Origin: Lytechinus pictus
Taxonomy: Eukaryota
NCBI RefSeq assembly: GCF_037042905.1
Contig: NC_087247.1
Span: 19,282,001 to 19,346,000 of the forward strand
Direction: 5' to 3'
Length of the DNA: 64,000 nt
In this document: one piece after another, positions 1 to 64,000 of the stretch
Layout of the letters: the number at the start of each line of letters is the position of its first letter
Position numbering within the stretch: position 1 is the stretch's first letter
The notes under the pieces: model-generated
The model's database searches: none
What the model saw: only the letters and a program-made list of their open reading frames with translations
What the model was told of the DNA's origin: nothing
Translations under genes and position numbers: made by a program

Positions 1-891
1 TTCACTTTTAAAACTCCGAAAAGTGCCCAAATGACAAGCTTGGTCGCTTCGCTGTGTCGCTTTCAACTTGAGAACGTTTACGCGTCTGCTCCCCCCCCCC
101 CCCCCCCTCCTCCGAAAGAAATTCTGTATACGGCCATGCTCTAAAGAGCCTGGCACATTGATTTATGTATACTTTCATTTTCATTATTTTTATCTCATTA
201 TCAACATGGCCTTACGCAGAATTTTTTCCAGGGGGGCCGGGGCCGGAGCATGACGCGCGTAAACTTTCTCAAAAAAATCTTGAAAGCGAGACAGCCACGG
301 GACCAAGCCCAAATGACAAGCTTTGTCGCTTCGCTGTCTCGCTTTCAACTTGAGAACATTTACACGCGTCTGCCCCCACCCCCCGAAAGAAATTCTGTGA
401 ACGGCCATGCTCAAAAGAGCATATGGCACATTGATTTATATGTACTTTTCATTTTCATTATTTTTATCACATTATCATCATGGCCTTACACAGAATTTTT
501 ACCGGGGGGGGGGGGGCAGCTAGGACGCGCGTAAAGTTTCTCAAAAAAATCTTGAAAGCGAGACAGCGACGCGACCAAGCTCAAATGACAAGCTTGGTCG
601 CTTCGCTTTTTCAAGATTTTTATGAGAAAGTTTACGCGCGTCCTGCTCCCCCCACCCCCCCCCCCCCCGGAAAAAATTATGCGTAAGGCCATGATGATAA
701 TGAGATAAAAATAATGAAAATGAAGTATACATAAATCAATGTGCCAGGCTCTTTAGAGCATGGCCGTATACAGAATTTCTTTCGGAGGAGGGGGGGGGGG
801 AAGCAGACGCGTAAACGTTCTCAAGTTGAAAGCGACACAGCGAAGCGGCCAAGCTTGTCATTTGGGCACTTTTTGGAGTTTTAAAAGTGAA
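1..891. repeat. Foldback array of ~280-bp MITE-derived units: two direct copies followed by an inverted copy
   Basis: ATGACAAGCTT(G/T)GTCGCTTCGCT recurs at ~31, ~313 and ~585. Positions 610-891 are the reverse complement of ~1-285. A related single unit lies at 51287-51520. Confidence 0.85.
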
Positions 892-1570
892 ATACGAAGG
901 CTTTCGTGCACACTTTTGGTGAATTTTGTGATAATTTTCAATAGAAAAATAAGTTTTTAAAAAATTAGGGGTCATCATGCCCCCGTATTGTCGTTGCGAG
1001 CATTTTGGGGCCAGGGTGAAATCGCCCCAAACGCCTCAAACAGACACTCCAAAATGTATTTGAAGTGCATTATTAGAACTGAAACTTATCTCTACACCAG
1101 GAAAAATCAACTTAACAAAAAAAGCAACAAGAAATATTTATAAAAAGTAGAAGGGCCTGTACAAGTACACTGATATTTCACTCTCTCAGCTCATATGCAC
1201 TTGATCGACTTCCATCGAGGATTCGGGCTAAATTCCGCCCGCCACTTCCGGGGACCAACCAACGTAGTATTTCGATGAAGAGCACTCCGTCGATTCACCG
1301 GTTGTCCCTACCGTACACGCGCGCCTATGGGGATTGTGAACTGTAGGAAAAATCGTATAAAATTACACTTTTTGATATTTCTACGAAGACGAAGTTATAT
1401 AGAAAATGAAGAATATTACAATCAGACCATATCCCTAGAAAATTGCTTCAAGAAATGTCATTATGAAGCGGAAATGGACAAAAATTTGTGAAGAAAAATC
1501 ACGAAAAAGGAAATCGCATCATGAATATTCATATCATGGGCGGTCTCACATTTGCATGTTATAGCGAGTT

Positions 1571-2340
1571 TTCCATTATTTAATAAATAATGGCATTATT
1601 TAATAAATAATGGCATTATTTAATAAATAATGGTTATTTGTATATAAATAATGATTATTTGTATATAATGGCAAACTGTAAAAATTGTTTATAAATAATG
1701 ATTATTTATAAATAATGGGATATTGAAACAAAATTATTATTTATAAATAATGAAGTAGATATTTCATTATTTAACAAATAATCTTTATTTATAAATAATG
1801 GAAAACTCGAACATTAAATAATGATTATTTATAAATAATGAGAATAATGGTGCACTCGAAAAAATTATTTATAAATAATGAAGTAGACGTTTTCATTATT
1901 TAACAAATAATCATTATTTATAAATAATGGAAAACTCAACAAATTATTTATAAATAATGAAAACCAAATAATCATTATTTATAAATAATGAAAAACAAAT
2001 AATCATTATTTGTAAATAATGAAAAACAAATAATCATTATATATAAATAATGAAAAACAAATAATCATTATTTATAAATAATGAAAAACAAATAATCATT
2101 ATTTATAAATAATGAAAAACAAATAATCATTATTTATAAATAATGAAAAACAAATAATCATTATTTATAAATAATGAAAAACAAATAATCATTATTTATA
2201 AATAATGAAAAACAAATAATCATTATTTATAAATAATGAAAAACAAATAATCATTATTTATAAATAATGGAATGTCGAACTATTATTATTTACAAATAAT
2301 GAAGTATTACTTGGAATTATATATAAATAATTAGAAATGA
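1571..2340. repeat. AT-rich minisatellite; 31-bp unit built around the palindrome TCATTATTTATAAATAATGA
   Basis: Near-perfect tandem copies of AAACAAATAATCATTATTTATAAATAATGAA at ~1960-2270, with degenerate copies on both sides. Confidence 0.9.
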
Positions 2341-2349
2341 TATTTTATA

Positions 2350-2351
<2 letters not shown>

Positions 2352-2380
<29 letters not shown>

Positions 2381-3050
2381 AGATAAGATAAGATATTTAT
2401 TCGTCTTTCTTTCTGCACATACATTTTATCTTACAAGTATGATTTCACATTCTACAAATGAAAAAAATCAATTAACCATAAATCATTGTTACAGTAGAAA
2501 AAAAAGAAACATAGCAAATAACTAAACGTATTGAGAGAAAGACAAGGAGAACCCCTGAAAAAGCAAGGCTTGTAAGGCTAGGGTCTCCTTTGTTTCAAGT
2601 ACATGACTGAATAGTATTCAGTGTTGACATGTAATATCTTTAAAAATACAAAAGAAAAAAAAAATGCAACAATAAAACAAAAAAGACAAACTAAAACTAA
2701 TCAATGACAAAAAACACACACTAATAGAATACATTGTTTGAATGTACAGTTATGAAGTCTAATAAACTAACAACAATATGATATAATTAAGTGATATATG
2801 ATGGAAGAGGAAATAAGTATGGATAACATGGCATGAAAAAAAGAGGACGATCGTATGTATAAATAATAATAGTAAAGTAAAAAAAAAAAACATGACAAAG
2901 GTAAAAGAAACACAAGAAAAGAATACAAAAGGAAAAAACATGGGCTGACCCTCTGCAGAAGAATCCAGTTAGACAAGATACAAGATAAATATATATTGAT
3001 ATATCATAACATTCTCCAGTCTTATATACAGTTTTTTAGGCTCCAAAATT
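2352..3050 (-). mobile_element. Probable 3' end of a CR1/L2-type LINE with a (TATCT)n tail
   Basis: On the - strand a U-rich UTR-like stretch ends in AATAAA followed by the (TATCT)n microsatellite (2352-2394). No ORF remains, so the class is inferred. Confidence 0.4.
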
Positions 3051-3653
3051 AAAAATAACATAGTATATAAAAGCATATCTTACTATATAATAGTAGTTAT
3101 TTACAAATAAAATGTAAATTATATATAAATAATAGTTATTATTTAATAAATAATGATTATATAACAAATAATTGTTCTATATAATATTGGTACATTCGGC
3201 GCCTCATAGGATAAATCATGAAATAAAATAGAAGAACGAAAGTGAAGGCAATGACATCATCAACTCATTCTTAGCATGACTGTGATGACAAACACGCTAC
3301 TGATTTATTAGAATAATGCATCTTCTTAATAACACTCTTCACACTTGGCAGTGCATAAGGCCTAAGTTAGAGCTGAACGCCAGTTTCCTCTGTTCTAGGC
3401 AAGTATCCCCAGCCCATTTGATTAATTGGTTTCATTTCCTGTTCGATAGTTCTCCTCCGCGTCCCTTTTACATAAAAAGCATTAATGTCATGATTTTCCA
3501 TACGATTTGATGACATTACCAGTGTTTTGCCTGTTTTATTTCATTCTTATTCATTTAAATATTGTTTACAGCATTGAGTACCTCTCTATAGTTGTAGGCT
3601 TTAATTACACACTATATCATACAGATTTAGCATGTTTTGATTGAAGCCTTTAC

Positions 3654-3787
3654 CTGTTTTTCTGTAGATTATTCATCATTTGATTCATACGTTCTTCCCT
3701 ATATCTCCTCATGAACTCGTCTTCTAACATGGCTTCTAGTTGAAGTTGTTCAAACTCCTCATCTTCCTTCGCTTTCTCGTCATCAAG
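3654..3787 (-). CDS. PDCL: Phosducin-like protein 1 (PhLP1), coding exon 3
   Basis: Encodes LDDEKAKEDEEFEQLQLEAMLEDEFMRRYREERMNQM, which matches the DEEFL-Y-R--RM-EM helix of PhLP1. Acceptor ttaaag| and donor AG|gtaaag. The thioredoxin-domain exons were not found in the window. Confidence 0.9.
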
Positions 3788-5196
3788 CTTTAAGGATAAT
3801 GAAAGCATGTAGAAATAATTAAGTGTACAATTCAGACCCATTGTTTAGGAGGGCATTAGTTCATTATCACCGGGTATCTTTGGGACAAAAAAGCTTGACT
3901 GATTACCGAGTGCAGGTTATGTCACCAAAGAAATTGATGAGTATTACTCGTTTTCTTTAAATAAAATAATGATGTGGTCCCTCATTGATCAATCACTCTC
4001 ATCTCAAAACCATGGCCTGCCATGATATTTTGCTAATAGCTGGTTGCATAAAAGAAAAGATTATGTGTTGGGCAAAGAGGTGGTATTTCACAAAATGATT
4101 AAATGTGACTTTTTCTCTTTGTGTGTGTCATAAAGGAATTTTACCGTCACTCACGGTCACTGCATGTGATAGAAAAAAAAATGGAAAGAAGAAAAAAAAA
4201 ACATTGGAAAGGAATTTATTTTTCACACATTCATGTTTGTTCTCAAAGTTATTAAAAGCATTGGCTATTATTGATTTGACTTTTTTAAAATCTGAGCTAC
4301 TAGGTCCCACTTGTTGCCTGTGTCATATGATATGTTACAAACATGAAGCCCAGAAAAACTTGTGTACGAAAATCATTATTTATTGCTTCGTGCCTCAAAA
4401 AAGTAAAATATAAATTTATAAAGTGACCAGAAACACCATCTTAATTTCATCACATACACTTATGTGTTCTATTATTATCGGCATGATAGAAATTACACAA
4501 AATCTTAGATTATAACGCATCAAAAGCATTTCTTTATATTTTAAAATTTTCTTTTGATATGATGTAAAATGATGACCTTCAGATTATCCACAAGAAAATT
4601 TTACAAAACAAGCAATAGTATTCTGTTAAATTGAAATTAAGTAAAAAACAATATATGTAGTTCCATGTATAGAATTTTTTGTATGGTTTGGATTCTCCTA
4701 TATTGGAGATGCGTAAGAAAAAAAATTTGTGGCTAATTATGTTCCCCTTTTGTATTTATGAAATCCCATATGAGTTTTAATAGAAAAACTTGATCCAGAT
4801 TTAAAATAGAGCCAATATAATTTTTTTTGGAAAATGTCCACTTTTGCTTGGAATTGCCCTTGGTTTCAGAGTTTTTAGGTTGATAGAAAGGCATCCATGT
4901 ACATATTTCATCTCCCCTTTGTTTTTTTTGTTTTTTTAATGTCTATAACATTAACTTATGCCTTTAAACAAATTTATGAATCTATGGGCTGGAGTGATCA
5001 GCAACATATAAAAACTCACCCTGATGGGTGAATGATCAGGAAACTACACTTAATTAGGTGAATAAATTCTGAACAATCCTACAGAATGATTCTGAGTATG
5101 TGCAATATAATATCATGTGATAAATCACATGAAATAAAAATGGACTAAATACAGTGCGGGTATCCAAAGAAAACATGTGTTGGCAGTACTACTTAC

Positions 5197-5322
5197 GTAT
5201 GATCGACATGTCATAGAGAGTTTTTCAGCCAGGATTCTTCTTTCTTCTACCTGTTCTTGTCTCTTTTCTGTCTCTAGTTGTTTGAATCTTCTCCAATCCT
5301 CTAATACGCCCTTTGGTCCCGT
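5197..5322 (-). CDS. PDCL: Phosducin-like protein 1 (PhLP1), coding exon 2
   Basis: Encodes TGPKGVLEDWRRFKQLETEKRQEQVEERRILAEKLSMTCRSY, containing the hallmark TGPKGV-D-WRRFKQLE Gbetagamma-binding motif. Boundaries ccccag| and |gtaagt, phase 0/0. Missed by the ORF track. Confidence 0.95.
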
Positions 5323-5465
5323 CTGGGGATTAAGAACAGACAGTATGAATAGAAATCAATATATGTTCATATTTTATAACCCGGCATCCCCCCCCCCATT
5401 ATTTTAAGTTGCATTCTCTGATAAAGTTGGTGCTCATCACCACAGCTTTTACTCAGAATAGTTAA

Positions 5466-6026
5466 ATTTCAGTTTACAGTATATTCCGAAAAAATATACT
5501 TTATATCTTGACCAATTACAAATGACATTGTTTGAATTACTTTAACTTAAAATTTGTGATTGCCAAGCAAAGTCCCTATGTGCAGCAGAACAAGCTGTAA
5601 GTCTAGTGTAACAAGTAAACAGTACGGTAATGTTAATGCTTTCCTCTAGTTTTGTGATACATTTGCCATATATGTGAAAAATGTCCTAATTTTACGGAAA
5701 TTGTAATAAAACTTAAAAGACATACATCTTGTTTATTTCAGTTTACAGTATTATTATAATTATTTCAGCTTACAGTATATTTCGAAAAAGTTATACTTTA
5801 TATCTTGGCCAATTACAAAAGCCATTGTTTGAATTACTTTAACTTTAAATTTGTGATTGCTATTGCAAAGTCCCTATGTGCAGCAGAACAAGCTGTAAGT
5901 CTAGTGTAACAAGTAAACAGTAATGTTAATGCTTTCCTCTAGTTTTGTGATACATTTGCCATACATGTGAAACATTTCCTAATTTTAGGTAAATTGTACT
6001 AAAACTTGAAAGACATGTATCTTATT
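5466..6026. repeat. Intronic tandem duplication of ~295 bp
   Basis: 5466-5752 and 5762-6026 are highly similar; both contain GCAAAGTCCCTATGTGCAGCAGAACAAGCTGTAAGTCTAGTGTAACAAG. Confidence 0.85.
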
Positions 6027-6409
6027 TGCATGATAAAAAATATAAGAATAAAAAAAACCCTACATAAATGATATTACACAGCAACACAATAACTTTGCTT
6101 TCTAAATTTAATGAGAAAAGCTCTCAACTAAATTCTGGCCAGCCCTATAATATGTAAAAATCTGCTATTAAACAAAAGAATTTTTGTGTAGCAATCTTGT
6201 ATTACCGGTATACATGTATGTGGAGCAAAGTGCAATGAGATACCAGGAAAGTATTTCCCTGCGACACCCTTTAACATACTTTGCACATTTGCATCAACCA
6301 GACCTTTTGCTACGAGATCTGTGATTTACTTATAATTAGTATTGGCTAAGAGTAGAATGGTGGTCATCTGTAAGAATAAGAAATAAAATTTGGCCTGGAG
6401 TTCACTTAC

Positions 6410-6598
6410 ACGACTTGCTCCATAACCGCTTGCACTAAGTTCTGATTCTGGAATGAAGTCTGGTGATGTTGAACTGTCCTTGTTGAGTTCATCTCCACTG
6501 GATTTATCATCATCATCGTCTTCACCACGATCATCATCACTGTCACTGTAGTAGTACTGGGTCTTCTCTCCCAAGAGCTTGTCATCTAGAGTAGCCAT
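6410..6598 (-). CDS. PDCL: Phosducin-like protein 1 (PhLP1), first coding exon
   Basis: MATLDDKLLGEKTQYYYSDSDDD matches the PhLP1 N-terminus (MTTLDDKLLGEKLQYYYSSSEDE). Donor CGT|gtaagt at 6409. An upstream acceptor near 6620 implies a non-coding first exon further right. Confidence 0.95.
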
Positions 6599-7613
6599 AT
6601 CACTATCAACCAACTTCTACTGTTCAAAGCAACAAAAAAAAAAATTATAGTGCATGTAACCATGCAGTAAAATGCTTCATATCTGTGACAGTTTTTGGCG
6701 AGTTAGTTCCAACACAATTAGCGGATGTAGAGAACAGTAAGAAATGAGTCAAGATTGTATCCAGAATAGAATAGAAACAAAAGACTGAATGTAGATATCA
6801 AAATTGTAGGCACAGCTGTAGTCACAAGATGGCGCTATCTCCAATGTGCATGAAATGTCCAAGTGCGCCATCCAGATGCCTAGATGCAGTTTTATGTCCA
6901 TAAATAACAAACTAAGGTGGTTACTAGGGTGGTTACCAAGGGCAATGGGCATAGTTAGCAAGATTTCTGCAGTTGCACCTGACCCACCCCTTATACACGG
7001 GCATACTTAAAGCTAAAGGCACTCACACGTATTGCGAGGTTAGTATATATATATATATTTTAGAGTTGTCGTTAACATCGCTTCATAACGTGAATGATGT
7101 TAGCCGAAACCCATTCCGCTACTCACCAGGGCTTTTTCTGGTGAAAAGCGTTCCATTTTCAATTTTTAACATATTTTTTTATTTAACCACTTGACTGCTA
7201 TAGGCTGTAATGCGCACTGACCCCCCTGGTGCTACTGAATGGGACTAACAAGTTAGATCTATTTGGGACTACTACCGACAGCAACTTGGGGGAAAAATTG
7301 TAAATAATCACATCACTTTCCTCATCACTTTTTCCAATATCCATACAAAAAATCATCTTCCCCTTGTGACACAGATCTTTCACTATATTTATTACTCCTA
7401 TCGTCTAAAGTTTCGTCAAAATCCTTCTGATTCACTTCTCCACTGCGAGTTGCCATTTTGAACTGAGCGCCGTACACTATCACTATGGAAAAGTGAATAC
7501 AAACATTTATAAATCACTGCGAAAGTTTCAATAACTTTTGTGGAATAGCGCCATCTGGTGACCATAGTCTGAAATTTGATATACATGCGCTGTTTTCATC
7601 GTAGGGGTATTAA

Positions 7614-8374
7614 AGGGATGCGAAAGTCGCCAAACGTGGTGGTTTTGAGCTAGGCCTGGCTCGAGTAATCTTCGCAAATCTCCGTTCATCGTCGGCAACC
7701 CGAGAACTCAATGTAGAGATACGCGGTGGGCCTTGCTTTCGAAAAATATCGAATAGTAACGGTCGTTCACGATCGCTTGAAGGCCTTCGGTGGGCGGCAA
7801 TTGGCGAGTCAATTAAGCTTGGAAAAAGCCTAAAGATCGCCAGCGCACTTCCGGGTACGGGTTCCCTCCTCCCGACGGCCGGCTACAGCCTACGATCGCC
7901 TTCGACAAATGTTTACCGGTATCAAAAGCTGAATATTTTTGCTGTTTTCTTGTTATATCGCGCGTTATGGAAAAAAAAAAATCGTCTTGGGATAGTTCAA
8001 GAGTAAGGCTTCGGACAGCACATGAATCTTGGTTGAAACAAAGGGCAATTTTTGTAAACGAGAGAGGAATTGGAAACAACTATGACGAAGAATTCGCTCA
8101 TCATCTGTTGCAGCAACATGGTGCGATGTGCACTAGTGTTACCAAACCCTGTATCCCTTCTCCCGAGCTGTCGGCGCGGACAAGAGGCATCACCAGCACC
8201 AACGATGCTGTGAGTGTGAGTGGCTCTGCCTCGAGCTCTGGTTCTGCCCGTGCTTGGCTGGGTCGGTGAGAGTTGTAATTCAGATGTTCGAGCTCAACCT
8301 CAACTTCAAGTCGCTGAGCAACCCCATGCTCAAGTTATTAGGGATCCTCCTAGACTCACCCCTATAAAGATCAG
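7614..8374 (+). mobile_element. Left end of a Kolobok-like DNA transposon with a remnant exon (ORF 7967-8269)
   Basis: TTAA (7610-7613) followed by an AGGGA terminus. The ORF motif RVRLRTAHESW...G...DEEFAHHLL resembles the RV-I-A-W...D-E-A--LL motif I associate with Kolobok-linked ORFs. Donor cag|gtaagg near 8375. No right TIR found. Confidence 0.45.
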
Positions 8375-9278
8375 GTAAGGATGAGTGGACTAGCATGACT
8401 AGGCCTAGTATAATAGTAAAAAGTATTATTTTCTATTTTTCAAAATTATGAAAATATTGTACATCATGTACGGTACATACATGCATCTATCTAGACTTTG
8501 CTTGTTCGAATTGGCCTTGAGGACTCCGTGATGATATTTAGGGAATATTGGATGGCCTTGAGTGGGATGCGTTGAAATATTGTACGAGCTGAAGCACAAT
8601 TGGATGAGTCGAAGACGAATCAAATTAAAATATTGTTCTTCAGCGAGTAACAATATTTCTATGCATCCCACGAAAATTGGTCATCCAATATTCCTATTAT
8701 TATTTAGATACCCCACAAAGCTAAACATGAATTAATAAAGAAATGTTCGTTTAGTAGTAGGCTGTAGGCCTAGTGTACGGTACTGGTATGTAAACAACGA
8801 ATTCACACACATGCATTGCATTGTATGTATTGCATAGTACATAAAATTGTAGCGTGCATCGCGTCATCTGCATAATTTTTATGAAAAGTGCAGTAATACG
8901 CAATGCAATTTTGTTGTGACGTTACAATAGCTTCATGCGCACAATCATTTATTAACCAATGATGATCTTGTGGGCGGGGCAAAATATTCATTTCGTCCAA
9001 TATTTTAAAAAAATTTTTAATACTTTGTCTCCTCAAAACAACCTCGCGAGACGTCAAAGAATATATCTGCACCTCTAAAACTCTACATCTAAATAATTTT
9101 TAATATTTTGAGATATACCTCTTCATCAGGGAGCCTTGAAACTCTTCCCATAGACGCATAAGTGAGACCTCCACACCCTGACGGATTTAGAAATCCATCG
9201 TTTGGTAAGTTTCAGATCCAAAGCTTACTTGATCTATACTCTATTTCTAATTCTAACATAAAAAGAAAAGGCATAAAC

Positions 9279-9455
9279 TTATTGCAAGTGCCGTGCCAGT
9301 GGTTATCCTGTGCACGGCGGCGGTAATGTACCCATCATGCCCATGGGTGAGTACTACTATACTACCTCGTAGTATTAGTGTGTGGTTATCGGTCACCCAT
9401 GGGTACATTACCGCCACCGTGCACAGGATAACCGCTGGCACGGCACTTGCAATAA
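9279..9455. repeat. Palindromic element with ~62-bp inverted arms
   Basis: TTATTGCAAGTGCCGTGCCAG...GTACCCAT is mirrored by ATGGGTAC...CTGGCACGGCACTTGCAATAA with 2 mismatches. Confidence 0.85.
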
Positions 9456-11006
9456 TTTTTTTTATTATCTACATTTTACATGAAGTAAGCTTTGGATATG
9501 AAACTTACCAAACGATATGAAGCCAATTTCAATTCCTCTCTGTCTTTCTGGTACTTTATATCTATGATTTTACTTAATGTCGAAGCAGGCATGCGGCCAA
9601 TTCGGTGGATTTCTCTATACGCACAGAGAGGGCGCGCGATATTATTTAATAAACTTGCTTGTTTACGTCGTTTACGTCAGATCAGCTGTAGTTGCTGGTT
9701 GCGTTCTAGGCGCTCCGCATTTTTTTCGCTGTTCAGCGTTATTTTATGATGTAGCGCCATCAGCGATTATACGTGAGATGCCTGTTGATTTTTTTGGTAC
9801 AATTTCCTATTATGCGCCGGCGACTTGAATCTAGACTGTTCGATAAGAAAAATTCGCATTTCGATTGTTGTTTGCGTAATTTCCACCGCAGTATTAAGGA
9901 TCGGACGGAGTATCTTGGCCGAGATTTGAAGGTAAGCGTTTAAAATCCCTTTTTATGAATATTTTGGAGCATATTTTTAAAATTAATTCAATGAACAGAT
10001 TTAGATGAATAAATTTAGTATATTGTGAAGATTTTGGCGTGTCATTCTCTCACATTCGTGTGATGAATGAAAACGTCAAAATTCATTATGAAATGACATG
10101 CGTTGTGCGACTGCGAGGTTAGTACAACTAACCTCGCATGCTTGTGATTGTGTGAGTGGTTATCGGTCACTCACACTAATACGAGGTTCGTATATATATA
10201 CGAACCTCGTACACCGGACCGTGTTTGACCGTAGATTTCGAAGTAGTCGGCAAACATTGCTTCATTGCTGAAGTAATATTTGCCGAAACTCCTTCTCGCT
10301 ATGCACCGGGGCTCTTTCCGGTAAGTAGCAATACATAACAAAATTATACATATGATATTATACTAATTTCATTTAAAAAGAGCAAATTTCGCTTACCTCG
10401 GCCTAGCAAGTGACTTCGTTTGTCTCTTCTAAGGAAATACAAGGAAGCCCGTTGGTGGCGCTAATAAATTTCACAACCTTGATTCAGCTCCTCGGTAATT
10501 TTATAACTGTGTCTAAATTCTTTGAATGCGCAATTCTTATGATTAATTTACTAATTATGGGCACCAATAAATAAAATACCTTCAAAAACATAATTCAAGA
10601 TTACTATTTGCGATGATAACACTTTTGTTGCAATTAATTTAAAACGATGACTAATATAATTTTTTTTTTTAAATACACATGCCTGGAATGAAACCAGCTG
10701 CAGTACAAGCAGTATATTAACGTCACGGTATACCAAAGTGTGAGTGCCAAAGTCTATATACAATGAAAAGATTGGACACTTCATGGACTTCGCGTAATGC
10801 CTTGCGTCGATTTGCGTGTAAAATAGTGTAGGTTCCTAATCTTTCCCTTGTCGTGTCTTTGATATGAATATAAATCGCGCGCCCTCTTTAGGCGAAAATT
10901 GATATCTACGCTGACCAAATTTTATCTCCGTGAAATCTTCACTAAAGATCAAGAAAATATACATAGGCCTATTGGCCATATTAGCTAATATGCCCGCCGC
11001 CATTAA

Positions 11007-14000
11007 CAGTAGAGGCGCTGGTCAGAAAATTGGGATCGTCCCCGTTTACAGGGACTGTCTCAGTCTATAAGGATTTCTCCACACAAGAAATCTAGGAAAG
11101 TTCATTCACCTGTTGAGTGCCGACACCAATCAAGAGTGCTAGTCAATGTAAACATATCGGGTTTCATAACAAGATTATTGGAAGACGCAAGTCATAATAA
11201 ATAAACGGTGAACTGGGGGGAATTGAGGTCACTGAATCTATTTTTAGCACTCTCAATCACTCTAGGCGACACCCCAATACTTACCCGTGCTAATAAACTG
11301 GGACTCCACTCACGCGCGTTTGGGCCTCCCTAGCTTAGAACTAAGCACTAATATCACCTTAAAAACCACTCATCCTACGAACGAGGTTATAATATAACCT
11401 CGTTCTCGGCTGTATACCTCTCTATTGTTAAAATATACATTGGTCATTTTCCCCCCATCTGTTGCCCAAAGCATCGCGAATCAGTTCATACTTGAACTGA
11501 TCCGTTGATGTAAACTGTTATTTTGACAGATATGACTTTAAATTAATAAATATGATATAAAAAATGAATAAAAACTCACCGATTTCTCAACGTGAACCTC
11601 ATCCAACTGCCTCCATTACGTCTATTGTGTTCGACAGTGACAAATCGAAAAAGAAAAAAGAACTCACGAAACCATAGAGGCTCATCAACCCGTTTGGACC
11701 ACTGACCATTGATGTTTCGACGAAACTTTGCTTGTAATGAATTCTGGTAAGGAAGTCTTGATAGCCTCAATCAAGACAAATTTGCAATTTTGTTTCATGT
11801 TTATACAAAGTCAAAAGTGATACTAGTAGTTGTGAAAGTGGAATGAAATAAGACATTTTTGTATGAAATAAAAAAAAATTAAGGAGAAATTCAGTTGTTT
11901 CGATTTTGTTAATTTTCTGTTATGGGACTCTTGATGAAAAAGCCCCTTATTCTTTTCTAATTAATGAACCTGACGATAGAAATACTTTTCACAAAGTTAG
12001 GCATTAATTTCCAAATTATTATGTAACAGAAATTCAGAATAACAAACTTTACTGTGGGTCTAATCAGGGGAGAATCCAGGATTTTCCAAAGGGGGAGGGG
12101 GTGGTTTCTTTTACAGAAAAAAATAACAAGCTCCCCCCCCCCCGTGAAGGAGATTTATGTAACGAATAATTTCACAATTATGATTTGATTTTGATTTATT
12201 TGATTTAGTTATTTATTTATTATGATAACAGCTCCTCGCTATACAGTATGAAGTTTCAAGTTTGTTTTCATTGATTTAAAATCCTAACCTAAAGGATTTT
12301 CATTAAGAAATAAATAAAATAAAAAATCACTTACCACAAAGGCCTATTTAGGGGTAGATCACAATTTTCAAGGGGAGGGCGGGAAAGTTTCAAGTTAATT
12401 TAATTGATTTCAAATCCAAACATAAAGGATTACAATCAAATGAAATTAACAGTACAAATTATCAAACAAAATGGATGCAAAATAAATGTGTTCTATGGCT
12501 TTCGAGGGGGTGGGCACGAGCCTGATGTGCTCCCCATCCTGGATAAATAAAAGAAACTCATTAAAAAGAATTGGAACGTAATTATGTTCTGTTTTATCAC
12601 TTTGTCTTGAGTTTCTTGCCCTAGCTTCCATTCTTTTCACATTTCAGCCTTTACCCATATTAATTTCAGGATGGTACAAAATGTTGGCTTACAAAAGTGA
12701 TATGATGATGAATATTCCATAATAATATGAAAAATGATAGAAAACCAAAATAATAATATTAATAATTAACCCTTACAATGATAGTACTCAATAAAAGAGA
12801 GGCATCGGGGATCGAGAAAAGAAGCAATAACCCCCCCCCCCCAAAAAAAAAAGGCATCATATTTCCTTTCAGCATACGACAAGATACAGTTCATTATAGA
12901 ATAAACTAAGCTGATGGCGCTAAAATTATTCTGATGTATAAAATAATAAAAATAAAATATTGTGTGTCAGGGGAGAAAGAGACTACTATCGCTGGATCTT
13001 GGATTTCCGAAATAGAAGCATCACCGGAAACAGGTATCTGTGGTGAGAAGCATTTTTATACAGCTTTGTAGAGGACAGTGGTGTGGTCGCTTCCGTTAGC
13101 TTTCTTTAATTGAGCACAAGAGGGCGCGTTACATCCTCTACGTAGAAGTCTATGCGCTGCTGAGGATCATGACAAATTTCATCATACATTCTGACGATTT
13201 ACCGAAGAGTCCTCGAATAATTGACAAGATATAGTTGAGTCCAAGATAAATTCCAGCAACAACGGAAGGAAGATCAACGTTTGGTTCGGGGGGAAAGACT
13301 GGTAAGTCAAACTCTCTTACTTTTACATTTTTTATCACAAATTTTGTCTATGAGTACGCCTCACATACCTCTAGTCCCATCCCCTACCTTTTGCTGTTTG
13401 GCAAATGGTCGGGGATGACGAGTGTTAAAAACTAAATCTACAAGGTATGTATAATCTATTTATAAATTTAATAATGTTTAATCGGTACTCACCGGTTCTT
13501 TTGTTGCATTTTCAGACCATTTCTCACAATTCTTCGTAAATATTTGCGGCAAATTTTGTCGCCATAGACAGCTTAGCGTCCATCTTTATTGATAAATGGA
13601 GCGCCCTTTACGATAGTTGTTAATGCCGTGGAGAAATCGTTAGGCATTTTGGCCTGTGTTCAAGGCGTTCTTTCTGTTTTATTTTTATATTGAAGATTGT
13701 GCATTTGTTGAATAGCGCCGTCTACGTCAGGTATGAGATCGAGTGTATAAATACACTCTTCCAAAATAATTATGATTCCGACCTGGCGCTGTTTAACTTC
13801 AATCTCTTTCACCTAAATTAGCGATGAATGCTAGCATTATAAAATATATATTATTAACGTCTGACGAAAAGAATAACCAACCGATCAGCTGACGAGAACG
13901 CGAATCACGTGATCTTCATATCAGCTTCGATCGCGAGTCAGAAGAGAGGAGCAGTTGCCCAGAAAATCAGGAAAAAGCCGTGAAAATGTAAGTTCCCCTT

Positions 14001-14366
14001 CATTTCTTTCAATTTTTTTTATTGCTAACAATGTATTCAATTAGTGAGATCGAAATGTAATGATTAGACAGTACGATAGCTTGTAGTTTTGATAAAATAC
14101 AAAAATAATCATCTTCACAAAGATTTCTGACACAAAATACTACTGATGTCGCCTATGAGGTCCATACATGTAATGTTGGACCTCATTGGTACTAGGAGTG
14201 CTCTCAATTCCCCTAATTGCTGCCTTTGTCCCGTAGGGAGAAGTGAAGAAAAAACGTCCCCATAAACAAGGACAGTCTCAATTTATCAAGACATAATTTG
14301 TCTTGGTTTATAAGGATATCCTTGTTTTCTGGGACAATCCCAATTTTTGAACCAGCGCCTCTACTG
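11007..14366. mobile_element. Non-autonomous TIR DNA transposon, 3.36 kb, 5-bp TSD (ATTAA), superfamily unresolved
   Basis: Left TIR CAGTAGAGGCGCTGGTCAGAAAATTGGGATCGTCCC; right end GGGACAATCCCAATTTTTGAACCAGCGCCTCTACTG. ATTAA flanks both ends (11002-11006 and 14367-14371). Confidence 0.75.
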
Positions 14367-15177
14367 ATTAATACCGCTCATCTAAGTAAAAAATCAAGGA
14401 GAAGTCACAGAAGGATCTAAATGATTCGGTAAGTGTCATAGCAGAATGTGAAATACCAGATTACTGGTGATATTTTATGTGGGCAAAAGCCCACTATCTT
14501 TTTGACTTGTCGTGTGTGTCGCGTGCATATGAGTATGACTGATATTCCTTCGCACGCGAGATGATATGATTATGAACCCATGGGTGGTTATCGGTAAGAA
14601 TTAAGATATTTTTAGCAATATATCGACAGAGAATTTTCTTAACAATAACAGCCCTAATTATTATACCAGGCATTGGTCGAGTGCTAACATTACAGCCTAA
14701 CTTACACCCGAGTCCCACAGAGTCAGAGAGAGAGAGAGAGATCATCCCACAAAAGGCGCAAGGCCACATCACAAAATGAGTCACTCACACTAATCTCAGT
14801 GCATGGGACCACGACAAAGAACAATAACGAAAAGGTCGGCCATAGGTTTATTACTAGGGTTAGATCTACTTGCATATAAAACGCAAATGAAATTGATTAT
14901 GAAGAAAGAAGAATGAAGAGATCCATACGCGTGTGCTTACCACTTCCCAGTTACAGAATATAAAGTTGTAAATTACAATGACAATATATTATAGGCAGCT
15001 TCTACTTTGCTTTGCAATCCGCTTTAGCCTTTGCGCTATGTTGTTTTATAAGCCGCGCCCTCTCTGGTTAGTTTTAAAGCGGAAAAAGAAGACAATGATA
15101 GAAAATGAAGATTCGAAGCCAAAATGAAAGAAAGAAAGAAAGAAAGAAAAAAGAAAGATGGAGAGTTATAGTAAGAA

Positions 15178-15495
15178 NNNNNNNNNNNNNNNNNNNNNNN
15201 NNNNNNNNNNNNNNNNNNNNNNNNNNNNNNNNNNNNNNNNNNNNNNNNNNNNNNNNNNNNNNNNNNNNNNNNNNNNNNNNNNNNNNNNNNNNNNNNNNNN
15301 NNNNNNNNNNNNNNNNNNNNNNNNNNNNNNNNNNNNNNNNNNNNNNNNNNNNNNNNNNNNNNNNNNNNNNNNNNNNNNNNNNNNNNNNNNNNNNNNNNNN
15401 NNNNNNNNNNNNNNNNNNNNNNNNNNNNNNNNNNNNNNNNNNNNNNNNNNNNNNNNNNNNNNNNNNNNNNNNNNNNNNNNNNNNNNNNNNNNNNN
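15178..15495. other. Assembly gap (N run)
   Basis: Run of N bases. Confidence 0.99.
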
Positions 15496-17683
15496 ACCTG
15501 TGTTTTGGGTCACCTGTCTATATGCAGCCACCTTGCCTGTGACCACTAGTAAAACTCCTTCCCATTATGGATGTTCCCATAAATATGGCTCTGATTGTGT
15601 CTATAGAATATGAACCTCTTCCGCTTCTCCTCCTCCTTCTCCTTTTCCTCCTCCTACTCCTCCTCCTCCTCACTACTTATACTTTTCCATCCGGTTTCCA
15701 TCACCACTTCGAGTACTATCTTATTCCTATAGGTATTATTATAACTTCACTACCAACGTAATAGTCTTCTTCTTCTCCTCCTCCATCACTTTTTCTAAAT
15801 AAATGGCAAAAACGTATTAATGACCATCTGATTTTATTATTATTATTATTATTGCACAATAATAGGCCCTGTATATTGAGCGTATTATTCTTGAATTTGT
15901 GCCGTACATCTCACTTATTAAAATACATCATCTATAATGCGTGACATACATTTTTGCGATTTACTGTCAAAATAAATGCAGGGGTGGATCAAGCTTTCAA
16001 CAATAAACGCTGGACGGAAATCCAAATTTCACCGTTTCAAGCTGAAAGATAGTCCTAACTAGGGACTTAAGTTTTGAGCAAAGCTTTATTCTTACAAACA
16101 GAACAAGATACGGTAAAATAATATAAACACGTATTTTTGGAAGTTCCGTGTATTAAGACCTGAAAATTTATCATTTTGAGCAGTTTTTGTAATCATAATT
16201 ATAGATGCTTATCTAAATAACGAGCGCATAGCGGGAGCTGGGGATATTCCGAGCTGAAAACTTTTTACCATGAACAGGATGATTATACAAGCCCCATGAC
16301 ATGGATGAGGATTGGTAGCCTATTCATGGGTTTGTGTTTGTTTCTTTCTCTTTTTTAGTTTGGGGGGGGGGGTAAGTGATGTAATAAGTCTACAAATATT
16401 TGGGTGCCAAATATGGCGCAAACGGCAAAATATATAAAAAGCTGCGAAAGAGCAAAAACATATGTAAGTTTTTATTGCAAAAAGTATAATTTTGTTAAGC
16501 TGCAAGGGAGCAAAGCAAACGAGCAAAAAAATTAACCTTTTCATTACAAAAATCTAATTTTGTGATAGAGCTTTACATAACAAATTCCTACTCTGTTTTT
16601 CTCCTTTCTTGGCCGGGGATATTTCTTTGGGGTCCATTGCCCCGGCCAAGCCCCACATCTGCAAGCCAGATGGAGGGGAGGCCAAGGTAGTCCTTATTTA
16701 TACAAGATAGGAACTATGTACATGTAAGGATTAGATGAATACTGCGTACGCGAAGCGCAAGCTGAAATTTTTAAAATATTCGACCTAAAAAAAGGAGTAA
16801 TTTTAAGGACTCTTGTCGGTTTTCATCATTGTTTTCCTTTTATCTCTTAAATATCAATTTTCATTGCTGTGTGTTCTCCACTAATTTTGCATCAAGACCT
16901 AAATCAAGAAAGTGGCATTAAAAAAAGTGTAAATATTTAAACGAGACTCACTCCATGCGATTGGTTGCCGCGGGAGGGGTATTCTTTAAGTTTTCTCTCG
17001 CTCAAAATTAAGGCAATGTTCATGAGCGGCTTGAAGCGGGTATATATAGCGCGAGCGAAATGATATTAGTTTTTCGTTTTTCGTACAGGCACTCTTTTCC
17101 GCGGGCTCCAACGTGGGGGGGGGGGGGGTGTTCATGACCTTGGATGATGGACAGCATATTACAAGCCGGCGATAACAAAAAAATAAGTAAAGGGATGTTT
17201 CGCCGATCATCGGAAAAAGTGTAAAAACGCCAAAAATGAGGGCGAAAAAAATACTACGATAGCCCAATAGGGCCTAATTTGCAAAGGACATCTGCACAAC
17301 TTTTCTGTTTAGAGTGTGCAAATCTGGGACAATGACGATGATGATGACGGTGATGATGATGATGATAATGAACAGTATTTGAATAACGCCATTTAGGCCC
17401 GCATTATAGGCCTCCAATTAAGGCCACCTGTAGGCCTAGCTACGTGGCTGGCCGGCCATTATGCTATGCAGCATGTGACCTTTTCTTTTTCTTCTCCCCT
17501 CTTCCTTAATTAGTCTTTCTTTTGTTTTCGTTTTTTTACTCTTCTTTTTTTTTTGCTCTGGAGGGGGGAGGGGGCGGCAATCCGCAGCCTAGCTTAATTC
17601 CCCCCCCCCCCCCCTGATTCGGCCAGCTACCATCGATGAGGATAACTAGCGTGCATGATTGCCGGATTTTGATGACTCAAAAG

Positions 17684-17866
17684 CATTGGCGGCGAATTAA
17701 GCCATAAAATTTAGGAGGGGGGTCCACCTGAAATTTTGGGATGGACACAGGTAAAAAAAATGGACAAGCAAAAAAAAAAGGGTTATCAACATAAATATTA
17801 GGGGGGTCGTCCCCCACCTTAAATTTAGGGGGGGCAGGACCCCCCTCCCCACTTCCGCCGCCTATG
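17684..17866. mobile_element. hAT-type MITE
   Basis: TIRs CATTGGCGGCG / CCGCCGCCTATG. 8-bp TSD CTCAAAAG / CTAAAAAG (1 mismatch). Confidence 0.65.
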
Positions 17867-18760
17867 CTAAAAAGGATGCCGTCTATCTGCCGTGCGCGTC
17901 ATCATCGTCATCTTCTTTTTTTGCTCGTTCGCTTCGCTCGCTCGCAACTCTAAATAAATTTTGCCCGATAAAAGATCCGACTGTACTGTAAAAGATACTC
18001 ATATATTTCGCCCCCTCAAAATTATTGGCTCATTGCGGCACTGGACCCTGGGGCCCTTTTCGTCTTATCATTGTGGAAGACTGGAGAGCATTTGTAAAAT
18101 TCCAGGAAGTCTCTTTCAATTCGTTTTTTTGAAAAGTCGAGGAAGCACATGAACTGGGTACCGGTATGTTTAATCATGAATAGGTCCATGGTTTACACGC
18201 ACCTCCAGCAACTAGCTGCCCGGCCGGCTCGACACGTACACTGATCTGAGCGCGGCTGAGCCACCGGTCGTCCGGTACCACCGGCCGTACAACCGAGCAC
18301 GCAGACGCTAATATACTTGACGGGTAATTTTCATTATTTTCTTTTAATATGTTTTTAAACACATCATAGGATTAGGAAGATGTAAACTAGTTAAAAGATA
18401 TATCTTATTTCACTTGCAGACTACGACTCGTCGATGCCGATGGCTCAACCTCGTATGGCATCAGTCAAAACTCTACTTTTCTAGTCTAACAGTAACAGTA
18501 ACAAAGTTAGTTTTCGCGTGAAGTGTGATGCAGCGTTAAATGCTTTGGTTAAATGCATGCTGTCAATGCGCGGACGGAGCTCCACCCGGGGCTCCGTCCC
18601 CGGGCAGATTGAACTTACTAAATTAAAGTCTTTAGTAGAAATGTCCAATGCTGCTCTCCTTGGCTTTGTAATTGAATTCACATTGTTATACTTTATAGAT
18701 TGTAATAGATTCTTTGACTTGAGTTTGATTGCCTGTTCGTGAGTTTAACTTGTGGATATA

Positions 18761-18915
18761 CAGGGCCGTGGAGCTGGGGGGGGGGGGGGCTTCACTCCTT
18801 CAGCCCCCCCCCCACTTTTTTCCAAAACCATGTACAAAACCGTAAAGATGACCATATGATTGTGATTTTTAGCATGGTCAGCCCCCCCACTTTGAAAACC
18901 GTTCCGCGGCCCCTG
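18761..18915. mobile_element. hAT-like poly-G/poly-C MITE
   Basis: Termini CAGGGCCGTGGAGC and GTTCCGCGGCCCCTG with G and C tracts. TSD not clearly preserved. Confidence 0.5.
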
Positions 18916-20219
18916 ATACATATGGTCCCGGGATATATTAAGCCTAGGAGCTTCAATTTTCAAACAGATTCGAAGCTCCTGAGGCTGAGTCCTGGACCTG
19001 GTACAAAAAGTACTCGTCATCGGATGAGAAAGTTAACAATTTTGGCATTTGTTTCTTTCAATGAATTAACATTAATTTTTCACTCAGCTAGCTAGCCAAG
19101 CAAGGGCACAGGCATCATGGCTATGCTGCCATATGCAGCACTTTCAATCATTGTGACTTTGCATGGAGGGGGGGGGGGGTGGTGTCATTATCTAGGACCA
19201 GAAAAAAGCCTGGTGTTTTGCTGTCCATATTCCATAAGTTACAAGCGACTGGTGACTCTTGCAGTATAGTAATAAGGATCACCAGTCGTGCATAAAGTCA
19301 CTTGTTACTTATGAACAGCTTTATGAAACACCTATTACCCAGTCCTATACAGTGGACCCCCCCCCCCCCCGACATCTGGAAACAAACACAAGTCACCAGG
19401 AAGGTTCTCTCTATTTAAGAAGACCAGTTCTATGTATTCTAGCACTCTTTACTTACTATAAAACCAGGAGGCTCAAATAGAGTCGGTTCAAAAGCGTACC
19501 CTATGCAGAACAAGCTACAAATCATTCTGACAGGCTCTCAAAGTATATGATCTATCCTCTGAAGGAAAAAAGAGAATGGCTTTGCCTAATTAGCTTTCCT
19601 TTAACAGTCCCCTTATTATTTTTGTGACTGGTTGCCCCAAAGCCATGCTGAGACACAGTATTAAAGAGGCTACATGAACTCGAGTGTAGAACAGAATGCT
19701 ACAAAAAGAGTGCTTTACCCTACCTGGTAAGACTTCTAAAGCAACAATGATGAGATATAATTACAATAACACAGATATTGTACCATGCATTAAGTGTTCA
19801 TCAAAAACTGACTATGACTTTTATTTAGAAAGCAACAAGGATTCCAATATTGATGCAGACTTTATTGAATCAAGTGCTACCCAATTTGATAATGAGATTA
19901 CTGAACCAACCATATGATCTATTTTGTACCACCAAATTTGATTGATCACAAAGGTATCTTACCAGTCATCTTGATCTTCATAACTTTTTTAACTTACATG
20001 TTCAATCATAATTTATCAAATAATTTTCTTCTTGATTTGCCAATCAATATAATTATTATAATTCAAAACACACATTTTATCAATACCCTGCATAGTCATG
20101 TTTTCATTGAATATTTTATCAATTTTTACCTCCACTTGATGTTTTATTATTCTTTTATTTCCCAACAATACAGAATGTAATTTCAATATCATTTTTCTAG
20201 TATTTGTAATCTCGTACTT

Positions 20220-20490
20220 CCTCTTTTTCTCTCACCCCCTCTCCCAATTGTCCATCTTTCTCATCCTTTCCTCCTTCCTTTTCATTCTCTTATCTTCTTT
20301 TTAATCATATTCATTATCCTCTTCCTATTCTTCCCCTTCCCCTTCATTTTCTTCTCCCTCTTAATCTTCTCCTTTCTTCTTCTCTTTTTCATCAGCTTAT
20401 TTTGCTTCTTCTTCTTCATCATCAGCTTCTTCTTCTTTTCCTCCTGATCCTCATTCTTCTCCCCCTCCTTCTTATCCTCCTCCCAACATT
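20220..20490. repeat. Polypyrimidine low-complexity (CTT/CT) tract
   Basis: Degenerate CTT/CTC repeats; the K/E-rich ORF over it is spurious. Confidence 0.8.
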
Positions 20491-20560
20491 TGATTAATTC
20501 AATTTGAGACTTCATATCATACATATTTCAGTTGGTATTCTCATAATTGTGTAGCAATGA

Positions 20561-20700
20561 CCTAGGACCCATAACAGAAAGGTTAGCAATAATTTAAAAG
20601 AATGAATCTGATTGGTTCCTAGTCAGTCTGCTGAGCAAAGTGCGCATGCAACAATTATCTTGATAGGCCATTTCATTAGCCTTTGTGTTACGGGGCCCAG
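20561..20700. mobile_element. Short MITE abutting the Academ-like element
   Basis: Imperfect TIRs CTAGGACCCATAACAGAAAGG / CCTTTGTGTTACGGGGCCCAG. Confidence 0.5.
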
Positions 20701-20707
20701 GTAACCC

Positions 20708-20880
20708 TAGCCTCTTGTCGAGGCCCTGTCGGCTGCTTTCCGAGCGAACATGGCGAAGCAAGGGATATAGCGAAGCAGAGCGCAGCGAGACAGGCTCGCG
20801 CCAGGCCTAATTTGCTTCGCGGATTAGGAAATCCCTCGCTTCGCTCGGGAAGCAGCCACCAGGGCCTCGACAAGAGGCTA
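20708..20880. mobile_element. AcademH-like MITE with a 9-bp TSD
   Basis: Perfect TIR TAGCCTCTTGTCGAGGCCCTG / CAGGGCCTCGACAAGAGGCTA. AGGTAACCC is duplicated at 20699-20707 and 20881-20889. TAG..CTA ends with a 9-bp TSD fit AcademH. Confidence 0.75.
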
Positions 20881-22167
20881 AGGTAACCCGAGACAACAAT
20901 TGTTTAGAGAATATATCATATGTGCATTAAAACAATTAGCCAAGTAAAATATGTGACGTGTACTTTTTCGTCGTGTAAAATACCTATGTCATAATGTGTC
21001 TACACTTGTTGATATTATTTTATGAATTGTATATCGACCGTGTACATGTATTCCAGTATTTGTGACTGTGATGCATGATCTGATAAAATAGCCTTATTAG
21101 TAATTTGGTAAATAAAAAAAATGTAAAGTGTGCTTGTCAAAAAGGAAGTTATTCAGTTGATACAAGAGTTTCATTGAGGCCATTTGCAAAGATTATGTGC
21201 ACATGTCATGCTTAAGTGAATCTTGAAATTCAAACCTTGTTTTCTCCTTTATTATTTTATGAAACTCTCACTGAATTAATTTCTTCTGCATTGAATCAAG
21301 TACTTGTGTGGGTTACTGTTGATCAATTTTGAAAAGCATAGCTTGTGTGTGTTTTTTTTTTCAAGCTAAATGAATGTCTCAAAAAATTCATTATGGGGGA
21401 CTTATTGTGGTTTTATACCACTAAAACCACCTATATGTAGCTGGTACAAACAAAATGTTAAAACGGCTGTTTTCGACTCGCCGTATGGCCGTCGTAAAAC
21501 AAATGTGATCAAGGTATTAGGATGACTGGTCACATTTGACTTTATATTTTCATTGAAATTGTATGAGATGGTTATTGGATATCACATCATATGGAATGAA
21601 TACCAAGTTTCCTTGTCAAGGTCAACATTCATTTCTAGTCAAGGCCAGAGGTCGTTTAGGTCATCAAACTTTTAATTAAAAAAAACAATTATATATGATG
21701 CCTAAAAAATGTGTTTGCTGTAACAAAGGGGGGATGAATTTGGTTGGCACATAAGTGTTGTTCCCAAGCTCTTGGGTACATAAATGGCTGTTCTTGTGAT
21801 GAAAGGAGGAATGATCCATCAACATTATCAACATGCTCAATGTTGGTGCATTTACTTGCATTCGCTACTGATAATATCAGAGCACTTGCTCTATAGTTTG
21901 TCATGTTCCTTTATAGACCATTTGTTTTCTTGTTTCTTGCTCAGCTGTTTATTAGACTCTTGTTTTTAATGACATTTTGTCAATTTCGTTAACTATATAT
22001 GCATAAAATGCTACATTAATTGGGCTATACTACAGTTATTGCTCTTGAATATCATTTCCCAAGTTGCATGTGAACTTTTTTTGCATACAAAAGATTTATA
22101 GTTTGCCAAATGTTTGTTTGTTTTCCCTGCAGACTTTTATCGCAGAGGATATCAGTATTAAATCGTC

Positions 22168-24822
22168 ATGACCAGTTGTGGCGATCTTTGTAGTCATCCA
22201 GGACTAAGTGAATGGATTGAACAGAATCTGAAGAAACGCAGAGGCTGGGTTGAGTTGGATAAACTGTGCAGTGCAATGTCCAGCCTTCCAGACACCCACA
22301 GGGCATGTAGATGTGAAGTCTCAGAAGTATTAAAAAGTTCAACCTTTCAGAAGCATTTTCTTATTCGAGAGAATGTGGTCTTCTTGAAGACAAGCTATGA
22401 AAACGGTCTCAAAAAGTTGAGAAATCTACTTCAGGAGAGGGGCCCTTTATCATTAAAGACACTTCATAAGAATCTGAGACAAATTCTGACAGAGGGTGAA
22501 GAAGTGGCGCTTGGAAGGAATAAGAAAGACCTGAAATCTACCGTATGCAGTGAGTCTGCAATTTTCTCAACAGAGCCGTTTACTGGTTTGATAGTGTTAT
22601 GTGGTGTGCATCCAATTTTAGATCAATCCTGTTGTCATTCAGGGGTGATAGGATGGATTGAGCAGTGCCTTAAAAAGCATTCTGGTTGGTCTACCATTGA
22701 TGATATGAACAAGTATAAATCTCAGCTTGGTGCTGGTAAGCAGTCCTGTAAGTGTGCCTTGGCGTCCTTGATATTGCTTCCTAATATTCGCAAGCATTTC
22801 CATGTTCAAGGAAATAATGTCTTTGAAAAGTCGTACTACCGGTCTGGTCTCAAGAAAATGACAGATGTTCTTGTGAGGAATGGTCCAACAAAGATCAATG
22901 TATTGCTGAATATGCTGAAAGATGCCGATAATCTTTCTGAGACAGAACTGAGGGCCCTTGGTGAGAATGAGAAGGCTCTTTTGGACACCATTTGTAAAGA
23001 ACAACAATTGTTTCAGCCATTATCTCATTCTGGTCGAGTTCACTTGAAATCTGGTTGCCGAAAGCCATGCAGACATCAAGCTCTAATTGTATGGATTAAT
23101 AGCTACTTGAATAAATGCGATGAGTGGGTTAGTATTGAAAAGCTCTGTGAAGCCACTTCTAAAATCCCTAATTCTGAGAATCTATGTAGATGTGAGCTCT
23201 CTGAAGTACTCCGTGATGAAAAGCTGTCTTTTCACGTTCAGGGTAATGATATTTGCTCACGGTCATTGTTTTCATCAAATTATAAAAGTGGCATAAAGAA
23301 GATAGAAGATTTCTTGAAGAAGAAAGGCCCACAACCAGTAGGTATATTACTGAACATGCTTAAACAATGCAAGGTAATGACAGCAAATGAAGAGAGGGTA
23401 CTTGGCAGGAACAAAAAGGAACTAGCTTATACTATCACCAGAGAGCCATCAGTTTTCAAGTTTGTATCTCCTCCGGGTGTTGTAATGTTGAGGACTAGCC
23501 GTCACGAAGACAAGAACCAAGTGACCAAAGTTATTGAGTACCTTGAAAAATATCTGAGAACTTGCCAGAAATGTTATGTGAAAACTTTGTTGAAACAAGT
23601 TGTCAGACATGAGTCTTTGAGCACAGGATGTATTTCCGGGGTACGTTCACTCAGGAGATTGCTAGCAGCACACCCCGAACGTTTCCTCATACACGGTGAT
23701 GGAAGTGTGTCTCTCACAAAGAGACGCCGAAAGGCCCTCAGTGACCCTCCAAAGTCACATGGAATTAAAAGGCATGGAGCCCCAGAAGTCTCTGTTGAAC
23801 AGTCTGTGGATGAACCAGTACATACACAAGTATTTTGTTCATCTACTGAAGATATGAACGCCTCAAAGTCATTGAATGCCGGTGACAAGAACATCAATCT
23901 TGACTCTACTTCAATCTGCAAACAAACAGAAATTTCTCATGAAGCTGGTAAAAGTGAATCCTCAAGAGATTTCAATAGAGGCTTGTGTTTCATTGAAAAG
24001 CTCCTTGAAAATCATGGACCTATGATGTTGCAAGACATTCATACTTCCATTGTAGCTTCTTCAAAACTTGACAAGCCAGCAAGAAGAATCCTTGGGAGAA
24101 CACCAGAGGAGTTGCTCTCAATACTCCTGTTGCAGAAAGACACTTTTCATGTCATACCCCCAAGTGACCTTGTTGTGTTGTGCAAGACAGCACAAATGAA
24201 AGTAAATCCGTGGGTGACTGGTCTGAAGAAAGTAGAGGAGTATTTAAAAAGGAGTCGTCAATTAGATGAGCTGGTGGATTTCATTAGAAGTAACCTTACA
24301 GTACAAGAGAGGCGAGTATTTGGGGAATCAAAGAAGAAAGTAAATCGTACTCTTGCCCTCTGCAAAGATAGATTTCTGAATAGCAGTGGCGTTATTATTC
24401 TTAGATCTGCTCAAGTACCATTATCTAGAGTTGAAGGAGGTGTGACAAAGAGAAAGATCAAGGGAAAAGATAATGCTGAATGCACAGAAGAAAACACAAG
24501 CAAAAAGCGAAAAACTGATCCTAAATTTCAGACACCAAGAGGCTCTATGGTAGTTCATGTTGTTGAGACAGCTGAAGAATGGGCACAGGCCTGTTCTTCT
24601 CTCTTTGAAAGTAAATCATCAGTGGTTGGCATAGAATGTGACAGTAAGTGGTTTGTATTGAAGCAGTGGGATGGTAAAGTGATCGCAGCAAAGATCCAGC
24701 GGTGTGTAGCCCAAGCATCATCCAAATGTGAGCAGCCTGTGGGACAGAGCAGGACACCAAGCAAAACAGGAGACATTTTTGAGCAGTTATCACTTCTTCT
24801 CACAAGTTCAACTATTCTCAAG
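22168..24822 (+). CDS. Egalitarian/EXD1-like protein, coding exon 1: tandem winged-helix (LOTUS/Egl-type) modules plus start of the 3'-5' exonuclease-like domain
   Basis: 885 open codons with an in-frame TAA just upstream of the ATG. Acceptor ctgcag| at 22132 and donor AAG|gtcagc at 24823. Repeated LG-N-K-L...F...G-V-L modules, LRRLLAAHPERFLIHGDGSVSL, and VVGIECDS...LLLTSSTILK typical of the Egl/EXD1 DnaQ fold. Confidence 0.85.
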
Positions 24823-24841
24823 GTCAGCAAGTCTTATGTTT

Positions 24842-25050
24842 GGTTCCATGACAATTGCTCCGGCGACAATTGCTCCGCTGTGAATTCCACACACTAAAAG
24901 AATCGTCAACTTCAACCCAGGATTTAACACTATACCCTATCCTTAACCTAACCCTAAACCTAAAATAAAACCCCTATTGCAACCCTAACTCTATATCTTA
25001 GACGAAATAAATCCCGGAGCAATAGTTGCAGGAGCAAATGTCGTGTCACC
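24842..25050. mobile_element. MuDR-like MITE carrying degenerate CCCTAA repeats, inserted ~19 bp into the intron
   Basis: TIRs GGTTCCATGACAATTGCTCC / GGAGCAAATGTCGTGTCACC. CTTATGTT flanks both sides. Confidence 0.7.
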
Positions 25051-26063
25051 CTTATGTTGTGTTATTGTGTACACGATCAAATTTTTATTAGGAAGCAATA
25101 AACAAGCTTACACTACATCAGAATAAATTTATTTTCTGTTGCAGAGATTTGTGTCAGGATAATGTTTCCCATTATTTGTGATTATTTATTATCTGACAAG
25201 GCTTTTCAAAGTTAATCAGTTGTTACCAAATTTCATTTGAAATTTGAAAATCTGGATAGAATAATAATCAAATAAAAAAAAACTTATAAGGCGGGGGGGG
25301 GGGGGGGGACTTTCTGAAAGTGGGTAAAATAAAAATTCTCCTCTGAGATTTGCACCATTTATTTCAACTTAAAAAAAAAAGACTCAGACTATCCCATACC
25401 AGTCATTATTAATAAAAAGGATGGCAGAGGGTGTTTTTATAGGGCAGCAATTTCCCTTCCAGCTTGTAAAGAAAACGTTTCTGTGGGTGGTTGTAGATAT
25501 TTATTAAGTGATGTTCTGTAGGTACAGTACATGTCCTTGTGATCACTATTTGCTGTTTGAGAAATACTCTTTAATGTTTCCACAGTAGCATACGAGATTC
25601 ATGGGTACATGTATACCGGCATGTATACTGTGAAGAGTATAATAAAGCAACTTGATTCTGCTACTCGAATGGTGCGGAAACCAATGATATCCTGTTATGT
25701 TCTCACTTGGCAGTGATCCAGGAGGGTTACATGTGCATGTACAATAATGACTCAAGTTAGGTGGTGAAATAACTGGAAATGAGGGCAGCTGAAAATGATA
25801 ATGTCAATGGGAGTTGAATATCTAAAAAGTGAATGATAAAAGAGGCACAGAATATGGCTAGGTCCACCTAGTCATGCTCATGAATGACACCCCCCCCCCC
25901 CCCAAAAAAAAAAAATGTCACCTACACTTTTTAGTATCTTTTTTTTTAGTTGAAAATTCTTATTCTCTTTAAAAGAATCTCGTTATGTAACAAAAAAAAC
26001 AAGTCGATTTTAATCTCTTTTGGATTAGAAATTACTTTTTGTTATATCCTTGTCATTTTAAAG

Positions 26064-26144
26064 GTGGTGTATGATGTCCAAAAGATCTCTTCTATGCTGC
26101 GTGATAAGATGCCTCTCAACATCGAAAACGTATTTGATATCAAG
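26064..26144 (+). CDS. Egalitarian/EXD1-like protein, coding exon 2 (exonuclease-like domain)
   Basis: VVYDVQKISSMLRDKMPLNIENVFDIK corresponds to the family segment K-VIHDCR-D...NVFDTQ. Boundaries aag| and |gtgaga, phase 0/0. Confidence 0.85.
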
Positions 26145-26970
26145 GTGAGAAATCAGTGTTCGTAGATCATTCATAATATGAGTACATACAAGGGTGACCC
26201 TCCCCCTTCCCTCTCCCACCACCTCTTCATCAATAAAAATACCCTGATGCTGCTTACCAATTTAACTTCTTTTATGCAGTTTATGTTTTCGATTATACTG
26301 ATTTAACAAGAGCTGATCACTAACTTACAATAAAACATTTTTGCTGCTGATACTATCAAAGTGGCAATCCCTGTTAATTCATTTGAACTTATTTTGAATG
26401 GGGGATTGACTTTGTGGGAACTTACAGTACAATTTGTCTTGTTTGCCCATGATGTGTAAAAAACCAAACCAACCATGAATTTGCCAAAATGAATTTAGTC
26501 ATTTTAATTTAGATGAAAAAATTGCATCCTAGTAAGGCTTTAATAAAGAGGTTACTGATCAAAGTTAGTCTACAATAAGTCAAATTTACTTGGTTTAAAG
26601 TAGAAGAATAACATGTAAAGGGAGATATTGAAATGAATTTGAATCTCCTATCTTTATTAATCTTCAACAAGACCACTCTTTACTTCATAAACAAATATTT
26701 TTTGCAATGTTTAGGGATAGTGTAATGTTAGCCGCAGGACAATGTTTCTAATCTCTGAATATGTACAGGTTAGTCTAAAATCAAGATTGTAATCATTGAA
26801 TATATCTCTTGACTCTCAGTTCGTGACCGGATTCTGATTTGAGATTTGAATCCTTTTAGGCATTGGTCTGAGATTTCTCTCCAATCAATCCTGTGATTAT
26901 GTATGTTTTTTTTTTAAATCTGTATTTGACACACTGAATGGCTGTAATACATCATCTGGTTTATTTACAG

Positions 26971-27191
26971 GTGGCTAATCAACTCATCAGTCGCACCAGC
27001 CTGTCACATTGGATACCCCATCCTTTATCATTCACAGAACTGTGTGAGAGGTATAGCATTATTCCGTCTGCTGTAGTCCAAGTGGTCTCTCAATCTGTCA
27101 GTGGAGTTGATGATCAGGATGTCGCAAATCTGAAGAACATGGCTGTCCTGACCTGTACCCTTATACCACATTTCTTGCGCAAGATGTACAG
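26971..27191 (+). CDS. Egalitarian/EXD1-like protein, coding exon 3
   Basis: VANQLISR...LSFTELCERY matches the family segment VA...SL--LC--Y. Boundaries tttacag| and AG|gtacat, phase 0/2. Confidence 0.8.
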
Positions 27192-28581
27192 GTACATGTA
27201 TACTCTAAATTAGGAAGTTTTTTACTTACGGGTATGATTTGTTTTTTACTTACGGGTATGAATTTTTGCATGAAATATGAAGATGAGTTGTGCTTTGTAG
27301 TTTGATCTTTCTTTCCTATGTAGGGAGTTTGAATTATAATGGAAAAACACACAGAGCTGCCAACTATTAAGAAATTAAGAAAAAATCACTACTATTTTCA
27401 TGTCAAGTTATGCCATTTCACTTTGACCTTTAATAGTTTTTATGCTTTGAGCATGAATAGGAATGTGCTCGTTTGATACACACATAGTTAAATACATTGC
27501 ACAGTGTCATAATCATTTGAAGGCAGGTGATAATATTCATTTCACGCATGATCATGTCTCATTGTTTTCACCATGCATGTCATACGCGGTGTTTTCTCGA
27601 AATATATTTTTTCAGTTATTTGTAAATATATTTTTCAGCTATTTGTAAATTTACTTTCCCGACCGGGCAATTGGCGTCAAAAAGTTATTTTGTAACGTGG
27701 GTAAATGTTCCTGACAATTACCCTGTAGGGTTGGCATCTGTGCACATTAGGTGCTGTTCTATTTTGTCTTTAAAGAAATTTATATTACTGCGCGTTGCAT
27801 ATGAAATAACTACTTTTATCTCAAAATTATTACTTTTGAGCTTCTGGATTACTACTTTTTTACTTTTATAGGTTGGCAGCTCTGTACACATGTATTTTTT
27901 TCTACCCATTCACCTCACTTTGGTTGATTGCAGTTCAGTGTGGATGAATTTCTCGCTGAATAAAAGTAACACCGGGAGTAGGATTCCAACCCATTATCAT
28001 TGATTGAAAAGAGAGAGTTAGAATCACTGCACCATGATGCTTCCAAAGATATTACTTAATGGAAAAAAATTGATTCAAATATACAAAAATGCTTGGTAGA
28101 TTGACCATTGATACCAATAATAATCAAAGTAATAATGCTGATGAATTGCAAACTTACTGTCATCAATCATCATACTCATCATCATCTTGAGTAGGTATTA
28201 CTTTTATTATCGCCCCTACTATTTGATGGATATATCACCTGTGTCTATGAAAGTTAATTTGAGGTAAATAAAAACCTCTGAACCCTCGAGTGGTAATTAT
28301 CCTTTCTGTTATTGAGGGGCTTCTATCATTCTGTTTCATGAATAAAATATTTCAGATGTTGCAAACCTGCAAATATGCAACAAGAAGGAAACATTTTTGG
28401 TCTTTCAGTCATGATCTGAGTCTAATCTGTACTAAATATTGTTACTCTGGCTGGAAGACACTACATAAGCTGAGCCATATCAGTCATATGTTTGTAATAT
28501 CATATACATGTAGATATTGTCTTTTAGATTATGAAGGATTCATTTTTATGTTATATTACATTTATCGTGATTTTTTTTCAG

Positions 28582-29725
28582 AGATTTGAATGTGGATCTT
28601 CTCACAGAGCACAACTGCATTGTTGAAGAGCTCTGTAATGCATGGAGAAAAGGACCTCAATCAAGACTAAGTTCCAGCAGAGATCTTGATATATCTTCAG
28701 CTCAAGAGCAGGAAATGCCCAGCGTGCAAGCACCTCAGCCTTGCATTACTGATTGCCCTGTACCTGTTGAAGAACCGAGTACTGCTGGAGAATGTGATCC
28801 AGGAAGACAATTTCCATCATCGGCTGAAGAGCCAGGGTCAGGAACTCAACCTCTGGAGCATACTAAAGCAGTCTCGGGCCAGGAGCAGGGAACCCCTTTG
28901 GCTAGTACTCATATCCTGGATCCTCATCCCCTTCTGCAATCTGGAAGCTCTTTTATTCCATGCGATTCTGGTTCACGGTCAGGCATTCATCCTCCAGGGG
29001 ATCCTAAAACATCAGTCCAGGAGCTGGGATTTTCCCCTATCAATGCACAGATTGTCAATTCTCATGCTCTCATTCTGAAAGCTGGAGGATCCTGTACTCC
29101 ATGGGCTTGTGATTCACAGTATAGAAATCTTACCCCCAAGGATTCGAAGGCAACTTCAATTCATGAGCAGGGAGCTTCTGTGGTCAGCAAGCAGGTGGTG
29201 GACCCTTGTGTTCCTGATCCTCCAATATTGCATTCTCAACCATCTTGTGTCCCATGGATGTCTGCTTGGCAGTCAAGAAGAAATCATGCTCCTCAATATA
29301 CTAATGCAACTTCAGTCCAAATGCAGGGGATGCCAACTACCAACAAGCCAATCCTGAAAATTCCAAAGCCTGGCCCTAATCATATTGGAGATGTCTGTCT
29401 AGCTGGTAATGGAGAGGTAGGGATGTCTGTGCTAAACAAGTGCCTTCCTAACCCTCAAAATCTCTCCGCTAATGTACCGTATGCTCCTAAAGAATCTGTT
29501 TTGAGCCATGAAAATCAACTTCTAACAAACTCTAACTCTTCTGCAGGGAGAGTACAAGGAATCACTTCAACAAGCACACAGATTCCTAACCCTCCATTGC
29601 AGGATCCACGTGTTCGTCATGTTGAAGAGCTGTATGAGGCATTGGAGGCGGGTTTGGGTGCAGGCAAATATCTTCCTAAGTATTCCCGTAAGTCTTCCGC
29701 AAAGAAACAGCAGAAACATCTTTGA
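28582..29725 (+). CDS. Egalitarian/EXD1-like protein, terminal exon (post-exonuclease helix and disordered repeat tail)
   Basis: Acceptor ttttcag| with matching phase 2 joins the 379-aa ORF. Joined CDS 2655+81+221+1144 = 4101 nt, giving 1366 aa. Confidence 0.8.
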
Positions 29726-32030
29726 TGAGATGTCTAACCCTTCTTTTCCACATCCTAGATTGTCTTTAGGGGAGAGTTGTCAACATTGTATTTTCTAGGT
29801 AAGAGGATATTTGAAGAAGTGTTGTCTTTTACAACTTATTCCTACATTTTGCTTAAGTATCATTAGATGGGCTATAATAAATTCCTTACCCAAGTACTAA
29901 GGGATATACATTTTTAGAATCAAATAATATATACTGTTTATCACAGTATGGTACCTAACACTATCAAAGGGAGATATCTTGGGCCCATTTAATAAAGGGT
30001 TACAACTATTGCCATTATGGCCACTACCATCGTGGTAAAGGCTTTGCAGCCAATCAAAATCAAGGTTTCTTTCCATGGGAGTTAATGCCAAATTTACAAT
30101 TATAGGCTTAACTATTTTAAACAGGCCTTATGATATCATATTTCAGTATGAAATTATGACTTTCGATTCCTCTACAAAATTGATAATTTATTCCTATTGT
30201 CCTTACTAAAGGATAAATGGAAAAAATATCGTCCTTACTAAATGGCTGAATGAATCCAAATAAGCAGCATAATGATAATTATAGGAACTTTATAAAAAAT
30301 TTAGTGGCTAATTGTTTAAATTGATAATTTTGTAAACCACGATTGGAATAGGTGATGACTGGATTTAATATACATGAATCCATGGTAATCTGAAGCTTTG
30401 CTTTTCTCTATATATGATATATGATATGTTTTTTCTTAAGAATGATCACTGTAATTATCAGAAATTACCAGTAGTGCGTCTGAATGTATCTCTTGCTTCC
30501 AAAATACTTTGTTACCTTATTCAAGGTTTGTAAGATCATTGATCATGATTTAAGGCTTTATGGCATATTAGATTTGGGACTGTATATTACAGTGGTTTAT
30601 TAAAAGTGATGTTAAGACAAGCAAGAAAGTAACTAGAGAGTAATGTTATTTGCTTATGACTTAAAAACATAAATATATCATTATGTTTTATGAAATTAGC
30701 TCATGTCATCTTGACTTGAGATATCTAGAAATCTTTGTATGTTTACATGCTTTTTGAGTACATGTATACCTTGCATTGTTAGTATCATAAAGGAAAAAAG
30801 AGTAATTGCTTTTGGTATAAATTTGTTCAGAATTTGTTATGTTTTTGTTATTTTTTTTAATAGAGACTTCCACATATTCAGATACCAATTGATATGATTT
30901 CAAGACGAGTAATTTGTCATATAAACAATCAACTATCATGATTTTTTTAATGTTTTTTATCAAGACCACTATAAATTCCTTTTTATATGCAATAAATTAA
31001 TATTAACACCCTTATGCTCACCTGTTTTTAATGCATTTTAAGGGTAAGTTAGTTGTTTTGATGAGGTATCAAGCGTAAGTTGATGGCATGGGTTTTTTGT
31101 TTCATATTATCTATTGGACAAGTAGGGTTTGGAGTGATTTTGGGATGTACATGTAAACATCGAAGGAAGAAATTGGGGAAATGAGATAAGAACTAGAGCT
31201 GTAATATGAGTTTGTTGATACAGTTTACAAGTTTAATTATAGTTTCTAACTATTTGAATAAAACCATTAACAGCATTCCATTTAAGAAATTACCAAGTAA
31301 TCAAAATGAAAACATTGTTATCATTATTAATGAAAAATCAGATGGCTTCATATTGTTAAAAAAAAGCTTCTTGAATTTCATGGCTTGCTTCCTAGCTAAA
31401 TGATATGAATCTTAATAATTTCCTTTCTTCATAGGAAATGATATACTGTACATCCCAATTGTGTATATGTCTTCAGAACAATTTCAAAGAGACGATATAT
31501 GGAAATACATGGTGTAGCTCAATTATATTCCTCTCATCAACTTTGCTAAAAGAAATATGTTGTCTCAATTTCTCCTTTCCACAGAAAATTATAGATGCCT
31601 TTTAGGGAACACTTGCCTCTATTGCCCCAAAAAGTTGAGTAAATTGCACGGGGAATACCATGGATGGGCATGTAATCACAGTGCTAAAAGTCTATTTCCA
31701 CTTATTATCATTGATCAAGTTCAATCACTATTCAGAATTTTTCTTTCATGATATCATTATACAGTGGAAAGTTTCATTAATGAAACTTTTGATCTTGCAA
31801 CTTTGCGATTATCAGACTTCTTTTTACCAAGAATCTTGGTTTGATATTTCATAAATTAACCCTTGTACTTAGTAATGTGGATATTTCTTTCCAGGAATAA
31901 GTAATAAAGTATTATGTCAATCTGATAATGCAACTCAATTCATCACCATCCAGTTTGCATTTTCACTTCACTTGCTGCTATGTCTGGCAAGCTTTCAGGT
32001 GTTGAGTTTAGTGTTCATGTTTGAATAGCA

Positions 32031-33325
32031 GGGGAAGGTGGGGTAAGTTGAGCATAGGGGCAAGTTGAGCCACCATCCCCAGGCCGATAACGAATGAGTC
32101 AGACATTATGGTGGTGTCATGTATTGATGACCCATTACATAACCCTTAACCCCATCACATTGTTTTCAACTTTGAAACAAAAAGTACTTTTTTAGAGGGA
32201 AAAATACAAATTTCAGCCAAAAAAGTAAAAAAGGGTGTGAAATATATCAGTGCTTTTTACCCACACACGTCTTTAAATATAATAAAGAAATAAGAACAAT
32301 ATTGTTAGTCCAGGTATGGATTCTCATTCTTGTCATAGTCTTTTACATGATGGATGCATAAGAATTGTGTGGATGTAAAAATACGCATACATTCGTAATT
32401 CCGAAGCTTCGTTATTCCGAAGGTTCGTATTTCCGGAGGTTCGTTAGTCCGAAAACGAAATGAGGTTTGTTATTCCGAAGGTTCGTTAATCCGAAAAAGA
32501 AATGAGGTTCGTAATTCCGAAGGTTCGTTAGTCCGAAAACTAAATGATTAACTAACCTTATTTCGTTTTCGGACTAACAAACCTTTGGAACAACAAACCT
32601 TATTTCGTTTTCGGATTAACGAACCTTCGGAACATCGAACCTTATTTCGTTTTCGGATTATCGAACCTTCGGAATAACGCCGCAAATGTTCGGATTAACG
32701 AACCCTTTTACTTTTTCGGATTAACGAACATCGAGGTATAGGCAATTTACGTGTTTCGGAATTACAAACCTTCGGAATAAAGAACCTTCGGAATTACGAA
32801 GTGTAACCGTAAAAATATCGCATAAAGTTCGGACTGGGGTAATTTGAGCCAGCCAACCTGGGGCAAATTGAGCCATGGTAATTCTTATGGTAATGTATAA
32901 TAAAAATTTTAAAAAAACCTTAAAAGCCATTGATATGCAGGCAGAAAGGAGCAAATTCACACGACAATTCTTTTACTTTTAGAGGATGTTAGTATTTATA
33001 AAGAATTAGCAAGTGAAAAGATTTTAAATAAAAAAATGACATGCTGGTTCTTCCCGCATACATTTTGTACATAGATTTTGTGGCTCAACCTACCCCAGAA
33101 GGTGGCACAACTTACCCCACAGATGGGGCAAGTTGAGCCATTTGACATCGTTTTTTTCAAAGGTCACAATGACTTTCAGTGTGGGGGTAGAAAGTTATAT
33201 ATAGGTAAAAAATATTTCCCAATAATCAAATTTAAAGGCAAGGTACTTATTTCTACAATATTATTAGTCATATCAATTTTAACACGCAAAATGCAAAAAG
33301 TGTCACAACTTACCCCGCCTTCCCC
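32031..33325. mobile_element. Non-autonomous pogo/mariner-like element
   Basis: TIRs GGGGAAGGTGGGGTAAGTTG / CAACTTACCCCGCCTTCCCC followed by TA. Internal GGGGCAA(G/A)TTGAGCCA subrepeats. Confidence 0.7.
32384..32809. mobile_element. Nested foldback/MuDR-like MITE with tandem subterminal repeats
   Basis: Arrays of TTCCGAAGGTTCG and its inverse CGAACCTTCGGAA. TSD TAAAAATA at 32376-32383 and 32810-32817. Confidence 0.8.
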
Positions 33326-34288
33326 TATGTGTAAAATGATTTGTCAGCAAGCTGTATTCATAAGAGATGAGTCAAGGAAATGTAGCACACTCTAAAGCAT
33401 ATTTCATAACAATTTATTTTTTGAAAATTTCCAAAAATTTGTGTCTAGATTGGTCTAATTCTTTGAGGAAATTCAGTCATTGCTAACCTATGTCACTGTG
33501 AAAGTTCAGAGATTGTTACCAGTTGCATCTCTGACTGCTGAAATACAGTGAACAAAAAGAAAAGATCCCCTTAGAATAAAAGTCAATATTAAACTTGTCC
33601 ACCAGTTATAGTTGAAGAGTCTGATACAGATGGATGCCTGTTAGTTTATAGTGTGTTAAGAGATGGTCACGATCTATGTGTTCTCCATTGTTTTACAACA
33701 TGCATATGAAATCAGACCCGTAATCTACATATGATCGAGTTCAGAGGGGGGGGGGTGTCATTTTGCTTCATGTAATCTTGCAAATTAGCATTTTTATAAT
33801 AGGCACCATTGCATCATATTTCCTACTTTGTATCTCTGTCGCCATTGATGCCCAATATTGTATAACTCAATCAAAATCAAGGTTTCCATGGAACTTCTTC
33901 TTGATTTCAAAGTACAAGCTTTAGTGCTCCAGTTTGGACGAAAATTCTAAAAATCAATTTAGGTATTTGCTAATTTATAAAACTTACCTTCACACATCTG
34001 ATTTGCATTGTTTGTCCAGAAGAAGAAAAAATTCAATAAAATTTTGAAATGTTTTTTTGTTGTAAGAATTAGTATGAAGTGTGTGATTCTTTGCTCATTT
34101 GTATCTTCTGTTTTAAAGTACAAATATCAACAGAAAATCAATTAACCCTACCTTTCACAATTTGTATACTGTAGGCCCCTGATACTTTGAAATATAGGAT
34201 TCTCTTGACCTTTTTGACACTGTCATTAGTAAAAGTAGGTGACCATCTACGGTAAAATCGCATTTCATTAACTTTGCAAAGTTCACTC

Positions 34289-36508
34289 TTTTTTGTCTTG
34301 CCTGAATGAAATTCGCCAGAGACCTAGTGATCACTTTTCCTGTTGGTCCGTTGGCCTATTACACAAATTTTAGTTTGTCTTTAAATTGCTCTCATTTCTT
34401 TATTTCTGCATCAATTATGTTCACACTTGGTACATATCGATCGGTGGGTAATACCACAAATATATTAATGAAGATGATGGGATCAAAGGTCATCTAGGGG
34501 TCAAAAGGTCAAGTTTTTGTTCAACTTGCTCTCATTTCTTTATTTGTGCATCAATTTTAATCACACTTGGTTCAAATGATCCTTGGGTAATACCACATAT
34601 GTGTTCATGAGGATGATGTTTCAAAGGTTATCTAGGGGTCAAAATGTAAAATGTCCATCCTTTTTCTTCTAGTTTTTGTCTCACCTGCATAGCAGAGTGA
34701 GACTATAGGCGCCGCTTTTGCGACGGCGGCGGCGGCGGCGTCAACATCAAATCTTAACCGAAGGTTAAGTTTTTGAAATGACATCATAACTTAGAAAGTA
34801 TATGGACCTAGTTCATGAAACTTGGCCATAAGGTTAATCAAGTATTACTGAACATCCTGCCTGAGTTTCAGGTCACATGACCAAGTTCAAAGGTCATTTA
34901 GGGTCAATGAACTTAGACCATGTTGGGGGAATCAACATCAAATCTTAACCAAAGGTTAAGTTTTTGAAATGTCATCATAACTTAGAAAATATATGGACCT
35001 AGTTCATGAACTTGGAGATAAGGTTAATCAAGTATAACTGAACATCCTGCCGGAGTTTCGAGTCACATGACCAAGGTCAGAGGTCATTTAGGGTCAATGA
35101 ACTTTGGCCAGATTGAGGGTATCTGTTGAATTACCATCATAACTTTAAAATTTTATGAATTTGATTCATGAAACTTGGACATAAGAGTAATCAAGTATCA
35201 CTGAACATCATGTGCGAATTTCAGGTCACATGATCAAGGTCAAAGGTCATTTAATGTCAATGAACTTTGGCCATGTTGGGGGTATTTGTTGAATTACCAT
35301 CATAACTTTAAAAGTTTATTGGTCTAGTTCATACAACTTGGACGTAAGAGTAATCAAGTATCACTGAACATCCTGTGCGAATTTCAGGTCACATGATAAA
35401 GGTCAATGAACTTTGTCCATTTTGGCGGGTATCTGTTGAATTACCATCATAACTTTGAAAGTTTATGGACCTGATTCATGAAACTTGGACATAAGAGTAA
35501 TCAAGTATCACTGAACATCCTGTGCGAATTTCAGGTCACATGATAAAGGTCAATGAACTTTGTCCATTTTGGCGGGTATCTGTTGAATTACCATCATAAC
35601 TTTGAAAGTTTATGGACCTGATTCATGAAACTTGGACATAAGAGTAATCAAGTATCATTAAACATTTTATGTCAGTTTTAGTTGACATGACCAAAGTCAA
35701 AGGTCATTTAAGGTCATTTAACTTTGGCCATTTTGGAGGTAGTTATTAGATTGCTGTCATAACTTTCAAAGTTTATAGATATAGTTTATAAAATGTGGAT
35801 TTAGGGGTAATCAAGTATCACTTAACATCCTGTGCCAGTCTCAGTTCACATATGACCAAGGTCAAAGGTCATTTCAGGTCAATGAACTTTGGCCATGTTG
35901 GGGGTATTTGTTAAATTACCATCATAACTCTGAAAGTGTATTGGTCTAGTTCATAAAATTTTGACATAAGAGTAATTAAGTATCATTGAACATCTCTTGC
36001 GAGTTTCAGGTCACATGACCAAAGTCAAAGGTCATTTAACTTTGGCAATTTTTAGGTAGTTATTAGATTGCTGTCATAACTTTCAAAGTTTATAGATATA
36101 GTTTATAAAATGATGATTATGGGGTAATCAAGTATCACTGACAAGTCTTAGGTCGCATGATCAAGGTCCAATGTCATTTATTGTCAATGAATGTAGTATT
36201 GTATCATTATATGAATGGTGTTTTTTGTAAATAATTATTTTATAGTAGTTTCCAAAGTCAGCACTGCTGCTATATATAGAATCGCAAGATGCAGGTGAGA
36301 CTGCCAGAGGCGCTCTACTTGTTGTTCAACTTTCTCATTTCTGTATCACTTGTGTTTACACTTGGTGCAAATTATCCTTGGGTAATACCACATGTGTGTT
36401 CGTGAGGATGATAAGGTCAAAGGTTCTCTAGGGGGTCAAAGATCATATTACATACTTTATTGATTGCAAATCAGGCGAGACTCGTGGTTTGCAAACCACC
36501 TTGTTTTT
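34289..36508 (+). mobile_element. Non-autonomous Helentron-like (HINE) element, outer
   Basis: T-run plus subTIR GTCTTGCCTGA, inverse TCAGGCGAGAC near the 3' end, 3' hairpin GTGGTTTGCAAACCAC, then CTTGTTTTT. Internal ~135-bp repeats. Confidence 0.7.
34673..36323 (+). mobile_element. Non-autonomous Helentron-like element with an internal satellite array, nested
   Basis: SubTIR GTCTCACCTGCAT / ATGCAGGTGAGAC, (GGC)n microsatellite, about 9 tandem 145-190-bp units containing AACTTGGACATAAGAGTAATCAAGTATCACTGAACATC, ending in CTTGTT. Confidence 0.8.
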
Positions 36509-38480
36509 CCACACTTTGACCAATTTAGCTATTTTCTGTCATCGTGTTACGTACAATTGTTATGCATATGACAATTCTTGGATATCAGTTGAATGAGGTT
36601 CTTATTAATGTTTGGTGGTGATTTTTTTATTAACCTGATTGTTAGGAAAGCATGAATGCTTGTAAGCAAGCAACCAGAGGACCGACGGCTTAAGGTCCTC
36701 TCCGATGGACCTGGTAATGAATAAAAATTCAGTTGATACATAATTATTGTGAAGGTTTGAGAACCAGCATCGGTGCTAATGTGAGGGCGTTTTTTGTTTT
36801 GTTTAATGACTACGCTACAGTCGCACCAAAAGAAACTGCTCCACCCATGATCAAAGTTACACATTATCTTGAATGGCTCATCATTGTTCGGTTTTGAAAC
36901 GGTCTTGTTGATGTGACTGTAGCACTTATAGAGCTGCACATTGAGGTTTGTCATATTTGTAGAAAATATTTTGAGAGAGGGGTTGGGGTAAATTCGTTTT
37001 TTTTTTTGCAATAATGATGTCATTCACTGTGAGCAACATGCATTTTTGCAGCCCTTTACTCTCCCGTTTATTTTCCAGCCTTCTAGCCCCTTTAGAAGAG
37101 CTGCTGAATATGCTTTATAAATGAAACGGCTACAAAATTGTGATCCCCCCATTTTGCACAGCTTTGCGTGCTGCACTGCCTGCCATTTCAGAGTTCTAAG
37201 AAGCCCCCCGATCCCCCGCTTACTGTCCCTACGTTTACTGCCGAAAACCCCATCCACATCATTCAAGCAGAAGGGTAAAACAAAAATAAATGAACAAAGG
37301 GCGAGCAATGATTTTCAACTCAATCTAAAAAAAATGTATTTTTTGATGATCAAACATGTTAGTAACAATCGCACATGAAAAAACAGCCGAAGCTGGAAAA
37401 TTCACGTTTACAAGTCAGTGTTGGCACAATAAATTACAGAGTAAAAAATGTACATTGTTTGCGAAATTCTAAGAAACTTACAATCCAATTTATGATCCAT
37501 GGTTTTATGTGCATATTTATCTTTTTTAAATGAGAATATTACAAACTAGTCTTGTGATTTCGTTGTTTGATTTCATGTTATTATTAAAATCATACCGTCA
37601 TATTATCCAAATGTTCCGAACTATGTTAACAATTTTAAGGATTTGCGAATGGTGATAAAAATGAATTCCAAAGTGCAAGAGTAATCAAACCGCCCTTTCT
37701 CACGGTAAAAAAAAATCGTAATTTGAATGGTGATTCCAGTGAAAAAAAAGGGCTAATGACGAATATTTAGCACGTGTGAAACCAAACTCGAACATGATTA
37801 GAATCACGAACGCTAATCACAGTCACGATTAGCAATCATCATTACAATGATGATTCAAGATTCACGTGTGAAAAAGCCCATTGTCCCTACTTTGCTGAAG
37901 TTTGCTCGCTCCCGTGTCGGGTGCATCTCGCTAGTACTAAATGTTGACTTGGTAATTAAGAATGTGGGAAATAACTTAAATTGCCATATAAACTTACTTA
38001 TACTTATGCCATGGTTCTCTAACATTTCGCGATCAGACGATCCATGACGGCATCATGACCATACGCATTAGAGCCAGGCGACTCCCCCCGAAATATTAAA
38101 ATCCTCTTTAATTTTCGTAGAAATTGAACCAAACTGTATTATATATCCTTCAGCTTTCCCAGGAGTCGGCTTGTTCGATTCGCTCATCCACTCGTATGTG
38201 TATTTTTAATTTCATTCAGAATTCTGCTAATTGCATATAAATCACGATTGGTCAATGGTCAAACTTCTCCAAAATCACACAGTCGATGCTTGCAAAGTTC
38301 CACAGATAAATTATTGTTCCAGATTACCTATCGCCAAACAAAAGTCACACTAGGAGATAGCACATACTTGCTACCCCCAAACTATGGAATTATACCCTAC
38401 CAATTGAAATAAGAAGATCTCCATCACGACCATCACTAACTATCTGTAAATCGAAATCGGAAACACACCTCTTTAGTTAA

Positions 38481-39156
38481 AGGTCAAGACCACCGCAGAA
38501 AATATATTGGTTTGAAGCAATTCAGCAAAATCAAACAATAATGTTGAAAGTTTCATAAAAATCGGGTGTAAAATAAAATAAAAAGTCATGACATTTTAAA
38601 GTTTTACTTATTTTTCACAAAACAGTTATATCCACAAATCAGTGACATGCAAATGAGCGAGTCGATGATGCCCCTCGCTCACTATTTTCTTTTTATTGTT
38701 TGAATTATACAATATTTTATTTCGAACAGATTTAACAATAAGGACCAACTTAAATAAACCATGATTTTTTTAATAGTAATTCCACATCTTCAGGGAGGAA
38801 TAAAATTGTGTTTTACAGGACAGCGATCAGAAAATTAGATATTGTATTCCATCATTATAAGAAAATACTAAAGAAATATGGAATGGGTGACATCATCAGT
38901 CCCATCATTAATACCGACCAGGATATGTTTTGTGAAATTAAGAGAAACTTTAAAATATCATAACTGGGCAATTTGATAAAATATGTACGTCCGACCCCCT
39001 TATCTGATGTGGGACCTTCTGGACGTACAAAAACGTTGATCATTTTATGGAATTACCCAACTTTCTTATTTTACATCCGATTTTCATGACATTTTCAGTG
39101 TTATGCCTATTGGATTTTTCTCCTTTATGCAAATCAACTTTGTCTTGGGTGTGTCC
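38481..39156. mobile_element. Kolobok-type MITE (TTAA target)
   Basis: TTAA|AGGTCAAG...GTCC|TTAA with long imperfect TIRs (CATCCGATTTT / AAAATCGGGTG). Same family as ~44500-44735 and 56789-57372. Confidence 0.7.
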
Positions 39157-39510
39157 TTAAGAAAACTGCTGTGAAGGCCTACATAATTATAGAAATAGGT
39201 CAAATGAGCTCTGAACAAGCGTAGCTGATTATATTCTATGTAAAAGCTGCGCTATGTAAATTTATGTGTATTATTTTATCATATTTTATCGGGTTTTTTT
39301 TACGAAGTATAAATGCTCGTCTGTAAAATTGTACGTGATTTATAATTACTTTGTATTATGTTTTGAATGGAAATGGAATAAAGAATTGAATTGAATATTT
39401 TTTAAAATCTGAGTAATTTTTACTCCACCCCCCCCCCTCCCCCCCCCCCCGGCTACCACCTCCAGATCTAGATCCGAAATATGGGGTCATTCCCAAAGAG
39501 TTACCCTGAT

Positions 39511-40149
39511 TTACATCTCTATCACATGTGTACCGCTGGTGTTACAACCCTTTATGAAAGTAGTTATGACAGATCTAAAGTCCTTGAGTCTCCACCAGTA
39601 AATCAGGCTGTTAGCTATATAATTAGTAATAACCATCGTCTCTTGTATATACACTATGCAGAAGTGAAGTTCCAACGGTAATGTGTAGTGAATGAGATAA
39701 CGACAGAGCCCAAAACCAACTGGGTAAAGCATAAACAGGACAGTTGTCCCCATGACCATACAGAATGTCCGCAGGACTCGTTGGTTCTCTTTCTTCCTCT
39801 CTTCCAGTTGGATGTTGCCGTTGGATTCGACCCGAGCAACGGAGCGATAGATGAAGATATAGCAGATAGATGTTGCCACGAGAGAGACAACGATGATGCA
39901 GGAATACATTATATCATATTGGTAAGAAAACCGATAAACAGCTATCCCCAGCCCTGCCACAATGAACCAGGTTACGGCACAGGTGATGATACATCGAGGA
40001 GTCGTAATGATGTTTTTCACCCCAAACGGGTCGATTCGGATGGTGATAAGCTGATAGATAGCGACCAGTAAGATACTCATGTTGGACACAATGACAGTCA
40101 TGACTAGGATGCTGGGCAATGCCAGCAGATCAGTTGCGTAAATGATGCC
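39511..40149 (-). CDS. Divergent class A GPCR (echinoid 'surreal'/chemoreceptor-like), exon 2 (TM3-TM7)
   Basis: Acceptor atacag|GGC after a long pyrimidine tract, in frame with ORF 39511-40119. Hydrophobic helices, KENQRVLRTF before TM6, and NSLIYWWR in TM7. Confidence 0.8.
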   Translation of the reverse strand, partial: GIIYATDLLALPSILVMTVIVSNMSILLVAIYQLITIRIDPFGVKNIITTPRCIITCAVTWFIVAGLGIAVYRFSYQYDIMYSCIIVVSLVATSICYIFIYRSVARVESNGNIQLEERKKENQRVLRTFCMVMGTTVLFMLYPVGFGLCRYLIHYTLPLELHFCIVYIQETMVITNYIANSLIYWWRLKDFRSVITTFIKGCNTSGTHVIEM

Positions 40150-40550
40150 CTGTATTTTTTCAAGATTCAGAACGGGAGAAAAGGGGAGCAGGTGAAGAAG
40201 AGGTAGAAGGAAGAAGAGGTACGAAAGAAAGAAAGAATGAAAGAAAAAGAATGAGGAAATAAAATGTCATAATCTAACTATAGCTAACGTAATTTGATGG
40301 CAGTGATTGAAATGAAACGAGGCCTACATTAAATTAAATTTCGAAATCAAGGTATTTTTTTGAATTACCACAAAAGATAATGAACTTATGGTTATTTTTA
40401 GATCTAGCATTTAATAATTCCCATTTTTATATCAACAAAAACCTGGAGAAACATAATATGACATATTACATAATATATTCTATAATAGGCATAATACTTA
40501 TATATGATACATTCATGCCAGCCCCAATAACTCAGATTGTAAAAACATAC

Positions 40551-40772
40551 CTGATTGTGATATCTCATGATCTCGATAAATGCGTATGCGAGTACGCCCG
40601 TTAAATCAGCGAGAGTAAGGTTAAAAGGGAATATATAATGTTGTTTACGTAATCGTGGACGAGAGAGTATAAGAAGTAATGTTGACATGGTCAAGATGAG
40701 TGCAATCACGAGTTCCATTGCTTTGATTACAAACAAAGTAGCTTGGCATCCGCCCATTACACTTAATGCCAT
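40551..40772 (-). CDS. Divergent class A GPCR, exon 1 (TM1-TM2)
   Basis: RLRKQHYIFPFNLTLADL is the class A ICL1/TM2 signature. Donor CAG|gtatgt, phase 0. The joined protein is 286 aa. Confidence 0.8.
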
Positions 40773-41216
40773 TGTAAAAAAAAAGATGCAATTTGTTCTT
40801 CTTCGTCAAATATTTGACAATTCTGCCGATGTAATCTGCCTTTCTTCTACAAATTATTAGTATCTAGATGAACGATGACAGAAAAATTGTAAAATAGAAA
40901 AATGAAAATCCATCTATACAGGTGTTTGCATCTAAATCTCCAAAGTTTAAAATGTTTTCAGTAACAGACTGAAATTTAAAAAAAATTTAATCAAAAAATG
41001 CAGGGCTGAAAATGATTTTTGTTTTCCCCTAAAAAATATGAAGTTTCTTCCGAATGCGACGTGTACCTTATTTTGTTGCTCTGAGAGAAACTGGGTGGGA
41101 GTTGTAATTTTTATAAATAAGAGTGTGGATGTAGAAAACAAAAGCCCTGTTGCCATGACAGCGGTGTAAATAATTCGAGTCGATTGGTTTGCAGGTTATA
41201 CCATTGTTGTTAGCGA

Positions 41217-41358
41217 ATACCTCAGTCACATTTGGTTTACGGCGGTCGTACGGCGATTCGAAAGCATCCGTCTTATTCATTTTTATTCAAACCATGCACC
41301 TATGGCTGTTTTCGACTCGCCGTACGGCCGCCGTAGGGGAAATGTGACTGAGGTATTA
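41217..41358. mobile_element. Short MITE (partial copy at ~21465-21519)
   Basis: TIR AATACCTCAGTCACATTT / AAATGTGACTGAGGTATT with further inverted sequence inside. Confidence 0.65.
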
Positions 41359-42292
41359 CTCAACAAGCATGACCAACAGTAATGGCACCTTAGAAGTGGA
41401 CACGGACATCGGAATTGAAAAACTAATTAATACAATCTTATGATATTGATTACTTTCCCCTTTTACACATATTTTTCATGCAGAAACGTATTCTGATTGT
41501 GAAAATAGCTGTTTGCATTCAATTCCTCTATTGACAACGCACGATCGGCTATAAAGCTGATTTCTGCTGAGTTTTATTTTTATATTTTTTTAGGGAGTAG
41601 TCCTAATTAAAGTTCTAAGTACATAAAAGCTTTATTCTTAAAAACAACATAATGAACCATAAGTAAATAATTATTTTACCATCTTAAAATTGAGCATTCT
41701 GATTAATTTTTGTAACCAACATATGGGTATCTAACTCGCAAAGCGCAAAGTGCAAACTAGAAAACACATATTTTTTTACCTGAAAATTGGACTTTCAAAG
41801 CATTATTAATTTGTATGGGCATCTATTGATCCGAGCGCGAGCTGTTATTTTTCTTTTGAAAACTGGATAATCTAAGCACGTTTATAGATAAAGAACAAGT
41901 TGTGTCCACTGGCATAGACAGGGGGCTAGGTGGCCAGGGACTATCTATTCATCCTCTTAAAAAGGACAGGAAGGGGGAAGAGAAGAAAGGAAAAAACCGT
42001 AAAAAGAGACAAAAGTGAATGCAAGAGGATGGGAATAATTGGAAAGTACAAAACAAAAATTCAGGTAATTATATAAAGCTAAAACTATTGGCCGCGCTCC
42101 CAAGTAGTTTACTTCAGTGGATATGAGGGACTAAAATATTTCGTTTTCAATTCAATTTGCACAAATTATTGGGCTCACGATTCGAGTTTTCATTATTTTG
42201 ATCAACGAGATCTGCACCCTACTCATGATTTAAAAATTGCTCAATATAGAAGTTCTCCGACTCGCGCTACGCGCTCGCATTATCATTGGTTA

Positions 42293-43467
42293 AGCCCCTT
42301 TCACAATTGACGTACGACCACTTGCGACCTTTTGGTCGTGCGACAGGCTGCAACAGGCATCAATCGCCAGTCATCTCATAATATCGCACATAGGCTTTCA
42401 CAGTTGCAACAGCTGTCGTACAACAAAAACAACCAGTAAAACCCGTTGCACGAGTAAGTCGATTATGATCCTATTGTGCTCGTGCGATCACATGCGAGTG
42501 TTGCACGAGGGATTGCGAGGGGAACGGTCGCACACAACGGTAGTGCAATGTTGTAAGCCGTTGCGATCGGTCTTGCAACAGTCTTATGGCACATCATATT
42601 ATCGCACCCAGTCGCAAGACAGGTCTCTGTACATGTAGGTCGCTAGCACATGTGCAAGTGTTGTACGACCTCCAGTCGAGTAAATGCGACTACTTAGTTG
42701 TGCCACCTCTCGCACCAAGTCGTGCAACGTTGAACAACACTCCCACGATGATCGCCCGACCGATGGTATGACCCCGGATACGAGCTGATGCGAGTGAATC
42801 GGTCGTATTTGATCGCGTTCGGATTTTGAACATGTTCAAAGTTCAGATGTGACCAGTCACGACCACCTCGAGTTCGTGCGACCGTCTACAACGACTGCGA
42901 GTGCTCGCAAGTCACCAAGAGATCGATCGTGCAACAGCAGAAAAAAACTGTTGCAGGCGGTCGTAAACTGGTCGGATGTCAATTGTGAAAGGGGCTGTAC
43001 GGTCGCATACATGCGAATGCAACGGTAGTGGAATGTTGTAAGCCGTAATTTCGATCGGTCTTGCAACAGTCTTATATTATCGCAACCAGTCGCAAGACTG
43101 GTCTCTGTAGGTATCTAGCGCATGTGCAAGTGTTGTACGACCTCCAGTCGACTAAATGCGACTATACGTAGTTGTGTCACCTCTCGCACCAAGTCGTACA
43201 ACGTTGAACAACACTCACACGATGATCGCCCGACCGATGGTACGACCTGATGCGAGTAAACCAATCGTATTTGATCGCGTTTGGATTTTGAACATGTTCA
43301 GATTCAGATGCGACCAGTCACGACCACCTCCGACCACCTCAAATTCGTGCGTTCGTCTACAACCACTGCGAGTGCTCGCAAGACACCAAGAGATCGATCG
43401 TGCAACAACAAGAAAAATCTGTTGCAGGCGGTCGTAAACAGGTCGTACGTCAATTGTGAAAGGGGCT
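42293..43467. mobile_element. PIF/Harbinger-type non-autonomous element with a duplicated 3' half
   Basis: TIR AGCCCCTTTCACAATTGACGTACGACC / GGTCGTACGTCAATTGTGAAAGGGGCT, TTA TSD on both sides. An internal extra right TIR lies at ~42970-42997. Confidence 0.8.
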
Positions 43468-45606
43468 TTAGCGAGATACGTATATGCTCTTCCCGAACTC
43501 CCACAAGCAGTCCTTGAAATGTTCCCTTTTCGGGTCAGTATAGGCATATATCAAACATTTTCAGCACTTTGAATTCACATTAATTGTTTCTAGTCAGATA
43601 CTCATCCTGTTAATGATAACAAAAAGGTCCATATAATGTCCCGTTTTTAGGATAAATCCCCCCCCCCTTAAAAAAGTCTGCTCGCTCTTCGTGCTCGCAT
43701 CATTAATGTCATCCATATTTTCTTAATAATGCTTATTTTGTATTTTGCAGGGGCAGGTGAGCCAGATCTACAAGGCACTGGGAACGAATTTTTGACTGGG
43801 GGTGCTGACGTGAATTTGAAAAGCAAAAAAAAAGGTTTTCACTACAAAATGGAGATTAAATTGGTGTCGAAAATTTTGAAAAGCATAAAAAGTGAGTTCA
43901 CTAGACAATGTTACACTTTTCAATTTTTACACATCTTCCAGAATACCTGGGGGTGCTGCATATGGAGAATAACACCCATACACCCAAAGAAATACCTCCA
44001 GCACCCCCGCTTCCTAGGGCCCTGCAGTTCTAAACCCGAAGACATTGACATGGACAAACCCACGTCGGCAAAATGTTCGACAAAACACAGAAAGGTCTCT
44101 GGTGCAGATTTTTTTAAATGCTTTTTAGCCTTTATTCAGATAATATCACATGAAGCAGATAACCTGCTTCCAAGATTGAAGAGCGCCATCTACTCAAACA
44201 ACCCGGTCAAGCTAGCTGACAACCTTGGAAATAGATTAGGGTAGAAGCACCTCCATGCATGATCAAAATAATGCAACCAACCTCATTTCTACTCCTCAAG
44301 ACCCCCCCCCCCCCCGCCTATACTATGTGATGACCATCTGTACTCCATGCGAAGATGCTGCCTCATTGCTGTCAAAAATTAACTGCAAAAATTGAAATAC
44401 ATGTGTATTCTGTTATTTCATCATGATAATAGTTTGTCATGTCATTGACTTTCTCATTTACCCCCCGTCTTGTTTATTTTGTGAACATAAGACATAAGCG
44501 AAAAAATGAATATAATTCAAACAATAAAAACAAAAGAAATAGTGAATGGGAGAAATCATCGTCTGTTTCATTTGCATGTCTGTGCTAGAACTGTTTTGTG
44601 AAAAATAAGCGAAACTCTAAAATGTCATAACTTTCTTATTTTATACCCGATTTTGATGAGATTTTCAGAGTTATGCTAGTTTGATTTTTCCCTATTTATT
44701 CAAATCAACATTTTCTGGGTGGACTTGACCTTTAAACATTTGAAATATTAATTTTATTTTGACCAGTAACTTACATTATTAGTCAACTTTTTGAACTTCC
44801 ACCTTCCCTGATTACTGATGGAAAGGTATCGCCATTAAAAATAATTAGGCCTACATAACTCGTGCTGGAATTTATAGACTTTTTAAGTGTTTTAAGTAGG
44901 CCTATAGAGATTTTGGAAAAATGCTTGTGGCCTGTGTACTAAATGTAAAATGTTTTTCTAGAAAATTTTTCATAGTGGTTTTAAAAAATATTCTACTAAC
45001 ACAAGTCATGTTTTATTCACTTCGAATCTGTAGGAATTAAATTTCTGAACGACAATGTGTTGGCAAAACTATGTTTCTTCTCTACTTCAAAATCGAATAT
45101 TATGGCAGAGGCCCTGGCTACTTTTTTATAAACATAATGGGAAATATAACGGTATAGACAAGAAAAGGTTTAAGAATTATGTCTTTGTAAAAAGTCGGTC
45201 TAAATCTTTTTTGTTTGTCGATTTTACGCGATTCCTTTTCGAGATTATGACCTTTTCGAGATTATGACCTTTTATACGCCAATTTAAGACCGAAATAATG
45301 CACCGCTATGCGACATCTGTATCATTAGCATAACAAAAGATAAAAGGAATGCGTGCTCGCGTTCGTTTAGCGCAGAACTGCTCTTTTACAATGACAGGTT
45401 TTCGTGAAATTCGCTCGTTCAGTGCAAAGTAAACACCAGGCATTTCACGGCTCAGTCCATATCTGCAGCAACTCGGAACGTTCATATTCGTTTGTTCATA
45501 TACACGCAGGTAGAGTCGGAATATTATTCTGCATGCGACGAATGGTGCCAATATTTCGTCGCCATCCGTGCTTGTAATCTTGTAGAGGATATCTCGTCTA
45601 CTGAAG

Positions 45607-46054
45607 ATGGCAAACGAACAGACTAAAGAAGAGACTTATGCTTATTACTACCACACGAATTACATCAGAAATGCCCGTGCCATCGCCATCGCCTGGGCCA
45701 TTTTTACCCTCTGCTTCTTCATCATAGTTTTGGTGGTGTTTGTTCAGCCATACTGGCTCGGGGACGGACCCAATGCCAATGGAATAGGGAACTTTGGACT
45801 ATATCGATACTGCACGAGTTACAGTACGACAGGTGCTGAGCCAACAACATGCGAGGGAGGGGTGTTTGATTTCTCCGGTGTGAGGGGGGCTGATGGTTTA
45901 GTGGTATCATCAATGGTTGCAGCCACTGTCTTCGTAGGTCTTGCTGTTATTTTCGTGGCCTTATCCATTATTTCCATGCTCCTCTTTCTCTGTAAAGGCC
46001 CATTCAAGACGGGTACAGTGTTCGCCATTTGCGGAGTTTTCCAGTTACTTTCAG
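45607..46054 (+). CDS. LHFPL3: LHFPL tetraspan (LHFPL3/4/5, TMHS family), exon 1
   Basis: YHTNYIRNARAIAIAWAIFTLCFFII...QPYWLGD...GNFGLYRYC matches the LHFPL3/4/5 signature NYVRNSRAIGVLWAIFTICF...QPYWIGD...GYFGLFHYC. Donor G|gtactg, phase 1. Confidence 0.92.
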
Positions 46055-49043
46055 GTACTGACACATCATTTTTAAATTCTTCTTCTTCTTCTTCTCTATA
46101 AGTACAGGCCACCGTCTGGCGTATTGTCGTACTGTGTTTATTTCTTTTTATATGAAATATTTCCCTTTTTGACACATTAATTGGTCAATTTTTATGCATT
46201 TCCACATAATCATATACCGAATGTCATGTTAAAATTCAGGATGCTGCTTTCATTTCCTTGTGAGGTTATACAAGCATGAAGGAACCACGGTTTAAAGAAG
46301 ACAATAGTGTGCAAAAATATGGAAAGAAAGGGTTCTGAACGGATGGCATTTATTATGTATAATTTATCATTATTTTGAATTTGAAATATGATTTTGTTCT
46401 AGAATTAACAATCTCAGCGGAGTCTGGTAGTGCACTCATGCTCAATGCACTGATTATTAAAAGCACTACAAATTATTACCATATCATAACCATGATAACT
46501 CGAAACGCATTCACATGAATGTGTGGTTACTATCTATTCAAATAGAGAGATCAACCAATGATACTGAATAAGATGGAGTAGTTAATTCATCAAGAGAGCA
46601 AAATAAGAGTTAAGTGGATGGAGATGGATCACGATGATCGCATATTATGAGAATGTTGGACAAACAAATATATGTGAGAATGGTATGAAGAACATCTCTG
46701 ATGTGATCTCTGATTAAGAAAGGAAAGACAGATAAGCAGGTTAAAGTGAATGACATGCATGAAAATCTAAGTGATCTGGAATGTAAACAGAGCTATACCA
46801 AAATGCTTAATAATTAAAATTAATAGCTTAAAATAAACTTAAATGCCAATTAATAATCCTAAAGTATTGATAATATTCATAATAACTTTCTTCTTCTCCA
46901 TTATCATGATTATGAGATCCATCTTCATGTGTATAGATGTGCCGTGTGTACAAGGCCTTCTTATAGTCGAGATATCTCTGCTGACTGATTTATTCAGTAG
47001 TAAATGTTATACTTTTCATTTTACTAGGTATACTACTGCATTTAAAGTTTGTCAGTGTATTTCTTACATATTATATTATGTATCAAATAATTATCAATAT
47101 ATCAAATAATTCAATTTTTATCAATTTTTTTTTCTCGGAAGAAACACTTGGATAAGCACTGTGCATAGACAGGATTTTTTTCTTTGGGGGGGAGGGGTAG
47201 TAGGAATCCTTAAGTTTCTACTTTTATAATTTCCGTAATTTCAAAAATCCTTTTAAATCACAATTTGCAAAGCTATTTATAAAGTATAAATATACGGCTG
47301 GTAGCCCCATTTTCAACTGCAGCTTTAATTATTGTTGCCAGGCTTACCTGGGGCAAGTGCATATGAGAATATCACCACCATTGAATTAAATCATTAAAGT
47401 TATATTACATGCAGCTCGACTTGTAAAAGGATATTGGCAATTGAACAATATGCATATCTAATACATGTAGGTCCATGTTGTATGCATACTGTAGAGAACT
47501 ACATAATACAACTTCTTTACAGTTAAGATGAAGTGAAGCCTTGATAGCATCTTATCTTCATTCAATCATGGCTTGATGGGTTAGTAACCATGGACACGAA
47601 ATATAGCGAATACTTACATGTATAATGACGCCATATTCAAATAATGTGAAGACATATCATTATGGAAATGGAGGGAGAGAGAGAGAGAGAGGGGGGGGGG
47701 GGTTCCACGTGAAAGAGAGTAGGGGGGGGGGGGTCGATATCGTCATGAACGCATCAGTCGTTATATCCTTGGCAATGTATGTAACAGTAACGTTTCCCAA
47801 ATGAATGGGCGAAATATTATTAATGAGTTTTAATTTATTAACAGGCCTTGAACGAATGAGGAGCAATAAGTGTGTTTGTCCGGTTTTTCTTTCACCAATT
47901 CGTTTGAGAAAAAAGATTATTATCATATCATGTGAGGAGAATGGATGGATGGTACATATGTATCTTGTGTAAAGACCCTTGTAACATAGTTGACAATATA
48001 AAGAAGCATGGATGGTAACAGGGAGTGTAAACATGCACTATATTTGAAAATAACCAGGCATATTTCAGCTTAATTGTATTATACTAACCAATCTTTATTT
48101 CATGAATTAGTTCAATACGAAGGTCTATTTCTGCTTCTATAATGATTTTTTTTAAATCTCCTGAATACTGCCAACAAAAACTTACAAGTACATGTACATA
48201 AGTAAATTTTGTAGAGGGCTGATACCTGGTCATATTATGGTACATGTACATGTAGATGGGTACATACACCAAAGAGCTCAAAATACATATTTGAATGCAT
48301 CACCAATCATATCTGTTTGTGGGTGTGTTTTTTATACTTTTTAAGAACCCTTTTTCGACCCATTTTTATCAAGCCTTTCAAGCAATTTTCGGTTCCCCCT
48401 TTTTCGTATGGAAATTGATGGTATACCGAAAGATACCAGATTTCTAGTCGACTGATGGATGTTGTAAACAGACCAATAAATTCACCTTGAATCGAAACCA
48501 GCTGCTCTATGCTCAGGTTATACATGTATTTAAGAATGATATAGCTGCATGCACAGTTGTATGTCATTTCATTAAACCTCGCTTCGGTTTTATCATAGAA
48601 TAGTTAGGACAGTGTATGGTACTCTCTTGCAATGGACCAATGAAAACAGATTCACCAACATATTGGTTGATAGCTACCAATCATTTGCTGTACGAATATG
48701 GCGATTAGATGCTTTAATATTGCTGGGACATTCAATGCATAAAACATGAATATCGAGTAATGATAATACCAAGTTTCATCTGAACAAAAACAATAAATGT
48801 CCATCAATACTACCGTGACTAACCAAAATATTGCTCATTTCAATCATTGTAAACATTTTCGCCATTCGTTTTAATGGAAATTGGTACATAGATCGGACTC
48901 ATTTTTATTTCTTGTAGGCATGGATTTCTGTTTTGAAAATTAATTATAGTGGATCAAACAAAGCGATGAAGTTAATCAAAAGTCATACAATCACAGTAAT
49001 TTCATAGTAGTCACAGTAATGATGTTTTTCCGTTTTTTATCAG

Positions 49044-49295
49044 GCATCTGTCTACTCCTTGGAATTCTTATATATCCAAGTGGCTGGAGTCAACACTCTG
49101 CCTATAAAGCTCTTTGTCAGGATTCTATCAGTTATACAGACACCAAGGGATGTGAATTACGATGGGTCTTCTTCCTGGCCATCATCGCTGTCTTTGATGC
49201 CTTTATATTGGCCATACTAGCCTTCATCCTTGCCAGTAAGCAAGGCAAACTCTACATGGACATGCACTTCTCTGACTACTACAAGAATGGCAAAA
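49044..49295 (+). CDS. LHFPL3: LHFPL tetraspan, exon 2
   Basis: GICLLLGILIYPSGW...C...CELRWVFFLAIIAVFDAFILAILAFIL matches the family segment YP-GW...C...C-VRWAY-LAII---DA-ILS-LAF. Boundaries tcag| and A|gtaagt, phase 1/1. Confidence 0.92.
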
Positions 49296-49575
49296 GTAAG
49301 TCAACTTGTCCACATTGGTATCTAGAGACTCAGCGCGAGTGTAATATTATTCTCGACCGGTTCATGAACTTTTAAAGTTTTAGCCACGGAATAACCCTAG
49401 TGGAGCACGATTTCATGCTGCCATTAAAATAATATTATGCTTGATGTATCTCCATTTCCATTATAATGTAAAAAGACTGGATTTTCTATTCCTGTATAGG
49501 TCAGAGTGTTCTATTTCTAAATGTGTTTTGGGGGCAAGATTAACAAGGTAACAACATTACATATTGATTCCACAG

Positions 49576-49886
49576 GTAATGGTGTCCAGCCAAAACCGAA
49601 GAAGCATGGAACAGTCAACTCTACCATCTTCAACACCTACCCAGCTGTGCGTGAGAACAACCGACCCCGCATCAACGGATCAGCAAGCAGAGACAACACG
49701 GATGGAACCAACAGCATCCCAAGGGTTGAAGATGATCTTTACGCTCAGGTAAGACCTCGGTCGGTTCGTGATGCAGAGAGCCATGGGGCTGCCGATGACG
49801 AGTTGTCGAGTACGACGCGTAGCTCCAAAAGTGCCGGGAAGTCGTCACGGAAGTCGAGCAATCGCGAGCACAATGTTACCATTTGA
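49576..49886 (+). CDS. LHFPL3: LHFPL tetraspan, terminal exon (cytoplasmic tail)
   Basis: Acceptor cacag| is phase-compatible with ORF 49521-49886. The joined CDS is 1011 nt (336 aa). An internal CAG|gtaaga at 49749 could be an alternative donor. Confidence 0.7.
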
Positions 49887-51286
49887 ATCTATTTAGTCAA
49901 TAGATGATCTACAGTAGACTATGAGTGATTGAAGATTTATATTATTGTGTATTATGTGATGTGTGCATTTAAACACGAATATGAATGTCTTCCCGTGTAT
50001 GTGTACCCATAACACTCGGCGAATACTGTGTCATGAAGAATGTCATCACTATTTATCGTTCACTGAAATGAGCACTGGCTTCTGAATGTTACTATGACAA
50101 CTCAGTAGAGTGGTGTAATGAGATAACAAATCTGAAGATCGAGTATTGGATACATGCAAATATTTTAGAAATTTAGCGCTATCGAACGAAGCGGTCTAGC
50201 AATAAATTGTTTTTTTTTAATCATTTAGTGACTCGGTAAACGACAGCAAAAGTGTTGACCATCTTAATCGTTCAGGTTGTATTGGATGGTTTAGGGAAAA
50301 CAGTACATGCATCCCAGCGCTCAGGGTACAATGTGCCAATCTAGTGTTCTTCCATTATGATATCCATCATGAGTAAAAACATAGGAATAGATTATACTGA
50401 CCCGTATTCTGAAATATATCTCTGGTCTTAAGTTATGATTTAAATATGAATAGCCTACATGTAGCTGATAACAAATCTATGAAAGTAGTCGTACATCATG
50501 TACATGTTCAGTTTATCAGCAGACATTTTAATCATTCGTAAGTGTCTGTGAATAATAGCTAAACACGTCAAGAAACAGCATACAATGAAAAGAAGACCTT
50601 GATTTTTCGGCCCCATCATTTTGATGATTATAGCCCAAGTTACATGTACTCGATGTGCAAACTATAAATAATGGGAATTTTAGGAAGAGGATTAGGCAGG
50701 TAAATTTTGAGAAGGGAGTTGAGAGAAAACTGATTAGTGATTATTGCTGTTTGTACAGATAATATTTATATTCCAAGGTGGGTTTTGCATGAAATAGAAT
50801 TATTGATACATATGCTTTGAAAGAATGTAAGTTTGAATTGTATCCTTTAACAGCATGTATGTTTTAAATCGTATATCTTATAGCGTTAAGAGGTGGATCG
50901 GACTCCCATGTTGTCAGCCAGCAGGTAACCTTAAAAATAACCCTTTCATTATTTTCAGCTGAATATAGCTGATCTGCATGTAGTTTCGCAAATGTAGATG
51001 CTGTTTTGCAAATGTGTGTAACTGTGTATACCCAGTGGAAGTTGCTTGTGTGTTTACATAAAAACAAAGCATGTAAATTTATAATTTCAAAGAATTATTA
51101 ATGAGATAACAGCTGCTAAGGCTTCGTGCATCTATTCTTATTATGTCACGTATATTTACAGTATTAGACAGTAATATCTTTCTCATTATATTTTTGTTTT
51201 TATTAATTTTCAACATATTCGATTCGCATGATTGATATTATAGTTAACCTTTTATACTGAGAAAATAAAGTTTTTTTATGTTTGCT

Positions 51287-51520
51287 TACGGCCGTACGCA
51301 GTTGGGGGCAGAAATTTGAAAACTTTTTTACCGAAAATTTTCTCAAAATTTGTCATAGGTGTGCAACGGAATCCTTCAATTTTACTTTAGGAAATGCAAA
51401 AGCGCCCCAATGACAAAGCTCGGTCGCTTCGCTCCCTGCCTCCCTCGCTTTCGAATTTCTTCGAAAAACTTTGCTCGTCTTTGCCCCCCCCCCCGGAAAA
51501 AAATTCTGCGTACGGCCATT
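51287..51520. mobile_element. MITE related to the units of the 1-891 foldback
   Basis: TIR GGCCGTACGCAG / CTGCGTACGGCC, internal ATGACAAAGCTCGGTCGCTTCGCT and a poly-C tract. Confidence 0.6.
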
Positions 51521-54500
51521 GTTCTGGATTTAGACGCTTTCTTCAACAAATTGCATAATACTTTAATATATTGATGGAAAGAAACCACTGAAAACCCCAT
51601 CATTATTTGCCACACGTCCGTTCGCACGTATTTTCAGCAAAAAATTTCAAGCACCGATACTTGAAGAAAGTAAAAATCATTCTTTGAGAAGTACATGCAT
51701 GTGCACAGCTAGCAGGGTGCTTGTTTGTTTAGATAGTGAGAGGTTTTTTTTAAGTACATTAATTTGCACGATTCGAATATTGCATGTAATAAATGTATTT
51801 CTTGAATCTGACATTATTTTGTATGATTTCGCAAATTATTTAGCCCTCAAACTTTATAGCATTGTGTTGTCAATTTTCTCCGTACTGGAAGCTCTTTTAT
51901 GCATGTATGTCTTGTCATAATTGCGTAGACAGTAGAGAATGTATCTAAAATTCAGATTAACCATGTCTAGATATAGCAAGTTCAATTAGGTTGTTTTTTT
52001 TACAGGAGGCATCATGAATTTTGAAAAGAAATCATGCAAGTGTTATATGATAGTAGAATATCTGCTTGCAACACTTAGGCCTTGAGGCAAGTGCATTTCT
52101 AATGTAAAAACTTACATTGTACTGTAAAGAAATAATTGTTTGTGGCTGTTACTATGACTCATACTTTCTTTAGAGATGCATGTGCATTTTAATTGTATTA
52201 TTTTTTTAATGAAAATAAACATATTTTAGTTGTTTATAGCAGATTTAGTGGTAAATTTTTGTATCGTGAATCATAACGTTCAGAATATTCACTTCAAGAT
52301 TGCGGTGTTCACTCTTTAATTTCTACAGGTATTATGGAATTAATACATATAATAAAAACTTGTAAGGAATATATATGTTGAAGGTTCACATAAACGAAAA
52401 TAAATGAATAGAATAGAATATTTTTTAATTCCTTAATTTCCTTTCCATATTGTAACTTGTTTTAAAATTTTAAGTGCAAGGAGATTAGAAATTACAAATA
52501 CATTATGATTTAGCATGAAAACATGCATTAGGTTTCCAAATTGAATTCAATTACATCAATACTTTATACTGTCTATATACCATCCGTTCTTGTTATGTTT
52601 ATTATGTTTATAAACCAAAAATAGGCTCATCCAAGAACCTTCAAGTTCATTACATTCTTAAATCAAAAATAATTTCGAATTTTGTAATATATAATTTTTC
52701 TCTACAAGGTTACACCTGACAACTCGAGATCAAGATTTGTCACCTAATATCTCGTGACTGATGTCGTCAGAACAGATTCCAAGCCCTTTAGATATACTTT
52801 GAAGAATCATCATATATGTAATTCTGTGAGATGGTGTTGAATATGCAAGGATGATTAAAATAAAATAATAAAAGTGTAGGCTTTGTGGAGATTGCACTAT
52901 ACTTAAAGAACTATAGTCTTCTACAATATGCTTGCCATGTATTATCATGTAAATAGTGTAAGTGTTAAAATGAAGGGCAAGTTCAAGTGCATTTTAATAA
53001 AGAAAAATAATGTTAGCCATGCATCGACATCGAATATACCATTTCGATTCATATTTTAGTCTTATTAGCTACAAATCACATTTAAAATGTTTTTTTAAGG
53101 TTATATTACATCTCATATATAATCAGGAACGAATGCAATTAATTGATTATTATAATTAATTTAATTAACCATAATAATTATCCAGTATGACTCTTTTAAT
53201 ATACAGGTTGTTAGAAAAAAGTGGTGATTGAAAAAAAAAATATTGTCCATGATTAAACCATAAAATATTGTAATCATATTATTCAGATAAAGAACATGTT
53301 TATAAGACGTGTTTTGTTAATACAGACTTTTGTTCTTACGATTATACAGTACGGCTGCAATGATCATGTTATCATGTTTATATGGTACTTGACAAAACGG
53401 AGGAAAGTAGGACCATTTAGAGAGAAAAAAGTTTTCTTATGTCACTAGATCGAAGGTGTAAGTTAAAAAAATGTGTAAAAACTGTATTATCTAAATGTAT
53501 TTGCTGAAATTTATATAATATATATCACATGCACTGTGTATTGGTTATACCGAGGACCATTTACATAAATTATATAGAGACGAAGATGTGCCTATTTTAT
53601 AATTCTGTTATTAGTGAGCACGTTTCATTTCTTCACGTATATTCAATTGTTTTCGTAAATTCTAATGCTGTATAATATTTTTTTATACTCTAAGATTGTT
53701 TTGTAATTCACAATGTTAAGATATTACCGTTAAATTATTGTGTATATTTTGTTTTGTTTGTCTTCATATATTCATCAACACAACAGGTTGATTTTGACAG
53801 AGTAAAACTTAATGAGATAAGCATGTCGCAGAAAATTTATTTATTCAATGGTTAGAGTGGACTCAGCTATTATTATATACACAGCCCGGAAAACAGCTGG
53901 TAGACTAGTAGTTCTCTTTCCATAACCTCTCTTTTAGCGATTTATTATTTTCTTTGTTTTCCGATAATAGAGCACAATTCATGATTTACCGATGTGCCGG
54001 AAGGCCCAGAACGGGGGCTTTCTGTTCCATTAATTTTTCTTTGATTCCCATGGGGTCTGTATGAATACAATTCACGTGAATTTAGAGGGAAATGAAAAAC
54101 TTTAAATGTTCGTAGCCTTATCTATTATTATGTGCTTTATTGATGCTCGAAGACCCCTATAGAAATATTATCTCGATAGGAATTTAAGAGGGGTTTTAAA
54201 GAACAAAGGTTGGTCCTTATATTCTGCCTCCGCCTATTTACAATGATAACTCACATGATTACGGAATTATAATGATACACACACTTCAATAAAATATATA
54301 CCTTAAAATCTATCTTATTATGTACATGTACAAACATTGGGGAAACCCAGTTCTTAATGAGAAGAAGTTAGGGTCTAAAGAGTACGACAAAACTGTACAT
54401 TAAATAAATGTTTTGCTAAGTGATAAGGGGATTGATTGTTCATAATGCAGTAAGATTTCAATTTCATTTAGCATGTAGTATATATTTTTTCAGTGAAAAT

Positions 54501-56788
54501 CACTTGAATTTCATGAATTGTTCCCCAGATTATATTGTAGAAATAGAGTAGGTTGTATCAGAATATAAAATAAACATAATAACGATCATGAAATAGTGTG
54601 CACCAAAATTGATCCTTCGTATATATATATTCATGTAATAATTTTTCAACTGAATGTCTAAGCTCACAGTTCAAGTATAGTGTAAATAATTCATATTCTT
54701 TATGTAAAGTTCAATTGGTTGCATAGGGGTTTTAGCCGTTTTATTTCTTTTTGATATGGACCATGAACAGTAATATAACCTCGCCTTCTATCTACTCATT
54801 AGTTTGCTGGGGGAAATGTCGTGCCTCCAATAAAACATTTGTTACCCTCATATTTCATGGTATTTTCTTGGTCGACAATAGCTTCATTGTATGTACACGT
54901 TCAATGAAAACTGTAATCCAATTCGATACCTGATATATTTCTTCCCTTTCTTCACATCAATCTAAACCCTATCGAGCAGCAATCTCAAGAATGGAATGAC
55001 GTGCAAACCATTTATTAACCAACGACCTGCTTGTACTTTTTATACACACGTGTAATGTATATATTTAAAAAATATATTTATCAAGGATAGATTGTGATGT
55101 AGAAATTTCACATTATTGAGAAATAAAATTTCAGAAAGTTTGATGCTTTGTAAACCTGTGTCCACTGCTCTTCTGTTCAGAGTTGTTTGGCCCCATTAAA
55201 AAACTGCTTTCTTTCGGCATTCTTTCTCTGTGTTTCTTTTTCTTCGATTATTGTTACTGCATCACTGCCTGACTGCTCACTTTCAGTAACTTTACCGAAT
55301 ATGGGGCTGACAGAGTGACAGTCTCTTGTGAGTGGAGTTTTGTCACCTATGTTAAATGCAGTAAGAAAATATATGCACAATAAGTTCCTTCAAGGTGCCT
55401 TTCTACATTTTGTACATCCCCGTGCTACACTGGGAGGGAAGTTCTTGCTCATGTTTATGAGTATATAATCCGCCGTTTCATTAGTTGTAAACCCAATGAA
55501 CAAAAGGCCTTATATACACTAGAATCAAGAGAAGCAGAATGTGCCTACATAGGACTAGGCATATATTCAGGATGATTTTTTTTATCAGAATTATGATTCT
55601 TACATAGAAACTCGGCCAAATGGTAAATATTCAAATCGTTTTGTATCATGAAATACTGTTCGTACAGGTACATGTACTGCTTAATTTATCGGTTCATTTA
55701 CACAAACACGAACTCCATAAAATGAATGACGTGTGCACTGAAAGACGGCATGCACTATTCAGGCGATAGCGAAACTCTTAATATGGGTGGAGTTTATCCC
55801 TGTATACATATGCGTCATGAATATACCCCATAATACATTTCAAGAAATAAGTATTTAATTAGTGCTTATCTCAACATGAGAAAACTCGCTATCGAATGGA
55901 ATAAGAAAGATCGAACAGTGAGGGGGTTATTTTAGTACTTATCTTTATTTTTAATTACATAAAGCCGATTTACTTTGTATGGATTCTTCGCCTAATGAAG
56001 AAGATTAAAGACGATGAGTACAACGATATTCTGCCGGAAAGAAAATAAAATCCGGACACTCTCATTTTAAAGGAGCCCCAACATGCAAAAACTGAGTAGA
56101 AAATAGGCCTGGCATAATATTTTTTTTTTTTTGGAAAGACATGGTGTGGTGGGGTTGCAAAAAACTATGAAGAACTACGAATTAATCTTCGCGAATCCTT
56201 GGAAAATAGATTTATTCGTTTTTATTACGTTTTTGTGGAGGTGTAGCAAGAGCTACAGCCCCGGCTCTCCACCATATACTGATCGTGAGAAACTATAGTC
56301 CCAAACTCACCCGTCTTGTGAAGATAGCATACACCCTGGCAGATTGAGTACTTTACTATTATAAACATGCATGACGCACTTGAGTAGTTACTCCCATCCA
56401 AGTGGATCCGACAGTAGATGTGTTATTGGTGCATGATACATTGTAAACGGGCCTTGCACCTGCAACAAAAGGTTTCCAAGGATAGTTTGATTCTATCACA
56501 ATATCAATGGTGTGCATTTCGACGAACCAGAAAGAATAAAAAAGGTACGATTGTTTTGTATCACTTTCTTAAACCAACTCCTGGTCAGAGTACTACAATC
56601 ATGTAGAGGTTAGGGATTATAACTTGTTTCGGAACATGGTTGGAACCACGACTCAAACTGGGGGGGGGGGTGTCCTCATGGTCTGCTATCGCCCGTGTCC
56701 GACAACCTCACCTGTCAAAAAGTAAAATCGACTAAATTCAAGTGCCATCACTTCAAACCCCTGAGTGCCATACAACCAAATTCTCTAA

Positions 56789-57372
56789 AGGCCAATTCCA
56801 CCCCAGAAAATGTTGATTTGAATAAAAAGAGAAAAATCAAACTAACATAACGCTGAAAATTTCATCATTAATTGGATATCAAAGAGAAAGTTATGAAAAT
56901 TCAAAGCTCGCTTATTTTTCACAAAACAGTGATCTGCACAACTCCGTGACATGCAAATGAGGCAGTCGATGATGTCCCCCACTCACTATTTCTTTTGTAT
57001 TCTATTATATGAAATATTCTTATTTTCTCCTCATTTTCAAGTGAAACAACGATTAATTCCTTCTCTGAACATGAAAAATTAGTATTGTGTAGTACTATAA
57101 TTATGGTTCATTCATGTTGGTCCTTATTGTAAAATCTGTAAAAAATGTAATATTGTAATTCAAACAATAAAAAAAACAAAAGAAATAGTGAGTGGATGAC
57201 GTCATCTCCTCATTTACATACCGACCAAGATGTATAACTGTTCTGTGAAATTAAGCGAAATGTCACAACTTTTCTTATTTTACATCCGATTTTGATGAAA
57301 CTTTTAGTGTTATGCTTGCTGGATTTTTCTCATATTATTCAATCCAATTTTTTGTTGGGGTGGACTTGTTCT
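56789..57372. mobile_element. Kolobok-type MITE (same family as 38481-39156)
   Basis: CTAA|AGGCCAATTCCACCCC ... GGGGTGGACTTGTTCT|TTAA with long imperfect TIRs. Confidence 0.7.
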
Positions 57373-58976
57373 TTAAGGGCGTGATGAGTGGGGTAAAGCT
57401 ACCCCAAGTGTCGTTTTATGTTCAGGTCATAAGAAAATCAGTACATTTTCTTGAAAGACCAAAGAGAATTGTATGTCAACATCTCGAGAACAGGTCACCA
57501 GTCACCGTATATAGTCGTAAGCAGTTGACTTCATGAGAAAAGCTTTTTATCTCAACTATTGAGTCTTGAGTTGAGATTCATTTTAGGAGAGCAAACGCTG
57601 GCGATCAGATTGCATACGTCATCATCATAAAGCTTTTAGTTAGATTTCATTCGGGACTTTATTTAGTCAAATGCTCATGACTTGACTTCTGCAGACTTCC
57701 AACTAAAATGTGATTATGAGGCACCCTTCTAAGTGGTGAAGGCTTTTGACAACCCTCACAGGTATTATTTGATTGCAATGATAGCAAATAACTGGCTGAA
57801 ATGACGTTCGACATGCACAAGTGGTATGGCAATTTATATGCCCTATAAATGAAATGCGTTACTCTTTTAAAAGGGGACATATCCCCCCCCCCCCCACACA
57901 CACACACACAACCCCTTTACGACATGACACTTTTTCAAATCTCCCTTTCCTTCAAGTTCAATAATGTATCTATATGTTCCGAAATTCATATTTTACATAT
58001 ATTGGCCGTTTGTTATAAGGTATGTATTTTATCCGCATTTAGTTTGCCTGCGATTACAGCCCTTCAACATTTTCCACTTATCCGGTTCAATCCTTCTCGC
58101 TTGAACAAACGAGAGTATTGATTTTTGACAAGTGGTAGGCAATTTTCTGTTTTCTTTCTGGGTGTGAATCATAATTCCATGCCATGTACGCTTTAGAGAC
58201 GGACCGATCGATGCGATTATAATGCGATTTAGAAACAAAGAAGAGTTAGAACAGAATAATTGAAAAATCTGATATTTTGTAGATCCGTATAGCATAAACA
58301 TCAAAATGATATATTTTCCCTGATAACTGTTTTTTCCGTTTTCTTTTTTTCTATTGCATTTCACTAGACCGCATACGACAGAAGATATGAAGAAATATAC
58401 AGAAAACGGGGAAAAGAAGAATAACATTCTTCTATCCCCCGTTTCCTTGCATAGGCCTACATGTCATTCTCTTCAGTATGATAGCTAAATTATGCATCTG
58501 CGATGATCGACGATTGCCGTTTGTAAACTGATATCATTATTTTGATCTAATCGCGATAACTGAACGGTTTTTTTTTTTACAAGTTTGTTATTTTAAATCG
58601 TGCACTCTTGGAATACCTACAATACATTTCTACAGTTGAGAAATAGACAAGTCAACATGGTCAACAGGTTATGCCAAAACAGTTACTTTTTTAATCATTT
58701 ACAAACAAGTAGTATTAACGTTTTATCATCATAATTGGTATCATTCGGGGGATGGGGATATTTTGTGCAATTGGATGCAAGGTAGGCATTATCTAAGAAA
58801 GTGCACAGAAAATAAAATTTTGAGCCAAAGTAGTGAGGCTATGATTCTTTCAAGATACAAGAGACAACCGGTGGTCATTCTCGGATCCTATTCAGAGTCT
58901 GACCACATCTACTATGACGATTTTGTGTCGGTGCCGATTTCAAGTCAAGTTGTCATCACACAAGAGACTTTTATTA

Positions 58977-59774
58977 AGGGTGCGTTTATCCGCCACTTTT
59001 TTACCCTAGAATCATGATCTGAATCATGATTCAAATCATGATTCTGCAGAATCACGATTGCGTTTAGTCGAAATTGAATATAATCATGATTAGAATCACA
59101 AACATGAAACACGAAAAAAGGGGCGTTTGGAAAGACGTTTCTGCAGAATCACGTACGAAAATGTTCGAATAAACGATATCGTGATTTGAATCATGATTCT
59201 ATGACCTCACTGTTGTGTCGGGCTACTTTCGGTTTGACTCTTGCCTAGCTCAATGCGCTGTGTGTACATGAATATGTACTACGCATGCATTTCTTGTCAT
59301 GTTCAAGCTCTGTGTTGGTCATCGCATCGTCCACTACTTTTCATTTATTGGTCATGTCTTCAACTTCAAGTTCTATAGTAAATGAATTAACTGGACAGAC
59401 AATGATCTCAGTTGTTGAGTATACAGTATCAATACTAAATTGGATCTACGCTGAAATTCACTTCCGAACACCATTTTGGATAAACTAACAAGATGAATAG
59501 AAGCATATGGACCCTATATGATAGAAGTAAACAAAATGAGGTATAGACTGAATTCTGGAAGCAAAAGATTTTTCGAGAGCCGAAACACGTGCGAAAAACT
59601 TCCTCTGTCAAACTGCGCACTAGTGATGCGCACTGGATTGGCCCGAATCTGAGGAGAAACAGCATTGGAATGAAGGTCGTCTAAACGCTGATTCTGTGAT
59701 ATTGTGATTCATGTTTGTGTTTTGAATCATGATTCAAATCATGATTCTGGCTTGAGGTCGCATAAACGCAGCCC
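58977..59774. mobile_element. Harbinger-like MITE with AATCATGATT subterminal palindromes
   Basis: Termini GGGTGCGTTTAT / ATAAACGCAGCCC. TGAATCATGATTCAAATCATGATTC occurs near both ends. Confidence 0.55.
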
Positions 59775-61359
59775 CAGAAATCGACGGAGTTTTCTAAAAT
59801 TATGAACGCATCAAACCTTTTACGATCCCAGGATGTGTCCGTTTGATATAAATTTGACGCGAGGTATTCCCTGATGAATTTACATAGTGGGAATACCTGA
59901 GTTGGATATTCATAAACTTTTACTATTTTTATTACGTAATGATAACTCAGGTTTCGAGGCAGAATATCATTAATTACTTTATGAGGAAGGATGTGTGATT
60001 GTCATGGAAGATGTCCCTTCTTCTTTACCATCTCAGTGTGAACATAATTATCCCTCATAGTAATTAATGACACAAAAAGATTTGGCACAAAACACTCATT
60101 CATATCTCTCATATTCTACCGTTTTATATAGTGTTAAATTGTTTTATTCGCAATCATCCAATGATTGTGAACTTGACATTCAAAATTGTGGGTTTTCGTC
60201 CAAACAGACGATATCCTTTCATTTTTCTCCGGTATGTGTTGCAACCATGGAAACAACCTTAGCAATACATATTGTGGGTGATTACAAAAATATGGTTGAC
60301 ATCTGAAACTATTGTCTGATTCGCTCGATCCTCCCTCATATTTTTCTTTCTATTTTGCTCGTTACGTTCTTTTCTTCCAACTTTTTGGTTTCAGCCTTCC
60401 TGTCGCCTGCAGTCTACGAAAAGAAGAAAAACTGAAGTGGTGAAATGTTCTTAATTTGAATCATTGATGTGTTTGACCTAGATCGCGTTTAAAGGGAAAT
60501 GGTCATCAAGGTGCTTTAATATAAAAGCAGAAAAATAGCTAAGGGGCAACCATTAGTGATATCAATATAATACAATTTTCTCAGAAATTGAAGAAATGAT
60601 AATAGATTTAATGCCCCTACGTACAATTTATGCATTTCCTACACACGCTTCATAAATAAATCAGAATTCCTATCACATTACATAGGTGGCAATCACTGCT
60701 ATAATGTGGTGTCACAAAATCAAAACTTCGATTACGCCCAAGCTGTTTTATTTTCTCATTTTGTCTGCTTTTGATGAAGGGTGAACTCTCCTGCAAAGTT
60801 CGACGGGTTTAGAGCAGAGGGCGCACCACAGATTATCAGAGAAGAGCGTATATTGATTCCTTTCTGTGACCGGCGTATCAATTTGATAAAGATCAGGGCT
60901 TTCCCAAAGATTTTTTTACAAATAAGTCTTAAAACATCAAACACATTAAACTATTTGCAAAAACACATGAGATGAATATTTGATCTACAGAATTAGTCTT
61001 AGCGTTGACAAAACTTTCTCAGTCCTACATCAACCATTACATACATGAACAACAAAACAGATGCGCACTGTACGTATTTCAGTGCAAAGTTGTACAATTT
61101 GCATCTTGCTTCATTCTAATATCCAAGAGCTATCACAAAGCCATATTAATTAAGGCAAAGGTGAATTTAAACATACAAAAAAGGCTATATAAATGAATTT
61201 CCTAATTGATCAATCGTGATCCTCAATCATTTTTGTAATAAAAAACACTGCATAATTTTGTAAGCTGTATTATACTAAACATGACTAAATCACACGGTGT
61301 TTGTAAGTACATTGCCACCTGCAGAAGCAGCTGCTTGGACAGACGGAGGTCGCTAGAGG

Positions 61360-62926
61360 CAGTGGCGTAACAGGCGGGGGGGGGGGAGGCAAGCTGCCCC
61401 CTGGCGGATTTCACCGGGAAAATTTATTAAAAAACGGAACAAAAGAGACAAGGGAGGGAGAAAGAAAGGGAAAGGGAAGAAAAGGGGAAAGGAAAGGAGG
61501 AAAAGGAAAGGGAAAGGGAAAAGTGAAAAGAAATTTCGAAGAAAATAATATTTTTTTTAATGGAAAAGGAAGGAAAGCGGGAAATAAAACGATAGAACAT
61601 TTGAGAAAGAACAAATCTTTCCGAAATAGGCCTATGTAATGCAACAGCATGATTAGTAAGAAAGGGAAATAAATTCATAGATGACAAAATGGCAAACAAT
61701 AGCGGGAAATGAAGGTAGAATGGAATTAGCCAAAAGCTAAATTTGAAATCTAAGAATAGGGACAAGAAAAAGAACTTAATAACACGACCGGACTGGAATG
61801 AAATAAAGAGCTGGAAGAAAGGTGGACTGCATACAACATTGTGCTATAAGCTTGCTAAATTTTATGAAAATAAGCTACCGGGCTCTGCCCCAGACCCCAC
61901 GCAGTACGTAGGGGCTCTGCATCTATAACCTTCAAATGGCTCTATAACGCCCCTGTAGGGACCGGGTATATAGGGACCCTTCCTATATCCATTAAGCTTC
62001 ACGTTCCATCACTGGCGTGCAGGCGGGGGGGGGGGGGGGGTCTTAGTTCCACACCCAAGAGGAAATAAAATAAATTATAGGAGACAACGTAATGGACTGA
62101 ATGGTAAAAATGAAATGTGTTATTTGCTGAATATAATGGAAAAATCTATCACATAATTAGTATTTTAATTTCAATTGGGTTTTTTTTCCAGCTCGCTTTG
62201 CTCGCTGATGACTTTTTACAAATTTTCCCGCGTTACTATTATGTGCCCCCTCAAAATATTTGGTTCATTACGCAACTGGGTTGAGTAAATGTGTTGTGTA
62301 AAAGCTATATTCTGTATATACCTGCGATTTGATTAAAACTAGCGGCAATCTGCGAGGTTTAAAATGGCTTTGATATCAGGAAGTTCCGGGGGCTCCGCCC
62401 CAGACCCCAACCGCATAGCACTGCCATATATGACTTTGGAAGGGTTGGGCCATGGTCCCAAAATTTATATAACCAAGAACCAAAAAAAAGGATGAAAGAA
62501 AAGCAAAGGAAAAGTGTAGGATAAGATTTTATTTACTGAATATTCGTCAAAAATATCTCAAAGTAAGATTCTCATGAAAGGGTGATTTATTTTCTTGCTC
62601 GCTTCACTCGCTCGGGACTTATATTAAGCAGGTTTTTAGCACATGCGCCATACTGCAGCGTCCCTTGAGAGAGAAGGGTGAAATATATTATTCTCTGGAT
62701 ATCATGTCAAAATCTATCACAAAATTGGATTTTTATAATAAAAATGTCAACATTTTTGCTTTTTTTAAGATAAATAAATATTCTGCCCGATAAGAAATAT
62801 CTGGCCCTCTCAAAATTGTTGCCTCAAAACACTATTACGCCTGTTCATATGATGATATGACCGGGACATTTTGGGCTCTTGCCCCTCCCCCCCCCCCCCC
62901 GGCCACTTACCCCTGTTACGCCCCAG
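61360..62926. mobile_element. Composite hAT-type non-autonomous element inserted in the GPCR C-terminal coding region
   Basis: TIR CAGTGGCGTAACAGG / CCTGTTACGCCCCAG. Perfect 8-bp TSD GCTAGAGG at 61352-61359 and 62927-62934. Confidence 0.85.
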
Positions 62927-63895
62927 GCTAGAGGATGTCTGCACTTCGTGTCCAAAGACAGGATCGTGGCTTGATCGGGAACAGATAAAGATGCATTTGA
63001 GTGCTTTACGAAACCCTGGATTCCTGGCAGTGTAGATAAAAGGATTGACGCACGAGTTGAAGTAAGCCAGGTTTATGAAGGAACGTTGCACTCCTTGCAC
63101 TGGACTCCCAAGGTAATTCCTGGCAGTGCCGAACCCCATTTTTGCGCAGAAGTAGGCAATCTGAGACGGTGCCCAGCAAATGATGAATACAACTATGACA
63201 ATAAGCATCATTTTAAGAACGCGAGTACGAGCTTTCAGATGAATTGATGGCTTACCAGCGGTGACAGATCCTTCTGTTAAGATCTTGGAGAAATGTTGGG
63301 CCTCTCGGTAAAGTTTCTTGGCTATTAGAATTTGGGTGAGAAAGATAAATACAGTAGGCAAACCAATGCGAAGACAGAGGATGTAAGCAGCATAGGCCAT
63401 GTCGCCTTCGACGGAAAATCCTCTGCGAACGCACCGTCCAGTGAGGTCTTTAACATAGAACACAAAGATGCCCCTGCTTCCTGCGAGCATGAACGTCAAC
63501 CAAACAAGAGCTGTACAAATATACGCTCGCCGCTTTGTGACCATGCGATTGAAAATGACAGGATGGACAACCGCGAAGTAGCGGTCGAAACACATGGCGA
63601 CAAGTTTATAAGAAGATACTGTGATTAGCATCCATTGTAACATAGGAGAAGAGATGAAGATACAATAGAGACGTCCCGCAACACTTGAAGGCATTGTTTG
63701 AGCGCTCGGGCGGGGAATCATCTCGATGGATAACAAGAAATCTACAAGAGCTAGATTGCCCACTAGGATGTCAGTGGAGCATCTGGAGGAAGTTTTCCAG
63801 AACACCACAAGGATGACCAGGAAGTTCCCCAGTATCCCAAGAATCGCATAAACCATCTGTAAGATGACACACCAAGGCCATTCCATTGGTTGCAT
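62810..63895 (-). CDS. Class A peptide-type GPCR (galanin/allatostatin-receptor-like), 7TM intronless; possibly a damaged allele
   Basis: GILGN (TM1), NLALVD (TM2), CFDRYFAVVHP, CWAP and NSCVNPFIY. Codons below 62927 are transposon-derived. The natural N-terminus appears frameshifted at 63965-63968. Confidence 0.85.
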   Translation of the reverse strand: MQPMEWPWCVILQMVYAILGILGNFLVILVVFWKTSSRCSTDILVGNLALVDFLLSIEMIPRPSAQTMPSSVAGRLYCIFISSPMLQWMLITVSSYKLVAMCFDRYFAVVHPVIFNRMVTKRRAYICTALVWLTFMLAGSRGIFVFYVKDLTGRCVRRGFSVEGDMAYAAYILCLRIGLPTVFIFLTQILIAKKLYREAQHFSKILTEGSVTAGKPSIHLKARTRVLKMMLIVIVVFIICWAPSQIAYFCAKMGFGTARNYLGSPVQGVQRSFINLAYFNSCVNPFIYTARNPGFRKALKCIFICSRSSHDPVFGHEVQTSSSLGRNRGKWPGGGGEGQEPKMSRSYHHMNRRNSVLRQQF

Positions 63896-64000
63896 TTTTT
63901 CGGAGCGGTCTTCCTCGCAAGTAAAATTTAGTATAATGTCGAAGGAGAGATTATATCGTTGCTTAAAACATTTGAACTTGTGGTGGAGCTGGATTCATTT

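What the first reader, a model, noticed from the sequence alone, without database searches (positions are those of the whole stretch)
7020..10330. Repeated twin-hairpin module with compensatory substitutions: candidate novel structured RNA or ssDNA element
Seen: 7063-7150 and 10241-10329 are diverged homologs that keep the same fold. Hairpin 1 is TTAACATC..TTCA-loop-TGAA..GATGTTAG in one copy and CGGCAAACATTGCTTCA-loop-TGAAGTAATATTTGCCG in the other, followed by invariant CCGAAAC. Hairpin 2 is CACCAG..CTGGTG versus ACCGG..CCGGT. At least three pairs co-vary (T-A to A-T, C-G to T-A, A-T to G-C). Both copies follow the same CACTCACAC..CGAGGTT module. In the second copy, hairpin 2 sequesters a consensus splice donor (CCG|GTAAGT). 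A third, more distant copy may lie at ~12981-13053 (CCGAAA..CACCGGA..TGGTGAGAAGC). Inference: a selected structure such as a splicing switch, a ribozyme-like RNA, or a transposition cis-element. I do not recognise it as a named family.
Basis: partly seen in the sequence, partly recalled or inferred. Interest (0 to 1): 0.72.

Follow-up and report, generated by a model that had tools for sequence, protein, structure and literature searches.

The report
Hairpin-rich end of a sea-urchin transposon
The two "twin-hairpin modules" are the near-terminal left-end regions of two related, very abundant non-coding jumping genes in a sea-urchin genome; the hairpins look like signals needed for jumping, not a ribozyme or splicing switch.

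Summary
7063-7150 and 10241-10329 are diverged homologs. Both fold into the same two hairpins (z -4.9 and -5.8), and three pairs changed on both sides. The proposed third copy (12981-13053) is not real.

The modules are positions ~75-165 of two subfamilies (A, B; 73% identical over ~700 bp) of ~1-kb non-coding cut-and-paste transposons. These have ends CACTCACAC...CCCATGGGTG and perfect 9-bp target-site duplications. The genome holds at least 1,656 intact left ends.

Copy A is a 167-bp stump. Copy B is a full element split by a later 3.4-kb insertion. A third family (Y) sits inverted beside it on the same 9-bp target.

Three results suggest a structure-dependent transposition signal:
- Hairpin 1 recurs at the homologous spot in Y and in a 180-bp MITE, with unrelated stem sequences.
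- Stems evolve about 2.6-fold slower than linkers in lineages that kept transposing.
- Pair-making changes are fixed in those lineages, whereas private mutations mostly break pairs.

The enzyme was not found. An AcademH partner is plausible from the 9-bp duplication only.

There is no Rfam match, and RNA reads show no splicing at the GTAAGT.

This scan met the same family earlier on other DNA (s1-317579). It is ordinary in kind and modestly interesting in detail.

The parts
7020..7186 (+). Truncated copy of transposon family A (family positions 1-199 only). It starts at the left terminus CACTCACAC and breaks off into unrelated sequence at 7187.
   Evidence: The consensus of 17 full copies matches only 7020-7048 and 7057-7186. 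Full copies are about 972 bp with 9-bp TSDs.
7071..7104 (+). Hairpin 1 of copy A: a 15-bp stem with one bulge.
   Evidence: MFE folds as RNA and as DNA.
7103..7110 (+). Conserved single-stranded linker GCCGAAAC (copy A).
   Evidence: GCCRAAAY is kept in the A, B and Y families.
7117..7150 (+). Hairpin 2 of copy A: core CACCAGG..CTGGTG plus a short outer stem.
10168..10965 (+). Family B element, left part (family positions 1-781).
   Evidence: 95.8% identical to the consensus of 19 copies. The family is about 983 bp, with at least 386 candidate copies at 96-100% identity.
10180..10211 (+). Terminal palindrome hp0 (CGAGGTTCGTA-(TA)n-TACGAACCTCG). It is sequence-conserved in all families.
   Evidence: Perfect 19-nt palindrome I13. 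It is present in 1,656 intact left ends genome-wide against 0 for the control pattern.
10247..10286 (+). Hairpin 1 of copy B: 17 bp with one C/A mismatch.
   Evidence: The model also matches its reverse strand, as expected for a palindrome.
10282..10289 (+). Linker GCCGAAAC (copy B).
10298..10329 (+). Hairpin 2 of copy B. It includes the donor-like CCG|GTAAGT (GT at 10321-10322).
   Evidence: Folds. No joint at this place in the RNA reads.
10966..14382 (.). Unrelated later insertion that splits element B. It carries 48-nt inverted repeats at 11007-11054 and 14319-14366.
   Evidence: (I3).
14383..14586 (+). Family B element, right part (family positions 786-977), ending ..CCCATGGGTG.
   Evidence: 91.7% identical to the consensus. 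Right terminus found.
9394..10158 (-). Complete copy of the related family Y (765 bp), inverted and head-to-head with B. Its own hairpin 1 lies at about 10042-10070 with a different stem, and it has no hairpin 2.
   Evidence: At least 623 candidate copies at 86-95% identity. Alignment and fold.
9385..9393 (+). Target-site duplication GTTATCGGT, first copy.
   Evidence: Three exact copies in the window against 0.23 expected.
10159..10167 (+). Target-site duplication GTTATCGGT, second copy, shared by Y and B.
   Evidence: with the end coordinates.
14587..14595 (+). Target-site duplication GTTATCGGT, third copy, right flank of B.
9197..9384 (.). Fragments of further family members. 9197-9342 is a right-end fragment in + orientation. 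9343-9384 is a 42-nt left-end fragment in - orientation. Together with the right end of Y they form the 9197-9516 palindrome.
   Evidence: Inverted repeats I1 and I2, termini and the sequence itself.

Best explanation
The twin-hairpin module is the left subterminal region (about positions 75-165) of a family of non-autonomous cut-and-paste DNA transposons. The family ends are CACTCACAC...CCCATGGGTG and it makes a 9-bp target-site duplication.

The window holds a 167-bp stump of subfamily A and a full copy of subfamily B.

The most likely working model has three parts:
- The sequence-conserved outermost ~45 nt (the terminus plus the CGAGGTTAGTA palindrome hp0) are the transposase recognition and cleavage site.
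- Hairpin 1, and hairpin 2 in the A/B clade, are accessory cis-signals that must stay self-complementary for an element to keep transposing.
- These hairpins are read as a palindrome or as an extruded DNA hairpin, not as a fixed sequence.

What is shown:
- The elements are mobile and abundant.
- The palindromes persist through compensatory and pair-making changes in proliferating lineages.
- The palindromes decay neutrally after insertion.
- A palindrome sits at the homologous spot in four families, with different stems.

What is inferred:
- That a protein reads the structure.
- That the mobilising enzyme is an AcademH-type transposase with its helicase.

Sub-probabilities: transposon subterminal region 0.97; palindromes selected for transposition 0.6-0.65; AcademH partner about 0.45.
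For: Mobility and abundance:
- Each module belongs to an interspersed repeat with hundreds of copies at 96-100% identity.
- Element limits and perfect 9-bp TSDs are seen in 19 of 32 end pairs, plus 2 at 8 of 9.
- There are 1,656 exact left ends and 287 intact hairpin-1 patterns genome-wide, against 0 for the controls.
- A and B are 72.6% identical over 718 bp, so the module is simply part of a homologous element.

Structure:
- On 39 distinct copies, 86% of cells are paired, against 25-50% when partners are slid.

Signs of constraint:
- On a tree of 90 copies, internal branches carry 23 stem changes against 59 non-stem changes in equal numbers of columns.
- Internal branches show 9 pair-making against 6 pair-breaking changes. 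Terminal branches show 3 against 39 (Fisher 8.5e-5; my most conservative recount 0.02).
- An ancestral C/A mismatch in hairpin 1 was repaired independently, as C-G in young A and as T-A in young B.
- Private mutations in young B copies hit stems and non-stems equally (8 against 8), as expected for neutral decay after insertion.

Same place, different stems:
- Family Y and the 180-bp MITE 'Z' share the flanks, but each has a different palindrome at the same place.
- The right-end hairpin also differs in sequence between A/Y and B.

Enzyme:
- AcademH is reported to make 9-10-bp TSDs (PMC10045372).
Against: - No transposase was linked to these ends.
- The three double changes are single A-versus-B events. 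By my rough estimate about one such pair is expected by chance at 28% divergence, and one of the three is explained by CpG decay.
- RNAalifold on the plain alignment does not recover hairpin 1. It offers a rival short helix with an equally 'covarying' pair, which shows how clade structure alone can mimic covariation.
- The abundant older B variant still carries the C/A mismatch (about 25 of the first 100 listed hits, against 10 for the repaired form). A perfect stem is therefore not required.
- The polarity of several 'pair-making' events depends on where the tree is rooted.
- The model-fitted alignment leans towards the structure.
- Z-scores for the Y and Z hairpins are modest (-1.9 to -3.2), and one mutated Z copy has none.
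Confidence: 0.6

Rival explanations
1. The palindromes are functionless by-products. Subterminal inverted duplications would arise during transposon end repair or template switching. They would then be kept roughly self-complementary by templated (quasi-palindrome) mutation and by chance CpG decay. Under this view the sequence conservation in the stems reflects ordinary constraint on nearby binding motifs.
For: - The family is prone to palindromic rearrangements: the 9197-9516 palindrome and a 52-bp element made of two facing left termini.
- The hairpin-2 change CCGG to CCAG/CTGG is a pair of CpG transitions.
- Mismatched variants are abundant.
- A spurious helix also shows 'covariation'.
Against: - Templated correction should also act after insertion, yet private mutations almost never create pairs (3 of about 70) and mostly break them.
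- Different palindromes occupy the same position in four families.
- Stems evolve about 2.6-fold slower than linkers on internal branches.
Confidence: 0.2
2. The hairpins act at the RNA level. Read-through or element-derived transcripts would fold into hairpins that feed small-RNA pathways (silencing of the family) or regulate an element-borne transcript.
For: - Low-level RNA coverage on both strands over all three elements.
- The stems tolerate G-U type pairs, and two of these are invariant on the + strand.
- The fold is stable as RNA.
Against: - C/A mismatches, which would be wobble pairs only on the other strand, are equally tolerated, so no strand is favoured.
- Coverage is low and featureless over the module, with no defined ends.
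- No Rfam family matches above threshold; only sub-threshold hairpin-like hits appear elsewhere in the region.
- Selection acting on host-level silencing would not explain why pair-making changes are fixed in the lineages that proliferate.
Confidence: 0.1
3. One reading: a splicing switch in which hairpin 2 sequesters a donor, or a self-cleaving or otherwise catalytic RNA.
For: B-type copies carry CCG|GTAAGT inside hairpin 2.
Against: - The donor is absent in A-type copies.
- There is no joint at 10320|10321, although about 10-13 reads cover it in two runs.
- No ribozyme or riboswitch family matches.
- The unit is a transposon end present in hundreds of unrelated genomic contexts.
Confidence: 0.02

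Closest known systems
AcademH DNA transposons (helicase-encoding Academ lineage) and their non-autonomous derivatives
   Same: - A fixed 9-bp target-site duplication. AcademH is reported to give 9-10 bp (PMC10045372).
- It occurs in animals.
- Earlier notes of this scan report an intact AcademH in this same genome. That claim is untested here.
   Different: No shared termini with an autonomous AcademH were shown here. No helicase or transposase remnant was detectable in the elements by Pfam or PDB sequence searches.
Mutator-like elements (MULEs), including non-TIR MULEs
   Same: A 9-bp TSD, and non-autonomous derivatives in high copy number.
   Different: The ends are only about 5 of 7 complementary, instead of long TIRs. 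The termini start with CAC rather than the usual G-rich MULE ends (from memory). The three MULE-domain loci inspected lack these termini.
Subterminal repeats and palindromes of P, hAT and CACTA elements (accessory transposase-binding sites inside the ends)
   Same: Short terminal repeats are followed by internal cis-elements within the first 100-200 bp. These are needed in cis, and the two ends are asymmetric.
   Different: TSD lengths differ (8, 8 and 3 bp). In those families the subterminal motifs are conserved in sequence. Here the stem sequence is free to change while self-complementarity stays.
Structure-read transposon ends: the Helitron 3' hairpin and the IS200/IS605 subterminal hairpins
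   Same: A hairpin near the end whose structure, not its sequence, is kept. The mobilising systems involve single-stranded DNA or a helicase.
   Different: Those elements make no TSD and use HUH nucleases. The present family makes a 9-bp TSD, typical of DDE enzymes. The resemblance is functional analogy only.

Membership tests
Class II cut-and-paste (DDE-type) DNA transposon, non-autonomous | Target-site duplication of fixed length flanking defined ends. | tested here: met
   19 of 32 end pairs have a perfect 9 of 9 TSD and 2 more have 8 of 9. Individual copies are shown.
Class II cut-and-paste (DDE-type) DNA transposon, non-autonomous | Many dispersed copies with the same ends and no coding capacity. 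| tested here: met
   At least 331, 386 and 623 candidates for families A, B and Y. 1,656 exact left ends. No Pfam match for any open frame.
Class II cut-and-paste (DDE-type) DNA transposon, non-autonomous | Terminal inverted repeats. | tested here: inconclusive
   Only CACTCAC against CACCCAT (5 of 7) is shared between the two ends. The ends are otherwise asymmetric.
AcademH | 9-10-bp TSD. | tested here: met
   The criterion comes from PMC10045372.
AcademH | Termini shared with an autonomous element that encodes an Academ DDE transposase and an SF2 helicase. | not testable with these tools
The primary AcademH paper is not held.
AcademH | Remnant of the helicase or transposase gene inside the derivative. 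| tested here: not met
   Nine open frames gave no Pfam hit at E up to 10. Two gave no PDB hit. The remnants could be too short or too degenerate to detect.
Mutator-like element (MULE) | 9-11-bp TSD. | tested here: met
Mutator-like element (MULE) | Long TIRs, or a MURA-type transposase element with the same termini. | tested here: not met
   There are no long TIRs. Five MULE-domain hits exist in the genome; the three fetched, including an 812-aa open frame, have no CACTCACA, CCATGGGTG or CGAGGTTAG within 10 kb.
Helitron | No TSD, 5'-TC...CTRR-3' ends, and insertion between A and T. | tested here: not met
   A 9-bp TSD and CAC...GTG ends.
Described structured RNA (Rfam: ribozymes, riboswitches, cis-regulatory elements) | A match to a curated covariance model at its gathering score. 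| tested here: not met
   Only sub-threshold hits appear, none on the modules: mir-729 at 38.6 against 61 bits on the 9302-9432 palindrome, and TD-1 at 32 against 64.5 bits.

The most novel reading that the evidence does not exclude
The family's ends may be recognised as DNA hairpins extruded after unwinding by a transposon-encoded helicase (AcademH type). Self-complementarity rather than sequence would then be the signal. That would be a DDE cut-and-paste system with structure-read accessory ends, and a first handle on why AcademH carries a helicase.
Probability: 0.15. Interest if true: 0.7.

Novelty: new member of a known kind. Interest (0 to 1): 0.3.

Why it matters
The finding removes a candidate 'novel structured RNA' and replaces it with a concrete annotation. 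Three nested or stacked copies of one transposon superfamily explain most of 7020-14595. This includes the triple GTTATCGGT that another note read as an att-like site.

The family is young and abundant, and it has several co-existing subfamilies. That makes it a natural experiment on which end features a transposase needs. The data point to self-complementarity at fixed positions.

Transgenesis already exists for that sea urchin.

Tried and rejected
- **Coding exon.** Copy B is open in one frame on each strand (52 and 63 aa). However, A and B differ by 1-nt indels, A has stops, and nothing matches Pfam. Rejected.
- **Third copy at 12981-13053.** Rejected.
- **Rfam.** Nothing on the modules.
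- **MULE partner.** Five domain hits were found and three loci fetched. None has the termini.
- **RecQ or helicase route to an AcademH copy.**
  - RecQ_Zn_bind gave two hits, which I take to be host genes; they were not inspected.
  - Helicase_C gave candidates with long open frames (C10:32262524, C2:8454458).
I did not try to read those letters by other means.
- **Idea from earlier notes that ~0.9-kb derivatives carry a 'RecQ helicase start'.** By eye there is a faint FR...G.D..APPTG-like string on the minus strand of B. It spans a stop and a frameshift and has no Pfam or PDB support. Not supported.
- **Claim that the most prolific subfamilies are the ones with perfect stems.** This holds for A but not for B, where the mismatched older variant is commoner among exact matches. 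Dropped.
- **Dyad symmetry of target sites.** None: 1.1 of 4 positions, which is the chance level.
- **Literature search for the terminal sequences.** No paper found. The AcademH primary paper is not held.
Full report
**What is there.**

Reading 6800-10500 and aligning the proposed copies shows that 7063-7150 and 10241-10329 are real homologs. Each is preceded by CACTCACAC..CGAGGTT. Each contains hairpin 1, the linker GCCGAAAC and hairpin 2.

Both fold far better than dinucleotide shuffles. As RNA, z is -4.87 and -5.83. As DNA, z is -4.67 and -5.86. On the reverse strand, z is -5.1 and -6.05, as expected for palindromes.

The third copy at 12981-13053 fails every test. It aligns poorly, folds at z -0.71, and gets no hit from a covariance model built on the family.

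**What it belongs to.**

A search of the window's own 812-Mb genome shows that each module belongs to a high-copy interspersed repeat. The earlier notes call this genome a sea urchin, Lytechinus pictus.
- Module B has at least 386 candidates. The 40 scored are 96-100% identical.
- Module A has at least 331 candidates, 97-100% identical over 104 nt.

Comparison of flanks defines elements of about 983 bp (B) and about 972 bp (A). They begin CACTCACAC and end CCCATGGGTG. They are flanked by perfect 9-bp duplications of unrelated sequence. Among 32 end pairs in the DNA I hold, 19 have 9 of 9 and 2 have 8 of 9 matching flanks.

The consensuses of A and B are 72.6% identical over 718 bp. The module is therefore not an island of similarity. 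It is positions ~75-165 of two diverged subfamilies of one element.

Exact-pattern counts give 1,656 intact left ends and 287 intact hairpin-1 patterns in the genome, against 0 for the reversed control patterns.

No open frame in the elements matches Pfam or PDB sequences. A and B differ by 1-nt indels inside the module. The elements are therefore non-coding.

**Map of the region.**
- 7020-7186 is a stump of A (positions 1-199).
- 9394-10158 is a complete inverted copy of a third family, Y (765 bp, at least 623 candidates).
- 10168-10965 plus 14383-14586 is a full B copy. It is split by a 3.4-kb unrelated insertion.
- GTTATCGGT occurs exactly three times, at 9385, 10159 and 14587. This means Y and B inserted one after the other into the same 9-bp target.
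- 9197-9384 holds further end fragments. Together with the right end of Y they make up the 9197-9516 palindrome.

**Is the structure selected?**

On 39 distinct A/B-type modules, 86% of cells form standard pairs, against 25-50% when partners are slid.

These are weak on their own:
- All three separate the A clade from the B clade.
- At 28% divergence, about one such pair is expected by chance (my estimate).
- The hairpin-2 change is two CpG decays in CCGG..CCGG.
- RNAalifold on the plain alignment misses hairpin 1. It proposes a rival helix with an equally 'covarying' pair.

Stronger evidence comes from three directions.

First, a covariance-model alignment of 90 copies was placed on a tree.
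- Branches shared by several copies represent changes made while the lineage was still transposing. They carry 23 stem changes against 59 non-stem changes in equal numbers of columns.
- Those branches show 9 pair-making against 6 pair-breaking changes.
- Private changes on terminal branches show 3 pair-making against 39 pair-breaking (Fisher 8.5e-5). My most conservative recount allows for root ambiguity and gives 0.02.
- Within the young B family, private mutations hit stems and non-stems equally (8 against 8). That is neutral decay after insertion.

Second, an ancestral C/A mismatch shared by older A and older B variants was repaired independently. It became C-G in young A and T-A in young B. 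Both intermediates of the T-A to A-T switch (T/T and A/A) still exist as copies.

Third, family Y and a 180-bp MITE ('Z') share the flanking sequence. At the homologous place each carries a different palindrome: TTCATTC.TCACA/TGTGA..GAATGAA in Y and GTGGGTCGC/GCGATCCCAC in Z. Y has no hairpin 2. The right-end hairpin likewise differs between A/Y and B.

Against a strict requirement, the mismatched older B variant is commoner than the repaired one among exact matches.

**What it is not.**
- Rfam gives nothing on the modules.
- The GTAAGT in hairpin 2 is confined to B-type copies.
- Three rRNA-depleted RNA runs give low coverage on both strands over all three elements. About 10-13 reads cross 10320|10321 in two runs, and no joint is seen there. 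Only about 6% of each run was read, so rare splicing cannot be excluded.

**Which enzyme?**

A 9-bp TSD points to Mutator-like or AcademH elements. AcademH is reported to make 9-10-bp TSDs (PMC10045372).

Three of the five MULE-domain loci were inspected, and none has these termini.

Earlier notes of this scan report an intact 17-kb AcademH in this genome. The link therefore remains an inference.

**Mechanism proposed.**
- The sequence-conserved terminus plus hp0 is the recognition and cleavage site.
- Hairpin 1, and hairpin 2 in the A/B clade, are accessory signals whose self-complementarity is required in cis.
- They are possibly read as extruded hairpins, which would suit a helicase-carrying transposon.
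- The binding step and the identity of the enzyme are inferred, not shown.

**Relation to earlier scan notes.**

The same family was met before on other DNA (s1-317579: minimal ends, 9-bp TSD, enzyme not found). Stacked insertions with a tripled TSD were also noted elsewhere (s1-311601, s1-324963).

Noticed in passing
window 9385-9393, 10159-10167, 14587-14595: The same 9-bp target GTTATCGGT is present three times because family Y (inverted) and family B inserted successively into one target. Earlier notes report the same stacking elsewhere, so re-use of the duplication next to a resident end may be a habit of this family. Among the other 325 kb I hold, no second 9-bp-spaced stack was found; one head-to-head pair is spaced 15 bp (L038:1661).
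   Followed up: partly
window 9197-9516: A large palindrome is built from two facing right ends of Y-type elements (9197-9342 in + orientation, 9394-9516 in - orientation). They surround a 42-nt inverted left-end fragment (9343-9384) and one TSD copy. One RNA-run contig joins 9269 to 9486 on opposite strands. The origin is unclear: it could be aberrant transposition or foldback repair.
   Followed up: partly
L027:1401-1440 and 2425-2464: A family B copy sits inside the loop of the terminal palindrome hp0 of another family member (TSD ATGCTATAC). The AT-rich hp0 loop can therefore serve as a target.
   Followed up: no
G000:C1:33731137-33731188 (coordinates from the pattern search): Two 26-nt left termini face each other with no spacer, forming a 52-bp palindromic micro-element. 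Several other left ends lie head-to-head within 30-40 bp (C1:16463/16527 and C2:26918/26971).
   Followed up: no
window 7545-7556, 9752-9762, 13710-13721; inverted at 6826-6838 and 12910-12922: The motif TAGCGCCATC (reverse AAGATGGCGCTA, YY1-like from memory) recurs in several unrelated repeats, and in the centre of families B and Y near GC-rich promoter-like sequence.
   Followed up: no
window 9690-9963 (+ strand, which is the minus strand of element Y): RNA coverage peaks here and drops after about 9963. A 40-codon open frame from ATG runs to a donor-like AAG|GTAAGC (GT at 9932-9933). Families A and B keep the same donor-like site on their minus strand (B: GT at 10396-10395). This may be a retained first exon and promoter of the parent element's gene. 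No spliced partner was seen in the stretch laid.
   Followed up: partly
window 10966-14382: A 3.4-kb insertion inside element B has 48-nt inverted repeats (11007-11054 and 14319-14366, 81% complementary) and no open frame of 130 aa or more. It is an unrelated non-autonomous transposon.
   Followed up: no
window 8829-8894 and 9006-9063: RNA reads skip 64 and 56 nt here without GT..AG ends, in the most highly covered bins (8868-9141). These are probably length variants among copies of yet another transcribed repeat.
   Followed up: no
alignment A3, columns 17-21 with 38-42: RNAalifold proposes a short helix between the 5' flank and the loop of hairpin 1, with an apparent A-U/U-A covariation (20 against 16 sequences). 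It is most likely a by-product of the A/B clade split. It is a useful warning about reading covariation in transposon subfamilies.
   Followed up: partly
sequencing runs X5-X14 (organism B): Runs of a second organism hold 8-11% of the sampled words of the Y-plus-B stretch, which suggests that near-identical pieces of these families exist in a related species.
   Followed up: no

Follow-up and report, generated by a model that had tools for sequence, protein, structure and literature searches.

The hallmarks of the Helitrons and their HUH nucleases are the lack of a target-site duplication (TSD), a 3′ hairpin before CTRR and insertion between A and T. Elements of the MULE/MuDR type make duplications of 8-10 bp, and non-autonomous derivatives with weak terminal repeats exist. 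Tyrosine recombinases (Cryptons) and HUH nucleases (Helitrons) are not known to leave duplications whose length is fixed and whose sequence varies. The AcademH DNA transposons have TSDs of 9-10 bp (PMC10045372). In P elements, double insertions are found exactly one 8-bp duplication apart (the singed-weak allele), and an occupied site stays favoured (PMC2577343, PMC5932611).

The locus described here lies in a stretch of 64,000 nucleotides of Lytechinus pictus DNA (the window). It adds to the cases of stacking in one TSD, for which fly P elements are the precedent. It is no new recombination system, and a false lead raised by its repeated 9-mer is thereby removed. It provides a clean natural example outside Drosophila, in which one TSD is three elements deep and the arrangement recurs at no fewer than seven loci.

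The 9-mer and its flanking elements

The 12-mer GTGGTTATCGGT, which is GTG followed by the 9-mer GTTATCGGT (hereafter t), has three exact occurrences in the window, all on the + strand (9382-9393, 10156-10167 and 14584-14595), as the earlier note on this DNA had reported. Shuffled windows gave a mean of 0.19 matches, and three or more were reached in 1 of 100 shuffles. The copies of t themselves (+ strand) are at 9385-9393, at 14587-14595 and at 10159-10167, where a single copy is common to the right side of one element (D) and the left side of the next (B). The arms are ...TAGTATTAGTGTGTG and CACCCATGGGTACATT at site 1, and ...GTGTGAGTG and CACTCACACTAAT at site 2, while at site 3 ...AACCCATGGGTG precedes the core and unrelated sequence follows it. 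Two arm types, X and Y, in shuffled combinations can therefore be read as previously described. They are, however, the two different ends of oppositely oriented elements and not the interchangeable arms of a recombination signature, and the GTG before each core is the final trinucleotide of a transposon.

From left to right, the order is H-X', t, Y-D-X', t, X-B-Y', t. This succession of remnant end, D and B, each followed by t, indicates that successive insertions used one 9-bp target. We consider it very probable that t is the 9-bp TSD of transposons that landed one after another in the same nine bases, and not a recombinase site. The insertion of a first element at t would have duplicated the 9-mer; subsequent insertions would have cut the same 9 bp beside the resident end, each adding one copy of t, and the resident end itself may attract the next insertion, via bound transposase or a hairpin/cruciform. 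Neither an intermediate haplotype (t-B-t alone) nor an empty site was recovered from the public runs, which yielded short repeat-copy contigs and no bridging record, and the order of insertion is accordingly one that we infer.

D is a 765-bp non-autonomous transposon (9394-10158, + strand) in the Y...X' orientation (CACCCATGGGTACATT ... GTGTGAGTG). B is interrupted: in its whole span of 10168-14586, about 985 bp belong to B itself and the rest to a nested insert of 3.4 kb. The left part (10168-10965, + strand) begins with the X end CACTCACACTAATA followed by a hairpin with a 14-bp stem, and the right part (14383-14586, + strand) finishes with the Y' end ...AACCCATGGGTG. In other B copies 10965 is joined straight to 14383, and their homology begins exactly at 10168 and ends at 14586. 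The nested insertion (10966-14382) is composite, with an inner element at 11007-14366 that has 48-bp inverted ends starting CAGTAGAGGCGCTGG and ATTAA on both sides; contigs from the public runs join 10965 to 14394 and 10995 to 14367.

To the left of site 1, H (9350-9384, + strand), the remnant of an older element, retains 35 bp of its X' terminus, as direct reading and comparison with the X' end of D show. It comprises half of the subterminal hairpin plus ...TAGTATTAGTGTGTG. The window has no fourth copy of t upstream, where the left duplication of H would be expected. Inside the hairpin loop H adjoins D2 (9197-9349, + strand), which is oriented opposite to D. D2 is the Y' end of an older, truncated D-type element and ends ...CCCATGGGTG at 9349. 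D2 forms the left arm of a 320-bp palindrome: its inverted repeats I1 and I2 are 87-89% complementary to 9399-9516, positions 6-123 of D align to 9335-9197 at 76%, and matches of ~140 bp to many D copies are found on both strands. The partner duplication of D2, AGTACTACT, was not found beside an X start upstream, and an exact copy at 5185 was rejected as the partner as its context is unrelated.

Further upstream, the X terminus of a third related family, C (CACTCACACGTATTGCGAGGTTAG...; 7020-7182, + strand), is cut off at 7183 by a high-copy repeat of ~430 bp (7183-7613). This terminus shows that kin elements cluster in this region of the window. The stretch 7020-9384 was also considered as a single element with X ends and rejected; its flanking 9-mers mismatch and it is a mosaic of other repeats.

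The earlier note had proposed an att-like site of a tyrosine recombinase (Crypton), with cassettes piling up by site-specific recombination at a shared asymmetric core. Three identical cores and shuffled arm combinations would fit such a site, as would the sharp homology breakpoints at the 9-mer edges, which had been predicted and which comparison with other genomic copies bears out, including the exact start at 10168. A genome-wide search for the core, however, gave just 18 occurrences of GTGGTTATCGGT in 812 Mb, not above the reversed control with its 59. Fifteen of the sites lie beyond the window locus and have unrelated flanks. The 12-mer is thus clustered locally and is not a genome-wide motif. 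A Pfam search of the local ORFs (6.5-14.5 kb) gave no hit and no recombinase. Together with the individual 9-mers of other B and D copies, described below, these results make an att-like site extremely improbable.

Families B and D in the genome

Both families are dispersed, with conserved termini, unrelated flanks and sharp homology ends. The genome holds at least 606 candidate places for D, whose best copies are 95-97% identical, and at least 586 for B, with up to 100% identity across the first 73 nt. The asymmetric ends are common to the two: CACTCACAC and a strong subterminal hairpin make up the X end, and CACCCATGGG the Y end, so that B and D both read CAC...GTG. Most copies are solo, each with its own 9-bp duplication, which is perfect or has one mismatch in 25 of the 34 copies that have both ends. 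Matching 9-mers of their own are present at both ends of other copies, about 20 of B and about 12 of D, and as these repeats differ from copy to copy, t is a TSD and not a shared recombination core. These copies show that B and D are non-autonomous cut-and-paste DNA transposon families that make 9-bp duplications of variable sequence. Such variable 9-bp direct repeats are characteristic of a DDE-type transposase that cuts its target with a 9-bp stagger. Of the repeated site-specific integration envisaged previously, the repeated integration of non-autonomous elements at one spot stands and the mechanism does not, because the 9-mer is a TSD.

The subterminal hairpins of the X ends are strong (-14.6 kcal/mol, z -10, for B; -13.9 kcal/mol, z -5.6, for the second), and stem-loops of this kind could be taken as origins used by a Helitron- or IS200-like rolling-circle nuclease of the HUH type, an alternative that the earlier note had also raised. 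They are confined to one end type, both ends read CAC...GTG, and most copies have duplications of fixed length at both ends. With the region also free of Rfam and Pfam hits, the probability of an HUH origin is close to nil, and that suggestion is abandoned.

Twenty-eight empty sites were reconstructed, and their target logo is weak and weakly palindromic, with G at position 1, T at 4 and C at 9. Such a preference would be in keeping with t being an exceptionally good target that was hit independently, the resident element playing no role; in P elements, tandem junctions occupy sites near the preferred motif (PMC5932611). Yet t agrees with the logo at position 1 only, the spacers of the seven junctions described below have no common motif beyond a frequent first G, and the about 15 other genomic copies of the 12-mer bear no element. 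Independent hits on a good target are therefore unlikely. The P-element model, in which the terminal bases restore the target motif, was rejected for these families: the flanks of the 28 empty sites have no GTG/CAC preference, and the terminal trinucleotides thus give no visible restoration of a target motif.

Recurrence of 9-nt junctions at other loci

Facing X ends were searched for genome-wide with the pattern GTGTGAGTG-N(0-30)-CACTCACAC; a 7-mer version was too noisy. Among the 29 places found, 12 are one conserved repeat with a 27-nt spacer and the other 17 are independent. The spacer is exactly 9 nt in 6 of these 17 (binomial P 1e-5), with six different sequences and different partner families. 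A seventh case with a degenerate end, L051, was spotted by eye. The partner combinations at the 9-nt junctions are D-B, B-like with D, D-D, C-C and C-B. Wherever it could be checked (the window, L050, L052, L079 and L081), the spacer is the same as the outer duplication of a partner, as in the singed-weak type; these are five loci in all, and three intact copies of t are found in the window only. In L050, CATTCTGAC is both left of D and between D and B, and another 9-mer flanks B on the outside. In L052, L079 and L081, one partner's outer end was looked for and not found. Rearrangements or a non-standard step may thus have occurred at these four loci.

The recurrence also bears on whether D, spacer and B transpose together as a single composite element with CACCCATGGGT inverted ends, the inner spacer matching the outer duplication by chance or conversion. 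The outer ends are a perfect 11-bp inverted repeat, and D-9-B is contiguous in L050, L051 and L052 at 78-89% identity. However, the inner 9-mer is a different one at every locus and equals the local flank there, the partners vary, and B and D copies are mostly solo with duplications of their own. No D-9-B copies were seen that share an inner spacer and have different outer duplications. Movement as a block is consequently very unlikely, and the junctions are better explained by successive insertions into one duplicated target.

Kin elements are also inserted within X-end hairpins, at L046, L062, L069 and position 9350 of the window. With exact motifs, none of the five tandem-class places has 9-nt spacing and no tail-to-tail place was found at all; two tandem-class 9-bp cases with degenerate ends are known, site 1 of the window and L047. 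As exact motifs of the X type outnumber those of the Y type about 2.7-fold, the head-to-head bias of the 9-nt junctions is only suggestive. It is conceivable, though we hold it only tentatively, that insertion is directed by ends, a resident X end, through its bound transposase or its hairpin/cruciform, capturing the incoming transpososome and so steering the new element into the flanking 9 bp, preferentially head-to-head. If so, such homing would create X'-9-X palindromic junctions and multi-element stacks genome-wide. It would represent a target-capture rule distinct from the P-element model in which the terminal repeat restores the target motif, and would belong to a transposon group never studied biochemically. 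A possible preference for the hairpin-bearing end is a clue to the choice of target by the transposase.

From stacks of this kind arise long palindromes and tandem arrays that serve as substrates for rearrangement and satellite formation. The stacks are also a warning for annotation, as a short 'core' that is identical between repeats can be a target duplication that they share.

Comparison with known transposons

The length of the TSD points to AcademH or MULE as candidate superfamilies. The 9-bp TSD of the B and D copies falls within the 9-10-bp range of AcademH (PMC10045372); the families differ from AcademH in that no transposase or helicase remnant was found in B, D or the neighbouring sequence. 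The likeness to MULE/MuDR is in the length of the duplication. Five MULE-domain matches were found in the genome, and at two of these loci the family end motifs were not found in the ~10 kb fetched for each, which covered ~8 kb upstream. A search for an autonomous copy with CACTCACAC / CCCATGGGTG ends, or for a transposase linked to them, found none. Two long B-like candidates with short B homology, L057 and L072, were rejected as autonomous elements, as they are B copies carrying nested inserts.

Helitrons and other HUH elements differ from B and D, which have 9-bp duplications and CAC...GTG ends. The likeness to Crypton or other tyrosine-recombinase att sites, inverted arms around a short asymmetric spacer, is superficial; here the spacer varies between copies and is doubled at both ends of each element, and no recombinase is seen. 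In arrangement the stack resembles multiple P-element insertions at one target, among them head-to-head and tandem P dimers, where two elements likewise lie one duplication length apart with the same duplication flanking them outside, often in inverted orientation, and where the occupied site remains or becomes a hotspot. Unlike in P elements, the duplication here is 9 bp instead of 8, the two ends, X and Y, are asymmetric, and the stack consists of three elements of different families.

The repeated 9-mer and the element ends beside it

The 12-mer GTGGTTATCGGT, which consists of GTG and a 9-mer, has three exact matches on the forward strand of the window, at 9382, 10156 and 14584 (mean of 0.19 in shuffled window sequence); the exact search bears out the three core copies, and the flanks, described in the earlier note. 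As a core shared genome-wide the 12-mer did not hold up. The 812-Mb assembly contains 18 copies, against 59 for the reversed control, and the flanks at the 15 sites beyond this locus are unrelated. This makes the motif a local feature rather than the core of a repeat dispersed through the genome.

The sharp break in homology looked for at the edge of the core is present. A genome search with the sequence around the second site returned dozens of near-identical copies of one element, B, whose homology starts exactly at 10168, the first base after the 9-mer. Copies elsewhere align with window positions 10168-10965 and continue straight into 14383-14586; they are about 985 bp long, whereas the window copy is split by a 3.4-kb nested insertion (10966-14382). 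B, found at no fewer than 586 candidate genomic places, begins with CACTCACACTAATA (the X end) and finishes with AACCCATGGGTG (the Y' end, the unlike terminus reversed). A second non-autonomous family, D (window 9394-10158; about 770 bp; best copies 95-97% identical; at least 606 candidate genomic places), has the termini CACCCATGGGTACATT and GTGTGAGTG, which are the two end types of B, oriented the other way round. The interchangeable arms, X and Y, are therefore the opposite, dissimilar ends of a single kind of transposon. The GTG preceding each core is the final three bases of an element.

The subterminal hairpin of the X end (10177-10210, 10112-10137 and from 7035 onward) is strong (-14.6 and -13.9 kcal/mol; z of -10 and -5.6); the twin-hairpin module of another note, on 7020-10330, is probably this feature. 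Its stem differs between families in a compensatory manner, GGTTCG/CGAACC in B versus GGTTAG/CTAACC in D and in a third, related family (C-type), consistent with structural conservation or with a palindromic site for protein binding.

Other B and D copies carry their own 9-bp direct repeat on both sides, varying by locus (e.g. TCCTCCGGT, ACTTTACCC and GGCCATGCC). Among the fetched loci the duplication is perfect or has one mismatch in 25 of the 34 copies with both ends, and the remaining copies are mostly one base off in register. GTTATCGGT is therefore a target-site duplication (t) left by a staggered 9-bp cut rather than a conserved crossover site. Because the duplications vary between loci, the tyrosine-recombinase site proposed in the earlier note is excluded, as is its alternative, a stem-loop origin for an HUH nuclease. 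Ordinary non-autonomous DNA transposons, stacked and sharing one target-site duplication, make up the locus.

Anatomy of the stack and its surroundings

The leftmost component (9197-9349) is the Y' end of a truncated, older D-type element; it is 87-89% complementary to the start of D and forms the left arm of a 320-bp palindrome. Next to it are 35 bp (9350-9384) left over from the X' end of an element, H, that is older still, and the truncated element meets H within the hairpin loop of that end. There follow the first copy of t (9385-9393), element D, the second copy (10159-10167), element B with its nested insert (10168-14586) and the third copy (14587-14595), such that one 9-bp target is common to three element ends. 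A fourth copy of t was looked for upstream of the stack and none was found; the left part of H has thus been lost. Another repeat, with at least 214 candidate genomic places, is represented by a short fragment six bases to the right of the stack (14602-14665), and the original target was therefore at the edge of an older repeat. Since the public runs gave short contigs only, with no intermediate haplotype among them, the order of insertion is one that we infer.

The insert that splits B is itself nested: an inner element (11007-14366), with 48-bp inverted ends starting CAGTAGAGGCGCTGG and ATTAA on both sides, lies within a thin outer layer (10966-11006 and 14367-14382). Contigs from other runs include the forms in which the inner parts are missing. 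Four samples of one study (runs X11-X14; 105-159 million letters) each contain more than half of the words sampled from the repeat-rich stretch 9100-15000. DNA data sets of this small size should hold fewer, which raises the possibility of enriched libraries or of RNA. A single 15-mer, GTCACTCACACTAAT (14780-14794), 186 bp to the right of the stack, exactly reproduces the sequence in which t passes into the first bases of B; no hairpin follows it and it may be a relic of an X terminus. The analysis covered the window outside the N run at 15178-15495.

To the left, a C-type kin element begins at 7020, and its X end is broken by a repeat of about 430 bp (7183-7613) that has a great many nearly identical copies (up to 98%). 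At 7967-8269, 100 codons stay open from an initial ATG, and a sequence resembling a GT splice donor comes next. Pfam gives no match for this stretch, which has a single relative, at 92%, elsewhere in the genome (7610-8186); it could represent either a captured fragment or a first exon.

Nine-nucleotide spacing between facing X ends

The pattern GTGTGAGTG-N(0-30)-CACTCACAC, two facing X ends, occurs at 29 genomic places versus one for the control. Twelve of these belong to a single repeat, whose conserved 27-nt spacer is the same in all 12 (e.g. G000:C2:26935-26979); this module seems to be part of a separate repeat with two facing X termini internally. The spacer is exactly 9 nt in six of the remaining 17 places (binomial probability 1e-5, with 31 lengths possible), the six spacers all differ, and the partners vary (D-B, B-like with D, D-D, C-C and C-B). 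A seventh case, at locus L051, has the spacer CAGCCTGTC and one degenerate end. In the window and at four other loci (L050, L052, L079 and L081) the spacer equals the outer duplication of at least one partner. Taken together, the differing spacers and partners and this identity indicate that the inner 9-mer always belongs to the local target, and a composite travelling as one block was ruled out on that ground. All three copies of t are intact only in the window; at L050 B has another 9-mer as its outer flank, and at three other loci the outer end of one partner was not found.

At L051 (1560-1590; G000:C6:5674424-5674455) a D copy has its terminal 9-mer twice in tandem (GTGTGAGTG GTGTGAGTG), directly before the 9-nt spacer and the facing X end; insertion of an element in the last 9 bp, followed by its excision, could have left this footprint.

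Choice of target and comparison with known systems

A target logo built on the 28 empty sites that were reconstructed shows weak preferences (G at 1, T at 4, a purine at 6 and C at 9), and GTTATCGGT agrees with it at position 1 only; this poor fit makes a hot target sequence an unlikely cause of the repeated insertion. Kin elements have inserted inside the subterminal X-end hairpin of resident elements at L046, L062, L069 and window position 9350, and wherever both of its ends can be seen the inserted element has a 9-bp duplication of its own. A resident end might thus attract the next insertion, and there is a hint of such end-directed targeting. Head-to-head X-X pairs predominate, with 9-nt spacing at none of five tandem-class places and no tail-to-tail places; since the sample contains about 2.7 times fewer exact Y motifs than X motifs, and two tandem-class cases (window site 1 and L047) have degenerate ends, the orientation bias is no more than suggestive.

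The 9-bp duplication of B and D fits AcademH, where it is 9-10 bp (PMC10045372), or MULE/MuDR. No transposase remnant is present locally, and the MULE domain has five matches only in the genome; at the two loci fetched, about 8 kb of upstream sequence contains no X or Y motif.

In P elements, double insertions in one target are spaced exactly by the duplication length, as in the singed-weak allele, in head-to-head dimers from screens and in the tandem dimers of natural strains (PMC2577343; PMC5932611). The explanation given there is that the terminal bases restore a palindromic target motif (PMC2577343); the empty-site flanks show no GTG/CAC preference, so this is not visibly at work here. Same-target double insertions are also known for R1, hobo and bacterial insertion sequences (PMC5932611). 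As in P elements, the elements of the window stack lie one duplication length apart, and the B/D locus adds a further case to the known phenomenon of same-target stacking.

Follow-up and report, generated by a model that had tools for sequence, protein, structure and literature searches.

Among the adaptors that choose mRNAs for transport by dynein, Egalitarian (Egl) is the one understood best, and it is not known to have a vertebrate counterpart. EXD1 (PDB 5FIQ/5FIS) is an inactive exonuclease-like piRNA factor. Sea urchins lend themselves well to work on localised maternal RNAs. The Egl domains (EDs) of the Drosophila protein recognise minor grooves that lie next to each other in RNA stem-loops; its structure with RNA dates only from 2026, and the cryo-EM structures are 9RVY-9RWB (PMC13186709).

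We analysed a gene in a 64,000-nucleotide window (the whole stretch of DNA under analysis) from the sea urchin Lytechinus pictus. Our main reading, to which we give a probability of about 60%, is that it encodes an Egalitarian-family protein with nine winged helices, zinc-clamped A modules and an inactive exonuclease domain, likely a multivalent adaptor for structured RNA. Such an adaptor would be its likeliest function, with RNA binding putative and a BicD/dynein link a possibility.

Results

The locus is a real, expressed, single-copy sea-urchin gene. Four coding exons give a spliced CDS of 1,366 aa without an internal stop:

22168..24822, + strand: coding exon 1 (aa 1-885), 2,655 nt, from the ATG to a GT donor
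26064..26144, + strand: coding exon 2 (aa 886-912), from splice joints and spliced translation
26971..27191, + strand: coding exon 3 (aa 913-986), from the tblastn map and splice joints
28582..29725, + strand: coding exon 4, through the stop codon, from the tblastn map and splice joints

An ORF of 909 aa spans 22168-24897, and its stretch beyond 24822 is intronic read-through, the true exon ending there. The AG acceptor near 22133 points to a further, 5'UTR exon upstream. The L. variegatus orthologue maps onto coding exon 1 at 95% identity (tblastn). The joint 24822/26064 is GT..AG in RNA contigs and raw RNA reads, and all three introns (3/3 GT..AG) were seen in RNA-derived contigs from two runs and in stranded raw reads from two more; the read orientation is compatible with + strand RNA, provided that the libraries were stranded in the usual way. 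RNA run X1 contained 100% of the sampled words from coding exon 1. The tblastn map and the RNA-supported joints thus confirm the single 2.7-kb coding exon proposed in the earlier note, which was made from the sequence letters alone; this exon contains the nine winged-helix modules in full and the beginning of the exonuclease-like domain. A transposon or viral origin of this large intronless exon was considered and rejected, the gene being single-copy and spliced, with the same module order across echinoids. Rfam gave no matches at positions 20000-31000. The annotation of the gene in relatives reads 'uncharacterized' only, and a literature search on sea-urchin Egalitarian and the locus names found no study of it.

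The protein would run from nine winged helices in the N-terminal 750 residues through a basic linker and an exonuclease-homology domain (ExoHD) to a disordered tail. Coding exon 1 is laid out as follows:

22168..22389, + strand: module A1 (aa 1-74) with C8, H10, C47 and C49; winged helix in the AF2 model
22189-22191, 22195-22197, 22306-22308 and 22312-22314, + strand: codons of the A1 tetrad C8, H10, C47 and C49
22390..22608, + strand: module B1 (aa 75-147), ED/LOTUS-like four-helix winged helix (AF2 pLDDT 90-97, VIA-align)
22609..22830, + strand: module A2 (aa 148-221) with C155, H157, C194 and C196, from the repeat alignment
22831..23046, + strand: module B2 (aa 222-293), ED-type, from the repeat alignment and profiles
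23047..23277, + strand: module A3 (aa 294-370) with C301, H303, C340 and C342, from the repeat alignment
23278..23502, + strand: module B3 (aa 371-445), ED-type, from the repeat alignment and profiles
23503..23727, + strand: module M7 (aa 446-520), plain winged helix (AF2 pLDDT 60-89, H-E-H-H-E-E)
23728..23958, + strand: acidic linker (aa 521-597), poorly conserved and predicted disordered (AF2 pLDDT 25-33, pI 5.8)
23959..24192, + strand: module M8 (aa 598-675), ED-type (PF23713, AF2 pLDDT 75-86)
24193..24423, + strand: module M9 (aa 676-752), ED-type by sequence profile, AF2 of low confidence (pLDDT 55-61)
24424..24543, + strand: basic linker (aa 753-792, KRKIK...KKRK), 12 K/R in 40 aa
24544..24822, + strand: first part of the exonuclease-homology domain, with an ExoI-like G-I-E-C-D at aa 821-825 and then a variable insert

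Three repeat units of about 147 aa (aa 1-147, 148-293 and 294-445) are mutually 34-35% identical with 32 invariant columns, and unit-against-unit blastp gave E 1.6e-28 to 2.6e-30 (89-94 bits; shuffled controls 11 +/- 5 bits). Each unit is an A module (C-x-H...C-x-C) that abuts a B module without a linker, and the three single modules M7-M9 lie downstream. The C-x-H stands at aa 8, 155 and 301 (nt 22189, 22630 and 23068) and the C-x-C at aa 47, 194 and 340, with the pairs CSH/CRC, CCH/CKC and CRH/CRC. The earlier note had placed its three repeat starts at these same positions, and the repeats, A/B pairing, motifs and later single modules that it described are all present in the translation; the position at which it stopped, 24420, corresponds to the close of the ninth module (aa 752). 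Its count of about nine winged-helix modules also holds: where it had asked whether the repeats model as winged helices, A1, B1, M7 and M8 do so in AF2, with winged-helix topology and structural matches, M9 is assigned by sequence profile only, and A2, A3, B2 and B3 are taken as winged helices because they share 34-35% identity with the modelled unit.

The AF2 model of A1+B1 has pLDDT 87.3 and pTM 0.78, with the A1 topology H11-23, E27-29, H30-38, H51-54, E64-67 and E70-73 (pLDDT 73-92). The C-x-H lies directly before helix 1 and the C-x-C in an unusually long loop directly before the last helix. We found 12 A modules in 4-5 echinoid species, and C8, H10, C47 and C49 are invariant in all of them (12/12). 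These residues make up four of the seven invariant positions of the module; at least three Cys/His occur in 15 alignment columns, and the other 11 vary freely. The tetrad is most likely a structural zinc site, putative as it is, which would hold one zinc ion and clamp the N-terminal arm to the long loop.

It is conceivable, and on balance unlikely, that the tetrad has another role, as a ligand or partner surface, as redox-sensitive Cys motifs, or as two features that never meet. The confident part of the model has C8 and H10 at its margin (residues 1-7 with pLDDT <50, block 41-50 with a mean of 73), as this alternative would allow. The selective invariance of just these Cys/His columns argues against it, as does the fact that C-x-H and C-x-C supply exactly four classical zinc ligands, and the winged-helix topology would put the N-termini of helix 1 and of the last helix at the same end of the bundle. 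Disulfides are unlikely since the Egl-family kinship suggests an intracellular protein. Complex prediction of A1 and Zn with B1 as partner (score 0.00, partner pLDDT <50) carries no weight either way, and the structure searches barely sampled module A.

M7 is without the conserved Cys/His tetrad and ends in a basic cluster, TKRRRK. Every one of its VIA-align matches is a winged helix, for instance APC2 WHB (Z 9.3, 1.9 Å), and against WH_Egal it reached E 0.08. hhalign detected no sequence link of the A module or M7 to the ED-type modules (probability <=1.6%; A: 0.2%).

Five modules (B1, B2, B3, M8 and M9) share common ancestry with ED1-3 of Egl. The B/M8/M9 profile matches ED1, ED2 and ED3 of Drosophila Egl at E 8.7e-16. 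VIA-align placed B1 on residues 6-80 (ED1) of Egl 9rvy_D with Z 12.3 and rmsd 1.6 Å over 73 residues, against a generic winged-helix background of Z 10.1 and lower. Foldseek ranks 1-11 in pdb are Egl-BicD cryo-EM chains (E 1.3e-4 to 3.5e-3), its best Swiss-Prot structure match is C. elegans Egal-1 (E 1.7e-5), and the AFDB and Atlas clusters carry the names Egal-1/Egalitarian. PF23713 (WH_Egal) reaches 53 bits over the whole protein, and M8 is the only module above the Pfam cut-off by itself (27.2 bits, cut-off 27). By hhalign, M8 (96%) and M9 (97%, E 9e-11) match module B, and M9 reached 64 bits in the own-genome ED profile search. The Egalitarian kinship that had been claimed from the letters is therefore well founded in the WH_Egal score, the profile match and the first place of Egl in Foldseek and VIA-align. 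In sequence searches Egl was reached by profiles only, and phmmer searches of the PDB with the whole ORF and with the ExoHD gave no matches. The RNA-base-contacting residues of Egl ED1/ED2 (H31, C35) are not conserved in B1-3, as judged by eye.

The basic linker at aa 753-792 keeps its basic character in Strongylocentrotus and P0005 and is a candidate bipartite nuclear-import signal or RNA-binding linker; in the alignment with Strongylocentrotus the first basic cluster, KRRRK, shows no conservation. If the basic clusters are import signals, the tandem winged helices could belong to a nuclear DNA- or chromatin-binding factor and read DNA as ZBP1 Z-alpha/Z-beta, KAT6A WH1-WH2 or cullin/MarR-type domains do. 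The conservation of the bipartite-like linker in three lineages is consistent with this, and the structural neighbours include the ZBP1 tandem Z domains, KAT6A, STN1 and many bacterial DNA-binding winged-helix regulators. We consider a DNA factor improbable, because only the dsRNA-binding EDs of Egl are significant homologues by sequence, the best structural match (Z 12.3) stands above the generic winged helices (10.1 and lower), and the domain partner is an Egl/EXD1-type exonuclease-like domain.

This partner extends over the remaining exons. Exon 2 carries an ExoII-like motif with I893 in place of the catalytic Asp, an Ile in 3/3 echinoid lineages, so that this Asp is replaced as in EXD1. 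Exon 3 holds the rest of the domain, with V958 at the ExoIII Tyr position and D962 kept. In exon 4 the last conserved exonuclease-like helices end at about aa 1010 (nt ~28655), followed by a poorly conserved tail of ~350 aa. The ExoHD has its best PDB profile matches in Egl (E 0.017) and in EXD1 (E 0.053, spanning 120 residues), all below significance, Pfam DNA_pol_A_exo1 (PF01612) reached 15 bits, under its cut-off of 23.6, and the Atlas features gave 0.93 to 'Exd1 homolog'. With AF2 pLDDT <40 (model of aa 446-1015), the fold is not readable from the model. An Egl/EXD1-type exonuclease-like domain, as had been suggested, agrees with the position and motifs, with Egl and EXD1 as top PDB profile matches, and with the Atlas value. 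A word-based search with the ExoHD and an own-genome search with its profile returned nothing but orthologues and the protein itself.

The domain departs from an active DEDD signature, with E-x-D at ExoI, Ile893 for the ExoII Asp and Val958 for the ExoIII Tyr, in an alignment that is itself weak. Judged from these residues, it is degenerate and probably inactive. An active 3'-5' exonuclease, for which the winged-helix array would merely target substrates, is very improbable: acidic residues do persist at ExoI (E823 and D825; D-C-D in S. purpuratus), D910 and D962, but the ExoII Asp aligns to Ile in each of the three echinoid lineages, Val stands at the ExoIII Tyr position, the fold is interrupted by a variable insert of low complexity, and DNA_pol_A_exo1 stays under its cut-off.

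After the ExoIII region only two conserved helices precede ~aa 1010, where conservation ceases, and the model, of low confidence here, shows no evident tetrahelical XAD of the Egl kind. No conserved dynein-light-chain motif was found in the C-terminal tail; one TQ[TVI]-like site (TQI, aa 1318) was rejected because the tails of S. purpuratus and P0005 lack it.

The likeness to EXD1, with a hydrophobic residue for the ExoII Asp in both, would also suit a germ-granule scaffold of the LOTUS/EXD1 kind, whose winged-helix modules recruit Vasa (a DEAD-box helicase) or piRNA factors and serve no motor linkage. The LOTUS domains of TDRD5, TDRD7, Tejas and MARF1 match module B and M8 by fold only (Z 7.6-8.5), which is support for this scaffold in kind and clearly under Egl in score, and OST-HTH (PF12872) gave no match at E <=1 for the whole protein or at E <=10 for its pieces. 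A C-terminal helix is reported by Jeske et al. (2017) to mark the Vasa-binding extended LOTUS domains; each B module ends at the wing and the next module starts at once, so there is no room for such a helix. Pfam detected no match in the protein to an Lsm-like domain as in EXD1. We therefore hold the germ-granule scaffold to be quite improbable and keep to the Egalitarian-family adaptor.

Module A is restricted to echinoids in the data searched. A profile search of the 812-Mb own genome found three copies, all in this gene (next match E 0.48), and a search of 1.84 billion proteins returned 12 matches, in which module A is confined to echinoids. The PF23713 search of the own genome gave no matches, not even this gene, and was thus too insensitive, while the profiles built here worked. 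The number of units appears to rise 1->2->3 within echinoids, with the proviso that the Diadema gene models may be partial. The echinoid restriction of module A and this apparent rise support the lineage-specific expansion proposed earlier. The B3 unit groups with the sole unit, or the last one, of Diadema and P0005 and is probably the oldest. The A modules would be divergent winged helices, and the A+B didomain unit would have been duplicated stepwise within echinoids. Tandem WH_Egal arrays also occur elsewhere, in amphioxus, brittle star and ENA sequences, with ~4-7 module B profile stretches each.

Discussion

An expressed deuterostome relative with five Egl-type domains would be a natural experiment on how the number and spacing of domains set RNA selectivity; the protein also carries three urchin-specific, probably zinc-binding modules. 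If the zinc site is real, it would be a new stabilised variant within the winged-helix/LOTUS fold family; if it is not, the locus is still a clean case of stepwise domain-pair duplication inside one exon.

A more specific proposal is that module A is a zinc-clamped, urchin-born winged helix not described before, which forms with the ED a rigid two-domain reader of structured RNA, and that the protein is a deuterostome counterpart of Egl, the mRNA-localisation adaptor, for localised maternal mRNAs in the egg and embryo. The thrice-repeated unit would then let one polypeptide do what the Drosophila Egl dimer does. We regard this proposal as speculative and unlikely.

ArsR/SmtB winged-helix sensors such as CadC have an alpha-3N metal site with ligands on the N-terminal arm and a C-x-C at a helix start; they are bacterial dimeric DNA-binding proteins, and the metal site bridges two subunits. 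Module A resembles them in its putative N-terminal arm ligands, its C-x-C and the local motif C-x-C-[DE]-[LV]-S. However, the match (Lmo1102, 9T6R) has a non-significant E of 0.11 and the C-x-C helix is probably not equivalent, and this lead was set aside as an analogy only.

MARF1/Limkain-b1, TDRD5/7, Oskar and Tejas share with the urchin protein the helix-extended winged-helix fold, and MARF1 also has many such domains in tandem beside a nuclease domain. The LOTUS proteins differ in their low Z, the missing Pfam OST-HTH match and the absence of the Cys/His tetrad, and the nuclease is of the NYN type, whereas that of the urchin protein is DEDD-like. EXD1 has a similar exonuclease-like domain (below significance) with its hydrophobic residue at ExoII, but carries an Lsm-like domain and no winged-helix array.

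A second Egl-like gene lies in the same genome, on the same chromosome and 6.8 Mb away, and also has tandem ED-type modules. This gene and its amphioxus counterpart Hypp3196 combine a WH_Egal array with a SpoIIIAA/Ycf45-type ATPase. It carries no A module (its best match to the module A profile has E 0.48), and an exonuclease-like part was undetected in it with the ExoHD profile of the gene described here.

The closest system is Drosophila Egl, with C. elegans EGAL-1. The ED-type modules are homologous to theirs by sequence and fold, and, as in Egl, they precede a 3'-5' exonuclease-homology domain, a putative one in the urchin protein, with flexible linkers between the folded parts. Egl is without the Cys/His tetrad of the urchin A modules, and the urchin protein has lost the ExoII Asp and shows no clear tetrahelical XAD. 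Egl has three winged helices and is a fly protein, whereas the urchin protein belongs to a deuterostome and has nine, four of which (A1-3 and M7) are not ED-type by sequence.

Repeats and open reading frame

The repeats lie in one long frame:

22168-24897, + strand: ORF of 909 aa

In this ORF, C-x-H is found at residues 8, 155, and 301 and C-x-C at residues 47, 194, and 340, the motif-to-motif spacings being 147 and 146 residues. The three units U1-U3 (aa 1-147, 148-293, and 294-445), each made of a module A and a module B, share 34-35% identity and 32 invariant columns in the alignment of three. Pairwise blastp between units gave E 1.6e-28 to 2.6e-30 (89-94 bits), far above the shuffled-unit control (11 +/- 5 bits, maximum 21), so the three repeats are real. 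The repeat starts proposed in the earlier note agree exactly with the C-x-H positions at nt 22189, 22630, and 23068, and its observation of the repeats is confirmed.

Gene structure and expression

The nearest database protein is the Lytechinus variegatus 'uncharacterized protein LOC121411212' (1,366 aa, 95% identical), followed by two Strongylocentrotus purpuratus entries (63-65% identity), which points to a Lytechinus-like sea urchin as the source of the window. LOC121411212 was placed by tblastn in four blocks within the window, and the three GT..AG joints (24822/26064, 26144/26971, and 27191/28582) were seen in RNA-derived contigs of two runs and in stranded raw RNA-seq reads of two other runs. 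The first mates of the raw reads at the joints are on the minus strand, consistent with + strand RNA, provided that the libraries are of the usual stranded type. All four exons are spanned by one 5,010-nt transcript contig, and RNA run X1 contained every word sampled from 22168-24822 (100%). The spliced CDS of 4,101 nt has canonical splice sites and zero internal stops and encodes 1,366 aa. The single 2.7-kb exon described previously is right for aa 1-885 (exon end 24822); beyond this point the ORF simply reads on into the intron. About 35 nt before the ATG lies an AG acceptor, implying that the 5'UTR has a further exon of its own. A search of the 812-Mb assembly showed the gene to be single-copy.

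Additional features were detected in the introns and elsewhere in the window:

24840-25030, intron 1: MITE-like element of ~190 bp, imperfect terminal inverted repeats GACAATTGCTCC... / ...GGAGCAAATGTC
27815-27860, intron 3: raised RNA-contig depth (25-71), loose ends on both sides
15178-15495: 318 consecutive Ns, either an assembly gap or masked sequence

The intron 1 element has one copy only in the window. RNA-derived contigs on it reach summed depths from the thousands up to about 20,000, and numerous loose contig ends enter unrelated sequence, suggesting that the element is high-copy and is carried within many different transcripts. The intron 3 stretch is probably another dispersed repeat fragment.

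Winged-helix modules and Egalitarian homology

The N-terminal 752 residues were split into nine modules, A1, B1, A2, B2, A3, B3, M7, M8, and M9. In profile-profile comparison, B was linked with both M8 (96%, E 1.9e-9) and M9 (97%, E 9e-11); A and M7 were linked to no other module (at most 1.6%). Pfam WH_Egal scored 53 bits on the whole protein; among single modules M8 alone passed the cut-off (27.2 bits), and B3 and M7 gave E about 0.1. The profile of Egl domain (ED)-type modules, built from 26 sequences of this protein and its relatives, matched Drosophila Egalitarian (Egl) in the PDB (E 8.7e-16) and aligned separately to Egl ED1 (15-75), ED2 (123-164), and ED3 (195-250), establishing the homology of B1-B3, M8, and M9 with the Egl domains. 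The urchin protein has the EDs that characterize the Egalitarian family.

The AlphaFold2 model of unit 1 (input alignment of 12 rows of units) has a mean pLDDT of 87.3 and pTM of 0.78. Module A is modelled as H11-23, E27-29, H30-38, a long loop with a short helix, H51-54, E64-67, and E70-73, the predicted topology of a winged helix. Module B is modelled with four helices and then a wing of two strands, the helix-extended form of Egl EDs and LOTUS domains (PMC13186709). In the Foldseek search of the PDB, ranks 1-11 were Egl-BicD cryo-EM chains (E 1.3e-4 to 3.5e-3), the matches covering about 150 columns, i.e., both modules A and B. The best match among Swiss-Prot models was C. elegans EGAL-1 residues 86-255 (E 1.7e-5), with further matches to the tandem winged-helix proteins UFL1, SelB, and ZBP1, and the AFDB cluster and ESM Atlas searches returned Egal-1/Egalitarian clusters. 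The VIA-align superposition of module B and Egl ED1 (residues 6-80) scored Z 12.3 (rmsd 1.6 Å, 73 residues), ahead of cullin WHB (Z 10.1) and of the LOTUS domains (Z 7.6-8.5); the SelB tandem winged-helix pair spans unit 1 residues 11-147 (Z 9.0).

Another model, computed for aa 446-1015 of the L. variegatus orthologue from an alignment of 5 rows, is poor overall (mean pLDDT 45) and unusable outside M7-M9. In this model M7 (pLDDT 60-89) has the order H-E-H-H-E-E, M8 has pLDDT 75-86, and M9 is weak (55-61). Structural matches of M7 were winged helices without exception, e.g., APC2 WHB (Z 9.3, 1.9 Å).

Both the Egalitarian kinship and the about nine winged-helix modules suggested from the sequence hold. 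The kinship is carried by WH_Egal (53 bits), the ED profile (E 8.7e-16), and structure searches ranking Egl first. Support is uneven between the modules: A1, B1, M7, and M8 are modelled, A2, A3, B2, and B3 are assigned by their 34-35% identity with the modelled unit, and M9 by sequence profile alone.

The Cys/His tetrad of module A

Twelve A+B units were compared: the window, L. variegatus, and S. purpuratus contributed three apiece, P0005 (an echinoid transcript, 3.4-kb contig of SRR6173504) two, and Diadema setosum a single one. All 12 share C8, H10, C47, and C49, the other invariant module A residues being W16, I17, and F64, while 11 other columns with at least three Cys or His vary freely. 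In the unit 1 model C-x-H directly precedes helix 1 and C-x-C ends a 12-residue loop directly before the last helix. Going by the topology of a three-helix winged-helix core, both would lie at the same end of the bundle, where one metal ion could tie them together. We consider the tetrad a likely structural zinc site, with a probability of about 0.65 to 0.7.

C-terminal half

The basic linker (aa 753-792) has 12 K/R in 40 residues, a character retained in S. purpuratus and exaggerated in P0005; the earlier basic cluster KRRRK is not conserved. The linker is followed by a conserved region from aa 793 to about 1010, split by a variable low-complexity insert. Pfam DNA_pol_A_exo1 gave 15 bits against the cut-off of 23.6, the three-lineage profile had its best PDB matches in Egl (E 0.017 and 0.036) and EXD1 (E 0.053), and language-model features ranked 'protein Exd1 homolog' first (0.93), with the PF01612 set making up 52/100 matches. 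The ExoII catalytic Asp (Egl H-D-C-R-N-D) aligns, through a weak underlying match, to Ile893, and EXD1 has Leu at this position; the ExoI motif is E-C-D (D-C-D in S. purpuratus) and the ExoIII Tyr position is Val958. The region reads as an inactive exonuclease-homology domain (ExoHD), the underlying matches being weak, and the ExoHD expected of an Egalitarian protein is plausibly, not rigorously, assigned. It is followed by just two conserved helices, so there is no evident counterpart of the Egl exonuclease-adjacent domain (XAD, tetrahelical in Egl). Conservation is poor over the final ~350 residues, even from one urchin genus to another, and the single TQ[TVI]-like site of this tail is not conserved.

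Distribution and history

The whole-unit profile had 12 matches at E <= 1e-3 among 1.84 billion representative proteins, those with module A being echinoid entries only. Module B only was matched in the brittle star Amphiura, amphioxus Hypp3196, and ENA sequences. Each of these has about 4-7 matching stretches, so a tandem array of EDs is in itself nothing unique. In P0008, one of these module B-only proteins, the ED array is followed on the same long ORF by a sequence weakly matching (domain E 0.012) the beginning of the exonuclease-like domain.

In the own genome, the module A profile detected three copies, all in this gene (E 1e-27 to 1e-29), and none elsewhere (next-best match E 0.48). The ED profile detected five copies in this gene and one further locus, at C3:26.18 Mb:

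G000:C3:26149350-26194801 (loci L002-L005, L016): second Egl-like locus, 6.8 Mb beyond the window

The ORF at this locus (869 aa) contains three or four ED-type modules (WH_Egal 37.8 bits), lacks module A, and lies among exons matching the SpoIIIAA/AAA (ATPase) part of Hypp3196. The urchin genome thus has at least two Egl-like genes.

The ML tree of the 12 units grouped U3 with the last P0005 unit and the single Diadema unit (78/83, weak) and U2 with the first P0005 unit (93/91), with U1 confined to Lytechinus and Strongylocentrotus (100/99). These groupings fit a history in which units were added at the N-terminal side by successive duplications, first giving two and then three, although the gene models of Diadema may be incomplete.

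The S. purpuratus entries P0002 and P0003 (LOC756996 and LOC115917990) are nearly identical across aa 1-700, but P0003 is without M9, the basic linker, and the ExoI region, which could reflect an isoform, differing annotation, or duplication of the locus. P0004 (ENA, 591 aa) joins Ribosomal_S21 (aa 14-60) to the M8/M9 part of the orthologue (63% identity) and probably reflects a merged or chimeric gene prediction in another urchin assembly.

Proposed mechanism and comparison with known proteins

In the Drosophila complex, two Egl chains use their ED1 and ED2 to bind neighbouring minor grooves of one bent stem-loop, the ExoHD-XAD closes the pocket, and the putative catalytic residues, about 15 Å from the RNA, are dispensable (PMC13186709). 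By homology with Egl, the five ED-type modules most likely contact structured RNA, and the putatively inactive exonuclease-like domain would probably make backbone contacts and not serve in catalysis. With five EDs per chain, several stem-loops or sites could be engaged without dimerising. The Egl ED1 base-contact residues H31 and C35 are not conserved in B1-B3 (by-eye reading of the alignment), suggesting that the RNA specificity would differ from that of Egl. Each A module abuts an ED without a linker, the A1-B1 orientation being defined in the model (pTM 0.78); the A modules would most likely be zinc-stabilised partners that either fix the ED spacing or provide a second nucleic-acid or protein surface.

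Databases label this protein 'uncharacterized', and no description of the nine-module architecture or of module A was found in the literature searched. The identity and architecture given in the earlier note, Egl-type modules and about nine winged helices, were largely right; its zinc clasp, nuclear import, and RNA-transport or small-RNA pathway keep the standing of candidate readings. The protein is not a member of OST-HTH/LOTUS by profile, and it is like EXD1 only in the nuclease-like domain.
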